This document shows positions 1-64,000 of a DNA stretch of 64,000 bases, piece after piece. The stretch spans positions 128,001 to 192,000 of the forward strand of contig CAVPXM010000021.1 of assembly GCA_963709405.1 (NCBI GenBank), written 5' to 3'. How positions within the stretch are numbered: the stretch's first letter is position 1; every line of letters begins with the position of its first letter. The notes below the pieces were generated by a model. It had not been told where the DNA came from and did no database searches. It saw only the letters and a list, made by a program, of their open reading frames with translations. The stretch comes from an uncultured Nitrososphaerales archaeon (GTDB lineage: Archaea; Thermoproteota; Nitrososphaeria; Nitrososphaerales; Nitrososphaeraceae). The position numbers were made by a program, and so were the translations under genes.

Positions 1-107
1 ATTATTGTACATTGAATTAATCTTCAAGATATGATAAGATACTACTATACAAATAAGGCGTAAGTCGAGTAACGCATGGTCTCTGAAGATAACGGAATGG
101 CTTGAGT

Positions 108-701
108 CTAGCTTATACCAACGCATAATGCTCTAATCGTCTCCGTCCAAATTTTCCTATTGTAGGTCTCATTTATGCCCAATAGCACATTTATTGTTAG
201 TCCATCATAGAGCGCTACTAGCCCGGCGGATATGGGTTCTACATCAATGTCGTTTCTCAGAAATCCCTTTTCAACCTGCTGACTTAAGTATTTGGACACT
301 ATCTCAAATATCCTAATTCTATGTTCGTAGTGAGCTTTGCGTAGTCTTGGATTACGTGATGATTCAGCTATAGTCTCCATAAATACTCGATCGCCCTTTC
401 TAGAAGTCTTTCTGAAGTTAACATAAAATTTTTCTGCATCAGAAGCAAGATCTTCTTTTCTCTTGAATAGCTTCGACATCTGCTCCTTTAATTCTATTAT
501 GTTATTTTGACAGATTGCATAGAATAGATCTTCCTTATTTTTAAAATAGAGGTATAGCGTGCCCTTGCTCAACCCCGCTCGCTCTGCGATATCATCCATC
601 CTCGTCCTGTCGAACCCAGCGATCGAAAAACACTCGATCGCTGCTCGAATTATTTTTTCCTTTATTTCTATTTTATACTGTAACGTAACTTTTGGACACA
701 T
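108..701 (-). CDS. TetR/AcrR family transcriptional regulator
   Basis: N-terminal TetR HTH (IIRAAIECF..GFDRTRMDDIAERAGLSKGTLYLYFKNKEDLF); start codon abuts the stop of the upstream membrane gene. Confidence 0.93.
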   Translation of the reverse strand: MCPKVTLQYKIEIKEKIIRAAIECFSIAGFDRTRMDDIAERAGLSKGTLYLYFKNKEDLFYAICQNNIIELKEQMSKLFKRKEDLASDAEKFYVNFRKTSRKGDRVFMETIAESSRNPRLRKAHYEHRIRIFEIVSKYLSQQVEKGFLRNDIDVEPISAGLVALYDGLTINVLLGINETYNRKIWTETIRALCVGIS

Positions 702-1853
702 TTATGAACCTGCTTCTCCATCTATTCTTGTGTCTGACATATTTTCGATACATTCCTCATGATGCCAAAGAATTTCAACCTTTGAAACGATCAATGCACT
801 AATCGCACCCATTAAAGCTCCAAATGGTAGTGCAAAGAATAGAACCACTGGTAACGTAATGATGAAGTCCTTATACAATTCTGACATCGAATGGAAAGTG
901 AAGCCTAGGGGCTGCGCAAATGTGATCGCAAGAAGTGGATAGCCCAAAATATAAAATAGTGATCCAATTATCGAACCCACAATAACGAAGGATTTTTCTC
1001 TACTAATACCCGAAGTACTGACTCGTGCTCTCTGAAGTACGATATCAGAGAGAAATGCAGCAATTATTAGTGAAAAATACACAGGCAGAAAAGGCATAAG
1101 ATCGGCTGACGGTACTATATTGGTAAAAATGTTAATTAGAACCACTATTGTAGTGACGGCAGTTGCAGACCAATTAATATTTAGAGTTCTGACTGCAATT
1201 AGCAATATGGCAGCATCAATTATCGGTAGAACCGTAATTGCAATTATTGATTCGGTAATTGGATTCAAGTTGAAGTTAAAATGTAATCCATTTGAAAGAG
1301 GCAATGTGAACAAATAAACGTACCAGATCACTGTTAACCACATAGCTGCAAAGGCAGGTATCATTACGAATTTTATCATCCGCTTTTGTCTCATTGCGCG
1401 AAGTTGAGTATCCATTCTCCCAAGACCTATAACCACCGCTACCGAATTTATGACAATTCCTGTTGCAAGTACGAAATGGGTAGGACTCAAGAGCCCGTCG
1501 ACTCCAAAAGCCCTATGCCATGCGAAGTCTGATGGACCAGCTATAGTCTGCAAGGATAGATCCTATTATAAACAATCTAAAGGATGTGATAATGGGGTTC
1601 GTATGCTCTAATTGACCTTTCAATATTATAATGGCGCTTATGGCAGCAGCGACTGCAAGGAGAATTACTCCGGTGTAAAGTAAGGCATGTGAAGGGGTAA
1701 AGAATGTCTCTGGTGTCAGCATCAAATGGGAAGTAACATCCCAGCTCACCCCTATTATCTGAAGAAAAGAACCACTTGCTGCTATAATAATACAAAGATG
1801 TACTTTCCAAAATTGTTATCCTTGCTTCGAGTGAACGTGGCAAAATTAGACAA
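702..1853 (-). CDS. Polytopic membrane protein with two DxxxH-x12-H motifs (AmoC/PmoC metal-site-like); reconstructed across two frameshifts (~1810, ~1552)
   Basis: ORFs 1513..1749 and 702..1553 join into one hydrophobic protein; motifs WDVTSHLMLTPETFFTPSH and SDFAWHRAFGVDGLLSPTH; probable TTG start at 1853. Confidence 0.7.
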
Positions 1854-1892
1854 CCTGTGATACGATGATATATAGAATCAACATAATAAATC

Positions 1893-1909
1893 TAACTGAC
1901 TAGTCAGTT

Positions 1910-1910
<1 letters not shown>
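1893..1910. promoter_or_regulatory. Perfect 18-bp palindrome TAACTGACTAGTCAGTTA, candidate TetR operator
   Basis: Perfect inverted repeat in the divergent promoter region upstream of the membrane protein-TetR operon. Confidence 0.7.
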
Positions 1911-2731
<821 letters not shown>

Positions 2732-3034
2732 AATACCTTACCTCAATGAGCTTAGAAATCAACGATTAATTTCAGGATACTTGCAAACCATATCACTCAA
2801 GATCCAGTTTAAGCCCGTATACTAGAGATACACAAGCTCAGGAACATTCACTATTCCAGTCTCCGTATTATTATCCCGAGGGAGTGATATAAATAAAGAG
2901 CTTTAGTCGGTATCACGACTTTTATTACATTTTACCCATATCTCAAACGGTCAAAGATACGTTTGTTATCCCTAGATACGCGTCCATAGCTCGTATGTAG
3001 CAATTTATATACAGCAGCCTAGTATACATATATA

Positions 3035-3265
3035 ATGTCTGAACCAGCAGTGTTGGATTGGGACAGAATTGTCCACAAAAATGTTAGATCGAGCGATGGC
3101 CAAGACGCCGGAAATATTGATGCTGTAGATGCTGATTCTATAGTTATAATCACTGAAGGCGCACGAGGAGAGTACAAGATCTCAAAGACACAAGTCGAAG
3201 GGTTTAACGGAGCAGAAGTCTTTTTGAAACTTACGTTGGGAGAATTGCAAAATTACAAAGTATGA
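3035..3265 (+). CDS. Small PRC-barrel-like protein
   Basis: 76 aa, KNVRSSDGQDAGNIDAV PRC-like motif; TATA-like TTTATATA ~30 bp upstream; T-tract downstream. Confidence 0.65.
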   Translation: MSEPAVLDWDRIVHKNVRSSDGQDAGNIDAVDADSIVIITEGARGEYKISKTQVEGFNGAEVFLKLTLGELQNYKV

Positions 3266-3737
3266 TTTTACAACAAGATCTCCCAACTAACATTTTTTCG
3301 AATAATATGATGATTCTAGGATTAGGGTATTTTTGCAGAATTGGTCCATTTAAATCACGCCGGTTCCATGGCTATTCAGTACCGATGAATTGAAGAAATC
3401 ACCGTTTATTACTGGTACTACTATCAGCAATACCTGATTTATCTTTAATACAACAATAGCCATTTAGAAGTTAAAACGCGTACATCAAAAGATATCACGA
3501 ACTAAAATAATTGTTGTAGGTAGGACAATTTAGCTCTAATTGAAAGTTTCGAATGCAATGAATTGCAGTAACCTCCGTGACTATGAGATAGCTCTGGGTA
3601 AGTTTTAATCCATTTAGTTAAAGGTTAATAAGCCGCCTAATAAGGAAGTTCTAGTCAAACGTACTTGATATTTTGGAGCGAGTCTTTTTCTAAAATCTCA
3701 ATATTTGGGTATGCTCACTTAGAAGAGATGTCGTGTC

Positions 3738-4331
3738 GTGCGTTCAAGTCGCAGACTTCTATTATGTAGGTCAGTCATAATAATACTAATTTTGACATGC
3801 ATGGAGTATACGATTATCCAAGCTGTTGTAGCAGCTTGGCCATTGTTGTCTTTGGTCGATGAAAGTTCGAGCGACTTTACTAACTCCGTAGCAAATCTAT
3901 TTTTTTATTTAGTCCTGGTCATATTAACCGGTATTGCATATTCAATTAGGAGGCAAACCTTTCCAGTTATCATCGGCATCACCTTCATTTTGTTGAGTTG
4001 CCTAACGTGGTATTACGTATCCATTGGAGATCAATTTTCAGTAACTATGTTTGGGTATAAAGTTATTGCCTTACTATTGTGGATAGCGGCTTCTAGCATT
4101 TTGATCAGGAAATTTCAGAAGAAATCCAAGAGACGAAACTTCACTATACCAGTTAAACGAGATACTATTCATGGACAGAAAAACAAATGTGCGATTTGCA
4201 AAACAGGATTAGAAATTTACGGACTAGATTTTCACCACTCTGATGGCGATAGGTCAAATAATAAAAGATCGAATTGTAGGGCATTATGTACTCCTTGTCA
4301 CAGAAGAAGACATGCTGACGTTGGAACCTAG
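3738..4331 (+). CDS. Membrane protein with C-terminal HNH endonuclease domain
   Basis: 3-4 hydrophobic segments, then CAICK..DFHHSDGDRSNNKRSNCRALCTPCH (Zn-binding HNH signature). Confidence 0.8.
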   Translation: MRSSRRLLLCRSVIIILILTCMEYTIIQAVVAAWPLLSLVDESSSDFTNSVANLFFYLVLVILTGIAYSIRRQTFPVIIGITFILLSCLTWYYVSIGDQFSVTMFGYKVIALLLWIAASSILIRKFQKKSKRRNFTIPVKRDTIHGQKNKCAICKTGLEIYGLDFHHSDGDRSNNKRSNCRALCTPCHRRRHADVGT

Positions 4332-4554
4332 GCACTAGTCTTTTATAGATTCTAGCTTATCTTGTTCAACCGATTTACACGTTTCTCATTATATGATATA
4401 CCGGTACAGATCTCGAAAAAATGTTACCTAGCTACGTAACATAATGACTGAGAACTAAATACCCTGGGTATACTATTAGCATGGGCTATGGCTTACCACG
4501 AATGATGAATTGCATGCGATATAGCAGCTAGGCATGGTTCTAATTAATGCAATT

Positions 4555-5115
4555 TCATTGTATAACGGCAGGCAGTATAAATGCAAAGGTAGCTCCATTT
4601 CCTTCAGAATTATTTTTTCCCCATATCATCCCGCCATTTTCGATCTCTAACATCTTATCCCTGGCCGGTCTAGACTTATGCCAGAGAGTTTCAAAGATGT
4701 ATTGCTGATGTTGTACTATTTCCTGCACATTACTGTAAATAATTTGATCTGCAGGTTTTCCTTTATCATGTACAACCGCTGATGATAGGTATACCATCTC
4801 GCTCAAATATAAGTTTCCTTTTATTCCATCCAAGTGATTCAGGGCATCTACAATCTTCATTAATGCCTTACAATATGTAATATTTCTTGAAGTAATTTGG
4901 GTGATATATCTGAATCTTACACCCCTTGCCTTGGCATCAATCATTAATTTCATAAGTCGTTCATTTTCGATTATTGACGAAGGTCCAGTATCGTCCACGC
5001 ATGCGTCAATCCGCAATCCGGCACTTGAGATGAAGTCTGATATCACTTTCATTACATTCTGTTTACCGCGGAGTACCTCAGTATGCTCAAGTTTCGTGTT
5101 CGATCGAGTTGACAC
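4555..5115 (-). pseudogene. Internally deleted sensor histidine kinase: TrmB/PLD-like input domain fused to the last HATPase strands
   Basis: GVRFRYITQIT..NITYCKALM..HLDGIKGN..IIYSNVQEIVQHQQYIFETLW followed directly by GGMIWGKNNSEGNGATFAFILP; no HisKA, N-box or G-boxes. Confidence 0.65.
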
Positions 5116-6099
5116 AAATAATTATAGTAATCTACTATGATCTATAAAAATTTATACCACTAATATACCGATGTTACGTAATCTTATGAATGATTCGCCC
5201 ATAATATGATGATTTTTATTCAAACTCGCTACAAATGGTAGCCCAATCATCACCCTGAAAAATGTGTTATACAATGGTGCTTTCCTTTGTAAAGGAGGCC
5301 TCACAACGACACACTTCGAATTTCGTAAACAAGTTTGCTAAGATTGAACGTATTATATTAGCATACCAGTGTCTTGCGATCACGCTGACATCAACTCTTT
5401 TACTTAAGGATCGTCTATCGTGTACCATCAAATATCGAGTTATCGGGGTTTCGCATATCCCTGACCATGCGTGTTCCGTAATTGAAGAGGAAAATAGCCA
5501 GTGATTTCTATGGGTTGGTGGTTAGGCTGATGAAAGGAATATTGTTGGAAAAGTATACATTCTCATGTATTAAACCAGAATAATGTTTAATACTCGCTAA
5601 TTATCTTGAAATAAATTACTGACCTTGCCATTGCTTCTGTGGTTATCCCTTGTAAATCAACCTATTTGTCCTACTATACTGTGGAGCACACGCCTGTTTA
5701 ACTTCAATATTAAATTGATTGGAACACCTGGATTTGATAGATAGAAGGTGGTTTGAATCTAGTGTTTTCTTTCTACTAATAATTAGATACGATTTCTTTA
5801 TCTATCTATCTATACTGACCAAAGTTAATCGCTTAACCCTTGGCCCGTGTGGCGATGTATGCATCCTTATAGATGTGTCTCTTTTGTAATAACAAGATCT
5901 ACTTCACGTTCCTACCTATCTCTACAATGTGGCTTATGTGTATACTCCATGGTGGAATATGCTACGCCTTACTGCTGATTGCACGAGTCTAGCCAATACT
6001 TGGAGGCTATATGTCGGCAATGGCATGAACTATAAGAGGTAATGCATAACAGTTAAAATTAATGTAGCGTCAGCTGATCAATACTGGTATTAGATATAA

Positions 6100-7191
6100 T
6101 TATGCAAGTTTCCGCATCTTCCCAGGTTTTTGCATGTTGATCATCTTTGATAACCCTTGCATGTAATTCTTTGCAAATGTAGTTACTGGCTGAGAGGAAT
6201 ACCAAATGCAGCCGAGTACTTTACAATCGTGACAGGTTTTGGCTATATCCCATTGCGGAGCATTCCAGATTTCATCAATGGTTTGCTCTAGTAGATTGTA
6301 AGTGTTTTGAGGACTATTGAATTTCCAGCATGGGACCAGAACTGTGCCATTCCCATTAATAAAGACGCTTTTCCACACACCACATTCGTCAAATACTCCC
6401 CTTCCATTTTCGATTATTTGCTCAAAATATTGCCTAGGGATCATTATTTGGGGCGATGAGTGTTTTTTTCCATACTCCAATATACTTTCACAGACACGGA
6501 CCATAGTGCGACGATCTGGAAGCAAAGTGTAATCAACATCAGATCGATCTTCTACAAATGTAAACGAAACGGCGTTGGAACCTAATTCCCTTGCTCTTTC
6601 GAAATAAGATTGGTTTATGAATTCCTCAGTATTGTACTTAGTAATAACACTGTTAAAGTAGTGAGGTATCTTATATTCGGTTAGGAGTTGAAGATTTTCT
6701 ATAACTCTCTGGTATACTGAAGGAGTAACGCCTCGTACTTTGCAGTAGGAATCTTCAAAGACAGAATCGATACTACAAGTAATAAATTGAACATAATTTT
6801 TTAATTCATTGAGATCGATGTTATGAAGAAGAGAACAATTAGTAATCACTGTAATAGGCATTTTTAGATTATATATATACCTAACAATCTCCATAAAGTC
6901 AGGACGGCTTGTTGGTTCGCCGCCTTCTATGATTGACCAGATACAATATTTTGAGACTTTGTCAAAAATCAATTTCCATTGCTCTGTAGTTAAGTCATTA
7001 TTCCTTGCAAGGTCGATTTGACTAGTCTTATCAGGATCTCCAAAAGGACACATTGGGCAGTAAAAGTTGCAGTAATGTGTGAGACTGAATACCGCAATCA
7101 ATGGGCGCCTCCTTCCGATAAGCCTGTTGCCCGACCAATTCCCCAAAATCTTGATTGTACGTATGGTGTCAACTACCAACAGTAATGTCAA
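6100..7191 (-). CDS. Radical SAM protein with SPASM/twitch-type C-terminal domain
   Basis: CNFYCPMC (CxxxCxxC), GGEP, C-terminal ECG..VPCW..CHDCKVLGC. Confidence 0.9.
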   Translation of the reverse strand: MTLLLVVDTIRTIKILGNWSGNRLIGRRRPLIAVFSLTHYCNFYCPMCPFGDPDKTSQIDLARNNDLTTEQWKLIFDKVSKYCIWSIIEGGEPTSRPDFMEIVRYIYNLKMPITVITNCSLLHNIDLNELKNYVQFITCSIDSVFEDSYCKVRGVTPSVYQRVIENLQLLTEYKIPHYFNSVITKYNTEEFINQSYFERARELGSNAVSFTFVEDRSDVDYTLLPDRRTMVRVCESILEYGKKHSSPQIMIPRQYFEQIIENGRGVFDECGVWKSVFINGNGTVLVPCWKFNSPQNTYNLLEQTIDEIWNAPQWDIAKTCHDCKVLGCIWYSSQPVTTFAKNYMQGLSKMINMQKPGKMRKLA

Positions 7192-7463
7192 TGAGTGAAG
7201 ATTTATTAGTATTTTGCTAGGTCTAGTTCCGGTACTCGTTGTAATAATGGAGGATGGTCATACTGACCGTATTGCGGTTAGCTCCTCGTGGATCTCCTTT
7301 TCGTTGCTGACTCGCACAAGGAGATTGAAAGATGTTTCAAGATATCTTTTTGCTACTCGTTCAATTCTTTGGATAACTAATGGCATAATCTCAGTAACGA
7401 TGTGGACCAGTTTTCTCGAAGAAAGAAAAGTAGTAATAACCTATCTTATTATAAGATGATAGT

Positions 7464-7742
7464 TTGACAAGTTCCAAACATTTTACAATTGAAGAAGCAA
7501 AAAGAATTGGTGAAGCACTTGGAATTGATTGGAGTAAGTTTGACGTTGAACAATTTAGAATGGGGTTAAATGTCGAGCTAGAACATGGTAAGAGAGATTC
7601 CAGTACCAACGTAACGCAAGATGACGAGGTAGTTACTGGAAAAATTGCGCTTGCACATCTAAATGAGTTTCCAGACTACTACACTCGACTTCAAAAAATG
7701 GAAACTGAAGCCGGTGAAGATATGGATAAAACTAAAAAATGA
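7464..7742 (+). CDS. Conserved small protein (DUF5661-like)
   Basis: EQFRMGLNVELEHG..TGKIALAHLNEFPDYYTRL motif. Confidence 0.75.
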   Translation: MTSSKHFTIEEAKRIGEALGIDWSKFDVEQFRMGLNVELEHGKRDSSTNVTQDDEVVTGKIALAHLNEFPDYYTRLQKMETEAGEDMDKTKK

Positions 7743-8665
7743 AAGTAAATGTGACACGAGAACATCCCACACTTTTCACAATAAAGATCAGAAGACTTAC
7801 CATCCCATCTTCTCAATCCTGTTTTGAAATAGAAACCAAGCACTAGGCCTCACTATCAACATGTCTTTTATGGTTTTCTTTGTGTATATGAATAGGTGAG
7901 AAATTTGGCCCTTTGGAGATTTTTAGAATGCCAGATTGATTTGAGTACCAAACAATACAACGCAGGTATAGCTATAAGGTAATAATAAGAGCGTTACTTT
8001 CCGATCTAAAATAGACGTCGATTATAATTATATGAAAATGTCTACTTGACTAAAGGCATGAATATTCGCAACATAGTATTACACAATCCACGATTGTAAT
8101 TTCTTGCTAGTAATTCAATCGTTTAGTAAGATCAGGTGTAGTTATATCCTCCCAACAGTTTAAACAATAGTCGCCTAAAACGTTATACACCTCAACTTCA
8201 CTCTTTTTACATTTTTCACATATATAAATTAAAACATCCATATTCAATGTTGTAATAATTACAACGTGTATCAGCTATATGTATTGTTCCCTACTAATGT
8301 GCTTATTACTTTGATTAATGTATATCCCTAACGAACTTTCACAGAACTCGTAGTATTAATTTGATAGGCAATATCTTTGTAACTTCATGATGCCTTCTAC
8401 TCGTTCACATAACCAGACCATTTGGAGTTGGAGTTGACTAGTATCTATCTCTCTGATCCACTATGTCCTCTACCAGGAAGCACGCGTGAAAGATGCAACC
8501 AGCATCACGATTTATGACTTGCTTAATGCCTAATCAGCCATTCCTTACATTCCATCTTCCAACTAAACGATCTGCATCCAGGAATGGAACATAATAGCCA
8601 GCCATTACCGATTTGTAAATAATCATGTTGGTGTTCAGAAGCCATGATTTGAGGTTCAGTCCTTT

Positions 8666-8955
8666 TTACCGGTTTTTCCTTCTGCGGGAGTAATTACCAT
8701 CGGAAAATCTTAGTTGTGGATCTCCCGATGTTACGGCTTGTAGTATAACCATAGCGACTTCTTTTGACGAGGGTTTTTCATTCTCTTCATGATATAAATT
8801 CAGTGATTGTAGCATAGGGATTTTGGATGTATCTTTTTTTGCTGAGGCGCTTGAGTTCAAAATGTTAGGTCTAATGACACCGGGTTCAATTATGAGTCAC
8901 TAATCCGAGCGCTAGTTCATAAGCGGTACATCGCTAAGCATTACGCCGCAAATAT
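8666..8955 (-). pseudogene. Decayed short-chain dehydrogenase C-terminal remnant
   Basis: IIEPGVIRPN just upstream of ORF 8666..8860, and EVAMVILQAVTSGDPQLRF typical of SDR C-termini; rest missing. Confidence 0.5.
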
Positions 8956-9416
8956 TGTCCGAGAATGCAGCAATTGATCAATCTTAAGCAAAAACAAGAT
9001 GAATTACATCGTACAAGTTTAGAGAAACACTCATAATATCATGTCTAAAAATTAATACAATTGTCTATTTCGTCAGCCGGCATTGCTAAGGCCAACTGAA
9101 TCCACATCATGAACGAATCAAAACATTTAAAGAATTTCGAGTAGATATTTTATCCCGAATCCATATATACGTCGCGGAAGTCATACATGTACTGGAGGAT
9201 TGACGATGATTTCGTTCGGCATGCTATCAATGTACCGGTTAAAAATATCAGATTTTTCTGAATTTTCAACAATCCTGAATTGGCAGCCGTGCTAAAAACT
9301 GTAAACAAGATAGGCCTGAGACATTGGTTCAGATTGAAAATAGGATAAAGCCATAAAAAAAGTCCTGAATTAGTAACATGTCTTATGATGATTTGCTATT
9401 CTGAAATGGGAAAGTA

Positions 9417-9599
9417 TTGCCTCCAAGACCTAAAAGAAAGCTCATTAAAAGAGGTGCAGAGGCAGACATTTTTGTGATCAGTTGGTTTGGAGAAAAGGCA
9501 ATTTCAAAGATAAGAAAACCCAAGCCCTATCGAAATCTATTGCTGGACAGCGAGATTCGCAAAAAAGGACTCTTTGCGCGACTCAATTGCGTCCTTTGA
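9417..9599 (+). pseudogene. bud32: 5' fragment of KEOPS kinase Bud32
   Basis: LIKRGAEADIF..AISKIRKPKPYRNLLLDSEIRKKRT matches the Bud32 N-lobe; similarity ends near 9585. Confidence 0.75.
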
Positions 9600-9827
9600 A
9601 CATTGTCCCTTTTGAAGCAACAACAAAAACTATGTATTTCTATCTTGACACTATTACTAATTTTTTTACATTGCAGCAAGCCTCTATGAACTAGCTTGAT
9701 CTACTAGCAATATGAGCCGATCACCAAAGCCTTAAGACGTGCTATTTATCTCAGTTTACGTAATCAAATCGATTCATCATTTTGTATTGCTAAGCTTAGC
9801 ATATGAGGCATATTTGGTACCTATATT

Positions 9828-9851
9828 TATATATAGTAATGACTATATATA
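9828..9851. promoter_or_regulatory. Inverted repeat TATATATAGT-N4-ACTATATATA over the promoter of a small RHH-like gene
   Basis: Perfect 10-bp arms ending 23 bp before ATG 9875; second palindrome TGCTAAGCTTAGCA at 9788-9801. Confidence 0.5.
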
Positions 9852-9874
9852 CATAGGTTATCTTCATTTACATA

Positions 9875-10003
9875 ATGGCTAAGACTACTATATTGGTTGA
9901 GACTGAAACAAGGGACAGACTCCGCCTAAGGGGAACTAAGGGAGATACTTATGATGATATAATTAATAAGTTGCTCAAACAAACGGAAGGATTAAAGAAA
10001 TGA
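9875..10003 (+). CDS. 42-aa ribbon-helix-helix / antitoxin-like DNA-binding protein (not in ORF track)
   Basis: MAKTTILVETETRDRLRLRGTKGDTYDDIINKLLKQTEGLKK: TTI.V...TRDRL...G..G.TYDDII..LL pattern of archaeal RHH-like proteins. Confidence 0.75.
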   Translation: MAKTTILVETETRDRLRLRGTKGDTYDDIINKLLKQTEGLKK

Positions 10004-10109
10004 TTGATATGGTCGTAGTTTGGGATGCTTACCTGGGCTCTACACAGGTCACACTTGCGTACGAAATATATGACGTGCTCAAGACGAGAAAAGCGGGCTA
10101 GATTAATTC

Positions 10110-10325
10110 GTGAACCTAAACACACGGATTAGGAATCTGTCATACTTGTCGGACTTCGATTATGAGCTGGAGAAAGAGTTAGTGATCTTCTCAAGGAATA
10201 ATAGAGATGACCTCAGAAAGCGACTTCAAGCTCGCTTGACGGAAATGATTATCACAATAATCACTATGCTGATTGCATTCTTGGTAATAGCCTCGTCTAC
10301 TCTCCTGTCCGATGCAACACCATAG
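10110..10325 (+). CDS. Small hypothetical protein with C-terminal transmembrane helix
   Basis: 71-aa ORF co-oriented after the RHH gene and a 33-codon ATGA-coupled ORF (10000..10101). Confidence 0.35.
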   Translation: MNLNTRIRNLSYLSDFDYELEKELVIFSRNNRDDLRKRLQARLTEMIITIITMLIAFLVIASSTLLSDATP

Positions 10326-10930
10326 TTTAATAACCAACCCATTTTATTCAGATTAGTGCAATTGTGCGATCACGGATTTTGCACGCGCAGCATTTTTTAG
10401 AATTAGTCACCAAGGGAATTCAAGTTTACTGAAACCTATATTATGATTCTATCCAAATTCAGAAGAAGGCATCGCACCTTGAACGTGTAGAAGTCGAGTG
10501 TTATTCAAACTATATCTCAGTAAACGTAGTACTTTTGATATTACTTCATTGAATATCGAGGTTAGCGGTACACTTACATATAGTGAACACTAATGATACT
10601 TGTTAAGGACTAATGTCATCTTAAAATGCAAGAAAATGATTTTATATCTGTAGATCGTTGCCCTGCACTAGACATTTCTTAGTTCAGTAATTTGACGATA
10701 ATTATCGATGGAACGAACTTGTCCTTATAAAACGTTGCGTTGAATTACCACAGGATTATAAAATATATATGTGGTTGATTTTAGTTGGAACATGTCATTT
10801 AGTTTATGCGTTTACATGTTTTGTGCTAGTCATATTATTAGCACGAGTCTATCCATAATATTTCGAACTGCATATGAAGTAAATAATAATCAATCATGAT
10901 TTCTCTTAAGCCATAAAATAGGGTAAGAAC

Positions 10931-12376
10931 TTGAACTACAAATGGATCGCACTAAGCAACACCACCATCGGTACACTGATGGCATCACTTGATAGAAATA
11001 TCGTTGTCATAGCCCTACCTACCATTGCATCCGAGTTACACACTTCTCTTCTAACTTTGGTATGGATCGCTCTTGGTTATTGGGTTGTGACTGCATGTGT
11101 ACTCTTGAATTTTGGTAGGTTGGCAGATATGTTTGGGAGAGTTAGATTATACAACATTGGTTTTATACTATTCACGATAGGCTCTGCATTGTGTAGTATA
11201 TCGTATACTGGAGAACAATTGATAATATTTCGAGTCATCCAGGCTTTTGGCGCAGCATTTCTTTTTTCCAATAGTGCTGCAATACTCACAGATACATTTC
11301 CAGAGAATGAAAGAGGTAAGGCATTGGGGCTAAATCAAGTATCGATAGTGGTCGGGTCTGTGATAGGACTTACGCTTGGAGGCTTCTTAACCTCTTATTT
11401 AGGATGGAGATCTATATTTTGGATAAACCTACCAATAGGTGGATTTGCGACTATTTGGGCTTATTTTAAGTTACGTGAATTAGGAACTATTAAGAGAGAG
11501 AGAATAGATTGGCTAGGAAATGCTACGTTAGCATTTGGCCTTCTTTTTATATTGATTGGAATAACTTTTGCATCTTTTCAAATTTTCAATCACTTTCAAA
11601 ATTCTTTATTTATCATAGCTGGGTTTGCCTTACTAATACTTTTTTATTTTGTTGAGAAACGTGTATCCAGACCTATGTTCGATCTTTCTCTATTCAAGAT
11701 AAATCTTTTTACTGGCGGAAACATAGCTATATTTCTTAACGCACTTGCCAGAGGTGCATTTACATTAGTTATGGCATTCTATCTTCAAGGATGGTCTATG
11801 AATCTTAGTCCACTCAATGCAGGAATATATTTGATCCCAGTTTCTGTGTCTTTGGCAGTCTTTGCACCGGTAACTGGATGGTTATATGACAGATACAAAT
11901 CTAGGATCTTCATACCTATCGGATTACTTACTTCAGCAGCAGGTTTTCTTATACTGTCGGGGATTGGAGCAACCACATCATTCTATTCGGCCATAATTCC
12001 TCTGGTCTTGGTAGGGGCAGGTATGGGAATATTTGCCTCACCAAACCGAGCTACAATAATGAGTTCAGTTCCATCTCATAGAAGAGGAGTTGCTGCTGCC
12101 ATTAGCACTACCTTGGTTATGACAGGAAGTGCATTCAGTATAGGTATGGTATTCTTGATATTTACTCAGGTTATGCCGTTACATATCGTTCAAAGTATTT
12201 TTATTGGTTCTTCTACCTCATCGTCAGATGCTGTTAGAATAATTGTTCCCAAATTTATGAATTCATTACACATTATATTTCTACTATCTGCATTTCTAAT
12301 GCTTGTTTCAATTGTACCATCCATGATGACGCCGAACTTAAAAATGAAATTTTTCTCCTTCTTAGGAATGTCATAG
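10931..12376 (+). CDS. MFS transporter, DHA2 (EmrB/QacA-like, 14 TMS)
   Basis: MASLDRNIVVIALPTI, GRLADMFGR motif A, GWRSIFWINLPIG. Confidence 0.93.
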   Translation: MNYKWIALSNTTIGTLMASLDRNIVVIALPTIASELHTSLLTLVWIALGYWVVTACVLLNFGRLADMFGRVRLYNIGFILFTIGSALCSISYTGEQLIIFRVIQAFGAAFLFSNSAAILTDTFPENERGKALGLNQVSIVVGSVIGLTLGGFLTSYLGWRSIFWINLPIGGFATIWAYFKLRELGTIKRERIDWLGNATLAFGLLFILIGITFASFQIFNHFQNSLFIIAGFALLILFYFVEKRVSRPMFDLSLFKINLFTGGNIAIFLNALARGAFTLVMAFYLQGWSMNLSPLNAGIYLIPVSVSLAVFAPVTGWLYDRYKSRIFIPIGLLTSAAGFLILSGIGATTSFYSAIIPLVLVGAGMGIFASPNRATIMSSVPSHRRGVAAAISTTLVMTGSAFSIGMVFLIFTQVMPLHIVQSIFIGSSTSSSDAVRIIVPKFMNSLHIIFLLSAFLMLVSIVPSMMTPNLKMKFFSFLGMS

Positions 12377-12757
12377 TAAAATAGCAAGTCCAAGCCACCC
12401 CCAAGCATTTGAATTACAATGAAAAACAATGTTATCAAATCTGGGCTTAAGTTATATACAAAGATTTGCAAAACTATGGCTTTAATAAATTAGCATTAAT
12501 CAATCATGCTAGTTATCATTTATGCTTTCTACGATTACCTATTTTACAGCATTTGTTATCAATTCCTATAAAAAGTAACGCACTTCTGATTTACGTCAAT
12601 TCTTTGTGGTATAGTTTTACAACAATAATCATAACTTGTCGATAACATTGAATGAAATGTTCTAATTTGTAATTGAAAATTTCTTTTTATATAGAACAAA
12701 CAAACGTTTCCAATCATAAAATTAATATATAGTACATCATTCTAACGTTGTTTAACA

Positions 12758-12964
12758 ATGGCTGATGAGGCCGGCGTCCAGCAGTTAGGGATAGCCGTGG
12801 GTTTGAAAGAGCTTTTGGCTAACTCTGGTTTTACTACTGCTAGATCAATAATTAGATATTCTCCAGGTGAAATTTCTAAACTATTAGGGATAGAGGTTCA
12901 TGTAGCAAAGATCATTATTGATGAAGCCCAAAAGTTAATAAACACACAAGAAAAAGAAAAATAA
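12758..12964 (+). CDS. Small helix-hairpin-helix protein (RadA N-terminal domain-like)
   Basis: LKELLANSGFTT..SPGEISKLLGIEVHVAKIIIDEA; TATA-like box upstream. Confidence 0.55.
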   Translation: MADEAGVQQLGIAVGLKELLANSGFTTARSIIRYSPGEISKLLGIEVHVAKIIIDEAQKLINTQEKEK

Positions 12965-13475
12965 ATGGGCCAACAAAAGGTGACACACCTTCAATACACA
13001 ATACCTAATATGCTCTAGAAATTGGAACTGACGAATCAAATATTTGATTACTATCCATTGATCCCAACCGAGATCGAGGTGTGAAATAATCCCTTTCATG
13101 AGATCTTAATGACTATATTATCTATAGTAACAAGCATTTTTATTAACTTTCCTCATCTCTATCATTATTCATAAAAAAACGATATGCCAATGTTCAATCA
13201 GAATTCAATGCCCACTAATTTACGCAGGAACAAAATTCATACCATTCTTTATGTTGGGCGCTTTCACATATTTATATAATGAGACTTCAAAAAAAGAATC
13301 CCTAAATTTATTTTCTACGTAAATTTAAATGGATCCGAGTCTATACAAAAGCATCGTGTTCTTGCCTTCCTAAATTTTTTTAGTAATGAAAACTGAGTAA
13401 CGATTCACCGCACATTTTTTCATAGAATGTACTGAATAATTGGTGGATATCCAATTTGTGCTGAGTCACTTTTTG

Positions 13476-13838
13476 CTATTTACCAGTATTGGATTGAGGT
13501 GGTTTTTTCTTCCATGCAACCATTAGGAATAAAAACGGTATTACCATTATCGTGGATGCAATCAAGATTGGCTGCATAATCGTCATGTCTATGGGCTTTC
13601 CTACTGCAAGGTAAAATGGGAACGGATAAAATCCTGAAGTAAAGAACCAGAGCGCACCGAACAACAGGAGGAACGGCAGGTTGCGTTTTAGGAATTTATA
13701 AGGTGGCTTTTTTAGCCTGCCACACCTTATACACTTGCTCTTATCTTGAACTAAGCATGAAGAGCAGACTGACTTGGTACAATATGCACAGGTAATATGC
13801 CCGAACCTTGAACCACATATAGTACAGTCCGTTGTCAA
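13476..13838 (-). CDS. Cys-rich zinc-finger membrane protein
   Basis: Four CxxC pairs in the N-terminus followed by two TM segments. Confidence 0.7.
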   Translation of the reverse strand: MTTDCTICGSRFGHITCAYCTKSVCSSCLVQDKSKCIRCGRLKKPPYKFLKRNLPFLLLFGALWFFTSGFYPFPFYLAVGKPIDMTIMQPILIASTIMVIPFLFLMVAWKKKPPQSNTGK

Positions 13839-14398
13839 TTTGCTCTAATACCATTATAAAAGTTTGTATATATATTAGTTAACAATATTTCTTAATATTA
13901 CTATTTTCATAAAATATTGGCATCTGCAATATTTCATCCAAATATGACAGGTGAATTTTGAATTTTGTAAAATAACTAATGTACCAAGCATGATCGCTCT
14001 AGTTTGTAGCTTAATTGCGAAATAACGTCATTCAAGGAGTATTTCGAACATCATAAGAAACGATATGTTAGTATTATTCGTTGACAACCTATATTAATTC
14101 GTAATTCGAAAGTTGAATTCGAAATTACGCTACAAACCAGACGCTTGCATATAGTTTAATTATTAGCATGATGAAATATGTAATTTCGAGTAGCTGTTCG
14201 AACATTCTCCAATACTTTGTTTAAACAGGTCCAATGCAACTCAATCCTCGAGATTCTAGCTGTTGATGGATCAAATGCAGGAATCTCTATAGAAATGGAA
14301 ACAAGCCAAAATGACCGATTAGTCAGTTAAATTTATTAGTTGCTTTGTAATATATATTAGTGAGAAAGTAGTTGGTACTTTAAGATGTGTAGCAGTGG

Positions 14399-14746
14399 GT
14401 GGAAGATAGATTGAATTTCGGTGATAATTATAATAACAGACAGTTCCTGGCTAATCAACTGCTCTGGTTAGCAATATCCTTAGGAATAAGCATTACAATT
14501 TCTATTTTGCTTCCTTTTCCCATTTCTTTAGTAACAATAATAGGAGTATTCATCCTTCTAAACCTTTACATGAGAAGAAGAGTTATGCAAAGAATGGGAA
14601 TGGGAGGTCTCGGAAAATTAGGTATGTTGGATTCGAGTGTAGCACCAGATAGCTCTTTAAAATACTACTGTATGAGTTGTGGATCTCAACATAGAGACAT
14701 AGCGTGCCCTAAATGTGGTTCAAAAATGAAAAAAGTGGGATTTTGA
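14399..14746 (+). CDS. Membrane protein with C-terminal zinc ribbon
   Basis: Two TM helices then YYCMSCG..ACPKCGS. Confidence 0.75.
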   Translation: MEDRLNFGDNYNNRQFLANQLLWLAISLGISITISILLPFPISLVTIIGVFILLNLYMRRRVMQRMGMGGLGKLGMLDSSVAPDSSLKYYCMSCGSQHRDIACPKCGSKMKKVGF

Positions 14747-14750
14747 TAGA

Positions 14751-15014
14751 TTGATAGGAATATTTAGACGTTGGAAACCAAAAGGTCAAATGTTCAGTCT
14801 GAAGTGTTTCCAATGTGGCTCTGGTTTTCTTTCCAGTTTTAACCTGGAGGCACCTATTTGTGGTAAATGTCTTCAGAAGGCTAAGTCTTTGGACTCGACT
14901 ATAGACCACGACAAAGTTTGCAGTAAATGTGGAAATAGGGGAATAATTTATGGAAAAGAAATGTGCCATTCTTGTTATTTTGGATTCGAAAGCGAGAAGG
15001 TATCGGGCAAGTGA
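14751..15014 (+). CDS. Small Cys-rich zinc-binding protein
   Basis: CFQC, CGKC, CSKC, CHSC; 4 bp downstream of the preceding gene. Confidence 0.6.
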   Translation: MIGIFRRWKPKGQMFSLKCFQCGSGFLSSFNLEAPICGKCLQKAKSLDSTIDHDKVCSKCGNRGIIYGKEMCHSCYFGFESEKVSGK

Positions 15015-15172
15015 TTTGACTGATCTTGTCAGACTATCCCTATTTACAGGATGCTATTGGAATTTTCGGTAATCTGCGTAGCTAAGTTGAGCAGAATTCT
15101 GTTTGAAGGTTAAATCTAGGCAATTACTCAAAGAACATCACTGATTTCTATCATAAGCGCGACGAAATTCGA

Positions 15173-15604
15173 TTATAGTGTATTTCTGATATTTCTGTAT
15201 ATTAATTCAACTTGATCTGAATTTAAATTAGGTCTTCTTTTGAACATAGAGTGAATAGGTCCAGCACCATCATTCTTAGTCCTTGGTACAATATGAACAT
15301 GGAGATGCGGTATTTCTTGCCCAGCTTCTTTACCGTTGTGAATAGCTATCGTAGTCGAGTTCACGCCCATAGCATTCTCCAATGCCGCTGAGATTTTCCT
15401 TACTAAATCAAAGACCGAGTGTGTAGAATCTTGGTCCATATCTTGAACTTTGGGATAATGAAATTTCGGAATAACTAGGGCGTGGCCAGCCGACAACGGA
15501 AAAGCATCTAGGATAACAACTGCCAAGTCATCTTGTTCTAGAATCCTTGCTGGAATTTTGCCTCGGATAATCTTGCAGAATATACAGGTCAGATCAATTG
15601 TCAT
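15173..15604 (-). CDS. hit: HIT family nucleotide hydrolase
   Basis: CIFCKII, GHALVIPK, HLHVH histidine triad. Confidence 0.95.
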   Translation of the reverse strand: MTIDLTCIFCKIIRGKIPARILEQDDLAVVILDAFPLSAGHALVIPKFHYPKVQDMDQDSTHSVFDLVRKISAALENAMGVNSTTIAIHNGKEAGQEIPHLHVHIVPRTKNDGAGPIHSMFKRRPNLNSDQVELIYRNIRNTL

Positions 15605-16099
15605 GTTAATCTTATCCGTATAAGTAGTAAATAAATGAAAAGTGTGATGGATTGCGAATGCTTTAGATTAGTCGAGTAGTGAATTCATATCTAGTCAGGA
15701 AATTCCGACTCCTTGAAAAGTATCTCGGCAATTCCATATCCTGAAATTGTCCCAATAACGCTAGCGAATCATACCGATACTAGAACAGTCGTCAATCTGA
15801 AAATTCCTTCTAAATTCGGGATGATCGATTGAAATGTGGCGAAGCGGGATATAGGAACATGTGATCTATCTATAGAGCAACGTCTTCTAGGGACTAACAT
15901 GCGTTATAATAAAGCATATAAGATGAAGACGAATGTGATGATGTTTGCTGAAGCTACATCATCCGAAGTAATAACAGGACCTACAAGTTAGTGCTGCCTC
16001 TTAATTCTTCTTGTCATATGCCATTTCGTGAGTTATATTTCTGGATAGACTAGGTTATTTGAAATAATTATATCCTTTCACTAATCCGTGCTATATAGT

Positions 16100-17163
16100 A
16101 GATCTCTTGCGTAATTAGCAGTTATGATCTATTAATGCTGCCCTATTTTGACTGTATTCTTAGATTGAAATCCTGTTAGACTGCATCACTCTGAAGTTCA
16201 GTATACCGGATACAATATCAGATATGTTATTGTACCTTCTTAGTTTGTTTCTGAACTTAGTACCCATTATTCCAAACTTCTTGATCTTGCATATGGTGTG
16301 TTCTACTATGATCCTGAGTCTTGAGTGATTCTTGTTGTATCTCATATCGTCATTTGAAAGCAAGGTATTCTTTTTCTTTCTAATGGGAAGTACAGACTTT
16401 ACTGTGGGAAAGTCCTTTTCAATACCAAGATAACCAAGATCAACTATATTGTCAACTTGTGATGGAGTTATAGTAGGATGATTGTGTTTGTAAATGTCAT
16501 AATCATGTTTTCTTCCATTCCTGTGACCTGTCTTATGCAGGATCAAACCTTCAGTATTAACCATCAATTGTGTCTTGACAGTATGTTTCCTCTTTCTACC
16601 TGAATAGTAACTCTTTCTCTTTCTCTTCTCTTGTTCTTAGGTCTTGGAATCTCCTGTTCTGTAGAGTCTATGAAAGCCTTGAATCCAGGGAAGTACCTGT
16701 TCAACTTCCTCTATAGTTCTTAATCTCTTAGTACGTTTGTATATCTTCTTTGGCAATGGAATACACTCCTTTAGCAAAGATTCTAGGATAGTCAAATCTC
16801 TAAATACATTGCTCTGGTCAAGATCAAATAGAAATCCCGATAATGCATATGTAATGTACAATCGATAATAAATAAACCAAAAGCATTAGAAGTCTTTCTC
16901 TTGGTTTCAGTTTAAACGGTCTACCGGCACCAACCAACATCTCTTTTCCTCTTCCTTTTAGAAAGACGTCTTCTTTCATATTCCTCATATTTCGAGTCCA
17001 TTTCTGTGCTTATTTGATCAAATTCTGGTACAGTTAGTCCAGTAAGTGACCTGAATAACAAAGGCTTTTTGCATAGTCTTCTATATGACATCAAAGAGAT
17101 ATCACATAAATATCCTATATGACGTCGAATATAGCTGTAAGCTTCTAATTACGCAAGAGATCT
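16100..17163 (-). mobile_element. IS5-family (DDE_Tnp_4-type) insertion sequence, ~1064 bp
   Basis: Perfect terminal IR AGATCTCTTGCGTAATTAG (16100-16118) / CTAATTACGCAAGAGATCT (17145-17163); flanked by AGT direct repeat (alternatively TA with ends shifted by 1 bp). Confidence 0.92.
16160..17091 (-). pseudogene. IS5-family transposase, frameshifted
   Basis: MSYRRLCKKPLLFRSLTGLTVPEFD start, GRPFKL, YYSGRKRKHTVKTQ, GRKHD, DLGYLG, RIIVEHTICKIKKF spread over several frames. Confidence 0.85.
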
Positions 17164-17476
17164 AGTGTATTAGATTAAACCAAGGCTTGATATCTTTATT
17201 TATAATTTCTTGACAGAAATCCGAACCCATCTCGGGAGGGATCATGTTACACGAGTATAGAAGCAAAGCGACTAACTAAGGAATAACGGAGTATTCGCAC
17301 TGAAATCATATTTGATTCATTCTACAGATCTTATATCGAGGGATTCAACTAATTATTTTCAATTCATTCTATAGAGACACGTTGACAGTTTTGATGAGAG
17401 TGAGTTTATGTAACCAGATTCTTTAGCTATTTTTGGTCTCTTCGATATATATTAGACTCAACAGCATTGACTAAAT

Positions 17477-18454
17477 GTGCACAATGAGTTAGCACATACT
17501 GCAGAACACGCTTTCATCGGATCTCTTCAGAAGCTAATTGGCATGACATTAGAGGTAAGAAAGGTGGACCATCGTGACAACGATAGCGTAGTTTTTGTTG
17601 GTGCTAAATATTTAGATGCTGAGCTGATCGCTAAAGCACAATCTGAAGTAAATGTCCTGATCGTGACTGGTAGGAAAGTCTTTACACACTCATTTTCGTC
17701 ATTGACAAAAGCTAAGGAACAATTCCAGTCGCTCAGAGCTAATGAAGCACGAATAAAAGAAGATGAGCCAGTGAAAGTTGTTGAGATATATGGACATGAT
17801 GTTGCAGCATGTGTCAGAGAACATGTAAAAGACATGACTAGCTGCGGTCTCTTTTTGGTAACACGCGTATCCAAGACTGAGAAAGAATATGAGATAAATT
17901 TTGTAGTAGGTGAACAGGCTAGACAAACCGCCATGGATTTGTCGCTGAGACTAGTGAAAATCAGCGGTGAATTAGGAGCGAATATTAATACTCTTGAAAG
18001 TACAATCAAAAAATTAAAAAAAGACAATGAAAGATATCTTAGAAATCTGAAAACTCTGACTAGAGAAAGACTTCGCGCTCTTACCCCGAACAATATAGTT
18101 ACTAATCACACTCAAGATTGCTTTATTATCAAGGGCGTCTTTTCTGGCTTATTAGATACTGAAATCCGTTCGTTTGCGGCGAAAAAAATTGGATGTGATA
18201 ATACAATAGTTATACTTGCGAACAAAATTGATGATTCAGAACAGAACCTAGCCAACATTGTCTTCGCGAGATCTCCATCCATAGCTATCGATTGTGGGAA
18301 ATTATTTCGCAATAAAGTACCTGCAGGGAAGGGTGGAGGAAAGCCAGATTTTTTTACTGGGATAGTTAATGGAACTGAAGTACACGATGCTGTAACTCTC
18401 TTAACTAGTTCTGTCCTCCATGCCATTTCAGACACAAAGTTAATTTCAACGTAA
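17477..18454 (+). CDS. Alanyl-tRNA editing domain protein (AlaX-like, tRNA_SAD + DHHA1)
   Basis: HTAEH and CVREH Zn motifs, coiled coil, C-terminal GKGGGKPDF. Confidence 0.85.
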   Translation: MHNELAHTAEHAFIGSLQKLIGMTLEVRKVDHRDNDSVVFVGAKYLDAELIAKAQSEVNVLIVTGRKVFTHSFSSLTKAKEQFQSLRANEARIKEDEPVKVVEIYGHDVAACVREHVKDMTSCGLFLVTRVSKTEKEYEINFVVGEQARQTAMDLSLRLVKISGELGANINTLESTIKKLKKDNERYLRNLKTLTRERLRALTPNNIVTNHTQDCFIIKGVFSGLLDTEIRSFAAKKIGCDNTIVILANKIDDSEQNLANIVFARSPSIAIDCGKLFRNKVPAGKGGGKPDFFTGIVNGTEVHDAVTLLTSSVLHAISDTKLIST

Positions 18455-18506
18455 AATGATCCATTTTGATAACATAAATTTTCCTGGGCTAGGACATTTT
18501 ACTTTC

Positions 18507-19157
18507 CTAAGAGAACACTGGATCATTGATTCCTAAAGATCTAAATGATTCTCGTCTCTCGATACATGCGTAGCAGTTTCGACAATGGGACCTGCCGTCG
18601 TTATGACAACTCCAGGTTAATTCAATAGGTACCTTCAATTTAATAGCAAGAGTAATTATCTTCTTCCTGTGCAAGTTGCATAACGGGAGGATTATATTTA
18701 ATGATTGCATTGTCCGCATCTTGGAACCTTCCCTAAATAAGAGCGCTAATTTTTGGATATAGTTTTGGGTTGCATCCTTGAAGAAATATCCGTCATGACG
18801 ATTATGCCCACCTACGATTGAGGTTATGTTCAAATTCTCTGCATGGTATAGGGCAATAGAATAGAACATGAGATTTCTAGCTGGAATGTAAGCGGACCAT
18901 CTTGAATCAGAATTCGCCGTCCGAATTGGCCTGTATGTATTTGCACTTTCTTTCATAAAAGGGACGTCTAATTTTATCAGATTGGTAATTCGGGCTTCGT
19001 TCGCTAATTGGATGGCTGCCTCTCTCTCCCGTTTACTCCTATCATGGTAATTGAAGGTTATTGCGTATACAACAGAAAATCTTTGTTTTGCCCAATATAG
19101 GCACGTAGCAGAGTCTAATCCTCCCGAAAGCAGGACCAGGGCTTTTTGGCCGTTCAT
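18507..19157 (-). CDS. queC: 7-cyano-7-deazaguanine synthase
   Basis: LLSGGLDSAT, YIPARNLMF, TWSC..HCRNCYACIER. Confidence 0.93.
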   Translation of the reverse strand: MNGQKALVLLSGGLDSATCLYWAKQRFSVVYAITFNYHDRSKREREAAIQLANEARITNLIKLDVPFMKESANTYRPIRTANSDSRWSAYIPARNLMFYSIALYHAENLNITSIVGGHNRHDGYFFKDATQNYIQKLALLFREGSKMRTMQSLNIILPLCNLHRKKIITLAIKLKVPIELTWSCHNDGRSHCRNCYACIERRESFRSLGINDPVFS

Positions 19158-19163
19158 CGTACA

Positions 19164-19976
19164 TTACTTCTTTAGTTCTGAAATTATGTGAGCCCCCTTG
19201 TTTACTCCCTCATACACATACACTCCTAACGCTTCTACATTTGCTGGCATTTTAGGTGCCATGAGCCTAATGATTTCCGATGACAAGGTTTCTACAGTGG
19301 CCTCTCCACTGAGCAGAAAAGTTGTGGGTTTCGGTAGTTGGAGCCTAAAATCACCCTTAGGCCCTGCAAATGAGACTAAATAGTGAAGGTCGCTTTCGCT
19401 CTCAAGATATTTCCTGCTTATAAAGAACTTGTGGTCTATAGTGTCGAGTGTCTCCTTGATAATTCTTTTTGCTTCCGCAAAATCGATAACAAGGTTATCG
19501 ACCATCCTGCCGATTATTTCTACCATAACGGTTGATGTGTGACCATGCAAGATAGAGCACTTGTCCACTAGTGGTAGGATATGGGCGTAATCGAAGGCTA
19601 ATGAAGGGTCTTCAATGAATATAGAGCTAGTTTGATTGTTATCTGAATCATAAAAAAAGAAGGAATCTAATTCACTAACTTTGGCTGCGTATTTTGATTG
19701 TCCAACAGCAACAATCTTCAAATCTGGTCTAAGGTTCCGAACTAGGTTGAATTTTTCCAAATCAAGATCAGAATCAATAACTTCCAAAAACCTCTCGCCT
19801 GTTTTGAAGTCGACAAAAACTCTGGTGGCATCATTTAGATCTAGTTCGAAATTATATTGATAATCATGACCCAGAACTGAAAGCAATTTTGATACCGTTA
19901 ACTCATTTCTGCTCTTTAACAGATTGCCTCGATCATCAATATATCTTAAATCTTTTTCAAGTGCAACTCTTTCCAT
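19164..19976 (-). CDS. queD: 6-carboxytetrahydropterin synthase with ~115-aa N-terminal extension
   Basis: FDYAH..CSILHGHT, VIDF, IDHKF, TVETLS, VYEG; 6 bp upstream of queC. Confidence 0.85.
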   Translation of the reverse strand: MERVALEKDLRYIDDRGNLLKSRNELTVSKLLSVLGHDYQYNFELDLNDATRVFVDFKTGERFLEVIDSDLDLEKFNLVRNLRPDLKIVAVGQSKYAAKVSELDSFFFYDSDNNQTSSIFIEDPSLAFDYAHILPLVDKCSILHGHTSTVMVEIIGRMVDNLVIDFAEAKRIIKETLDTIDHKFFISRKYLESESDLHYLVSFAGPKGDFRLQLPKPTTFLLSGEATVETLSSEIIRLMAPKMPANVEALGVYVYEGVNKGAHIISELKK

Positions 19977-20905
19977 TGAAATTTTTCCGATAGGAATCGG
20001 ATTAGCCCATATATCAGTTATTCTAAATATATCTTGCCCGAAGAAAGACGTTGCCTGATTAACTAAATTTACAAGTCACATAGGATGCAGGAAGCACTTT
20101 CAAATTATAAATACTATATCTTTTTTGTTAATTTTCCTAACTTCCTTTAACATCCATTAGAAGTATTTGAAATGATTAAATGACAGTTTTAGGAAACAAG
20201 GTTAGTTGACTCGATAGCTGGTTGTAATATTGTACAGAGCAAACTACATCGCGGCAGTCACGTCGCTGTTCAGTAAATCTCACGTCTTACAATTATCTTC
20301 ACGGTGTTACAAAAATATATACCTGATACAAAATTAGCCATATTCTATCGGTCAGAGATCTCTTCTTTGCCTTCCTTGATCAAATTGAAACGAGCAAGTA
20401 CGCGTCTATTTATTCCTATCAGCAGGCCATAACAAATTAGCAATAATAGGTCGAATGCGATGGTCGCAAGCAATACAGTTGAATTATTTACGTCTATTAC
20501 TCCTCTTCGACTTGGTACAAATAAACTGCCAACAAACAAGATCGATATCACAAGGTGTGATGCCGTTCCAATTACATACGCAATGTGAATATGTGTTCCT
20601 CCCCTTACATAAATTGAGTCAGATGCAAATTTTCATGGTTAGGGTCAATATGAGTATAAGAATATGCAGTTTGTAACGGATCACAAGTTGAAAGAATTAT
20701 GATGACAACTAGAACAAGTATTGACAACGTATCGATGTCTAATCAGCATCGATTTATGCCAGTACCTTGCATTATCGTCGGACTACATTCGTTCAATTTG
20801 TTATTTTATCCTTATTTTCCAGATCAGATTGAGAATTCGTCTCCAAAAAGCTGTATATAATAACAGCCTGAAAAGTATAATAGAGATTATAATATATCAA
20901 GGATA

Positions 20906-21343
20906 ATGAGACAAGAACATGTAACTCTGCAAAATGTAGAGGTTTCACAAGTATATGATCAAATCAAAAAATATCTCCAAGGGCTCAAACTGGACATAAT
21001 CCATGAAGAGAAAATTGAAAATTATTGGAATATTAAGGCGCATAAGGGTACTAAAGGTAGTGTTATCATTGGGAATGTGAGAGATGTTGAGGTAATGATA
21101 AGTGGCAGTGAAGGTAATTATGATTTAATCTTGCGAACTGGTGCGTGGGGTAAAGACATAATCGTTCCAACAGCTATAGCAGGTGTTCTGACTGCAGGAG
21201 TAGCTGTAATTCCTGTAGCTGCAGTGTCAGGATATAGAGCACACGCGTTTGAGAAAAATTTCTGGAACTTTATCAAAAAGACACTGGCCGACACCGGAAA
21301 TGCAAATGCAATAATGTCTGACCCAGTAACGGTAACGCATTAA
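20906..21343 (+). CDS. Hypothetical protein
   Basis: 145-aa ORF with ATG, upstream TATA-like sequence and one hydrophobic segment. Confidence 0.7.
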   Translation: MRQEHVTLQNVEVSQVYDQIKKYLQGLKLDIIHEEKIENYWNIKAHKGTKGSVIIGNVRDVEVMISGSEGNYDLILRTGAWGKDIIVPTAIAGVLTAGVAVIPVAAVSGYRAHAFEKNFWNFIKKTLADTGNANAIMSDPVTVTH

Positions 21344-21676
21344 ATTAACAACATTCAAGACCTGGCTGATAAAAATATCAAATAAGGTAATGGTAAAGGA
21401 AATTAATGATTTAGCTTAGGTATTGATTGTTCCAACCATTTTTTGTACAAACAAATCATTTATACAAACAAATCGTACTATCTACGACTATTGCTTACTT
21501 TAAGGTATTACTAAGTTAGATATGTATTACTATAGGTATCAAAACTGAATGTCACAAAGAAGATATTATTCTAAATTCCCTTTTTAATTACCGGGTTGTT
21601 TGGCGCTGCCAGTAGAGGTTACATAATACGTATTCATGAAACGATCTATAATTGTCCAGTAGCAATACATCCAAAA

Positions 21677-22024
21677 CTACTTGCAGCATTGGTCAGGATC
21701 CGTAATGCTCGGATTATTTTGCAATAGATCTTCAATCCAAATATGTTGAATGATGTGAGATGGTATTAATTCTCTTCGAATCATTAGGTTGGAGCTTTCA
21801 TTTTTGTAAAATGTAATCGTGACAAAGTCAGCCACTATCTGAATATTTATCGCTTCGCAGTCCACCTCTGATTTCGACGCATCAAATTCCTCGACAGTCT
21901 CGATCACAGATTTCGTTTTTCTCCTCGATAGATACTGAACAATTATGTTTTTTACCTCTAAGCCATGAAATTTGACTATCCTTGTTCTGGTTTCGTTCAC
22001 GAAATTTTCTAAATATCGACACAT
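21677..22024 (-). CDS. Hypothetical protein
   Basis: 115-aa ORF with protein-like composition; start uncertain. Confidence 0.5.
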   Translation of the reverse strand: MCRYLENFVNETRTRIVKFHGLEVKNIIVQYLSRRKTKSVIETVEEFDASKSEVDCEAINIQIVADFVTITFYKNESSNLMIRRELIPSHIIQHIWIEDLLQNNPSITDPDQCCK

Positions 22025-22520
22025 AATAAAGTGTTCTTATCGATATTTGCTTCTGAAATGTCTTATGAGGCTGATTGAACTATGTACGTTTATCGCGATT
22101 ATGTGAGAGCTAATTTGCACCATTTGCTCTTCTTGATGCTGATTCAATGATATGAGGCTAAATATAGCTACATTTGGAGTTATCCCTTGAATATGTACTA
22201 AGGGCTGATAAAGGCTCATCTCTTCATTAGACCAGGGGCTATTATACTTTGCCTCATGGGATTTCAGAACAAGTCACTTTGATTATGATGCAATTATCCT
22301 CATAGCGAGAATGCGGATGAATTAAGAATAAATTGTGAATAAATTTCGAACCTTCAGAAATCATCTGTCACGCTGTTCCCCTTCGATTCAACCATTCAAG
22401 ACAGAAGTAAATCATAAAGTTGGAGACTAACTGATAACAATCGTTGTCAGACCCATATGATACTAATGATTCAAGGAACATTCGAGGAAATCCCAAGAAA
22501 CCGTAACAGCTTCTATTAAC

Positions 22521-23568
22521 TGTTGTACTTCCTAACATAGGTGACAATTTAGCTTACAGACATGGGTTACACTTCTGCTGTCAGGAAGTGAATCCATATA
22601 GAAATCAGAACAAGGTTTAATCTAATACATGAGAAAGAATGGACTGGCGATACAGTATCTAATATTTGTAAAAGATACGGTACATCCAGAAAGACTTACT
22701 ACAAGTGGAATAACAGATACAAACAGAAAGGGATAGAAGGACTTCTAGATAACTCTAAAAGACCTCATAATACTCCATGTAGAAAGGTAACATCAGAAAT
22801 AGAAGAGACAATACTTGATCTACGACTAACCAAAAGGTTTGGATGTAGCAGGATCAAGTTTAGATTAAGAAAGGTTATTGGAATCTCGTTAAGCACCAGA
22901 ACTATCTACAAGATACTAAAGAGACATGGGCTTAATATCCTCAAATGTCAAGGCCAAAATAAGAAGATACAAACGGTTCGCAATGAGGCATCCAAATGAG
23001 ATGGTACAGATGGATATCCTTGGCCCTTTCTATCTGAGTAATTCCAGTCAAAGGAATTATTACATCATCAGCTGTCTGGATGATTGTTCAAGAAAAGTAG
23101 CAAGCAGATGGTCTAAAAGAAAGAGGTCAGTAGATGTTCTCAATGTATTAGAGGACTGGATAATCATTAATGGCAAGCCTGAAAAGATAATGCATGACAA
23201 TGGAAAGCAGTTTACATCCAAAATGTTCAGACATTTCCTCGTACACAATCAGATAAAGGATAAGCAAATACCAAATTCATTCTTACCCACAGCTACAAGG
23301 GAAAATAGAAGCATATAACAAGATAGTGAAAAATGAGTTTCTAGCAATAGAAGAAGATATACCAAACATAGATGATGGTAGAGCTAAGATATGACATGTT
23401 TATAAAAGCGTACAATGAAACGAGAGAACATGGAGGAATAAATGGTCTTACTCCATCAGAGATGTTTCTACAAAGATTAATTACATCCACCATAAGTATA
23501 AGAACTAAGCAGCAAAGTGTAACCCATGTAGGTACTTAATAATGTAACCTATCTGTGCAAGTACAACA
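22521..23568 (+). mobile_element. IS481-family insertion sequence, 1048 bp
   Basis: TGT..ACA ends; ~55-bp imperfect IR starting TGTTGTACTT with internal ATAGGT(G/T)ACA and ATGGGTTACA repeats; 6-bp target duplication ATTAAC (22515-22520 and 23569-23574). Confidence 0.92.
22588..23540 (+). pseudogene. IS481-family transposase (HTH + rve integrase core), frameshifted
   Basis: VSNICKRYGTSRKTYYKW..GLLDNSKRPH, QMDILGP, LDDCSR, HDNGKQF, PQLQGKIEA across frames. Confidence 0.85.
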
Positions 23569-23638
23569 ATTAACTTACGCATATATTCCTAAAACCTTTC
23601 GATAGTGGGGTATTTATCTCCTTTTACATATCCACTAA

Positions 23639-25043
23639 ATGAGCATGCCAATTTTACCCATAGATTCAGGACGGTATGGAAGTAATGAAATGAGACTAAT
23701 ATTTGAGGAAAGTACCAGATTAAAATATCAACTTCAATTCGAGGCTGCCGTAGCAGCAGCACAGGAACGAATCAGAATTATTCCGAAAACCGCTGCCATT
23801 GAAATTAACAGAATAGTAAAAGAAAATCTCGTCGACATAAATAGAATAAAAGAGTTAGAGGCAATCAGTGATCATGATACGGCTCGCTTTGATCGAAGCC
23901 TTAAGCGAGCTATGCTCTTCAAAAACGAAACCTTGGGTACATTATGGTTTGACTAGTAGCGATGTTGTAGATACGAGCATTTCTATGCAACTCCGAGATG
24001 CATTCGGGATAATAGAGTCCAAAATCTCCAGTCTAATTGAGAGATTATTAGATAAAGCGCACGAATTTGATAGCCAGCCGGCAGTAGGAAGAACTCATGG
24101 CCAACATGCTAGTATTATTTCCTTCGGACTCAAATTTGCCGTGTGGGCATCCGAAATGATGAGGCATTTGGAACGAATTGAGGAAGGGAAAAAGAGGATC
24201 TTAGCATGTAAAACATTAGGAGTCGTAGGAACAGGTTCTCTGATGGGAAGGCGCGCACTGGAAGTGCAGAGATCCGTTTCTATCAATCTGCATCTCTATC
24301 CAATCGACGCCAGTACGCAAGTGATCCCGCGAGAGAGATTCGCTGAAGCGCAATTTATCATGGCACTTATTGGTTGCAGCCTAGACAAGATTGCTACCGA
24401 AATTAGGAATCTACAGAGGACAGAAATTGGAGAGTTAGCAGAGCCCTTCAGAACGGGGCAGGTGGGTAGCAGTGCTGTTCCAGTCAAACGAAATCCAATC
24501 AAAAGTGAGAGAGTTTCATCACTCGCCCGTCTACTTAGACCATTGGTAATTGTATCTATGGAAAATATCTCTTTGTGGCACGAAAGAGATCTAACAAATT
24601 CAGCAAATGAGAGGTTTACTATCCCAATGGCCTCTATTTTACTAGACGAGATGCTCGATTCGATGATTAGGGTTATTTCGGAATTACGAATAAATAAAGA
24701 AAAAATTGCTTCCAATATAGAGATAACTGCTGGGAAAATTTACGCGGAATTTGTGCTTGATGAGTTGATAAAGAAAGGGGTTCCCAGATTTGAGGCATAT
24801 AGAGACATACAAAGAGTAGCTTTCACATCTACTGACACAGACTTTTTTGATGCTATTAGACAGGATCCAAAGCTATCAAAAATACTGAGCGAGAAGGAAT
24901 TAGTGACCATATTTAATCCTCGAAACCACTTTGCAGCTTCATCCAAGATAATTTCTAACATCGACAAATTAGTCAAGCGGATGATTAGGAAGACCGTAAT
25001 CTACGATCAGAGCTCCAACATACGTAAATCAAAAGTATGTTAA
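23639..25043 (+). CDS. purB: Adenylosuccinate lyase (frameshift near 23885, likely sequence error)
   Basis: PIDSGRYGS, HYGLTSSD, GRTHGQHA, GSSAVPVKRNPI, WHERDL. Confidence 0.92.
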
Positions 25044-25755
25044 CGGGTAATAAGAAATGCTATAGCCGGGACTTCCAATCCTTTTCAACGCAAATAACTA
25101 GGTCTTATCATGACTTCGAGTTGCTAGTAACATGTTTCTTAATAAGTATCGATATAGAAACACTTCAAGCTAAAGAATTCACTGGATAATATTTTACTGA
25201 TGACCCATTCAAAAGATTATCTAGACTGGGTGAGTTAGGCAAGCATCAGGCTTAGGTAATAAAGTTCTGCTGTCATCATTTATCTTAAGAGCAATGACGA
25301 TATTAGATATCGCAGATATGAATAGGATTTACTATCATATTAAAGGAAGCATTGAAGAATATAAAGAATTTTATTAGTTAAAGAATGACCTACAGAATGG
25401 AAATCATTGCTCCATTTACTAAGCGTTAGTAAGTGTCAATATCCGCACGATTCTTCTGACCTTTGCTCAAAAATATACGGAATACTTTCGTACTCTCCTA
25501 CATGGTTAGTGGCTTATAAAACCATGGTATAGATTATAAATGACACCTATTGTGGTGTATCCCTCCTCATGAAAGACACTAGATGCTCCAAGTATGTAGC
25601 CTTGCTAGAAAGCTTCGAATAACCGCCCAATTTGTAAAGTATTCTACATTACAGAACAGGCAACAATATCAGCTAGTATGAAGGTACACTTATTTCTTTG
25701 TACTTCAGTTATGATGCTCATATGATTTGTAGCCATAAATTGATAAGATACATAA

Positions 25756-26436
25756 ATGAATAAAAAGAATAAACTCGCTATGAAGGGTATTATCTTTGAT
25801 ATGGACGGTGTATTGATCAATTCCATGCCTACTCACTTCGAAGCGTGGAGAAGTGCCTTTATCGAGGTTGCGAATATCGTTGTGGATGAAAGGACGGTAT
25901 ATATGTTAGAGGGAATGCGTGGTATAGATCTAGTTAATAAGGTATTTGAATTGAACAACTACGATAACTATAATCTAGCTCAACGGGTAAACAGTAGAAA
26001 GAGTGATATTTTTAGAATTCAATTTAGAAATGTTCCGAAGCCGTTCGTAGGGGTTCAGGAATTACTAGAAAAATCAAAATGTCTCAAAGCCGTGGTAAGT
26101 GGATCTAATAGAGAAGATGTTACCGCTCTTCTTGAACAGTTTAATAATATCAATTTTGATGTTATTATCACTGCTGATGATATTGATAGAGGAAAACCTG
26201 ATCCAATAGCATTCATAACAGCATTGAGTAAAATGAATGTTGACAAGAAAGATGCCATAGTAGTTGAGAATGCTCCGTTAGGTATAGAGGCAGCAAATAG
26301 GGCCGGAATACAATCATTTGTAGTACTTAACGATAGTCCTTTATATCCTAAGGATTTCGATGGAAAAATTGACAAGAGGAGAATTCTTAAAGAGACACGT
26401 TTAGCATCTACGCAGCTGGAACAATGGTGTAGTTAG
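25756..26436 (+). CDS. HAD-superfamily phosphatase (beta-PGM-like)
   Basis: IIFDMDGVL, GKPDP, VVENAPLGIEAA. Confidence 0.92.
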   Translation: MNKKNKLAMKGIIFDMDGVLINSMPTHFEAWRSAFIEVANIVVDERTVYMLEGMRGIDLVNKVFELNNYDNYNLAQRVNSRKSDIFRIQFRNVPKPFVGVQELLEKSKCLKAVVSGSNREDVTALLEQFNNINFDVIITADDIDRGKPDPIAFITALSKMNVDKKDAIVVENAPLGIEAANRAGIQSFVVLNDSPLYPKDFDGKIDKRRILKETRLASTQLEQWCS

Positions 26437-26574
26437 AGTAAATTGGTAGTATTATATCCAAACGTGAATGATATTGGACAAATACTATGATTCGGAATCA
26501 ATTAATTAAGACTAGATACCAAACATGACTTGACAAAGTAATAATTATAATTACTTGTTGTTGCATGAGCTCGA

Positions 26575-26992
26575 ATGTCTACAAAAGCAAGTTTGACGAT
26601 CTTTGGTATAGTTGCACTGAGCTTGGCACTAATAGTAGCGGCTAGTTTACCGAATTTAGCAATTGCTGCCAACACGGGTAATAATGACAACGGAAAAGGT
26701 AATAGTGATAAAGGCAGCGGCGGAAGCAGGCGGAAGCAGCGGCGGAAGCAGCGGCGGACAGCGGCGGAAGCAGCAGCGGAAGGAGCGAAGCTCACCTAAC
26801 GATAATCAGCTTAGCAAAAAGCAGTTAAAAGAGATATCTAATTGTATTAGTGATGCAAATAAAGGACCTGGTGGACTTACTAGCAAAAAGGTAAGAGATT
26901 GTTACGATCAGACTACTGGTTTAACAACAACTACTCCGGGCTCATCGCTTACCGGTACTACAAGCACTAATACTAGTGGCACGTCAAAATAG
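26575..26992 (+). CDS. Small secreted low-complexity protein (signal peptide, GGSS repeats, Cys pair, Thr-rich tail); frameshifted in the repeat
   Basis: ORF 26575..26799 gives the signal peptide; ORF 26663..26992 gives GGSSGGSS and CISD..DCYD; T-tract after stop. Confidence 0.6.
26712..26791 (+). repeat. Imperfect 12-bp tandem repeat GGCGGAAGCAGC
   Basis: About six degenerate GC-rich units with indels. Confidence 0.8.
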
Positions 26993-27747
26993 ACGACGAA
27001 ATTATTTTTTTTATTAGAAATAATAAAGTGTAAAATATTTTGTTATATTATAAGTCTATCATGTACTTTCCTGATTTAGAAATTCGGTGCGGTAAATATT
27101 AGATGATTTCAAGTAACACTGGCATATTCTACATGCTGGTTTATCGAGAGCCCAATCATGATGTCAAATTTGCTGATGTTTACTGATTGATCAAAAATGC
27201 TTTTTAGTTTAATATCGAATCGAGATTGGTATCTCTAAAAAGGGTGAGGAATCGAAGGCGGAATGTGTCAATATTTTCGGTTAAACTATTGTAATCTCGA
27301 GTCCTGCCTCGTGATGATGGTGTAGAAACCAACATCACTGCTAATAATTCTTCGGACTCACTAACGTTATTGATATGTAAGACTAACTTTCATGTTATTC
27401 GAATTCTTAAAACCATCGATAGTGGGGCGATTGCGTCATCACCGTTCTGATGCTTGCTTCTTAGATTATATACATAAATCGTTCCTATGTATAGAACTAA
27501 TTTACATATAGTCTCAGGTGCACTAAATTAGTAATTGCCAAAATTAGGTAATTGCTCGATTCTCAAATATACACAATTATATCGAAAATATGGTAAATTT
27601 TCTGGGCCATCATGAATTGACTATAGGGATTAACAGGCTAATCTCTTAAGAGACGAAGTCAATAACTTTATCGCACACAGAAGAATATGTATCCAAGCCT
27701 ATATTACGCCATACTGTGAGAGCAAAAAGGTAAGAATTCTTATTTTG

Positions 27748-28494
27748 CTAGATTCCCCTTTGATTAGACCAAAGAAGTGTTTGCAGCCGGATTGATAAAA
27801 TATATCCCCTTTTCTTGCATGTTTCTGAAAGCCACCTGGCTCGACTAATCACCTGTTCTCTATCATTTCCCTGAGGGACTAGTATTATCTTGCTTGTAGA
27901 TATCTTGTACTTATCTACGAGATCTTCTAGCTCACTAAGGTCGGTGGAATCGCTTATGACGTACTTGAAGAAGCATTTTGGATGGTTACTAAAAAAAAGA
28001 TAGCAATTTTCAATCTCCCTTAAGCTTTTGACGTTTGCCGAACTTGTGAGTTTCGGTGAGACGTTCCACTGGTCAATAAGACGATCGAAATTTTCTGCAG
28101 GCAGGATGGTGCCATTTGTCTCTATTTCGATAAAGTAACCCATCTCTTTAATCTCCTTAAGGAACGGTAACAATTGTCTCTGTTGGATCATTGGCTCACC
28201 TCCTGTGATAACCAAATGTCTCGATCTGTATTTTGATATTGAATTTATCACCTCATCTATACTCATTTCTTTAACCTCAACTGTATAATCATAGTGGTCC
28301 CAATCCCAGGTGTATTTTGTATCGCACCAAGAGCATGTCAAATTACAAAGTGAAGTACGCAGAAATATCACGGGTTTTCCTGTATTGATGCCTTCTCCTT
28401 GCAAAGAGTAAAAGATCTCACTTATCTTAAGAGCTGTTGTGTGCGCCATCTTTTCACGCTTATTGAAGATATGATTCAAAGTTCCTATTGCCAA
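27748..28494 (-). CDS. queE: 7-carboxy-7-deazaguanine synthase (radical SAM)
   Basis: EIFYSLQGEG, CNLTCSWCDT, VITGGEP, IETNGT, VSPKL. Confidence 0.93.
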   Translation of the reverse strand: MAIGTLNHIFNKREKMAHTTALKISEIFYSLQGEGINTGKPVIFLRTSLCNLTCSWCDTKYTWDWDHYDYTVEVKEMSIDEVINSISKYRSRHLVITGGEPMIQQRQLLPFLKEIKEMGYFIEIETNGTILPAENFDRLIDQWNVSPKLTSSANVKSLREIENCYLFFSNHPKCFFKYVISDSTDLSELEDLVDKYKISTSKIILVPQGNDREQVISRARWLSETCKKRGYILSIRLQTLLWSNQRGI

Positions 28495-28802
28495 TAACCA
28501 CCCAGCAGCTGCTGATATATCTTATTAGTATGAAAAACCGCTACTGCAGTTTCATCGGATAATTTACATCTGCACGCAGAACACGAACTGCATATCAAAT
28601 AGCTGCATTTAGGACAATTTTCAGCATCTTGAATACAGAATTTTCCTCCACACTTAAAACACCATATATATGGTTTAATTATAAACTTCAGAAAGTTTTC
28701 GACTAACCGTGATAATGTCAAATTTCGTTCATCAACTATTGCTTGCGCATCATTCCGAACCTTTTCATCAATGCTCAGAGTTAGTTTCGTTTTACCTACC
28801 AT
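28485..28802 (-). CDS. Ribbon-helix-helix regulator with Cys-rich zinc-binding domain
   Basis: KTKLTLSIDEKV..TLSRLVENFL (RHH) then CFKC, CPKC, CSSC, CRC; overlaps or abuts the queE start. Confidence 0.75.
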   Translation of the reverse strand: MVGKTKLTLSIDEKVRNDAQAIVDERNLTLSRLVENFLKFIIKPYIWCFKCGGKFCIQDAENCPKCSYLICSSCSACRCKLSDETAVAVFHTNKIYQQLLGGYWQ

Positions 28803-28806
28803 ATCA

Positions 28807-28843
28807 ATACGGACTTATACGTATTATCACGTAAATATACATA
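28807..28843. promoter_or_regulatory. Four 10-bp-phased (T/C)AC(G/A)(T/G) boxes over the RHH-queE promoter
   Basis: TACGG 28808, TACGT 28818, CACGT 28828, TACAT 28838. Confidence 0.55.
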
Positions 28844-29160
28844 AATTTGTTTGTGTTATTGCAGACGGACGACACACAAGACGAGGATCCAAAGATCCGA
28901 GCGCATCAATAAAAGTGAGCTAAATTGGAGTGGAAGATCGGGGTTTTATCACAATGTCCACTACCAAACGCCTATGACAACAACATACCTCATACGTTCC
29001 TTCTTAAGATTCATTTTGGAACATTTTCTGTAATAGACGATCTCTTTAAGGGGTGATCTTGATCAATCCATGGATTCCCTGGTTGTGAAATAGCGATCCT
29101 ACGACCATTAGACGACACGATCAGTAACATAAGATAGGACGATATCAGTGACCGATTGAT

Positions 29161-30111
29161 CTACTCATCGTTACGGAATCGATCGTCCCTCAATATTTCG
29201 TCTCGTGTGTTGCCGTTTGCTACTAAAGATACAAAAACATCATCCAATGTTACGGGAGAGACAGTGAAAGAGATATTCTTCTCTAATGCGAATTCGGATA
29301 GCTCTTTGGCCGCAGATTCAAACGCAAATACTCGAAGTGTATTAGCACCGGTATCTATCACCGATCCAAAAGGTCGTAGCATCTCGGAGTTGACTCCATC
29401 CTTCATTACATCTATTCTGACGTTCTGAGGTATGATTTTCCTGAGATCACGCATACTTCCTTCTGCCAATACACGCCCTTGATCTATAATAACAATCTTG
29501 TCAGAAAGCATCTCTGCTTCATCCATATAATGTGTTGTCAACAATATGGATTTACCACGTGTCTTCCATTCTTTTATCGCCAACCACACTTGTCGTCGTG
29601 ATACAGGATCCAATCCTATCGTCGGCTCATCTAAGAATAATAATTCTGCGTCAGTTGCCATTGCCATAGCTACAAGAATTTTTTGCTTCATTCCACCAGA
29701 CAAATTCATTGCTGGCCTATCCTTCGCACCATAAAGTTCCAGAGTTTGCAGAATGCTCTCGGTGTTTCTCTTAGCCTGGGATCTGTCCTGTCCACGGATT
29801 TGTAACCAATTATAAACATGATCCCAGGGCGTAAGCGCCCTCAATGGTCTTCCTTCTTGTGGAACAATAGAGATAAGGTTCCTAACCTTCTCAGGCTCCT
29901 TTACAACGTCATAGCCAAGGACATTAATTTTTCCAGAAGTCGGCATCAATTGTGTGGCACAGATACGAACAAAAGTCGTTTTTCCAGCACCATTCCTCCC
30001 AAGAAGAGTAAATACCGTCTTAGATTCAACAGTTAGTGAGACGTTACTTAATGCTGGGACTCTTGAGCCTTTGTATGACTTTGAGAGTTCTTCAGTAATA
30101 ATTGAAGGCAT
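29161..30111 (-). CDS. ABC-2 type transporter ATP-binding subunit
   Basis: GRNGAGKT, LSGGMKQK, LFLDEPT, TTHY. Confidence 0.95.
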   Translation of the reverse strand: MPSIITEELSKSYKGSRVPALSNVSLTVESKTVFTLLGRNGAGKTTFVRICATQLMPTSGKINVLGYDVVKEPEKVRNLISIVPQEGRPLRALTPWDHVYNWLQIRGQDRSQAKRNTESILQTLELYGAKDRPAMNLSGGMKQKILVAMAMATDAELLFLDEPTIGLDPVSRRQVWLAIKEWKTRGKSILLTTHYMDEAEMLSDKIVIIDQGRVLAEGSMRDLRKIIPQNVRIDVMKDGVNSEMLRPFGSVIDTGANTLRVFAFESAAKELSEFALEKNISFTVSPVTLDDVFVSLVANGNTRDEILRDDRFRNDE

Positions 30112-30172
30112 TATCTCCTCAGGATGTCACAGTGTTACACCGTTCCGTATCTGATCCGACCATGTCTATTTA

Positions 30173-31294
30173 CTAAAAAACACTTTTAAATTCCTTATCC
30201 AATTGCCTGAGTAAAGCTTTTTGAGTGTCATTAATTTGTGTTGGGACTTTGATGTTCAACCTAACCAGTTGATCTCCTTTTCCAAAGCCACCATAGCGAG
30301 GTAAACCCTTACCCTTAAGTTTAAGGATAGTATTTGGTTGACTTCCAGACATAATCCTTAGTTTTTCGTTACCTTCAAGAGTTGGGATCTTAAGCTCAGC
30401 TCCAAGAGCCAAATCAGTGAAACTAGCATCGAGATTACAAAGAATATGCCCGTCAGATAACCTCTCAAAAACTGAATGAGGTTTAACATGAATCCTGATC
30501 AATAAATCTCCAGGCTGGCCATTGTCAGAAGGTTCTCCTTCTCCACGCAGTTGTAATGTCATCCCGTCTTCTACACCTTGAGGGATTTCAATCTTGATTT
30601 TCTTATATTTTTTAACGCTACCAGCTCCGCTGCAGGTTTCACAAGGACGGTCAATAATTTCTCCTTGTCCACGACAGGTCTGACATGGTTCCAAAGACAC
30701 GAATGTGGAGAATCGGTTCTGACTATAGACTCGCCTCATCTGTCCCTGCCCGTCACAAACATTACACTTCCTTGGCTTACTTCCAGGCGCAGCGCCAGTT
30801 CCAGCACAATTTCTGCACTTTTCCAGTTTTGGTAATTCTATCTCCTCTCTTTTTCCTTTAAGAACATCTTCTAAAGACAATTCGGTATCATAAACAAGAT
30901 CCTGACCCCTTTGTCTACCACCACCGCCAAAACGGAATCCAAAGTTAAATGGATCAGCAAATCCTCCTTCTCGACCACCAAAAACCTGTTCGAATATATC
31001 TTTAAAGCCCCCAATGCCTATATCTTTGAAAATCTCATCGAAGTTCGCTTCTGAACCTCTGAATACTTCTTCACTACCTACCTGACCATACGTATCGTAC
31101 CTCTTCCGCTTCTCGTCATCGGATAATACTGCGTAAGCCTCTGAAATTTCCTTAAACCTCTCTTCAGCACCCTTCGATTTATTTCTGTCCGGGTGATATT
31201 GAAGCGCTAACTTTCTATATACGTTCTTGATTTCATCTTTACTTGCATTTTTTGGGACACCAAGAATCTCGTAGTAGTCCCTCTTGTTACTCAT
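30173..31294 (-). CDS. dnaJ: Chaperone DnaJ, full length
   Basis: J domain with HPD, G/F region, four CxxCxGxG repeats, CTD I and II. Confidence 0.97.
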
Positions 31295-32209
31295 CTTCTA
31301 AAAAACCCTATTGATCTTACTAACAATGTTTTTAAATGTCTTATTCAATTTTCTGATTAAAGCTTGGACGTCAGATAACCTCTCAAAAACTGAATGAGGT
31401 TTAACATGAATCCTGATCAATAAATCTCCAGGCTGGCCATTGTCAGAAGGTTCTCCTTCTCCACGCAGTTGTAATGTCATCCCGTCTTCTACACCTGCAG
31501 GAATTTGTATATAGATTTTCTTATATTTTTTAACGCTACCAGCTCCGCTGCAGGTTTCACAAGGACGGTCAATAATTTCTCCTTGTCCACGACAGGTCTG
31601 ACATGGTTCCAAAGACACGAATGTGGAGAATCGGTTCTGACTATAGACTCGCCTCATCTGTCCCTGCCCGTCACAAACATTACACTTCCTTGGCTTACTT
31701 CCAGGCGCAGCGCCAGTTCCAGCACAATTTCTGCACTTTTCCAGTTTTGGTAATTCTATCTCCTCTCTTTTTCCTTTAAGAACATCTTCTAAAGACAATT
31801 CGGTATCATAAACAAGATCCTGACCCCTTTGTCTACCACCACCGCCAAAACGGAATCCAAAGTTAAATGGATCAGCAAATCCTCCTTCTCGACCACCAAA
31901 AACCTGTTCGAATATATCTTTAAAGCCCCCAATGCCTATATCTTTGAAAATCTCATCGAAGTTCGCTTCTGAACCTCTGAATACTTCTTCACTACCTACC
32001 TGACCATACGTATCGTACCTCTTCCGCTTCTCGTCATCGGATAATACTGCGTAAGCCTCTGAAATTTCCTTAAACCTCTCTTCAGCACCCTTCGATTTAT
32101 TTCTGTCCGGGTGATATTGAAGCGCTAACTTTCTATATACGTTCTTGATTTCATCTTTACTTGCATTTTTTGGGACACCAAGAATCTCGTAGTAGTCCCT
32201 CTTGTTACT
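30451..32209. repeat. 841-bp direct repeat (30451-31291 vs 31369-32209) shared by the two dnaJ copies
   Basis: Offset 918 bp; identical by eye except 7 mismatches in a 17-bp patch (30579-30595 vs 31497-31513). Confidence 0.92.
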
Positions 32210-32215
32210 TATCAT
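31298..32215 (-). CDS. dnaJ: DnaJ paralog lacking C-terminal domain II (in-frame internal deletion)
   Basis: Matches the downstream copy up to FERLSD, then jumps to a diverged version of the terminal helix ([14 protein letters not shown] vs [15 protein letters not shown]). Confidence 0.85.
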
Positions 32216-32253
32216 CTGATAACCCTTTATGTTTTATATGCATAATCGACAAA

Positions 32254-34129
32254 TTATGGAGGGGAAGCGGATCCAGCAGGATTGGTACCGGCGCTCGCAT
32301 CGCTAGATCCTGCAGTTGCCTGCTGATCTTGTGTAGCACCTGTTTGACCTGTACCTGCTGCCGCAGCGGCTCCAGCAGATCTGTAAACTTCGGTGCTTAC
32401 TTCAGCTAGAATATTCTTGAGGTCTTGGATCTTGGTTTTAATGTTATCTATATTATTTGCTGTTATAGCATCTTTGAGCTCAGTTGCCGCTTTGTTGATT
32501 TTTTCGCTCTGCTCTGGTTTTATCTTATCCTTTAGATCTTGTTTTATTAATTTCTCAGCTGCATACACCAAGTTATCGGCCTCATTTTTCACCTCTGCCT
32601 CTTCTCTCTTCTTCTTATCTGCCTCTGCAAACTTATCGGCCTCGTTCTTTAGTTTTTCGATTTCATCTTTTCCAAGTTTAGTGTTGGCAGTTATCGTAAT
32701 TTTTGCTTCTCTGGCAGTTGCAAGGTCTTTTGCGGTAACGTTGAGAATCCCATTGGCGTCTATGTCAAACGCAACTTCGATCTGAGGTACTCCCCTAGGT
32801 GCGGGAGGAAGACCAGAAAGGTTAAACATCCCCAAAGAAACACAATCTGATGCCATAGCTCTTTCTCCCTGAACGATATGTATAGTGACTGCGGTCTGAT
32901 AGTCGGCTGCAGTCGTAAAAACCTTGCTTTTCTTTGTTGGAATTGTGGTGTTTCGGTCAATCAGAGGCTCCTTTAGTCCGTTTAGAACTTCAACGCCTAG
33001 TGTCAATGGCGTGACATCAACTAAGAGAATGTCCGTTGAGACATCTCCAGCAATAATTGCTGCCTGGATTGCTGCACCCATAGCTACAGCTTCCATAGGA
33101 TCAATTCCTCCTTCCGCCTCTTTGCTCATAATTGTTGAAATGAATTGCCTAACTATGGGCATCCTGGTAGGACCACCCACAAGTATTACTTTATCTATTT
33201 CTAGTGGAGTTAACTTTGAGTCTTGAAGTGCTTGCATCGTTGGACCTCTACATCGCTCTATTATGGGACGCATAAGTTCTTCTAGCTTGGCCCTTGTTAA
33301 CGATAGCACTAGATTTCTGGGACCTATGGCAGCATCGTATGCGAGAAATGGCAAGTTGATTTCTGTTGTAACAACATTTGACAATTCTATTTTGGCCTTC
33401 TCAGCTGCCTCACGAACTCTCATCATGGCAGCACTATCGTTTCTAATATCCAACCGCGATTGTTTTTTAAACTCTTCAAGCACGTATTCTACAAGTGCAT
33501 TATCCATATCAGTACCACCTAGCTGAGTATCTCCGGAAGTACTCTTAACTTGAAATACTCCGCCTCCCATTTCCATTATAGTAACATCTAACGTGCCGCC
33601 GCCCAAGTCGAAGACCATGATTTTCAAATCCTTGTGAACTTTGTCTAGACCAAACGCTAGGGATGCAGCTGTTGGTTCATTAATGATTCTTACAACCTGT
33701 AACCCAGCGATTTCTCCTGCGTCCTTAGTTGCCTGTCTCTGGTTATCATTAAAGTATGCTGGGACTGTAATAACTGCCCTATCTACAGTCTCGCCTAGAA
33801 AAGCTTCGGCATCCTTTTTAATTTTTTGCAATATGAATGCAGAAATCTGCTGAGGGGTGTATTGCTTTCCAAATACGTTGTATTTAAATTCAGTACCCAT
33901 TTTGCGTTTTGCCCCAACAACACTGCCTTGCGCATTTGAAATCATCTGTCTTCTTGCAGGTTCACCAACTATCAATTGCCCCTCTCTAGTAAATGCAACA
34001 ACAGATGGAAATGCCTTTCCACCGATTGAAGTACCTTCAGCTGCTTGTATAATTGACGGTTTTCCACCAATCATTGCTGCCAGCTGCTGAATTACTTGTT
34101 CCCAGGTCGATTCCTATTATTTTTGCCAT
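32254..34129 (-). CDS. dnaK: Chaperone DnaK (frameshift near 34080, likely sequence error)
   Basis: [14 protein letters not shown] at 34129, [31 protein letters not shown]. Confidence 0.97.
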
Positions 34130-34134
34130 ATTTA

Positions 34135-34763
34135 TTATTCAGATTCCTTTTCCATGTTCTCTCTATCACTATCGATATTTTTAATTATCTTTTTGGAAAC
34201 TTCAACCAGACTAGGTCTCAGAATCTTATCATTTATTATGTATCCCTTCCTTATTTCTTTAGTAACTGTACTCTCAGGCACATCTTCAGAATAAGAAAAG
34301 CTTATAGCATCATGAATATTCGGATCAAATGGGGTATCGACGGCTTCGATTTCTCTTACTCTTTCTGATTCTAATAAGTGCTCCAGGTTCTTTTTGATCC
34401 CTACTAGACCTTGTACAACCAATGGATCAGACTTACTTTGTTCAGCCATCTTTAATGCCCTGGAAAAATCATCGTATACATTCAGAAACTTAATCAGGAA
34501 CTCGGCCTTATCCGACTCAATCTTGGCAGCCATTTGTCTTTCTATCTGTTTTCGGTAATTATCAAAATCTGCCGCCATATACTTTAATTTGTTGAGATTA
34601 CTTTCGGCTATTCCCTTTGTTCTAACTAACTGATCTTTCACCTCTGCAAGTTCTTGCTCTAAAGTCAGAGTCTTATCATCGTTAGTCGACTTGGCCTCGC
34701 TTACTACTTCATTGTCTTGCTCGTTCTCATTAATTACCGTATGACTTCTCCTCCAATAGCCAT
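34135..34763 (-). CDS. grpE: Nucleotide exchange factor GrpE (start uncertain)
   Basis: AADFDNYRK, FDPNIHDA, KGYIINDKILRPSLV; frame stays open upstream of the called GTG at 34641. Confidence 0.92.
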
Positions 34764-34987
34764 CAGCTGGAGGAATTTCATCGCAAGCCTGATAATTAGA
34801 TATCGGTTAATCATCGTAAATATATGCATTGAGTGTCAGAAACAAAATCCTAAAGACCTATTACTGACATCAGAGCTTAATTGCTTTTAGAAAAAACAGT
34901 TAAAGTATTATCATTATTTGGGAAAAATACTCAATTTTTGTTAGCTGGTGATGATTGTCTGAATAAAAGTGAAAAAATCGCCTCGGA

Positions 34988-35215
34988 TTAGGAGATCCCC
35001 AGGTTTGGAAATGTGGCTACCTCGATACCCAATTCTCCCTGTATTTTTCTTATCTTTGTCGCATATTCTGTCATTTTAAGATTATCAGCCTGTACCTTTG
35101 CAATTCTATATCCTTTCCATGCCTTTCGTAGTGCTCCCCAGCTCTGCCCCTTAGTAAAATTATTATCAGAGGTCTGAACCGGCGTATCTTGATTAAGTGA
35201 CATTATTGCAGTCAT
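34988..35215 (-). CDS. Small conserved hypothetical protein
   Basis: FTKGQSWGALRKAWKGYRIAK..YATKIRKIQGELGI; resembles a conserved thaumarchaeal small protein. Confidence 0.7.
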   Translation of the reverse strand: MTAIMSLNQDTPVQTSDNNFTKGQSWGALRKAWKGYRIAKVQADNLKMTEYATKIRKIQGELGIEVATFPNLGIS

Positions 35216-35409
35216 ATTATCGAAGCTAATTATAGTCTCGCTACTTAGAACCGTTAGTCAACATTTTCCAATATCCAAGTTAAAACTGTTATATAAAAAT
35301 AAATTTCAAATATGATTTTAGTTCGGAATATGCAGTCTAATAAATGACTATTCGACCCTTTCGACTTGTGAAGTATATTGAAGGCCGGTATTAAATGTTT
35401 CACGTTCTA

Positions 35410-35859
35410 TTAGGCATAATTTCCCTTAATCGACGATCTAGCTCCACAAGCTTCGCATAGAAGGAAGCCTAACTTTTTGATTTTTTCGGTTCGCGTATCA
35501 GGACTACCACACACAGGGCAGATAACATAATCTTTAACATATCTATCGATTAGTGCGCCAAATGAAGAAGGCTCCTTGCGTCCCAGAAATATTACCCGAT
35601 CACCTGCAATATAACCAGCAGATGCTAATTCTTTATTTAGGTACAGCAACAATTTATCTGGCTCTCTTCTCAAAGCTTTTGGAAACTCCATAAAATTTCT
35701 GAAAATGGTAAGTTGTCCGATCCATATTACTTGAGGGACTGGAACTTCCAGACGAGATGCCTCTCTTCGATTGGTACTGCTAACATTCCGTTGCAAACGA
35801 CTAAGTAATTTCTCATAGTCTGCCTTCGATTGAGAGCTCATTATGTGAATACTAAACAC
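35410..35859 (-). CDS. eif2b: Translation initiation factor aIF-2 beta subunit
   Basis: TIFRNF, YLNKELAS, YVICPVCGSPDT..LCEACGA. Confidence 0.93.
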   Translation of the reverse strand: MFSIHIMSSQSKADYEKLLSRLQRNVSSTNRREASRLEVPVPQVIWIGQLTIFRNFMEFPKALRREPDKLLLYLNKELASAGYIAGDRVIFLGRKEPSSFGALIDRYVKDYVICPVCGSPDTRTEKIKKLGFLLCEACGARSSIKGNYA

Positions 35860-36096
35860 TCATCGGTCTAATGAGCGTTTTGTTATCTTATTTCATTAAC
35901 ACTTGCTTTTAAATTTCTTTTCATCATTTAACTTAGGTGGTATTTACGTAGTCATGATGGGCAGAAGGTACGAAAGTCCAAATATACGGTTAGTTATATG
36001 ATTCGGAGTTGACTGAGACTACTTGTTTCAGGCTTTCATAGTAATTAACTAGATATCTCGATAATTGAATGCAGAAGAATTCAACCAATCAAATTA

Positions 36097-37171
36097 TTAA
36101 TCATATACTAGCCTTAGGTCTTCAGAACAGGAACGAAAAGTCAAATTAATTTTATTCAGCTTAAACTTGGTACTTGATAGCCTCTGTCGTGCTACATAAA
36201 TAGCTTGTGGGGAAGAGTCGCATCCGATCCAATTTCTTGCCAACCTTGCCGCAACAACTAATGATGTCCCTGACCCACAAAAGAAATCGGCAATTAGCCC
36301 GTTAGCACAGGAAAATTGGCCAATTATCCTTTCTAACAATTGTTCATGCTTCTCTGTCTCATAACCAGTTGAATATCCATAACTCTCTACATCTAGCCAG
36401 ACGTTGTCCAGTACCTGTCCTGTTCTTGGGGGGAATCCAATACTCGGCATACTTAACTCCATCTCGTTTTCGGATAAATTCTAGCTTCTTACCTGTTTGT
36501 AGCCAATATTCTTCGAGTGGAATCTCTGGAAAGCGGCGTTCATAAATCTTATAATTCTTCGCTGCCTCTAAAGCCCTTGCTCTAGTCCATTTCCATTGGC
36601 CTCTTTCTGGCACGTATCCGAGTAGATTGTATCGCATTGTTGGTCTGTCTACATTACTCCAAAATCCCATCCATTTTGAGGGTACTGTATTCTCTGTCAT
36701 AGGTAGCGAAAACCTTGCTGAGTGATCCTTCGAATACCATAATATCGAATCGTTTGCAATATGCATTCTGTCGATGGACTTAAATTGATAAAGCAAATTC
36801 TTTCTCCTTCCCCTTTTTATTATAATTTCGTTTCGGAAGTTACTGTATCCAAATAGCTCATCCATAACTACCTTCACATAGTGTACCATATGCCAATCCA
36901 AGTGAATAAATATAGATCCTGAAGGTGATAGCAAATGTTGAATACTCTGCAGTCGGGGATACATGCTATCCAAATAGATTTTTATGGGATTCTGCCCTCT
37001 AAATGTATCATCGAATGCAAGCTCTTGACTGTTACGCGTTCTCAAAAAGTACTTATCTCTTGTTAAAAAAGGAGGGTCAATGTATACGAGATCAATTTTA
37101 TTTTCGAATCCATTTTCTATTAAATATTTCATAGCCTCAAGATTGTCGCCGTAAAAAAGAATATTCTTCAT
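36097..37171 (-). CDS. Site-specific DNA methyltransferase (beta class, Mod-like); frameshift at a C6 run near 36430
   Basis: GDNL, IDLVYIDPPF, FRNEII, DFFCGSGT, WIGCD. Confidence 0.85.
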
Positions 37172-37484
37172 TGCGTTATTTCTGACTTTTGCTGCTTTTC
37201 CCAGTTTTCGGTTTACCTAAATCCCTACGTCGAGACGTGTGATAAGTGGGCATCATTTCCGATACTGATTGATTTTTATGTAAGACTTATTCATTTAGTT
37301 ACCGTTCAAACTGTGTTATCATGTCGTAATCCGAAACTACTTCATCGCTTGTACTGCACTGTAAATGGAGGAGTCCACAGAAGAGCTTACCGATTCTGAT
37401 CGCAGAAGGTCGCTTTCATCCTTCTTGGCCTCAGAATCTCGAATTTTCAGAATTATTGAATGATATAATATTACAATTATATAT

Positions 37485-38090
37485 TTGCGAAATGATCTAA
37501 CTCGAGGTAAGTTGGTAGTAATGACCGACTCGTACATGGGGATATTTATGCCCGCGGATATTTCTTCCAGAATATTGAGGTTTATTGACGGTAAGCTAGA
37601 ATTTCCAATTATAGGTGGGAATGAGATAATGGCGTCTTTTTATCTTTTCGGAAGGGATTTTGGAGTTAGTAGTGAGGAACTATTTATTGCAATTGATTTA
37701 GCAAAGAGAACCGTGAGTCAACTTACTAATGAGATAAAAGCCCTTGGCGAAACGTCTACTAAGATGAATTCCGAATCGATCCGCGAAAATTATACCCGAC
37801 GTATCTTGCAGTTGCATAGTGAACACCAATTGCAAAATATTGAAATGAATAAAAGGATTTCCGGGGACCCCACTATCTTGTCTGCATGTTTTGTGCAGCA
37901 TGTAGCATATCATCATCAACAATACTTTTTTGAGCTTTTTCCACCATTGAGAGAGAACCAAATACCTGCAGACCTCAGATCGCGATTGCAGCAAAGAATG
38001 GTCCTATTGGGATTTAACGTAAAAAGGGAAGATGCGATGTCATCGGGGGGTTCTATCAACAATTTTTTAAATTGGTTCAAGGAGCATTGA
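37485..38090 (+). CDS. Hypothetical protein
   Basis: 201-aa ORF, probable start at ATG 37521. Confidence 0.65.
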   Translation: MRNDLTRGKLVVMTDSYMGIFMPADISSRILRFIDGKLEFPIIGGNEIMASFYLFGRDFGVSSEELFIAIDLAKRTVSQLTNEIKALGETSTKMNSESIRENYTRRILQLHSEHQLQNIEMNKRISGDPTILSACFVQHVAYHHQQYFFELFPPLRENQIPADLRSRLQQRMVLLGFNVKREDAMSSGGSINNFLNWFKEH

Positions 38091-38181
38091 TTCCTCAATC
38101 AATACTAGTTCGCCAAGTAGTTCACATAAGTAAGGGTTGCCACGTTGAACCGAGATGCATGCGTGCATCATTATCTTTTCA

Positions 38182-38850
38182 TCATTTGTCGTCTTGTTCA
38201 TATTTAGCTTTAACATACTCAATGAGCTTGATCGCGTCCAATTCTTTCAAGCTAATTCTGTTAGAAGCAATATATGATCTAAATGATTCGAACTGGTTCG
38301 AATATTCTGGGCTATTATCTACTGAATAGTCAAGGATCTCGTTGTAGTTTCGTAACGGGAAGTAAAATTTCTTTGCTACCCTGGTAAGTATTTTTCTTGC
38401 ATGTTTGTCAATAATACCTCGCTTTTCAGCTAGGAATAGATTAAATCGAATGTCAATCATTGCTTCAGATTGTAATCTATAACTTCCTTCCTCAAACGTA
38501 ACGGCAACTTCATCATCAGCTGTAACTTTGCCTTTTCTATATAGATCGAAGATCTTCCCTATTCCTATCATGCCAAATCGCTCCAATTCTACCGCTCTCA
38601 ATGCTCCTAGACTTGCCGCACCTACGACCATAACATTTTTTTTGGCTACGAGTTGGTATACTTCTATTGGTGTGGGTGGATAATCTTGGAGAAACATGCC
38701 GTCAACCAAACCAACCACAGAGATGTCTGAGGATAATCCGAGTCGCAAGAGATCACCTTTTTTAGCTGGTGGCTTGTAATCGGCATTAAAAATGGCCTTC
38801 GCCTTCTCGTTACTCATACTAGGACCGAGAAAAATGATAGGTTTTCTCAT
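38182..38850 (-). CDS. tfuA: TfuA-like protein
   Basis: IIFLGPS, PPAKKGDL, GLVDGMF, GAASLGALRAVEL..FGMIGIGKIF, DDEVAV, SEAMIDIR. Confidence 0.93.
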   Translation of the reverse strand: MRKPIIFLGPSMSNEKAKAIFNADYKPPAKKGDLLRLGLSSDISVVGLVDGMFLQDYPPTPIEVYQLVAKKNVMVVGAASLGALRAVELERFGMIGIGKIFDLYRKGKVTADDEVAVTFEEGSYRLQSEAMIDIRFNLFLAEKRGIIDKHARKILTRVAKKFYFPLRNYNEILDYSVDNSPEYSNQFESFRSYIASNRISLKELDAIKLIEYVKAKYEQDDK

Positions 38851-40157
38851 TTCTTAAAAAATTTCCTCCCTCTCCAACCCACAACTGACTTGGTTATCTT
38901 GAATGTTTCAAGACCAGGGTACTATGGCCCGAACTACCGGAACCTTGAGTCTAGGATTTGTTAAATTTACGATTATCGCTTGGGTCAGGCCCGCCCTCCT
39001 CAGACGGTCTAAGATCAACTTTATATCATCGAGTATATCAGCATTGTAAAAACTTGTTATTTCAGAATACTTTATCTTTCTATCAGACGGAACGAATCGC
39101 CATGAACGTTTTTCATCCGTGTTCTCTTGGCTGTATTTTATCTTTCTCAGGTCGTCCCTAGCCCCTTGAATATTGGCTCGCTCTTGTTTGTGATACCTCC
39201 GTGATCGCGCGCAACAATGCAATTCGGGCATCGGGATGAGTGCCATGTCCTTCTGCTAAATATCCATAATCATGAGTAACCCATTCAACGCTTGCTGCAT
39301 TGAACGATGGAATACCTATTTCTGTTGTAATCTCCTTTACAATTAGAGATATGTTATTTCTCTTGAATATTTTGAGGAGAGTTAGTATGGGTTCAAATTT
39401 CATATCGGAAAAATCAACATCAGAAAATACACAAGACTCGTCCTTAAATTTATCAATAGTTACTGTAGGGGTGGGAAAGCCATGGGATTTCAATGCATTC
39501 GCGATATGCCTAAGGTAATAAAATGGAATTGCACTAGCACGCAATTCTGCCAAGCTTAGGGCATCTCGTTCAATCAGTTCGCATAGAGAATGACATACAG
39601 CCTCTTCCATCACATTTCCAGAAGCTAATCCATTTGTGTGATAAAATGAGAATGGATTCACAGACGGAGGCCTAGGTTCATATCTAAAAAGAGCAAGGGA
39701 GGCAGGAACCATTACTTCTTCATTGTTCAGCAAGTCAAAGCCTGATAGATAGTCCGTTTGCATATCATCTCTAAATTGGAACCTAGTCGGTTCACAGATT
39801 TGATCAGGATGAACAACTGTGTATTTCTTGGATAGTTCTTTATAACTTGATTGAATGAGATTTCGATTGTCTGTATTTGGTAATGAGGAGTATCTCTCGA
39901 TAGATTCCATTAACGCACTTGCCATAGCATGATTTCTTGTCGGACCTTTTCCACTATATACCCAGATGTAATCCTCTGTCCCTGGAACAACTGCCGAGTA
40001 ATTAGGGATTGCAAGTACATCTAATCCAGTGATGTCAGCCAATCTTGTGAGACCAATAATTTTTGATAAAGGCTTGATATTTTCTAGAGTTAGGTTAGGC
40101 GGCTGAATCCTTGATGTTCCGCTCGCCAGTCCATTTCATTCGACTTTCCAATTGCAA
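38847..40157 (-). CDS. ycaO: TfuA-associated YcaO (thioamide-forming type); frameshifts near 40125, 39180 and 38915
   Basis: GTSRIQPP..GLTRLADITGLD, GKG..ASALMESIER, TNGLASGN..ELIERDA, ALLRAITEVSQ, IQGARDD, PVVRAIVPGLE; stop overlaps the tfuA start (ATGA). Confidence 0.9.
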
Positions 40158-40260
40158 TATTTAATTGACTATTCCCTTTAGAAGCCAGCATTTATTTCTT
40201 GCCAAATATCTAAGCTATTCATTAAGATTATATATTAGAATCTTGCAATCGTTTTGCTAA

Positions 40261-40437
40261 TTGAACTCAAGACAGAGGGATGCTGAGATTATTAGCGATA
40301 TTCTGCTCAAAGCAGCGAGTGAACCGGAGTTCAGAAATCGGCTTATAAGAGAGCCTGCGGAGATTTTGAATCAATATAATATTTCAGCTGAGGCCAAAAC
40401 AGTCATCAAGAACAGCATTATTGATCTTACTCAATGA
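40261..40437 (+). CDS. 58-aa NHLP-clan (nitrile hydratase leader peptide-like) protein (not in ORF track)
   Basis: MNSRQRDAEIISDILLKAASEPEFRNRLIREPAEILNQYNISAEAKTVIKNSIIDLTQ; TTG start with TTATATA at 40228-40234; divergent from ycaO. Confidence 0.75.
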   Translation: MNSRQRDAEIISDILLKAASEPEFRNRLIREPAEILNQYNISAEAKTVIKNSIIDLTQ

Positions 40438-40763
40438 CGTATCTGGCAGCATGTTTTGAGAACCTTCTATGTTTATATCGAGAATAATTTTTTTGACTAA
40501 CGCGATAGCGGATAGAATTTAGATTTTTTCATTTGGTTTGCTAGATTCAAGTACAATGTGCCCCGCCTCTGACTCACACATAATCACAGGTAGCCATACA
40601 ACTTAGTGTATTCCTCCTAGTGCACTCTCTTTTACGGGGTTGCCTGCTCACCAATATCGAGATCCAATACGACAGTCATCAAAGTAGTCCAGTTGATGAC
40701 ATTGTAAGTAAATGCTCGAATTAGGCCAGACAATCATCTAAACGAGCTTCCAGGATATAAACA

Positions 40764-42425
40764 TCAGGATTTTATATGCAGTAATTTGGACAGATTAATC
40801 TCGAAACCCGAAACTGGGATTCTCAGTTTGAAGTTATCTCTTGCCAAAGATGAAATTTCGCCTAATTCACCAACGCGTTCAAGGTCTACGATAACTTTCG
40901 CACATCTTCCGTTGATGAAAAATGGAAGTTTCTCAGGCTCAGTTTTCAGATCCTTGGCAAAAGATGATGATAGTATACTTTGTAATACTGATTTTGCCTC
41001 TGTAAAGTTAGACTTGGTATTTGCAAGCAATACTGCTAAATGCCACTGCTCTAGATCCTCATTGTCACTAAACGCCTTTCCAATTTCAAATATATTCTGT
41101 GGGTAGGTTTCATGGATATTATGAGAGAGAGTCTGCATCAAAGAAGGGATTAAGGAGATGCGAAGATTGTCAAGCCCTGTATTTTGTGCACCTTCTACTG
41201 TTAGTAATCTGTCAATATCGCATTCTGTGCCCATCAGATCAAACTGCATTTTCTTATCAACAAGCCCAAAATTATTGACTTCCAGGAATCCTAGACCAAC
41301 CAACGTAATTCTAATGATATCAAGATAGCGTGAAACCGTGCTCCGATTTCCTGAAATGTTAGAGAATGGAATGGTTGGAATAAGGTTCTCAATCCCGTAT
41401 CCTATAGCAACCTCTTCTACGATATCGATTTTATCAAAAACGTCGACTCGGTATCTGGGAATACTGCAAATAATAGTAGAGCCGTTCTTTTTGATAACCT
41501 TTGCATCTAGACGGCATTTCCTTAAAGACATCAAAATTTCTTCAGTAGAAAGTTTTGTTCCAAGCGTCCGGTTGATTTGGTCACGTGTTACTATAATCTG
41601 TGATGGCTTCATATTTGGTAAATATCTCGACGCTCCTGGAGTTTCCACAACCGCAGTATGAATCATAAATCCCATATCGTTCATCGTAGTTGCTAATATA
41701 GCGATAATGTCCTCCGCAAGTTTCTGATCTGAAGAGGTTACCTCTACAAAAAGATTGTTTGTGCCTGGTTCTACTTTTGCAGATTCGCAGTTCGTTACCG
41801 GTGGAAAAGAGAGTACTCGATTATTCTTATCTAGTAACACTGTATAATTCCCTGAATTTTTTTGGAGTTGATGGTATTTGTACCCTACACCATAAGTATT
41901 CATAAATTCCTCAACTGTAATTGGCGACGATTCGTGGACATAGGTAAAGGAATAGTCGTTTGAAACCGAAGTATATTTTAGGGGAAATTTTATAGAATCC
42001 AAATCATGAAATCCTATTGATGCCTTTATTCTCTGCCTTCCGATACCATCATGGAGATCGTCTTGTACAGCAAACAATTGCTTGATATCTAACTCATCTA
42101 GTCTCAGATTTCTAGCTACTAACGCGGTTATATATGGCCGAGATAAGTTTTTCGAGATATCAACTATTATTCTATATTTATTAGTTCTAGTTAGCTTGAA
42201 TTCTGGTATTCCAATTTCTATTCCAAGATATCCTTTTAGTGCTCTAGCAATACCATAATCGGAACTGAAATCGGGCCTATTTGGATTATATTCAATCCTT
42301 ATCTCATGATCTGTTATGCTCTCGATGTCTAGAGCAATAAATGGTAACGCGTCAATAAGTTGCTTTACGGGTTTGCCAGGAAACCAGTCTGCTAACCTTG
42401 CGAGATTCAGATTTACAACCGGCAT
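40764..42425 (-). CDS. pheT: Phenylalanine-tRNA ligase beta subunit
   Basis: MPVV, EYNPNRPDF, IPRYRVDV..DIVEEVAIGYG, FEIG. Confidence 0.95.
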   Translation of the reverse strand: MPVVNLNLARLADWFPGKPVKQLIDALPFIALDIESITDHEIRIEYNPNRPDFSSDYGIARALKGYLGIEIGIPEFKLTRTNKYRIIVDISKNLSRPYITALVARNLRLDELDIKQLFAVQDDLHDGIGRQRIKASIGFHDLDSIKFPLKYTSVSNDYSFTYVHESSPITVEEFMNTYGVGYKYHQLQKNSGNYTVLLDKNNRVLSFPPVTNCESAKVEPGTNNLFVEVTSSDQKLAEDIIAILATTMNDMGFMIHTAVVETPGASRYLPNMKPSQIIVTRDQINRTLGTKLSTEEILMSLRKCRLDAKVIKKNGSTIICSIPRYRVDVFDKIDIVEEVAIGYGIENLIPTIPFSNISGNRSTVSRYLDIIRITLVGLGFLEVNNFGLVDKKMQFDLMGTECDIDRLLTVEGAQNTGLDNLRISLIPSLMQTLSHNIHETYPQNIFEIGKAFSDNEDLEQWHLAVLLANTKSNFTEAKSVLQSILSSSFAKDLKTEPEKLPFFINGRCAKVIVDLERVGELGEISSLARDNFKLRIPVSGFEINLSKLLHIKS

Positions 42426-43882
42426 TTAGCAATTTTCCTGAGCCACTTCAAGTTGTTGTTATATACTTCTCTTACGTCGGTGAGCCCGAGCCTAAGCATT
42501 GCAATTCTTTCTATTCCACCTCCCCATGCCAGTACTGGATTATTTATCCCAAGCGGTTCCGTAACCTGAGGTCTGAATATTCCCATTCCAAAGAGTTCTA
42601 CCCATTTGTCTAAATTGTCGTTGTATATCATGGATTGTAGCGAAGGCTCAGTATAAGGAAAATATGTGGGCCAAAACTTAACTTTTTTGATCCCCAATTT
42701 TCTGTAAAACTCTGTTTGCAAGCCCATCAGATCACTGAGACTTACATTACTGCCAGTTACAACCCCTTCCACCTGACTAAACTCAACAAGGTGTTTATAT
42801 GACATTTTTTCATTTCTGAATACTTTGCCAATTGAGAAAATTCGTCCATCTTCAATTCTGTTGTCTGCGAGGTATCTTATTGTCACTGGAGTAGTGTGAG
42901 TCCGTAGAACCAGCCTTTTAGACTTGGCTAGATCCCAAACATAATTCCACCACTTGTTGTGTGTTTGGGAGATTTTTTGGACTTGCTGGTTTTCGGCTAT
43001 CTCTGACCTATTTTTATTCCTCAAATAAAAGGTATCTTGCATATCCCTTGCAGGATGATCTTGTGGAATAAAGAGGGCATCGAAATTCCAAAATGCCGTC
43101 TGAATTGTCTGCCCTTCAATTTCTGTGAAGCCAAGACTAACGAATATTTCCTTTATCTCGTCAACAAGGTCAGTCAAAGGATGGGTTCGTCCAGGATATA
43201 TGAAATTCACTGGAGAGATCACGTCTATTGGCGCGTCGTTTGCGATTTTGAGCAAGCCACCGGAATATTTGATTCTGTCTAATGCGTGTATACCAGAAGG
43301 TGTTATCTCTACGTGTATTTCTCTATGTATTGCTTCATTAACAAAATTGGGACGTTTCTTAAGCAAGTTTAGGGCATTCACCTCCTCTGATAAGAGATCG
43401 GATAACTGAATTGTTTGGTATTTACCTAGCCGTTCGATGAGCTTTTCCTCCTCTGATGACTCATCGGCTGACTTATTTAAGACGATTATCCGCTCACCAG
43501 AATCTGTGGTCTTTAGTTCAATCCATTTATTTTGTATTTTTGCCTTGTTCACAGCCGCTTCAAGATCTCTGTCGTCTAAAAGACCACTTTTTCTGATAGA
43601 ACTCAGATCTGTGTAACCACCTCTTATAGCATTGACCAATCGCCGTTCGGGCATTGCCTTGTCTACGGCGTTAAGTCCGTTAATCCCTAGTGAAATTATT
43701 GTCTTTGAAGAATCCCGAACGATAATAAAGCCTTTGAATTTTAGCCTCTCTATCCCTCTCCTGAGCTGATCGATATTCAAATTCGTCGTTGAAGCCAATG
43801 TATCAAGACTCAAACGCCGCCCGGTTTTAAGCTCCTCTAAGATAGTTTTTTCTATCGGATGTAGTATATCAGTATCGCTCAT
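42413..43882 (-). CDS. pheS: Phenylalanine-tRNA ligase alpha subunit
   Basis: FWNFDALFIPQDHPARDMQDTF, LRTHTT, YFPYTEPS. Confidence 0.97.
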   Translation of the reverse strand: MSDTDILHPIEKTILEELKTGRRLSLDTLASTTNLNIDQLRRGIERLKFKGFIIVRDSSKTIISLGINGLNAVDKAMPERRLVNAIRGGYTDLSSIRKSGLLDDRDLEAAVNKAKIQNKWIELKTTDSGERIIVLNKSADESSEEEKLIERLGKYQTIQLSDLLSEEVNALNLLKKRPNFVNEAIHREIHVEITPSGIHALDRIKYSGGLLKIANDAPIDVISPVNFIYPGRTHPLTDLVDEIKEIFVSLGFTEIEGQTIQTAFWNFDALFIPQDHPARDMQDTFYLRNKNRSEIAENQQVQKISQTHNKWWNYVWDLAKSKRLVLRTHTTPVTIRYLADNRIEDGRIFSIGKVFRNEKMSYKHLVEFSQVEGVVTGSNVSLSDLMGLQTEFYRKLGIKKVKFWPTYFPYTEPSLQSMIYNDNLDKWVELFGMGIFRPQVTEPLGINNPVLAWGGGIERIAMLRLGLTDVREVYNNNLKWLRKIAKCRL

Positions 43883-43957
43883 TAAACCTTGAACTTGTCA
43901 ATGGAAGAACACTTTTTAAACCTTTAAGCCAAGATGGGCAATTGTATATAGATAAAT

Positions 43958-45138
43958 ATGTCAAGCTCAGACAACTCACAACCAGATGAATTTCGAGAAG
44001 TAGTCCCTGACAGCAACGAAGATAATTTCTCAGTTACACCGTGGGAAGTCGAGGGACATATAAATTATGACAAACTTATCGACAGATTCGGCACAGATCC
44101 TATCAGCGCTAGTATTCTCGATACTTTCAAAAGTATCACTAGCGAAATTCATCCATTGTTAAGTTTAGAATATTTTTATTCCCACCGCGACTTGGATTGG
44201 ATTTTAAACAAATACAAATCTGGCGAAAGTTTTTACCTCTACACAGGAAGAGGACCTTCCGGGATGGTGCATATGGGTCACATTATGCCATGGCTATTCT
44301 CAAAATATCTGCAAGATAAATTTAATTCAAAACTAATATTCCAGCTAACCGACGATGAAAAATTTCTTTTTAACCATGATCTTAGCCGCAAAAGATAAAT
44401 TATTTTACTCGCGAAAATATTTTGGACATAATAGCCACCGGGTTCGATCCAAGAAAGACGAAAATTCTCGTAGATACTACACACATACAGTATTTGTACC
44501 CACTCGCGATAGAAATCGCAAGACATATCACTTTTTCTACAGCAAAATCGGTCTTCGGCTTTTCACATTCTAGTAATATTGGTATGATTGGGTTTCCTCC
44601 TATTCAAGCCTCGACTTGTTTTCTTCCGTCAGTTCTCGAGGGAAAACCGACTCCCGTGCTAATTCCAGCTGCGATAGACCAAGATCCTTACTGGAGAGTA
44701 ACTAGAGATGTTGCTGTCCGAATGGGTTACTATAAACCAGCACAAATCCATAGTAAATTCATACCAGGACTGGGCGTATCGGGGAAGATGTCTTCCTCTA
44801 AACCTGATACAGCACTTTTCACAACGGATAGCCCAGAGGTTGTTGAAAAGAAAATTCTTTCTGCCTTTACTGGAGGTCAAGCGACTGTACAATTGCAACG
44901 AAAGCTTGGTGGGAATGCCAATGGTTGCCCAGTTTTCTGGTACTTGCGTTACTTTTTTGATACAGAACGAGAATCTGATGAGCGATTTTTAAAATGTAAG
45001 ATTGGTAATCTTTTATGCGGCGAATGTAAAGCAGATCTTGCAGACGAGGCTAAGTTATTTATTGCTGATTTCCAAAAGCGGAGGGAAAAAGCTAAGGATA
45101 CTGTGAAAGAATTTATGTACGACGGAGATCCATTTTGA
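43958..45138 (+). CDS. trpS: Tryptophan-tRNA ligase (frameshifts ~44390-44420, likely errors)
   Basis: VTPWEV, YTGRGPS..HMGH, IDQDPYWR, KMSSS. Confidence 0.95.
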
Positions 45139-45148
45139 ATCTATACTA

Positions 45149-45439
45149 ATGAAATACAATGATACGATAGAATGTGAAGACAGCTATGAGGCAGAAAAAT
45201 TAGCAGCATTCTTAGCGAAACAGAAAGATGATTCAAGCCTTATAAGAGCAATTAGTGCTAGAAATAATGAAATAGTTATTACACTGACAGATAATTCATC
45301 CCATTGTATCGTACTAAAAGATGGAATTTCCATTTCAAATCTAACAAGGATTATGAGGGATATCTTAGGTGGAAAAGGCGAATTGTGTAGGAGCAGCTTT
45401 GAGGGGGCTTACACACACATCGAATACCTTTTAAAATAA
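45149..45439 (+). CDS. Hypothetical protein
   Basis: 96-aa ORF 10 bp after trpS. Confidence 0.65.
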   Translation: MKYNDTIECEDSYEAEKLAAFLAKQKDDSSLIRAISARNNEIVITLTDNSSHCIVLKDGISISNLTRIMRDILGGKGELCRSSFEGAYTHIEYLLK

Positions 45440-45564
45440 TTGAAAATCTGAATCCCCTTTATTAATTCTTAACAATGCAATTCTTTTTTTCTGATCCTTG
45501 CTTGCAAATCAATAACTTCAATCATTCTTTTGAAGCCTTTTGAAGATTTAAGTTTCATTTTAAC

Positions 45565-45897
45565 TTAGCGAAGTTGTTTGATTATCTCATTGGCTACAAT
45601 TTGTTGGACATGCCTGAAGTATAAACTAGTAGAATATGGCATGATATCAATGTACTCTTCGATAACCTGCATCAGATATGGAACAGCTCTTTTCGAAATA
45701 TTTATTTCAAATTTCATCCATAATATTCTGTCTTGCCTAAAATGTATCTTTTCCTTCAGATGTGTTGGGGCTATTTCTCTAGACTTCTCCTCAATTCTCC
45801 TGTACCAATACGCTAGGATTTCAGGATCTAATCCGTCTTTGAGATTGGAAAGCGCTAGGTCAAGTCTATTGTTTGCAAGATAGCTCTGATTTCTCAT
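45565..45897 (-). CDS. Conserved hypothetical protein
   Basis: 110-aa ORF; LAYWY..AP..L.EKI..QD..LWMKF..ISKRAV. Confidence 0.7.
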   Translation of the reverse strand: MRNQSYLANNRLDLALSNLKDGLDPEILAYWYRRIEEKSREIAPTHLKEKIHFRQDRILWMKFEINISKRAVPYLMQVIEEYIDIMPYSTSLYFRHVQQIVANEIIKQLR

Positions 45898-45967
45898 ATG
45901 CGTTCCTACTTTTTAGATACACAAAAGGATAATAAAATTTAGAACATCAAAAGGATTTGAGCTATCC

Positions 45968-46447
45968 TCACATTTGTTTTAGCAACTTTCCCGAACTATC
46001 AATCTGACCCAGTCTTATTCGCGTGGATGAGATAGGATTACCGTCGTCTGCCTTCACTAATTTAACCCTTATGATTGCAAGCGGTTTTAACCCGTTCGCG
46101 AGTCTAATCTCATTTATTTCTTTACCTTTGGCTGCGGTCTCACTGCTAGCTACTAGTGCCTCCACCTGTCCAAATACTACTGCAGGTCCGAAACTGCTGT
46201 GTAACTTACTGATCGAATAGTCTACTCTGCCGAATCTATTCTTTATTGCTTCCTTAAGAGGAGCAACCCTGGTTTCATATTTATGATGAATCTTGGTTTT
46301 CCCTCGGTTTTTTGCAGCAAATTCATCGCTAGTTACTCCTATGATTACTTTGTCAGATATTTCGAAGGCTTTTGATAACAGGGCGAAGTGACCGGCATGT
46401 ATTATGTCAAAAGTTCCTCCAGTTGCAGCCAGATTAAATTTTGTCAA
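45968..46447 (-). CDS. coaD: Archaeal phosphopantetheine adenylyltransferase
   Basis: GGTFDIIHAGH, GVTSDEF, ISSTRIR. Confidence 0.9.
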   Translation of the reverse strand: MTKFNLAATGGTFDIIHAGHFALLSKAFEISDKVIIGVTSDEFAAKNRGKTKIHHKYETRVAPLKEAIKNRFGRVDYSISKLHSSFGPAVVFGQVEALVASSETAAKGKEINEIRLANGLKPLAIIRVKLVKADDGNPISSTRIRLGQIDSSGKLLKQM

Positions 46448-46545
46448 TACCTAGAATGCAATTACACTTGGCTGACCACCAGTTATTGAGAGCTACCGGA
46501 ATCTTGATTCAGACTCCACAAGTTCGTAATTACTCAAAAGGATGC

Positions 46546-47211
<666 letters not shown>

Positions 47212-47313
47212 TCACCTAGTTATTTATCAGTTTTTGGAATCTGACTGGTCCACAGAGGCTAGTCCCATCTCGTCATTATTTTAATACAAAGCCATAAAAG
47301 AGTGGCGTAACAA

Positions 47314-48024
47314 GTGTTACCGCCTTTGTCGGGACTTGGTGAAAAGTATTGGAGGGAAGTAATACTAGTGCTGCGTTACGTCATTCCGGTCTACGACAAA
47401 GTCAATTCGGCTATTTCATTAGGTAAAGATACCAAATATCGTCGTTTAGGGCTGGAAGGGCGGATACTGCCCAAAAGCATCGTGTTAGACGCAGGATCTG
47501 GCTATGGGAACATGTCTAGGTTGGCACTAGAGGAAGCGAATGGAGATCTGACCCTGATAATGTATGATCCAATCATGGACATGCTTATAAAAGCAAGGCA
47601 AATGTTTGATAACAAGTTTTCGGCATCGTTATCTTCCGGCATATTTGAGTATATGCCATTCCAAAGCGGTGTTTTTGATGCTATACTCTGTGGATATTCA
47701 TTACGCGATGCAATTCATCTTAAACAATCAATCTCTGAGATGCATCGGATCTTAAGAGATGGAGGTGTACTCGTCATTGTAGACCTGGGAAAACCGGACG
47801 CTTACTTGAAACGACTATTTGTCTCATTTTACTTGAGATATATTCTCGGGATACTAGCTTATGCAGCTGCCGGTAAAGTGGGGCTTAAGTTCAAATCGTT
47901 ATATGGGACGTACATTAAATGGCCTCGTAATTCAGAGCTTAGAATATTATTACAAAGGTTTTCTAGAGTTGAATTTAAGACTAGACTTATGGGGGGCGCG
48001 GTAATAATTGCTGCATACAAATAG
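47314..48024 (+). CDS. UbiE/MenG-type SAM-dependent methyltransferase
   Basis: YDKVNSAISLG, VLDAGSGYG, MPF..FDA, EMHRILRDGG. Confidence 0.85.
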   Translation: MLPPLSGLGEKYWREVILVLRYVIPVYDKVNSAISLGKDTKYRRLGLEGRILPKSIVLDAGSGYGNMSRLALEEANGDLTLIMYDPIMDMLIKARQMFDNKFSASLSSGIFEYMPFQSGVFDAILCGYSLRDAIHLKQSISEMHRILRDGGVLVIVDLGKPDAYLKRLFVSFYLRYILGILAYAAAGKVGLKFKSLYGTYIKWPRNSELRILLQRFSRVEFKTRLMGGAVIIAAYK

Positions 48025-48187
48025 TAAACATGGCAGCACCTTTTTGATGGAATCGATCATGACAAACAAGGGGACAATGGCATATGAGTGATTTTGCTTG
48101 CCGACTAATTAGTTAATTGTGTTTATAGTTTCTGATTAAATGAAGTAAAGTTAATTAGAAGCAGTTCTGCTTTTGGAGACATAATCA

Positions 48188-50305
48188 ATGAGCGTCAAAA
48201 TCAACCTTAAAGAAATGTTTGATAATGCAAGCACTCTCAATCAGAAAGTAATAACTGAAGAATCTTCAAAGAATCTTTTGACTGAATATGGGATCAAGGT
48301 ACCTCCTTATGCTCTTGTTACTACAGCCGATGAAGCGGAAAGGAAGGCTTCTGAAATCGGCTTTCCATTGGTTGCAAAAGTAGTTTCTCCAGAGATTTTA
48401 CATAAGACTGATGTGAAGGGGGTTAAGGTTGGGCTGAAGTCAGGTTCAGAAGCAAGGGCGGTCTTCTCTGAAATGTATGATAGATTGTCGAAAAAATATA
48501 AAGTCAAGGGCATCCTCTTAGAAAAAATGGTCCCATCTGGCGTTGAGATAATAATTGGTCTTCAGAACGATCCGCAATTTGGACCAGTTATAATGATGGG
48601 GCTAGGCGGGATTCTTACCGAGGTGTTTCAAGATGTATCCTTTAGAGTTCTTCCTATAACTGGGAATGATGCTGAGGAAATGTTAAAGGATCTAAGAGGT
48701 TCACAGCTATTGAAAGGATTCAGAGGATCAGAAGCCATTAACACTAGTGTCTTAAAGGAAGCGCTTTTGAACATAGGAAAGCTTGGTATTGATTTAGCAC
48801 CTTATTTTGAAAGCGTCGACTTCAATCCAGTAATTTTATATCCTCAGGATTACTACGTGGTCGATGCAAAGATTCTCTTACGGGATAATATTGATACTGA
48901 CATTGTTTCAGTGGCCAAACCTGACTCTCGGTATATGGACCTTTTCTTTAACGCCAAATCTATTGCATTGATAGGAGCCTCGCCAGAGGTCGGCAAAATT
49001 GGTAACTCTGTTCTAGAGAGTCTGGTCAAACATGAGTACAAAGGTAAAGTCTTTCCAATTAACGCTAAGGGCTATCAGGAGATAATGGGAATCAAAGCGT
49101 ACAGAAGTTTGGAAGACATATCAGAACAGGTAGATCTTGTCGTTGTGACGGTTGACCTGCGATTTGTTCCAGATCTGCTCAAAATTTGTGGATCAAAGGA
49201 TATTCACAATATGGTCATTATTTCTGGAGGTGGTAAAGAGTTAGGCGGAGAGCGAGCAGCAATTGAACAACAAATAAAGGAACTATCGAGCAAATTGGGG
49301 ATCAGAATTATTGGACCAAATTGCATAGGAGTATTCAATGGTGATAATCGACTCGATTGTGCATTCCAGGGTCATCAGAGGATGATAAGACCTAGAAAGG
49401 GAGACGTTGCATTTCTGTCCCAAAGCGGAACTGTGGGTATAGCATTTATGGAAACTTCCGATTCATTCGGCATGAGCAAGATGGTATCATATGGAAATCG
49501 ATCAGATGTAGACGAGGCCGACATGATCTGGTATCTTTCAGAAGATCCTGAAACAAAAGTGGTTGGCCTTTACGTAGAAGGATTTGGCGATGGGCGCAAG
49601 TTTTTGAATGCCGCTAAAGATGTAATCAAAGATAGGAAAAAGCCAATCGTTATTTTTAAGAACGGTCGCAGTTCGAGAGGTGCAAAACAAGCGGCATCGC
49701 ATACAGGATCCCTCGGAGGAACATATAAAGTAGTAAAGGGTGCGCTCGACCAAGCAGGAATTATCTCAGTCGATAGTTATGAAGAATTAACAGGATCTTT
49801 GAAAGCGTTGACCTGGCAACCAGTTCCTTTAGGTAATAGGATTGCAATGGTAACGAATGGAGCCGGACCTATCATAGCGGCAATAGATCAATTTGAAAGA
49901 CTTGAGCTGCAACTTGCGGAGATTTCCGAACAAACGAAACAGAAACTAAAAGATCACTATCCGGCGACTTATGTGATTGGTAATCCCTGCGATGTTACAG
50001 GTTCAGCCAATTCTAGCGACTATAGCTTTGCTATTCAATCCTTCTTAGATGACCCGAATGTTGATATCATAATGCCATGGTTTGTGTTCCAGGACGATCC
50101 CTTAGAAGAGAGCATTGTAGATGTACTCGGAGATTTTCAAAAGCTTATGAAAAAACCAATATTAGTAGGGGCTATGGGAGGACCGTTCACCCACAATATT
50201 TCGAGAAAATTGGAGGATAGGAATGTTCCAGTCTATCATTCTGTTACAACTTGGGTCAGCGCCGCAAGCACGCTTGCAAAGTGGTCTAAATTGACAAAGC
50301 AATAA
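48188..50305 (+). CDS. 3-hydroxypropionyl-CoA synthetase (ADP-forming), HP/HB carbon-fixation cycle
   Basis: N-terminal ATP-grasp ([16 protein letters not shown]) plus CoA-binding domain ([25 protein letters not shown]); domain order and motifs as recalled for the Nitrosopumilus Nmar_1309 enzyme. Confidence 0.88.
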
Positions 50306-50411
50306 CTCTACATACTACCTAACCAAATTTTTAGGTAATTACGCTTTAGGTAAAAATTTCAATAGTATTGAAAGCAAAAGTTATTATATTTATTAAGTCT
50401 AAATATAAGAA

Positions 50412-50762
50412 ATGGAGAGCACACAACAAAGCCAAGTCATAACGATAACCGCCAAGGCAGCAGAGAAGGTAGCTGAATTTATGAAACAGGAGGGAAATAA
50501 TAGCTTGTATTTGAGAGTTTATGTTTCTGGTGGTGGCTGCTCAGGTCTTTCATACGGTATGGGATTTGAAGAGAAAGCGGAGGAAGATGATAGCGTGATT
50601 GAGCAGAATGGAGTGAAGGTATTAATTGATGGCTATAGTCAAAGGTATCTAAAGGGGGCAAATGTTGACTACGTAGATAGTCTTATGGGTTCCGGTTTCA
50701 AGATCAATAATCCGAACGTTACGAAGAGCTGTTCATGTGGACATTCGTTCAACACAGAGTGA
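50412..50762 (+). CDS. erpA: A-type Fe-S carrier (ErpA/IscA)
   Basis: GGGCSGLSY, F.INNPN..SCSCGHSF. Confidence 0.93.
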   Translation: MESTQQSQVITITAKAAEKVAEFMKQEGNNSLYLRVYVSGGGCSGLSYGMGFEEKAEEDDSVIEQNGVKVLIDGYSQRYLKGANVDYVDSLMGSGFKINNPNVTKSCSCGHSFNTE

Positions 50763-50789
50763 CTCTGTACAAATAAATGAATAGTTAGG

Positions 50790-52064
50790 TTATGGCCATA
50801 AACCTCTGATCCTTGTTGCCTCGGCAACTTTCTCTATAGCTAATAGCGTACTAGCTTTTCTCATATTCACTCCGTGTTTTTCGTGAGCTTTATAAACATC
50901 ATCGAAGGCCTTTGAAATATTTTTATCCAGTCTTTCATTTACATCGGATTCTGTCCAATACTCCCTTCTAAGATTCTGCAGCCATTCGAAATAGGAAACT
51001 GTGACGCCACCTCCATTGGCTAAAATATCAGGTATCAACAGAACGTTGTTCTTGAACAATATTTCATCAGCTTCAGGGGTTGTCGGACCATTAGCTGCCT
51101 CAGCTACAATTTTTGCGCTTATTCTCGAAGCATTTTTTTGTGTAATTTGATTTTCAAGGGCAGCGGGTACTAGTATAGTGCATTCCGTCTCAATAATCTC
51201 CTCGCCAGACATAGCCTTGGATTCTGGATATCCGGTCACTGATCCATTCTTTTCCTTATGATTTCTCAAACCTTGCACATCTATACCCTTCTTATTGACA
51301 ACTGCGCCGTTAGAATCCGAAACCGCAATTATTTTAGCTCCCTGATCCTCAAGTAGCTGCCCGGCATATTGTCCAGCGTTCCCAAAGCCCTGTATTGCAA
51401 CTGTCGCAGTTTTCAAGTCTATTGATAATTTCTTGGCAGCTTCTCTTACCGTAAATGTTAATCCCCTGCCTGTCGCTTCGGTTCTACCCAATGATCCGCC
51501 TATAGCTAAAGGTTTACCAGTAATTATTTCAGGTTGACCAAAATTTCCTTTAAGTGCGGAATAAGTGTCCATGATCCAAGCCATTTCTTTCCCGCCAGTA
51601 TATACATCAGGGGCAGGAATATCTGTACGAGGACCTATTATATCTGCGATAGAATATGCGTACCGCCTAGTCATGCGCTCTAACTCTCCTTCCGACATTT
51701 CCTTTGGATTGCATATGATGCCTCCTTTACCGCCTCCGTAGGGGATATCAGCTATCGCGCATTTCCATGTCATCCACATGGATAGTGCCTTGACTTCATC
51801 TATTGTCACTTGAGGATGATATCGTATCCCGCCTTTGAAGGGTCCTCTGGCATCGTTGTGTTGTGATCTAAAGCCAGTAAACACTTCAATTTTTCCACTA
51901 TCTAACTTGACCGGTAGTGATACGATAAGGACACGTTTAGGATTAGCCAAAACATCGCGCATGCCAGTTTCAAGGTTTATTAACTCAGCTGCTTCATCCA
52001 ATTGTTTGAGTGCTGTCTCAAACGGGTTTACTGTCACATCGCTAGTTGATTTTGATTTTGACAT
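50790..52064 (-). CDS. gdhA: Glutamate dehydrogenase
   Basis: GPFKGGIRYHP, GGGKGG, DIPAPD, QGFGNAG, ANGGGVTVSYFEW. Confidence 0.96.
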   Translation of the reverse strand: MSKSKSTSDVTVNPFETALKQLDEAAELINLETGMRDVLANPKRVLIVSLPVKLDSGKIEVFTGFRSQHNDARGPFKGGIRYHPQVTIDEVKALSMWMTWKCAIADIPYGGGKGGIICNPKEMSEGELERMTRRYAYSIADIIGPRTDIPAPDVYTGGKEMAWIMDTYSALKGNFGQPEIITGKPLAIGGSLGRTEATGRGLTFTVREAAKKLSIDLKTATVAIQGFGNAGQYAGQLLEDQGAKIIAVSDSNGAVVNKKGIDVQGLRNHKEKNGSVTGYPESKAMSGEEIIETECTILVPAALENQITQKNASRISAKIVAEAANGPTTPEADEILFKNNVLLIPDILANGGGVTVSYFEWLQNLRREYWTESDVNERLDKNISKAFDDVYKAHEKHGVNMRKASTLLAIEKVAEATRIRGLWP

Positions 52065-52201
52065 CGTAGTGTTTGAAAAAATCGATATATTTAAGTGTTG
52101 AAAGTAGCTTTTTGTAACTGGGATCAGATATATATATACTTATCCATGATCTAAACTAGTGCCGTTTGAATTGTCTAGGCTCAGATTTTTCTAGCTTATA
52201 G

Positions 52202-52552
52202 TTATCTCTGCATTTTTTCGGATATCATAAGTCTTAGCTGCTCTTCGGTTGTAGTGTCGGAATAAGCAATACCAAGCGAGTCTGCAATTGCTGCCAATTT
52301 TTCCTTCTCGCTAGTAACTGGTCCGCTTGTCTTGGGTGACACAAAACCCATATCATTTGAGTAATCCAGATTTGCATTCTGCATTTCTTTTTTGAACATT
52401 TGATGAGCTTTTTGGTATTCTCCAGCTGCCTTCCCTAGCGTTCTTGATAGTTCGGGAATTTTCTTTGAACCAAATAGCAAAATCAACGCAAGTAAGATTA
52501 TGATTAGCCATTCTGATCCACCAATCTCTAAAAGGAACGAACCATATGACAC
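52202..52552 (-). CDS. tatA: Twin-arginine translocase TatA/E subunit
   Basis: EWLIIILLALILLFGSKKIPELSRTLGKA. Confidence 0.9.
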   Translation of the reverse strand: MSYGSFLLEIGGSEWLIIILLALILLFGSKKIPELSRTLGKAAGEYQKAHQMFKKEMQNANLDYSNDMGFVSPKTSGPVTSEKEKLAAIADSLGIAYSDTTTEEQLRLMISEKMQR

Positions 52553-52899
52553 AGGTACAATATTATATCAAGTCGAGGATAATTATAACTTTGCCTGCAG
52601 ATTACGTAAAAAGCAAAGATTTTCTTACTGATAACGAAGATCTGATCAATACTATTAAGAATATACATAATTATAAGGAAGATAGACCTGAAATTTGTTT
52701 TTGAGCAAATTCCTTTTCGCCAACCTAACTCGACAGCCGCTGGTTACTGCGATTCCATAACGAACTCAAAAATATAGAATACATTTAGTTTTACAACGAT
52801 TTTGGACCTGCTAAACAATGTCATCAATATGTTTACACTGGTACATGGAATATCACAAAAATTAAATGCTAGTGCTAGTGGAATATGATTTAAGTTCAA

Positions 52900-53337
52900 A
52901 TGATCTTTAGAACTATTGATCATGAGAAGCTGAATAGATTGCACAATTTCATCTACATGTTAAACAGGGAGTCAGAAAATGGCTCAGTTATTGTGGTTGA
53001 AGGTAAAAGAGATGTAAAAGCCTTAGCCATCGCTGGATTCAATGGGCATGTAAGCGTCTTTAATCACTTTAGGGGTGTCACAGATTTTGTTGACAGCCAT
53101 TCCTTAGACAAGAGGAAGATAATCCTGTTATTTGACATGGATAGAACTGGAAAGCATTTGACAAGAAAACTACTGAACCAGCTGCAGTACCGGGGAGGAC
53201 ACGTGAGTTTGTTGTATAAAAAGAAATTGGCTGGTATCGACAATGGAAAGATAAGACATGTGGAGGATCTTGCATCCTATGCACCATATCTTTCAGGAAT
53301 TACTGGTTCGAGACCTGACCTTTATTTCTATACATGA
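52900..53337 (+). CDS. Small Toprim-domain protein
   Basis: IVVEGKRD, LLFDMDRTG. Confidence 0.88.
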   Translation: MIFRTIDHEKLNRLHNFIYMLNRESENGSVIVVEGKRDVKALAIAGFNGHVSVFNHFRGVTDFVDSHSLDKRKIILLFDMDRTGKHLTRKLLNQLQYRGGHVSLLYKKKLAGIDNGKIRHVEDLASYAPYLSGITGSRPDLYFYT

Positions 53338-53422
53338 TTCTACTGTCAGTCAGCATGGAATATTGTCAAAGCACTTATATTCAAGCGATGACTCCGTAAA
53401 TTTACTTAATAATAATGAGGTT

Positions 53423-54681
53423 ATGAAATTGCCTAGTACCGGTATTGTAAAGTATCATGTTAAATTGAAGTTCGAGGTCGATGGTTTAGTTGAAAAAGCC
53501 GATATAATCGGTGCAATTTTTGGACAAACTGAAGGTTTACTTGGCCCGGAAATGAATCTAAACGAATTACAGAAAGTGTCTAAAGTTGGGAGGATCGAGG
53601 TAAATGTTGATACAAGATCTAACATGGCCAAGGGCGATGCCTTAATTCCGATGAGTACCGATATCTCGACCGCTCCGCACTTATAGCGGCTGCGATTGAG
53701 AGTATCGACAAAGTAGGACCATTTCAGGCCAAGTTTGCACTTGTTGGCATTGATGATATTAGAGCGATAAAGAAAAAGGTTATCGTTGATCGAGCAAAGA
53801 AAATAGTTCAGGATTGGGCTACGAAGACTATCAGCGAAGGGGAAGAGATGCTTAAGGATGTATATGATGCGAGTAAGCCTGGAAAGCTAACCGCGTTTGG
53901 CAAAGCGCAACTTGCCTGCGGGAGTGGGGTTTTTGATTCTGATTGGATTATTCTTGTAGAGGGACGAGCAGACGTGATAAACCTTCTTCGTGCTGGTTTT
54001 GACAATGCTATCGCTATAGAAGGGGCAAAAATAGATGAATCAATAACCAAGCTTACAGATGGAAAAAGAGTGGTCGCATTTTTGGATGGCGATCGGGCTG
54101 GTGACCTAATTCTAAAGGAATTGCAGGGTATGGTAAAAATGGATCGAGTAGTCAGGGCTCCACCGGGAAGAGAGGTCGAGGACTGTACTCCTTTGGAGGT
54201 CGCAGAAATATTACGGGAAGTTGCTCCTGCTAACATTCCCAGCATGGTCTCCACGGAACAACAACCGGATCGTAAACAACTCCACCGAAGAGATAGACAA
54301 GAATATCCAACCACGACCGAGCGCGAACCAATCCAACCGCAAACAGTTCCTGCTGAAAATGACCTCGAACCTCAAGATAATCAGCAAATTGTTTCAATTG
54401 TCAGAGATGTTTACCCTCAAATTAACGAAACCTTGGAAGCCGTAGTATTGGATGGTTCAATGAAAATACTCCTCAAGGTCCCCGTTTCCGATTTGCTAAA
54501 GCGGCTTGACAGCACTGAAGGTGCCAAAATATTGGTTCTAGATGGAATAGTGACGCAAAGATTGGTAGAAGCCGCAAATAAGGCTGGCATCGAATACATT
54601 GTAGGGCATAGAACAACTGAATTTAAGAAACCTCTCGACATAAAAATAAGAACATTTGGAGATATAGGAACAAGCATTTAG
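53423..54681 (+). CDS. dnaG: Archaeal DnaG primase-like protein (frameshift near 53675)
   Basis: KADIIGAIFGQTEGLLG, ILVEGRADV, FLDGDRAG, LDGIVTQRL. Confidence 0.95.
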
Positions 54682-54692
54682 TAGCAGGCCAA

Positions 54693-55394
54693 ATGTCAGA
54701 TGTCAACTTCGTCCAAGTAATCACATTAGCAGAACTCTTGATGATGGGAGCACGCCAAGGTTTCATAGAAATTAATACCAGCAAACTGGGAAAGCGGATA
54801 AGCAAATCGCAACAAGCAGCATCAAAACATCTTTTGGAATTAGAATCTCTTGGTTTTATAGTACGAACACGAACGGGTCAAAAATTCAAGGTGCGCGTAA
54901 CGGATCGAGGCTATAAGGAGATTGAAAACGTATCATCGCTGCTCAAATCAGCATTGGAAGCTCATTCATCCACACTCGTTGCATTAGAAGGCAAGGTGGT
55001 ATCGGGGATGGGAGAAGGTGCATACTACATGTCTCTAGATGGGTATAGGACACAATTCAGGCAGAAACTGGGTTATGAGCCATATCCAGGAACTTTAAAC
55101 GTCAAATTGGCGGAAGAAATTTTTATGAATTCCAGGCCGGACATTGAGAAATCCTCTTATGTCTATATTCAAGGATTCAATGATGGATCGCGCACTTATG
55201 GTTGGGTTAAATGCTATCCTGCAGACATCAACGATGGAGCAATTTCTGATTCGGCGATTCTGGTCTTGGAGAGGACGCATTATGACACAAGTCTGTTAGA
55301 AGTTATCGCTCCAGTCTGTATCAAAGATTATTTAGGAATACGCAATGGTGACAGAGTCAAGATAACAGTTCATTCTAACACGGTCAAGGGTTGA
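54693..55394 (+). CDS. ribK: CTP-dependent riboflavin kinase with N-terminal HTH (RbkR type)
   Basis: SQQAASKHLLELE HTH; GKVVSGMGEG, PYPGTLN, ERTHY, LEVIAP. Confidence 0.93.
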   Translation: MSDVNFVQVITLAELLMMGARQGFIEINTSKLGKRISKSQQAASKHLLELESLGFIVRTRTGQKFKVRVTDRGYKEIENVSSLLKSALEAHSSTLVALEGKVVSGMGEGAYYMSLDGYRTQFRQKLGYEPYPGTLNVKLAEEIFMNSRPDIEKSSYVYIQGFNDGSRTYGWVKCYPADINDGAISDSAILVLERTHYDTSLLEVIAPVCIKDYLGIRNGDRVKITVHSNTVKG

Positions 55395-55418
55395 ACTAAA
55401 TTAAATTTAATGTATGAA

Positions 55419-56042
55419 TTAAATTCCATATATGGATTCTCCCAGATCTTCTTTTATCTTAGAACTCTTAATCTTTGGTACCGGAGTGTTGAGCCTGATT
55501 ACCCTCGCACTCAGATTTCTTTTTCGACAGTTCTCCGCGATTTCTTTCTCACTGTGGGTCTGATCATATCCCAGTGCAATAATGTCAGGTTTTATAAATT
55601 CAACAGTGTCGTATAGGGAGCTTTCTCTGCCAATTACGGCTAGATCTACGAAGCCTAGGGATGACACTAATTCTCTGCGCAAATTTTCGTCATGATAAAT
55701 CTGTCGGTACTTCTTTATTTTAAGTGCAGTGGAAATTCGTGCAATAACCACTATCAAAACATCTCCATGTGATCTTGCTCCAAGTAGGGTGCGTATATGG
55801 CCAGGATGAATCAGATCAAATACGCCCCCTACTAAAACTACCTTGATAGCGTCTCGGCCAATAAAAGTGAGTCTTTCAGTGTCTTTTTCAACGAAGCCTT
55901 TCGCTACGAGATTTTCAATTCTGTTCTTAAAGACGTCGCGTGGCAAAGGAAAACGAGTTCTTATCCATTCCATTGGTGAAAGTGAAGGGTCTAATGAGCT
56001 TACATATAGCGACACTAGAATGGCCTTATCTGTCGGATCCAT
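55419..56042 (-). CDS. ribL: Archaeal FAD synthetase with N-terminal winged-helix-like extension
   Basis: GGVFDLIHPGH, KPDIIALGYDQ, SSKI; adjacent to riboflavin kinase. Confidence 0.85.
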   Translation of the reverse strand: MDPTDKAILVSLYVSSLDPSLSPMEWIRTRFPLPRDVFKNRIENLVAKGFVEKDTERLTFIGRDAIKVVLVGGVFDLIHPGHIRTLLGARSHGDVLIVVIARISTALKIKKYRQIYHDENLRRELVSSLGFVDLAVIGRESSLYDTVEFIKPDIIALGYDQTHSEKEIAENCRKRNLSARVIRLNTPVPKIKSSKIKEDLGESIYGI

Positions 56043-56800
56043 CTATTTAGAAAGGCTGAAACGATTTACATGCTTTAAACATTTCATTTTTGATCACTAA
56101 AGGATCAACTTAATACGCCACGATTATCATTCATTCAGTTTTATTATGGTATGTAACAGTTTAGCTGGCATGTAGAAGATAAGCCCCCCAATGCTTATCT
56201 CAGCAAATTATTAAATTTTAAGCGAATTGATTTAATGCCGAGTTTACATCGATTATGTTGTGGAAATTAAAACAAAGAGCATTCAGTGAAGTGGGGTCAC
56301 ACTCCATCTTTACATTTACCGTGTAAGGAGGCTAAAGTAAGATTTGTAATGAAAAGAACCATCCATATTGGGTTCTTTATTTGACATCAGTTGAATTGAG
56401 AATAGCCTGAATGAGAAGCTACGTAAGACTCATTTTGATCCGACAATAGTTGGATGTACACCTTCTATTTGACGTATGGCAATAGGGATCATTGCTAGTA
56501 AAGAATGTATAAACACTTAGTAGGACCAACAGGAGATTCCGATAAAATTTATGGAAAATCTATATTTTGACTAATAATATTAAAAACATGTGGATTTTCT
56601 TACTAAGAATTTGTAAAAACTGAACGAGCAATACTCGTCTAACTGAAGTTAGAAAGATTGTTCATTATAGCTTTTGCAAGATGCTGAACCACTGCCTTGC
56701 GCATATCTATGAATCTGACGATGCCAAGGACTTTTCGTATATCCTACATATGTCTATTGTAATAGTATGCTGATACGATGTTATTGAGGATAATGTAACT

Positions 56801-57076
56801 CTATTGAAATCGAATATCGTCGTACCCTTCATCCAGCCCCTTTATACAATTCGTTCCAAGAATTACTACGGGATTAAATTTTATCTTCCCCTTCGGTATT
56901 TTCGAACTGGATTGCAGATCTTGAATCCTGAGCTTTATGGCGTCTTTATGCAAATCGCAAACCGCCCCAATCATATATTCATCATTGTTGTTATCCTGGA
57001 CCGAAAGGATATAGTTAGGAGGCAAAGCACAATCGGTTTGCTGAGATCTAAAGGAACAGGACTTTGGTAGAGACAC
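56801..57076 (-). CDS. Small Cys-containing hypothetical protein
   Basis: SCSF..DCALPP..EYMIGAVCDLH..GTNCIKG. Confidence 0.65.
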   Translation of the reverse strand: MSLPKSCSFRSQQTDCALPPNYILSVQDNNNDEYMIGAVCDLHKDAIKLRIQDLQSSSKIPKGKIKFNPVVILGTNCIKGLDEGYDDIRFQ

Positions 57077-57327
57077 GTAACTGTATCTGGCTTGCTAGAT
57101 ATAAAACCGATTGTACCAGAAACAGCAGTATATCTTTAACAAATAAAATTCGCTTTCTCTAACTGAGGCTTCTCTTCCTTAGATCATTTCGATCTGTAAA
57201 GAGATTAACCTTCTTTTTATAAGGAGCCTCTCACTCAAGTTGTGCCTGCATACCTGCATACGCTCACAAATTTTAATATCCTCTTGAGATAATTTTCTGA
57301 CACGAAAATCATATTACGTTGGATCCA

Positions 57328-57353
57328 TTGGGCCTCAGAGGCATGAGGCCCAA
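57328..57353. other. GC-rich hairpin TTGGGCCTCA-N6-TGAGGCCCAA
   Basis: Perfect 10-bp stem in an AT-rich intergenic region ~140 bp upstream of the histidine kinase. Confidence 0.55.
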
Positions 57354-57494
57354 ATATGCGACAGCTTGGAAGACTATGAGAGGTCAGCTCCATAGAATTC
57401 TTCAATTATGCTAAAAGATATTTGTGATAAATATGATAGAAGATCTATATTCATACTTTATGTACCTGAATAGATTAAAGATAACTATCGACTA

Positions 57495-59351
57495 TTGATA
57501 AAGACAACGCTTACTAGGAGTAACCTTGCAATCCTTCTTACTATCGCAGCGATTGGGGTATTTCTTTCCGTTATTTCGTATCAGTATTCTACAATAACGG
57601 CCAACGAAATCTCACGGATCGCGTCAATGGATGTACGATCCAATGCAAAGATAGAGGCACATGACCTATCACAAATACTAGTCCACAGCATTGATTCATT
57701 AACAAATAACTTGCAAGCACTTACTAATGCTCCTCCATTTCAGAATACCAGTGATATCAAAACTGGTCAGGTGCTACTCAACGCAGCACAAGATTCTACA
57801 AAACAATTAACGGATGGCTACTATTGGCTGGATAGAGACGGTAGAATAGTAACCTGGAGTAATATAGGTCCAGAAACGTTAGAAAAGTACAAAGGATTCA
57901 ATCTTAGCGACCGCGAATTTTTGAAAGTCCCTAGAGATCTGCTTGTGCCGTACTACAGCAGCATATTCGAATCTCCAGATAAGATTCCTAGGTTGTATAT
58001 ATCCTATCCCATAATCGAATCTGACAAGTCCAAAATGAATACAGGTGTTAGTACTTCTGGTAATTCAAGCGATACAAGAAAGTTTGGAGGAATCATAATT
58101 GCGGCGATTAGTGTACAGACTATTGGAAAATTCTTACAGAAGGGATTATCGCCGTACTTTGTAAGTAGCTTGGGATTAATGGACAAGAATGGAGTTTTTA
58201 TATATGCAAGAAATCATACCCTTGTTGGCAAAAACTATTTGTCGGATGAGTTCCAGACCACTGTTCCTGAAGACGCAAAAAAATCATATAACAGTATTTT
58301 GAAACGATCGCTGGGAGATAGCCCCGGAGCTGAGGATGTGACTTTCCGTGGCAATACAAGCACTATATCTTATCAACCTGTCTTGATTAATGGGAAGCAT
58401 CTCTGGACCTTATTCATAGGATCTCCCCACAATTTGACCAGTGATGTGGGTTACTTAATAAACCAACTAAAGAATTTTAGTACGCTCGTAGTCGCAACCA
58501 TTGCCTCTATATCGATAGGTATGGCTTTTCTGATTCTATCCTGGAACCGAAGATTAAGAGCAGCAGTTAATGTTAGAACTAGCGAACTCAAGAACGCTAA
58601 TCAGTCGTTAGTCGAATCGAATAGGTTACTTGCGAGTGCGAACGAACAGTTAAAGGTGCACGATAGAATGCAAAAGGAATTCATTAACATCGCGGCGCAT
58701 GAACTGCGTACCCCTATAATGCCAATTTTGGGAGATGCCGAGTATATGGAAAGGCAGTTCAGCACGAAGGCAGAACCTGCACATCTTGATAATGAGCAAA
58801 TACGGTCGATCATCCGCAACGCGAAAAGGTTAGATCGACTTGCCTCTGATATTCTGGATGTTACTAAAATAGAAAGCAAGAGCCTTAAGCTTCACAAAGA
58901 ATTGTTCAATTTAGATGATGTTCTGGTGGCGGCAGTACATGATGTTAAACAACAGATTGCAAACAACTCAGATCTGCGTGATAAAATTGAAGTCCTTTAC
59001 AAACCCACCAATGTTGATATCATAGCAGATAAGGGTCGACTGTACCAGGTCATCTCCAATCTTCTTAGTAATGCGGTCAAATTTTCTGAGAGAGGGTCGA
59101 TTTCAGTAGATGTCCAAAGATCGGAGACGAAGGTTACAGTCAGCGTTAGAGATGCTGGCCTAGGAATAGATTCTGAAATTCTACCAAGACTATTTTCTAA
59201 ATTTGCAAGTAAATCCGAGAATGGCACGGGTTTAGGGTTGTTCATTTCGCGAAGTATTGTAGAAGCTCACGGCGGAAAAATTTGGGCCAGTAATAATGGC
59301 ATCGGCCCGGGTGCAACTTTTACTTTTTTTATTCCATTAAACGATAGTTAA
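57495..59351 (+). CDS. Membrane sensor histidine kinase with Cache-type extracellular domain
   Basis: Two TMs, H-box AAHELRTP, NLLSNAVKF, DAGLG, GTGLGL. Confidence 0.96.
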   Translation: MIKTTLTRSNLAILLTIAAIGVFLSVISYQYSTITANEISRIASMDVRSNAKIEAHDLSQILVHSIDSLTNNLQALTNAPPFQNTSDIKTGQVLLNAAQDSTKQLTDGYYWLDRDGRIVTWSNIGPETLEKYKGFNLSDREFLKVPRDLLVPYYSSIFESPDKIPRLYISYPIIESDKSKMNTGVSTSGNSSDTRKFGGIIIAAISVQTIGKFLQKGLSPYFVSSLGLMDKNGVFIYARNHTLVGKNYLSDEFQTTVPEDAKKSYNSILKRSLGDSPGAEDVTFRGNTSTISYQPVLINGKHLWTLFIGSPHNLTSDVGYLINQLKNFSTLVVATIASISIGMAFLILSWNRRLRAAVNVRTSELKNANQSLVESNRLLASANEQLKVHDRMQKEFINIAAHELRTPIMPILGDAEYMERQFSTKAEPAHLDNEQIRSIIRNAKRLDRLASDILDVTKIESKSLKLHKELFNLDDVLVAAVHDVKQQIANNSDLRDKIEVLYKPTNVDIIADKGRLYQVISNLLSNAVKFSERGSISVDVQRSETKVTVSVRDAGLGIDSEILPRLFSKFASKSENGTGLGLFISRSIVEAHGGKIWASNNGIGPGATFTFFIPLNDS

Positions 59352-59446
59352 TATCTATCTATCTATCTATCCATACTGGGTCATATCCCGGTACGATCAC
59401 CCCGTCTATGCATGTACTTCAAATCTCTTGAAAAGTTGACCTGCGA

Positions 59447-59596
59447 TTACTCTATAGACTCCTTAGATAATAAATTATTCTTCAATATTTTCGAGTGACC
59501 GGTGTGCTCTCTGTGATCAATCACGTCGGAGTAAAAGATGAAATGAGAATCACATTCTCGGCAAATCCAAATTATCTTCAAGTCGTCAGGATGCAT
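59447..59596 (-). CDS. 49-aa C2H2 zinc-finger microprotein (not in ORF track)
   Basis: MHPDDLKIIWICRECDSHFIFYSDVIDHREHTGHSKILKNNLLSKESIE; TTTAAAA ~25 bp upstream on the minus strand. Confidence 0.75.
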   Translation of the reverse strand: MHPDDLKIIWICRECDSHFIFYSDVIDHREHTGHSKILKNNLLSKESIE

Positions 59597-59857
59597 ACAC
59601 AACGACCGATAGCATGTCTTTTAAACGATAGGTAACATATCTCATACTAATTTTCTTCTCGAATTTCTCATGTATATAGACATGACCTCGTTAAGAAGAA
59701 TGGTGGGGGGATAATCGATTCGGTCTTTCTTGCATTATGCCGCTAATCACTTATAAAACACATTCCGAAATATTGTTAATCGTAGGTTTCTTTGGGGTCG
59801 AATCCAGCATTTAATTGTTTGATAACATTAAATATTAGTAATTTTTTCCAGTAAGTT

Positions 59858-60289
59858 ATGATCAACAATCGAATAGGAAATGAACGACCCAGGATCTTGG
59901 TTGTTGATGACGAGAAAGATATCCTGCGCATTATCAAACGGGATTTGGAATCAACCTTTGTCGACGAGAATAACACTTCGGAGGATAAATTTGATGTTGA
60001 GACATTTTCAAATGGTCAAGATGCATTGAAAGCAATCGAAAGTCACCCGAATAATTATTACGATCTTGTACTTACAGATATCAGAATGCCAAAAATGAAC
60101 GGGTTTGAATTGTACCGACGTATCAAGGAAAAAAATTCTACTCTAAAGATTGCCTTTATAACAGCATTTGAAATTAACCAGGAAGAATTCAGTAAGGTGT
60201 TACCATCTATAGATGTCCAGGATTTTATTATAAAGCCCATTGGAATGTCGAACTTGAGAACAAAATTAAAATCAATGATTCAGAAGTAA
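59858..60289 (+). CDS. Stand-alone response regulator receiver
   Basis: ILVVDDE, DLVLTDIRMPKMNG, FITA, KP; no output domain. Confidence 0.95.
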   Translation: MINNRIGNERPRILVVDDEKDILRIIKRDLESTFVDENNTSEDKFDVETFSNGQDALKAIESHPNNYYDLVLTDIRMPKMNGFELYRRIKEKNSTLKIAFITAFEINQEEFSKVLPSIDVQDFIIKPIGMSNLRTKLKSMIQK

Positions 60290-60466
60290 TCATAAAAAGC
60301 CGAGAACAGTCATTTTTATTGAAAGGCGAATTGATATGCATATTCTCCTTATATATTATTTCTAGAAGATTGCTGTATGTGTTTTTTCAGGAAGTTGTTC
60401 TCGTGAAAACCTCTATTAAATATCTACCTACTCTTTAAATTCGAAGTTTTTTCAATAACTTCCTCT

Positions 60467-60619
60467 ATGAATGATAATGACCTTAACAGCCTCTGGATCT
60501 GTAATATATGCAAATTTGACTTTATCTTCAAATCTGATGTGGAATCTCATATAGCAGATACTGGACACGATTTAATTCAGAAATATGATTTGTTGTCGAC
60601 GCCTCTAATTGATTACTAA
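60467..60619 (+). CDS. 50-aa C2H2 zinc-finger microprotein (not in ORF track), paralog of 59447..59596
   Basis: MNDNDLNSLWICNICKFDFIFKSDVESHIADTGHDLIQKYDLLSTPLIDY; TTTAAA at 60434-60439. Confidence 0.75.
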   Translation: MNDNDLNSLWICNICKFDFIFKSDVESHIADTGHDLIQKYDLLSTPLIDY

Positions 60620-60834
60620 TATTCCTCATGTATTCTGCGTGCGGACGCACCTATAATTGGCTACTTGCAGTGCTGTCGTTAATGTGAGTACTTTCGCTTG
60701 AATCTTCACCAGGAGACGAGGAATAAAGATCCTGGACAATTGCCTTAATACATGACCTCTTACTAATTGTCGGAACCATCGAGAGAGAACTTTTATACTC
60801 CACTCAGGTAGAGGACTGAATACGATCTAGAGGG

Positions 60835-61287
60835 CTACAAATCGTGTCTCATTGATATTCCATACTTTCTAAAGCCACATTTTTCGTAAAACCTGACAAT
60901 ATTTTCTAAGCAGTCTAAAATCACTTTATAGCAGCCACTGGAACTTGCAAATTCCCGTGCCTTGCACACCAAAGCTCCGCCAATACCGCTACCTTCATAA
61001 CCCTTACGTGTAACAACATCTTCAATATGCGCTACCTTTCCTCCCGAATGAATAAACTTGTCTTCGATTAGTACTGTGATCGAACCTATTACGTTTCCAT
61101 TGTTTAAGGCTGCCACGAATATCTTGTGTTGTGGATTTGATTTAATTTTATTAAATAATTGTAATGCTTTCAGATTATCAATGTCAGACACATTCGACAA
61201 GTTTGACAAGGTCTCGAAAAAGCCATTATCCAGATCAATCTTCTCCAATTCTCGCACAAGAAAATCATGGCTCATTAAGTTTGACAT
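60835..61287 (-). CDS. GNAT acetyltransferase, glucosamine-6-phosphate N-acetyltransferase (GNA1)-like
   Basis: EDKFIHSGGKVAHIEDVV, GCYKVILDC, FYEKCGF. Confidence 0.88.
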   Translation of the reverse strand: MSNLMSHDFLVRELEKIDLDNGFFETLSNLSNVSDIDNLKALQLFNKIKSNPQHKIFVAALNNGNVIGSITVLIEDKFIHSGGKVAHIEDVVTRKGYEGSGIGGALVCKAREFASSSGCYKVILDCLENIVRFYEKCGFRKYGISMRHDL

Positions 61288-61317
61288 CTTTTAAGGACTT
61301 TTTGTCGCTGTATTAAT

Positions 61318-62391
61318 CTATGCTTTTTGATTGAGATATATCCTTTCCATCTCCTTCATCCAATTTGTCTTATTCAAAAAAATTCTCTTTTGTTTGCGCG
61401 GTTTACATTCAGAAATTGCATAAGCGCATAATAAGGGAAAATAAACAGATGCATCACCATACACAATTATATTACCACTATGTGAAGTTTTGATTTTCCC
61501 CCAGCTCTTTCCTTCCTGTAGTGTCGCCCCTGACAGTCCACCGGTATCCGGCCTCGCGTCTGTCAGTTGAATAATGTAATCATGCCCACCTTCCTTTATC
61601 TTCAGTATTTGATACAGTGCAGGACCAGTTTGCTGGAAAAAATTCTTTGGAACTCCGCCGCCTAATTCTAGTGCTCCAGATTTTGAAGATTTCCAAAGAA
61701 TAGCAGCCGATTCTGCCACATCATTTATTACGTTAAACATAATAGGCTGTTTCTCAAATAACAGCGGCAACATGTTCAGTCCTATAGAAGAATCACTAAT
61801 CGCTGGGATATATATCGGAATATCCTGTTCAGATGCTGCAACTACGAATGATTTCTCAGGAAATCGTGAGCGTTTCTTAGCAGCTTTTCCAAGAGCATAA
61901 GATAGATCCGCCGTAGATTTACTGTTAGACATATCGGGTATACTTTTTCTTAAATCGTTTTGTACAATGATATCCTGAGCTTGAAGTGTTCCGGTTTCCT
62001 TAATATAAGTGTCGTATATCCTCACAATCTGCTTCGAGTAAAGGACATCATCGTCCACATTAAAATGCCCTTGACGTACAGGCAGGCCATATGCGAAGTG
62101 TAAATCATGGTAGACATTCGCGCCAGTTGATACGATCCAGTCAATAAAGCCATTTTCAATCATTAACTTAATGGCCATTCCTATACCCACTGGTGTCATT
62201 GCCCCCGACAGCGTTAGACAGATTGTGGCGTTGCTTTCAACCATGTGTTTAAACAACTTGGCTGCTTCAGCAAGTCTGCGTGCATTATATCCAGTAGAGC
62301 CAAAAAATTCTATCATTTGGGATACAGTCATATCTTTATTAATAATTGGAGGATCTATTTTCTTCCCTCTAAACGAATGATATTTATCCAT
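61318..62391 (-). CDS. Deoxyhypusine synthase-like protein, probable homospermidine-biosynthesis (SpeY-like) paralog
   Basis: LSGAMTPVG, STGANVYHD, GGGVPKNF, DARPDTGGLSGATLQEGKSWGK. Confidence 0.8.
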   Translation of the reverse strand: MDKYHSFRGKKIDPPIINKDMTVSQMIEFFGSTGYNARRLAEAAKLFKHMVESNATICLTLSGAMTPVGIGMAIKLMIENGFIDWIVSTGANVYHDLHFAYGLPVRQGHFNVDDDVLYSKQIVRIYDTYIKETGTLQAQDIIVQNDLRKSIPDMSNSKSTADLSYALGKAAKKRSRFPEKSFVVAASEQDIPIYIPAISDSSIGLNMLPLLFEKQPIMFNVINDVAESAAILWKSSKSGALELGGGVPKNFFQQTGPALYQILKIKEGGHDYIIQLTDARPDTGGLSGATLQEGKSWGKIKTSHSGNIIVYGDASVYFPLLCAYAISECKPRKQKRIFLNKTNWMKEMERIYLNQKA

Positions 62392-62940
62392 CGTGAATCA
62401 TAACTGGGAGATGCTTTTAAAAATTATACTGTTCGACACAAGTCTAACCAAACTATTCAGTAGATGTTTCGAGAATGCGTCTAACTGCGAACTTTGGTAC
62501 ATTCCAAACGTTTTATAGATAGACTCGACGCCAAACTGATCCTTATTGGGGTAAAGTATCTTGGAGCTAAAGAGGTCACCCTAGTATCTGAATCTTCTCA
62601 CATGAAAATGACAATTCTTAAGTCGGTTCTTGGGATATATGTTCTCGAGCTCATCACCATATGAAGTGAAGGTACAAAATTCATTCAACTGAATTTAATC
62701 TAAGAAAATTTCGAGTTTTAATCTACGTTACAGTTTGAGGACAAGTTAGTGTTTTAACGTTTTCGTAATGAACATTAATCTAGTGAAGCATATTACATAG
62801 CACTAATACACGTCACTCGCATGGCAGCATCTTGATATTTACAGTTTTCGAGGGTATTGCCAAGATATCATAGAGTCCATAGGCTAGAGCTCATCAAATA
62901 TTAAGAACAGATTTTATTCCACCCTTATTCTAAAGTCAAT

Positions 62941-63951
62941 ATGATCGTCCCACATAGGAAGAGAAATAGAACGAGGAATAGAAAGTATGTCAGGAAGCAG
63001 TCCTTTTTGGTTGACAGTATAACTGATTACTCGATAAAATTAGATGATATGGATTCTCTTATTAGCTCGATGTCGCAGTCCGGAGGATTTGAATCAAGAA
63101 ATCTTGCAAATGGTGTTAACATACTTTGGTCAATGCAAAACGACAGCAAATGTACCAGATTCCTTTCGTTTGTGGGTTCAATTATCTCGACAGGGGTTAG
63201 GGGAATAATACGCGACATGTTAAAGAACAAAATGTTTGATTGTGTCATTACTACCTGTGGTGCACTTGACCACGATATCGCAAGGGCAAATGACGCGTAC
63301 TACGCTGGTGAGTTCGGAATTGATGACAACATCCTTCTGAACAATAAAATTCATCGTCTAGGTAACGTGCTAATTCCCAATGAAAACTATGGGCCGTTAA
63401 TTGAGAAAAAAGTCCAGCAATGCTTATTGGGTTTATATAATAAAAGTAATGTAAAAGAATTTTCAAGCTCTGAAATTACCAAACATATTGGGAGGAAAAT
63501 GAACGAAAGTTCATTTTTGTACTGGGCGAGCAGAAATGATATTCCTGTCATAGTTCCAGGAATACTTGATGGCGCAGTTGGAAGCCAGATATGGCTATTT
63601 TATCAAAATCATCGGGACTTCAAATTGAATCTTTTGGCTGATCAATCGAGATTATCTGACATAATATATGATGCCAAAAAAACAGGTGCGTTTATGATCG
63701 GCGGTGGAATTTCGAAACATCATACACTATGGTGGAATCAGTTCAGAGGCGGCCTAGATTACGCGTTGTATATTACTACGGCTAATGAGTGGGATGGAAG
63801 TCTGAGCGGTGCACTAGTTACCGAGGCTATATCTTGGGGAAAAGTTAAAGCGAAGGCGAAGCAAGTCACTATCCATGGTGAAGCAACAATCCTATTACCA
63901 TTCATATATCGGGCTCTGCTGGGCAGGAAAGACATGAATTCATATAGTTGA
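62941..63951 (+). CDS. dys: Deoxyhypusine synthase
   Basis: IISTGVRG, HRLGNVLIP, GGGISKHH, WDGSLSGA..EAISWGK. Confidence 0.92.
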   Translation: MIVPHRKRNRTRNRKYVRKQSFLVDSITDYSIKLDDMDSLISSMSQSGGFESRNLANGVNILWSMQNDSKCTRFLSFVGSIISTGVRGIIRDMLKNKMFDCVITTCGALDHDIARANDAYYAGEFGIDDNILLNNKIHRLGNVLIPNENYGPLIEKKVQQCLLGLYNKSNVKEFSSSEITKHIGRKMNESSFLYWASRNDIPVIVPGILDGAVGSQIWLFYQNHRDFKLNLLADQSRLSDIIYDAKKTGAFMIGGGISKHHTLWWNQFRGGLDYALYITTANEWDGSLSGALVTEAISWGKVKAKAKQVTIHGEATILLPFIYRALLGRKDMNSYS

Positions 63952-64000
63952 CTTGACCTGTTGCCAAATCTAACTACGTTTAGATGAATAATCATGCTTT

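Follow-up and report, generated by a model that had tools for sequence, protein, structure and literature searches.

Ammonia-oxidising archaea (AOA) carry a YcaO-TfuA pair in genomes that lack McrA, the known archaeal target of such enzymes, and the locus studied here raises the question of which protein is modified instead. YcaO-TfuA of the methanogen type has been known in ammonia-oxidising archaea, which have no methyl-coenzyme M reductase, since 2017. TfuA is the partner of thioamide-forming YcaO proteins and frees sulfide from a ThiS-type thiocarboxylate. The AOA homologues have already been assigned to the methanogen YcaO clade, as stated in PMC5589413. Among the papers searched, none names a substrate of AOA YcaO-TfuA or the small protein described below. 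The target question is now reducible to three genes, ycaO, tfuA and a divergently oriented gene for a protein of 58 residues (the mini-protein). The original prediction, made on the window (the whole stretch of 64,000 nucleotides that was analysed), had offered three roles for this product, namely an uncleaved substrate, a trans-acting adaptor or a precursor with a short core. Of these we favour the uncleaved substrate.

The ycaO-tfuA pair

The locus comprises the following features:

38182-38850, minus strand: tfuA, an intact ORF of 222 aa; Pfam PF07812 (TfuA), E 9.6e-36
38847-40157, minus strand: ycaO, 435 aa, TTG start, with three spurious single bases disregarded
40158-40260, no strand: divergent promoter region of 103 nt that separates the ycaO start and the mini-protein TTG
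40261-40437, plus strand: mini-protein gene, 58 codons, TTG start; predicted four-helix product

The ycaO stop codon (TGA, 38849-38847) overlaps the tfuA start codon (ATG, 38850-38848) in the window sequence, which yields the ATGA at 38847-38850 that the original prediction had described. The small ORF placed there about 100 bp from ycaO on the opposite strand is likewise found, at a distance of 103 nt. The order of ycaO and tfuA is the same in relatives. Further neighbours of the trio in the window are a DNA methylase gene, a 201-aa ORF that is restricted to the genus and the PheRS genes. Neither the window locus nor the same-genus locus contains a gene for a protease, an exporter or a further tailoring enzyme; that no protease lies close by had already been noted in the original prediction. 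Neither an Rfam search of positions 37000-41000 nor a tRNA scan of the whole window gave a match. Contigs from RNA libraries span the locus, which is no proof of transcription.

In the assembly record ycaO is split over three frames, with a first piece (40157-40122) that reads LQLESRMKWTGE, a 294-aa ORF (40042-39158), a 112-aa ORF (39246-38908) and a final stretch (38918-38847) that ends in ...GRKFFKK and the stop codon. Comparison with an uninterrupted YcaO of 435 aa from another genome of the genus located three surplus single bases near 40121, 39178 and 38916, none of the three within a homopolymer. Contigs from four public runs drop one letter at 40124, 39179 and 38917: X1 is without all three surplus bases, X3 and X6 are each without two, the third position being at a contig edge or uncovered, and X16 is without two. 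Because the public contigs omit the surplus bases, the three frameshifts are errors of the assembly record, as had been suspected, and ycaO is not pseudogenised. Single-base insertions affect at least three genes of this assembly.

The McrA-glycine thioamidation families are the top-scoring ones for both enzymes, YcaO (TIGR03266) and TfuA (NF033432). With NCBIfam NF033432, TfuA of the window reached 208.8 bits and a second comparison gave 204.4 bits, both below the equivalog cut-off of 235.2. Three intact AOA YcaOs scored 281.5 (the same-genus protein), 284.8 and 287.8 bits with TIGR03266 against a cut-off of 365; two pieces of the window gene matched the Pfam YcaO domain (PF02624) with 185.5 and 42.4 bits. 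The closest solved fold to a model of the same-genus YcaO is the M. jannaschii YcaO-peptide complex 6peu (E 7e-29, TM 0.84-0.87). Five residues that we take to be the ATP/Mg ligands, E84, E87, E193, E196 and R197, are invariant across 22 AOA YcaOs. The AOA protein exceeds the 376 positions of the family profile by about 50-60 residues, and its most variable stretch lies at about residues 221-260. The genome has a single YcaO locus, carries ThiS-family and ThiF-family genes and encodes the archaeal amoA. No match to MCR alpha (PF02249) was obtained in this 91%-complete genome whereas methanogen control genomes were matched, in line with the absence of MCR assumed in the original prediction.

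Conservation and linkage of the mini-protein gene

The TTG start of the mini-protein gene stands immediately after a TAA codon. The TATA box attributed to it is seen as an AT-rich, TATA-like box, TTAAGATTATATA, at 40222-40234, running to about 40236. Since this box ends about 25 nt ahead of the TTG, the mRNA is presumably leaderless or nearly so. Of 26 upstream regions from family members, about 22 show the box at this spacing (judged by eye), and the box pattern occurs, with at most one mismatch, twice in the window against 0.52 expected occurrences.

The mini-protein is present in 101/101 genomes and 18/18 genera of the family, as a single-copy gene under strong and uniform purifying selection along its full length. 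In same-genus comparison third codon positions vary in 57/57 codons and second positions in 23/57, and the within-genus dN/dS is about 0.06 (21 same-genus pairs). Because of this ratio and the presence in every family genome, the mini-protein gene is real and constrained. It had been called unannotated, which does not hold strictly, as identical or orthologous proteins are on record; these are entered only as 'hypothetical protein'. The orthologue of Nitrososphaera viennensis has the accession WP_158435027.1. A search of species genomes for outlying mini-protein types gave 30 pattern matches, of which none was confirmed.

The C-terminal end position is the same throughout the family, and the C-terminal helix and tail are conserved within it as strongly as the docking motif. 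Over three families only A18, P22, F24, R25 and L36 are invariant, residues which make up the generic NHase/NHLP signature; at the C-terminus the tail is not the same in the three families, and no conserved modification site is apparent. The tail sequence S-I-I-D-L was considered as a mimic of the McrA thioamidation site, F-G465-F-D-L as given in PMC5589413. This resemblance was kept as a lead only, the tail not being conserved in the two sister families.

At 26 of the first 29 loci the mini-protein gene and ycaO lie next to each other in divergent orientation, the other three being without upstream sequence, and the two genes are linked in 14 of 20 further loci. Among 74 testable species loci 44 are linked, all of them divergently and 35 with a gap of 86-110 nt; in the remaining 30 the genes are unlinked and neither is lost. 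In one genus (g14) both are retained though unlinked in 14/14 genomes. Nine of 11 peptide-positive genomes in the two sister families are linked as well. A survey of the class (301 genomes) detected TfuA in 53, of which 51 also have the mini-protein, counts that take in related genomes and are not independent; one of the two exceptions has its ycaO at a contig start, and the 248 TfuA-negative genomes contain one weak, probably chance, mini-protein match. The expected conservation of the peptide and its synteny with ycaO-tfuA are thus found, the latter in most lineages and together with class-wide co-occurrence. In the large sister family f2 TfuA and the mini-protein are each absent from all 180 genomes (0/180); as the genes are adjacent, this joint loss could be a single deletion. 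Distances of peptide and YcaO correlate (r 0.51, 20 genomes), which reflects shared descent and is not evidence for an interaction. The system is vertically inherited over three archaeal families.

One could suppose that the neighbourhood is transcriptional only or incidental, the mini-protein being a small regulator or an unrelated gene that shares the promoter, while YcaO-TfuA act elsewhere. The 30 unlinked loci without loss of either gene would suit this, as would the NHase-alpha-like helical domains of LigA, DesB and other unrelated proteins. However, the presence of the mini-protein in nearly all TfuA-positive genomes against one weak match among the negatives, the retention of both genes together after their separation and a near-neutral to acidic composition (8 K/R vs 9 D/E), atypical of DNA binders, make such an explanation very unlikely.

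Fold of the mini-protein and its possible roles

As the original prediction had stated, the mini-protein has neither Gly nor Cys and contains the NHLP-leader-like motif; it ends at residue 58, and neither a Gly-Gly cleavage site nor a core peptide is found in these 58 residues. Remote relatives with Gly-Gly sites and cores exist; they are different proteins. Residues 8-41 align to positions 3-36 of the 77 positions of TIGR03793 (leader_NHLP) with 20.3 bits (E 3.7e-4; cut-off 50.9), and positions 37-77 are unmatched. At E <= 0.01, 32 of 37 members match the Os1348 model NF038399 and 27 of 37 match TIGR03793. The expected matches to the NHLP clan were therefore obtained, every one of them under the curated cut-offs, which 0/37 members reach. 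A profile of the mini-protein matches nitrile hydratase alpha (E 1e-7) and the NHLP structure 9cjx (0.0056), and the nitrile-hydratase-alpha-derived motif A..(D/E)P.F(R/K)..L is present in the helical bundle.

The model of the mini-protein (pLDDT 86.2) consists of the helices H3-20, H22-30, H32-37 and H43-57. It contains no strand that could correspond to the beta-hairpin/L(X)4L element, at whose place the fourth helix is predicted. Superposition gave Z 5.3 for Os1348 (6lk7; rmsd 2.4 A, 54 aligned) and Z 4.0 for the NHLP 8tb1 (rmsd 2.4 A, 47 aligned), both of which tie with unrelated helical bundles, and a Foldseek search against the PDB returned nothing at E <= 0.001. Protein atlas scores of 0.80 (Franean1_4349, Os1348, LigA) are noted as a lead only. 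Folded NHLPs are described as a handle by which RiPP enzymes, including YcaO cyclodehydratases, are bound (PMC12455567, PMC12537861). No leader-binding domain (RRE) is recognisable in AOA YcaO, so that this known mode of NHLP recognition is not simply transferable.

The NHLP-clan homology, the tail ...SIIDLTQ that is almost constant in most genera and the thioamitide RiPPs made by bacterial TfuA-YcaO pairs (PMC8120280) would all fit a classical RiPP precursor whose short C-terminal core is thioamidated, cleaved and released as a small peptide. We regard this as most improbable. A cleavage motif is missing, no transporter is encoded nearby, and the tail lies within the predicted helix H43-57; single-copy occurrence and uniform, strong purifying selection along the whole gene are unlike the behaviour of variable RiPP cores, and vertical inheritance in three archaeal families is unlike that of patchy antibiotic clusters. 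The short-core option thus loses weight, since purifying selection acts on the tail just as it does on the remainder of the protein, and neither protease nor exporter is located close by.

The main alternative, though less likely than not, is that the mini-protein is a non-substrate partner, either a leader in trans or an adaptor, which activates YcaO-TfuA or presents a real target encoded elsewhere. Only the docking half of an NHLP is present, devoid of core, Gly-Gly site, Gly and Cys, and the residues invariant across three families belong to the fold signature and not to the tail. Both known thioamidated proteins are housekeeping proteins encoded away from their enzyme according to PMC5589413 and PMC13063428, and co-occurrence and linkage suit either role, partner or substrate. 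On the other hand, the trio has no further conserved companion (the 201-aa ORF next to it occurs in this genus only), the methanogen YcaO-TfuA works without an adaptor (PMC8120280, citing in vitro work), and the conserved C-terminal helix and tail would be superfluous for a pure docking module.

We return to the folded mini-protein itself as the thioamidation substrate of YcaO-TfuA, a reading to which we give about an even chance and which makes it the best candidate so far for the target in organisms without McrA. The locus would then be a three-gene backbone-thioamidation system. By analogy to the methanogen enzymes we infer that YcaO would use ATP to activate one backbone amide of the substrate, that TfuA would deliver sulfide from a ThiS-type thiocarboxylate and that sulfur would take the place of the amide oxygen. 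The small folded protein would be recognised via its NHLP-type helical bundle and would stay uncleaved and intracellular, a protein modification like that of McrA and uL16 rather than an exported peptide natural product. The best enzyme matches, which are to the McrA-glycine thioamidation families, the single YcaO locus with its ycaO intact in public contigs, the missing McrA and the ThiS/ThiF genes speak for this assignment, as do the constrained gene with its NHLP homology, linkage and co-occurrence and the lack of a protease, exporter or tailoring gene. Against it stand the sub-cut-off NHLP matches, the tied folds, the missing beta-hairpin/L(X)4L element, core, RRE and conserved modification site, the unlinked loci and a possible single deletion in f2. 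The distance of the McrA and uL16 genes from their thioamidating YcaO enzymes, as reported in PMC5589413 and PMC13063428, also counts against it.

If the assignment is true, a third protein class joins the few natural backbone thioamides that are known, the NHLP fold gains a new use as the substrate itself of an enzyme without a leader-binding domain, and there is a handle on a conserved, unexplained trait that separates the soil and thermophilic AOA lineages from family f2. A further-reaching version, to which we give only a small chance, is that of a stable, uncleaved thioamide protein, the third kind after McrA and uL16, as a 'leader-only' NHLP that would reveal the origin of RiPP leaders from small folded enzyme substrates and whose sulfur might bind copper. 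The last point is pure speculation: the thioamide sulfur, which a dimer like that of the related Os1348 might bring together in pairs, could be a soft-metal (copper) ligand in copper-dependent soil nitrifiers. That f2 is without the system makes such a role less likely.

Comparison with known systems

The top family and nearest solved fold for the enzymes of the locus are those of the methanogen/ANME McrA-glycine system (TIGR03266/NF033432; 6pe3/6peu), with which the adjacent, overlapping ycaO-tfuA genes on one strand are shared. In contrast to that system both scores are below the equivalog cut-offs (281.5 vs 365; 208.8 vs 235.2), the genome is without McrA, YcaO is longer and a conserved mini-protein gene adjoins the pair.

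With NHLP (proteusin-type) precursors, for instance the MprE leader with its YcaO cyclodehydratase MprC (NMR structures 8tb1, 9cjx), the mini-protein has in common the (I/V)LxKAxx(D/E)PxF(R/K)xxL helical-bundle signature and the position of a small folded domain beside a YcaO gene. It differs in having the helical part only (HMM 3-36 of 77), with a fourth helix in place of the two-strand L(X)4L sheet described for NHLPs (PMC12537861, PMC12455567), and in being without disordered tail, Gly-Gly site and core. Its YcaO is of the stand-alone TfuA type, unlike the cyclodehydratases of PMC12455567 and PMC12537861, which carry a leader-binding domain.

Thioamitide clusters (thioviridamide type) have TfuA-YcaO beside a small gene-encoded substrate, as proposed here; the leader with variable core, the extra tailoring enzymes and the patchy distribution described for them in PMC8120280 are not seen for the AOA locus.

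Os1348 of Pseudomonas sp. Os17 (NF038399, 6lk7) is the most frequent family match of mini-protein members (32/37). Both are small nitrile-hydratase-alpha-like products that resemble a whole protein rather than a leader joined to a core, although Os1348 is bacterial and of 85 aa and the mini-protein archaeal and of 58 aa. The Os1348 cluster, tied to antibiotic activity according to PMC7726476, also encodes a SagB-type dehydrogenase, a GNAT and a HEXXH protein; unlike the AOA locus it is without YcaO or TfuA.

E. coli YcaO, finally, belongs to another subfamily, acts without the TfuA that is present at the AOA locus and has an unlinked substrate gene. It thioamidates the folded uL16 by recognition of tertiary structure, as described in PMC13063428, and thus sets a precedent for further protein substrates.

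Layout of the locus and the ycaO frameshifts

The genome holding the window (4.83 Mb, 100 contigs; the window is part of contig C21) contains archaeal amoA, a single YcaO locus and genes of the ThiS and ThiF families; no match to MCR alpha was detected in it. The locus comprises the following elements:

38182-38850, minus strand: tfuA, 222 aa (Pfam TfuA, E 9.6e-36)
40157-40122, 40042-39158 and 39246-38908, ending at 38847, minus strand: ycaO, read as ORFs in three frames
40222-40234: AT-rich box upstream of the mini-protein start
40261-40437, plus strand: mini-protein ORF, 58 codons, with a TTG start immediately after a TAA

The predicted overlap of ycaO and tfuA is present, the ATGA at 38847-38850 being common to the stop of the former and the start of the latter, and the small ORF postulated about 100 bp upstream of ycaO indeed lies 103 nt from the ycaO start on the opposite strand. 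The locus is flanked by a DNA methylase gene, two PheRS genes and a 201-aa ORF; no protease, as stated in the original prediction, and no exporter or tailoring enzyme was found among the neighbours of this or the same-genus locus. The 201-aa ORF (37485-38090, plus strand) is convergent with tfuA, is kept only within the genus at 60-72% identity and has no family match in Pfam or NCBIfam.

The three frameshifts in ycaO, suspected from the outset, are errors of the record. An intact 435-aa YcaO is encoded at the same place in a same-genus genome, relative to which single bases have been added at three places in the window (near 40121, 39178 and 38916), none of them in a homopolymer. Public contigs from four runs of four studies lack one letter at 40124, 39179 and 38917: those of run X1, possibly the source sample, omit all three extra bases, those of runs X3 and X6 two each (the third place being a contig edge or uncovered) and those of run X16 two. 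The DNA methylase (PF01555; 36097-37171, minus strand) is likewise broken into two overlapping ORFs, the same-genus genome having a single 342-aa ORF, and a ThiF gene on another contig (G000:C5:23770-24472) is also split, which together with ycaO suggests that this assembly has single-base insertion errors at scattered places. Because the public contigs omit the extra bases and the same assembly splits other genes, ycaO is not a pseudogene. One X3 contig (record 10) matches the mini-protein gene (window 40222-40438) with 18 differences and ceases to resemble the window immediately beyond the stop codon; it derives either from another strain in the sample or from a paralogue.

The mini-protein gene

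The mini-protein is a real, constrained gene. Its predicted conservation in relatives holds throughout the family Nitrososphaeraceae, where it occurs in all 101 sampled genomes (including three flagged as unpublished, G098, G076 and G035) and all 18 genera. Across 26 equal-length orthologues every one of the 57 codons varies at its third position, against 34 at the first and 23 at the second, and dN/dS within the genus is about 0.06 (21 pairs). Public records hold orthologues as 'hypothetical protein', including a 58-aa entry of N. viennensis and a 64-aa entry of N. gargensis. Of 44 distinct sequences, 41 have a TTG start at the aligned position (the others being TTG one codon upstream, GTG and ATG, one each), and the start often directly follows a stop codon (loci L004-L052). 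The TATA box proposed for the gene was recovered as the TATA-like box at 40222-40234, with its spacing to the start of about 25 nt kept, as judged by eye, in about 22 of 26 upstream regions. Because this box ends only about 25 nt upstream of the TTG, the upstream regions suggest an mRNA with a UUG start codon and no leader, or almost none, across 18 genera.

The AlphaFold model (mean pLDDT 86.2) has helices at residues 3-20, 22-30, 32-37 and 43-57. Only A18, P22, F24, R25 and L36 are invariant across the family and its two sister families, and these form the generic fold signature. Additional unlinked paralogues occur in some genomes, chiefly those of genus g16 (L050:2563-2733, minus strand; L051; L052:4005-4175, minus strand), and no YcaO, TfuA or other tailoring gene is located near them.

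Association with ycaO and tfuA

The proposed synteny holds for most loci but not for all. Of the first 29 loci from relatives, 26 have a divergent ycaO upstream, and three offer less than 260 nt of sequence on that side. Twenty further loci, picked to cover other genera and extra copies, gave 14 linked cases; of the six unlinked ones, three are extra paralogues and the rest are single copies from g14 and g3, genera in which ycaO and tfuA are located elsewhere, still adjacent to each other. Among the best 80 of 133 confirmed species loci, 74 were testable (six have too little flank): 44 are linked, all divergently and 35 of them with a gap of 86-110 nt, and 30, mostly from records titled Nitrososphaera sp., are unlinked. 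In the sister families, 9 of the 11 genomes that have the peptide carry the genes on one contig, no more than about 3.5 kb apart. One sister family has a conserved protein of about 210 aa 3' of the mini-protein gene (L078:5402-6043 and L081:4071-4700, both plus strand), also in genomes whose mini-protein gene is separate from ycaO-tfuA; its translated N-terminus looks hydrophobic, and neither Pfam nor NCBIfam gave a match. In one genus of this sister family a gene of the bile-acid:sodium-symporter family (PF01758; L078:3996-4964, minus strand) stands between ycaO and the mini-protein gene.

TfuA occurs in 53 of 301 genomes of the class, namely the window genome, 39/39 of the family and 9/9 and 4/4 in the two sister families, and in none of the 248 others, including 0/180 of the largest family, f2. 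The mini-protein profile marks 52 genomes, 51 of them TfuA-positive. The remaining match, within a 308-aa frame of a TfuA-negative genome, was taken as chance because its E-value of 0.0038 weakens to 0.023 with a broader profile. The two TfuA-positive genomes lacking a mini-protein match are one in which a 2.8-kb contig begins with ycaO and one assembly of 220 contigs. Relatedness means that the genomes in these counts are no independent cases, and one deletion could have removed both adjacent genes at once; more weight falls on their joint retention where they have become separated. A merely transcriptional or incidental neighbourhood, to which the unlinked loci might speak, is improbable.

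Relation to NHLP-type proteins and the candidate substrate

The supposed relationship to NHLP (nitrile-hydratase-like leader peptide) precursors is borne out by matches in most members, but every family-model match of the window mini-protein is weak.

Family-model matches of the window mini-protein, all below the curated cut-offs
leader_NHLP (TIGR03793): E 3.7e-4, 20.3 bits, cut-off 50.9
TIGR04351: E 1.4e-3, 18.1 bits, cut-off 65
Os1348 NHLP-clan model (NF038399): E 1.6e-3, 18.5 bits, cut-off 40
Pfam Frankia_peptide: E 0.045, 14.5 bits, cut-off 48
Pfam NHase_alpha: E 0.048, 13.5 bits, cut-off 27.2

Residues 8-41 align with positions 3-36 of the 77 in leader_NHLP. At E <= 0.01, NF038399 matches 32 and TIGR03793 27 of 37 members, and the 37-member profile finds nitrile hydratase alpha chains (E 1e-7) and the NHLP structure 9cjx (0.0056) in the PDB. 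Against 1.84 billion representatives it gave 135 matches at E <= 0.001 and 27 at <= 1e-10; the strong ones are orthologues, and among the weak ones are NHLP-type precursors of the usual kind, which have Gly-Gly sites, cores or tandem domains. Fold searches returned Os1348 (6lk7, Z 5.3) and the proteusin precursor 8tb1 (Z 4.0) amid many unrelated helical bundles, which is compatible with the likeness without discriminating. Solved NHLPs are three-helix bundles with a two-strand sheet and a flexible tail leading to the core (PMC12537861). The mini-protein shares the helical bundle, whereas it has a fourth helix, and then ends, where an NHLP has sheet and tail. Its homology therefore covers the half of an NHLP that serves for docking, and it falls outside the precursor family in the defined sense. 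A classical precursor with a short core, which the NHLP-clan homology might recall, is far from likely.

The thioamidation chemistry of the locus is presumed from the enzyme family. YcaO would activate a backbone amide of the substrate in an ATP-dependent step, and sulfide would then be delivered through TfuA (PMC8120280 and PMC13063428). The mini-protein itself is the leading candidate for the substrate, uncleaved and folded, a reading we hold to be evenly poised: no other conserved gene accompanies the ycaO-tfuA pair, the fold of the mini-protein is of a kind recognised through protein-protein contacts by RiPP enzymes, a YcaO among them (PMC12455567), its whole length, last helix included, is under strong selection, and the locus has no sign of cleavage or export. 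In the main alternative, possible though less probable, the mini-protein would serve the enzymes as a docking or activating partner, and the target would have its gene elsewhere, as is the case for McrA and uL16; homology to a docking half would suit it, and selection on the last helix is counted towards the substrate. His76 of YcaO (numbering of the same-genus protein, L075, in alignment A2) is invariant in 14 YcaOs accompanied by the usual ...DLTQ mini-protein tail and gives way to D or Q in g4 and g8, the two lineages with the most diverged mini-protein; anecdotally, it may mark a contact site.

Homologues of methanogen-type YcaO in ammonia-oxidising archaea are already in print (PMC5589413), as are eight TfuA-related clusters in Thaumarchaeota (PMC8120280), and according to a 2026 paper no thioamidated protein besides MCR and uL16 has been characterised (PMC13063428). 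Our full-text search of openly accessible main texts returned no paper naming the mini-protein or any substrate in these archaea. The enzyme pair itself is known; the candidate substrate is unusual and, by this search, new. The YcaO model (pLDDT 84.3) is closest to the peptide-bound M. jannaschii YcaO 6peu (E 7e-29, TM 0.84-0.87, 26% identity). The methanogen McrA-thioamidation system is the nearest in family and fold, but both enzymes score under its equivalog cut-offs, the intact YcaOs with 281.5-287.8 bits on TIGR03266 (cut-off 365), still their best family, and TfuA with 204-209 bits on NF033432 (cut-off 235.2).
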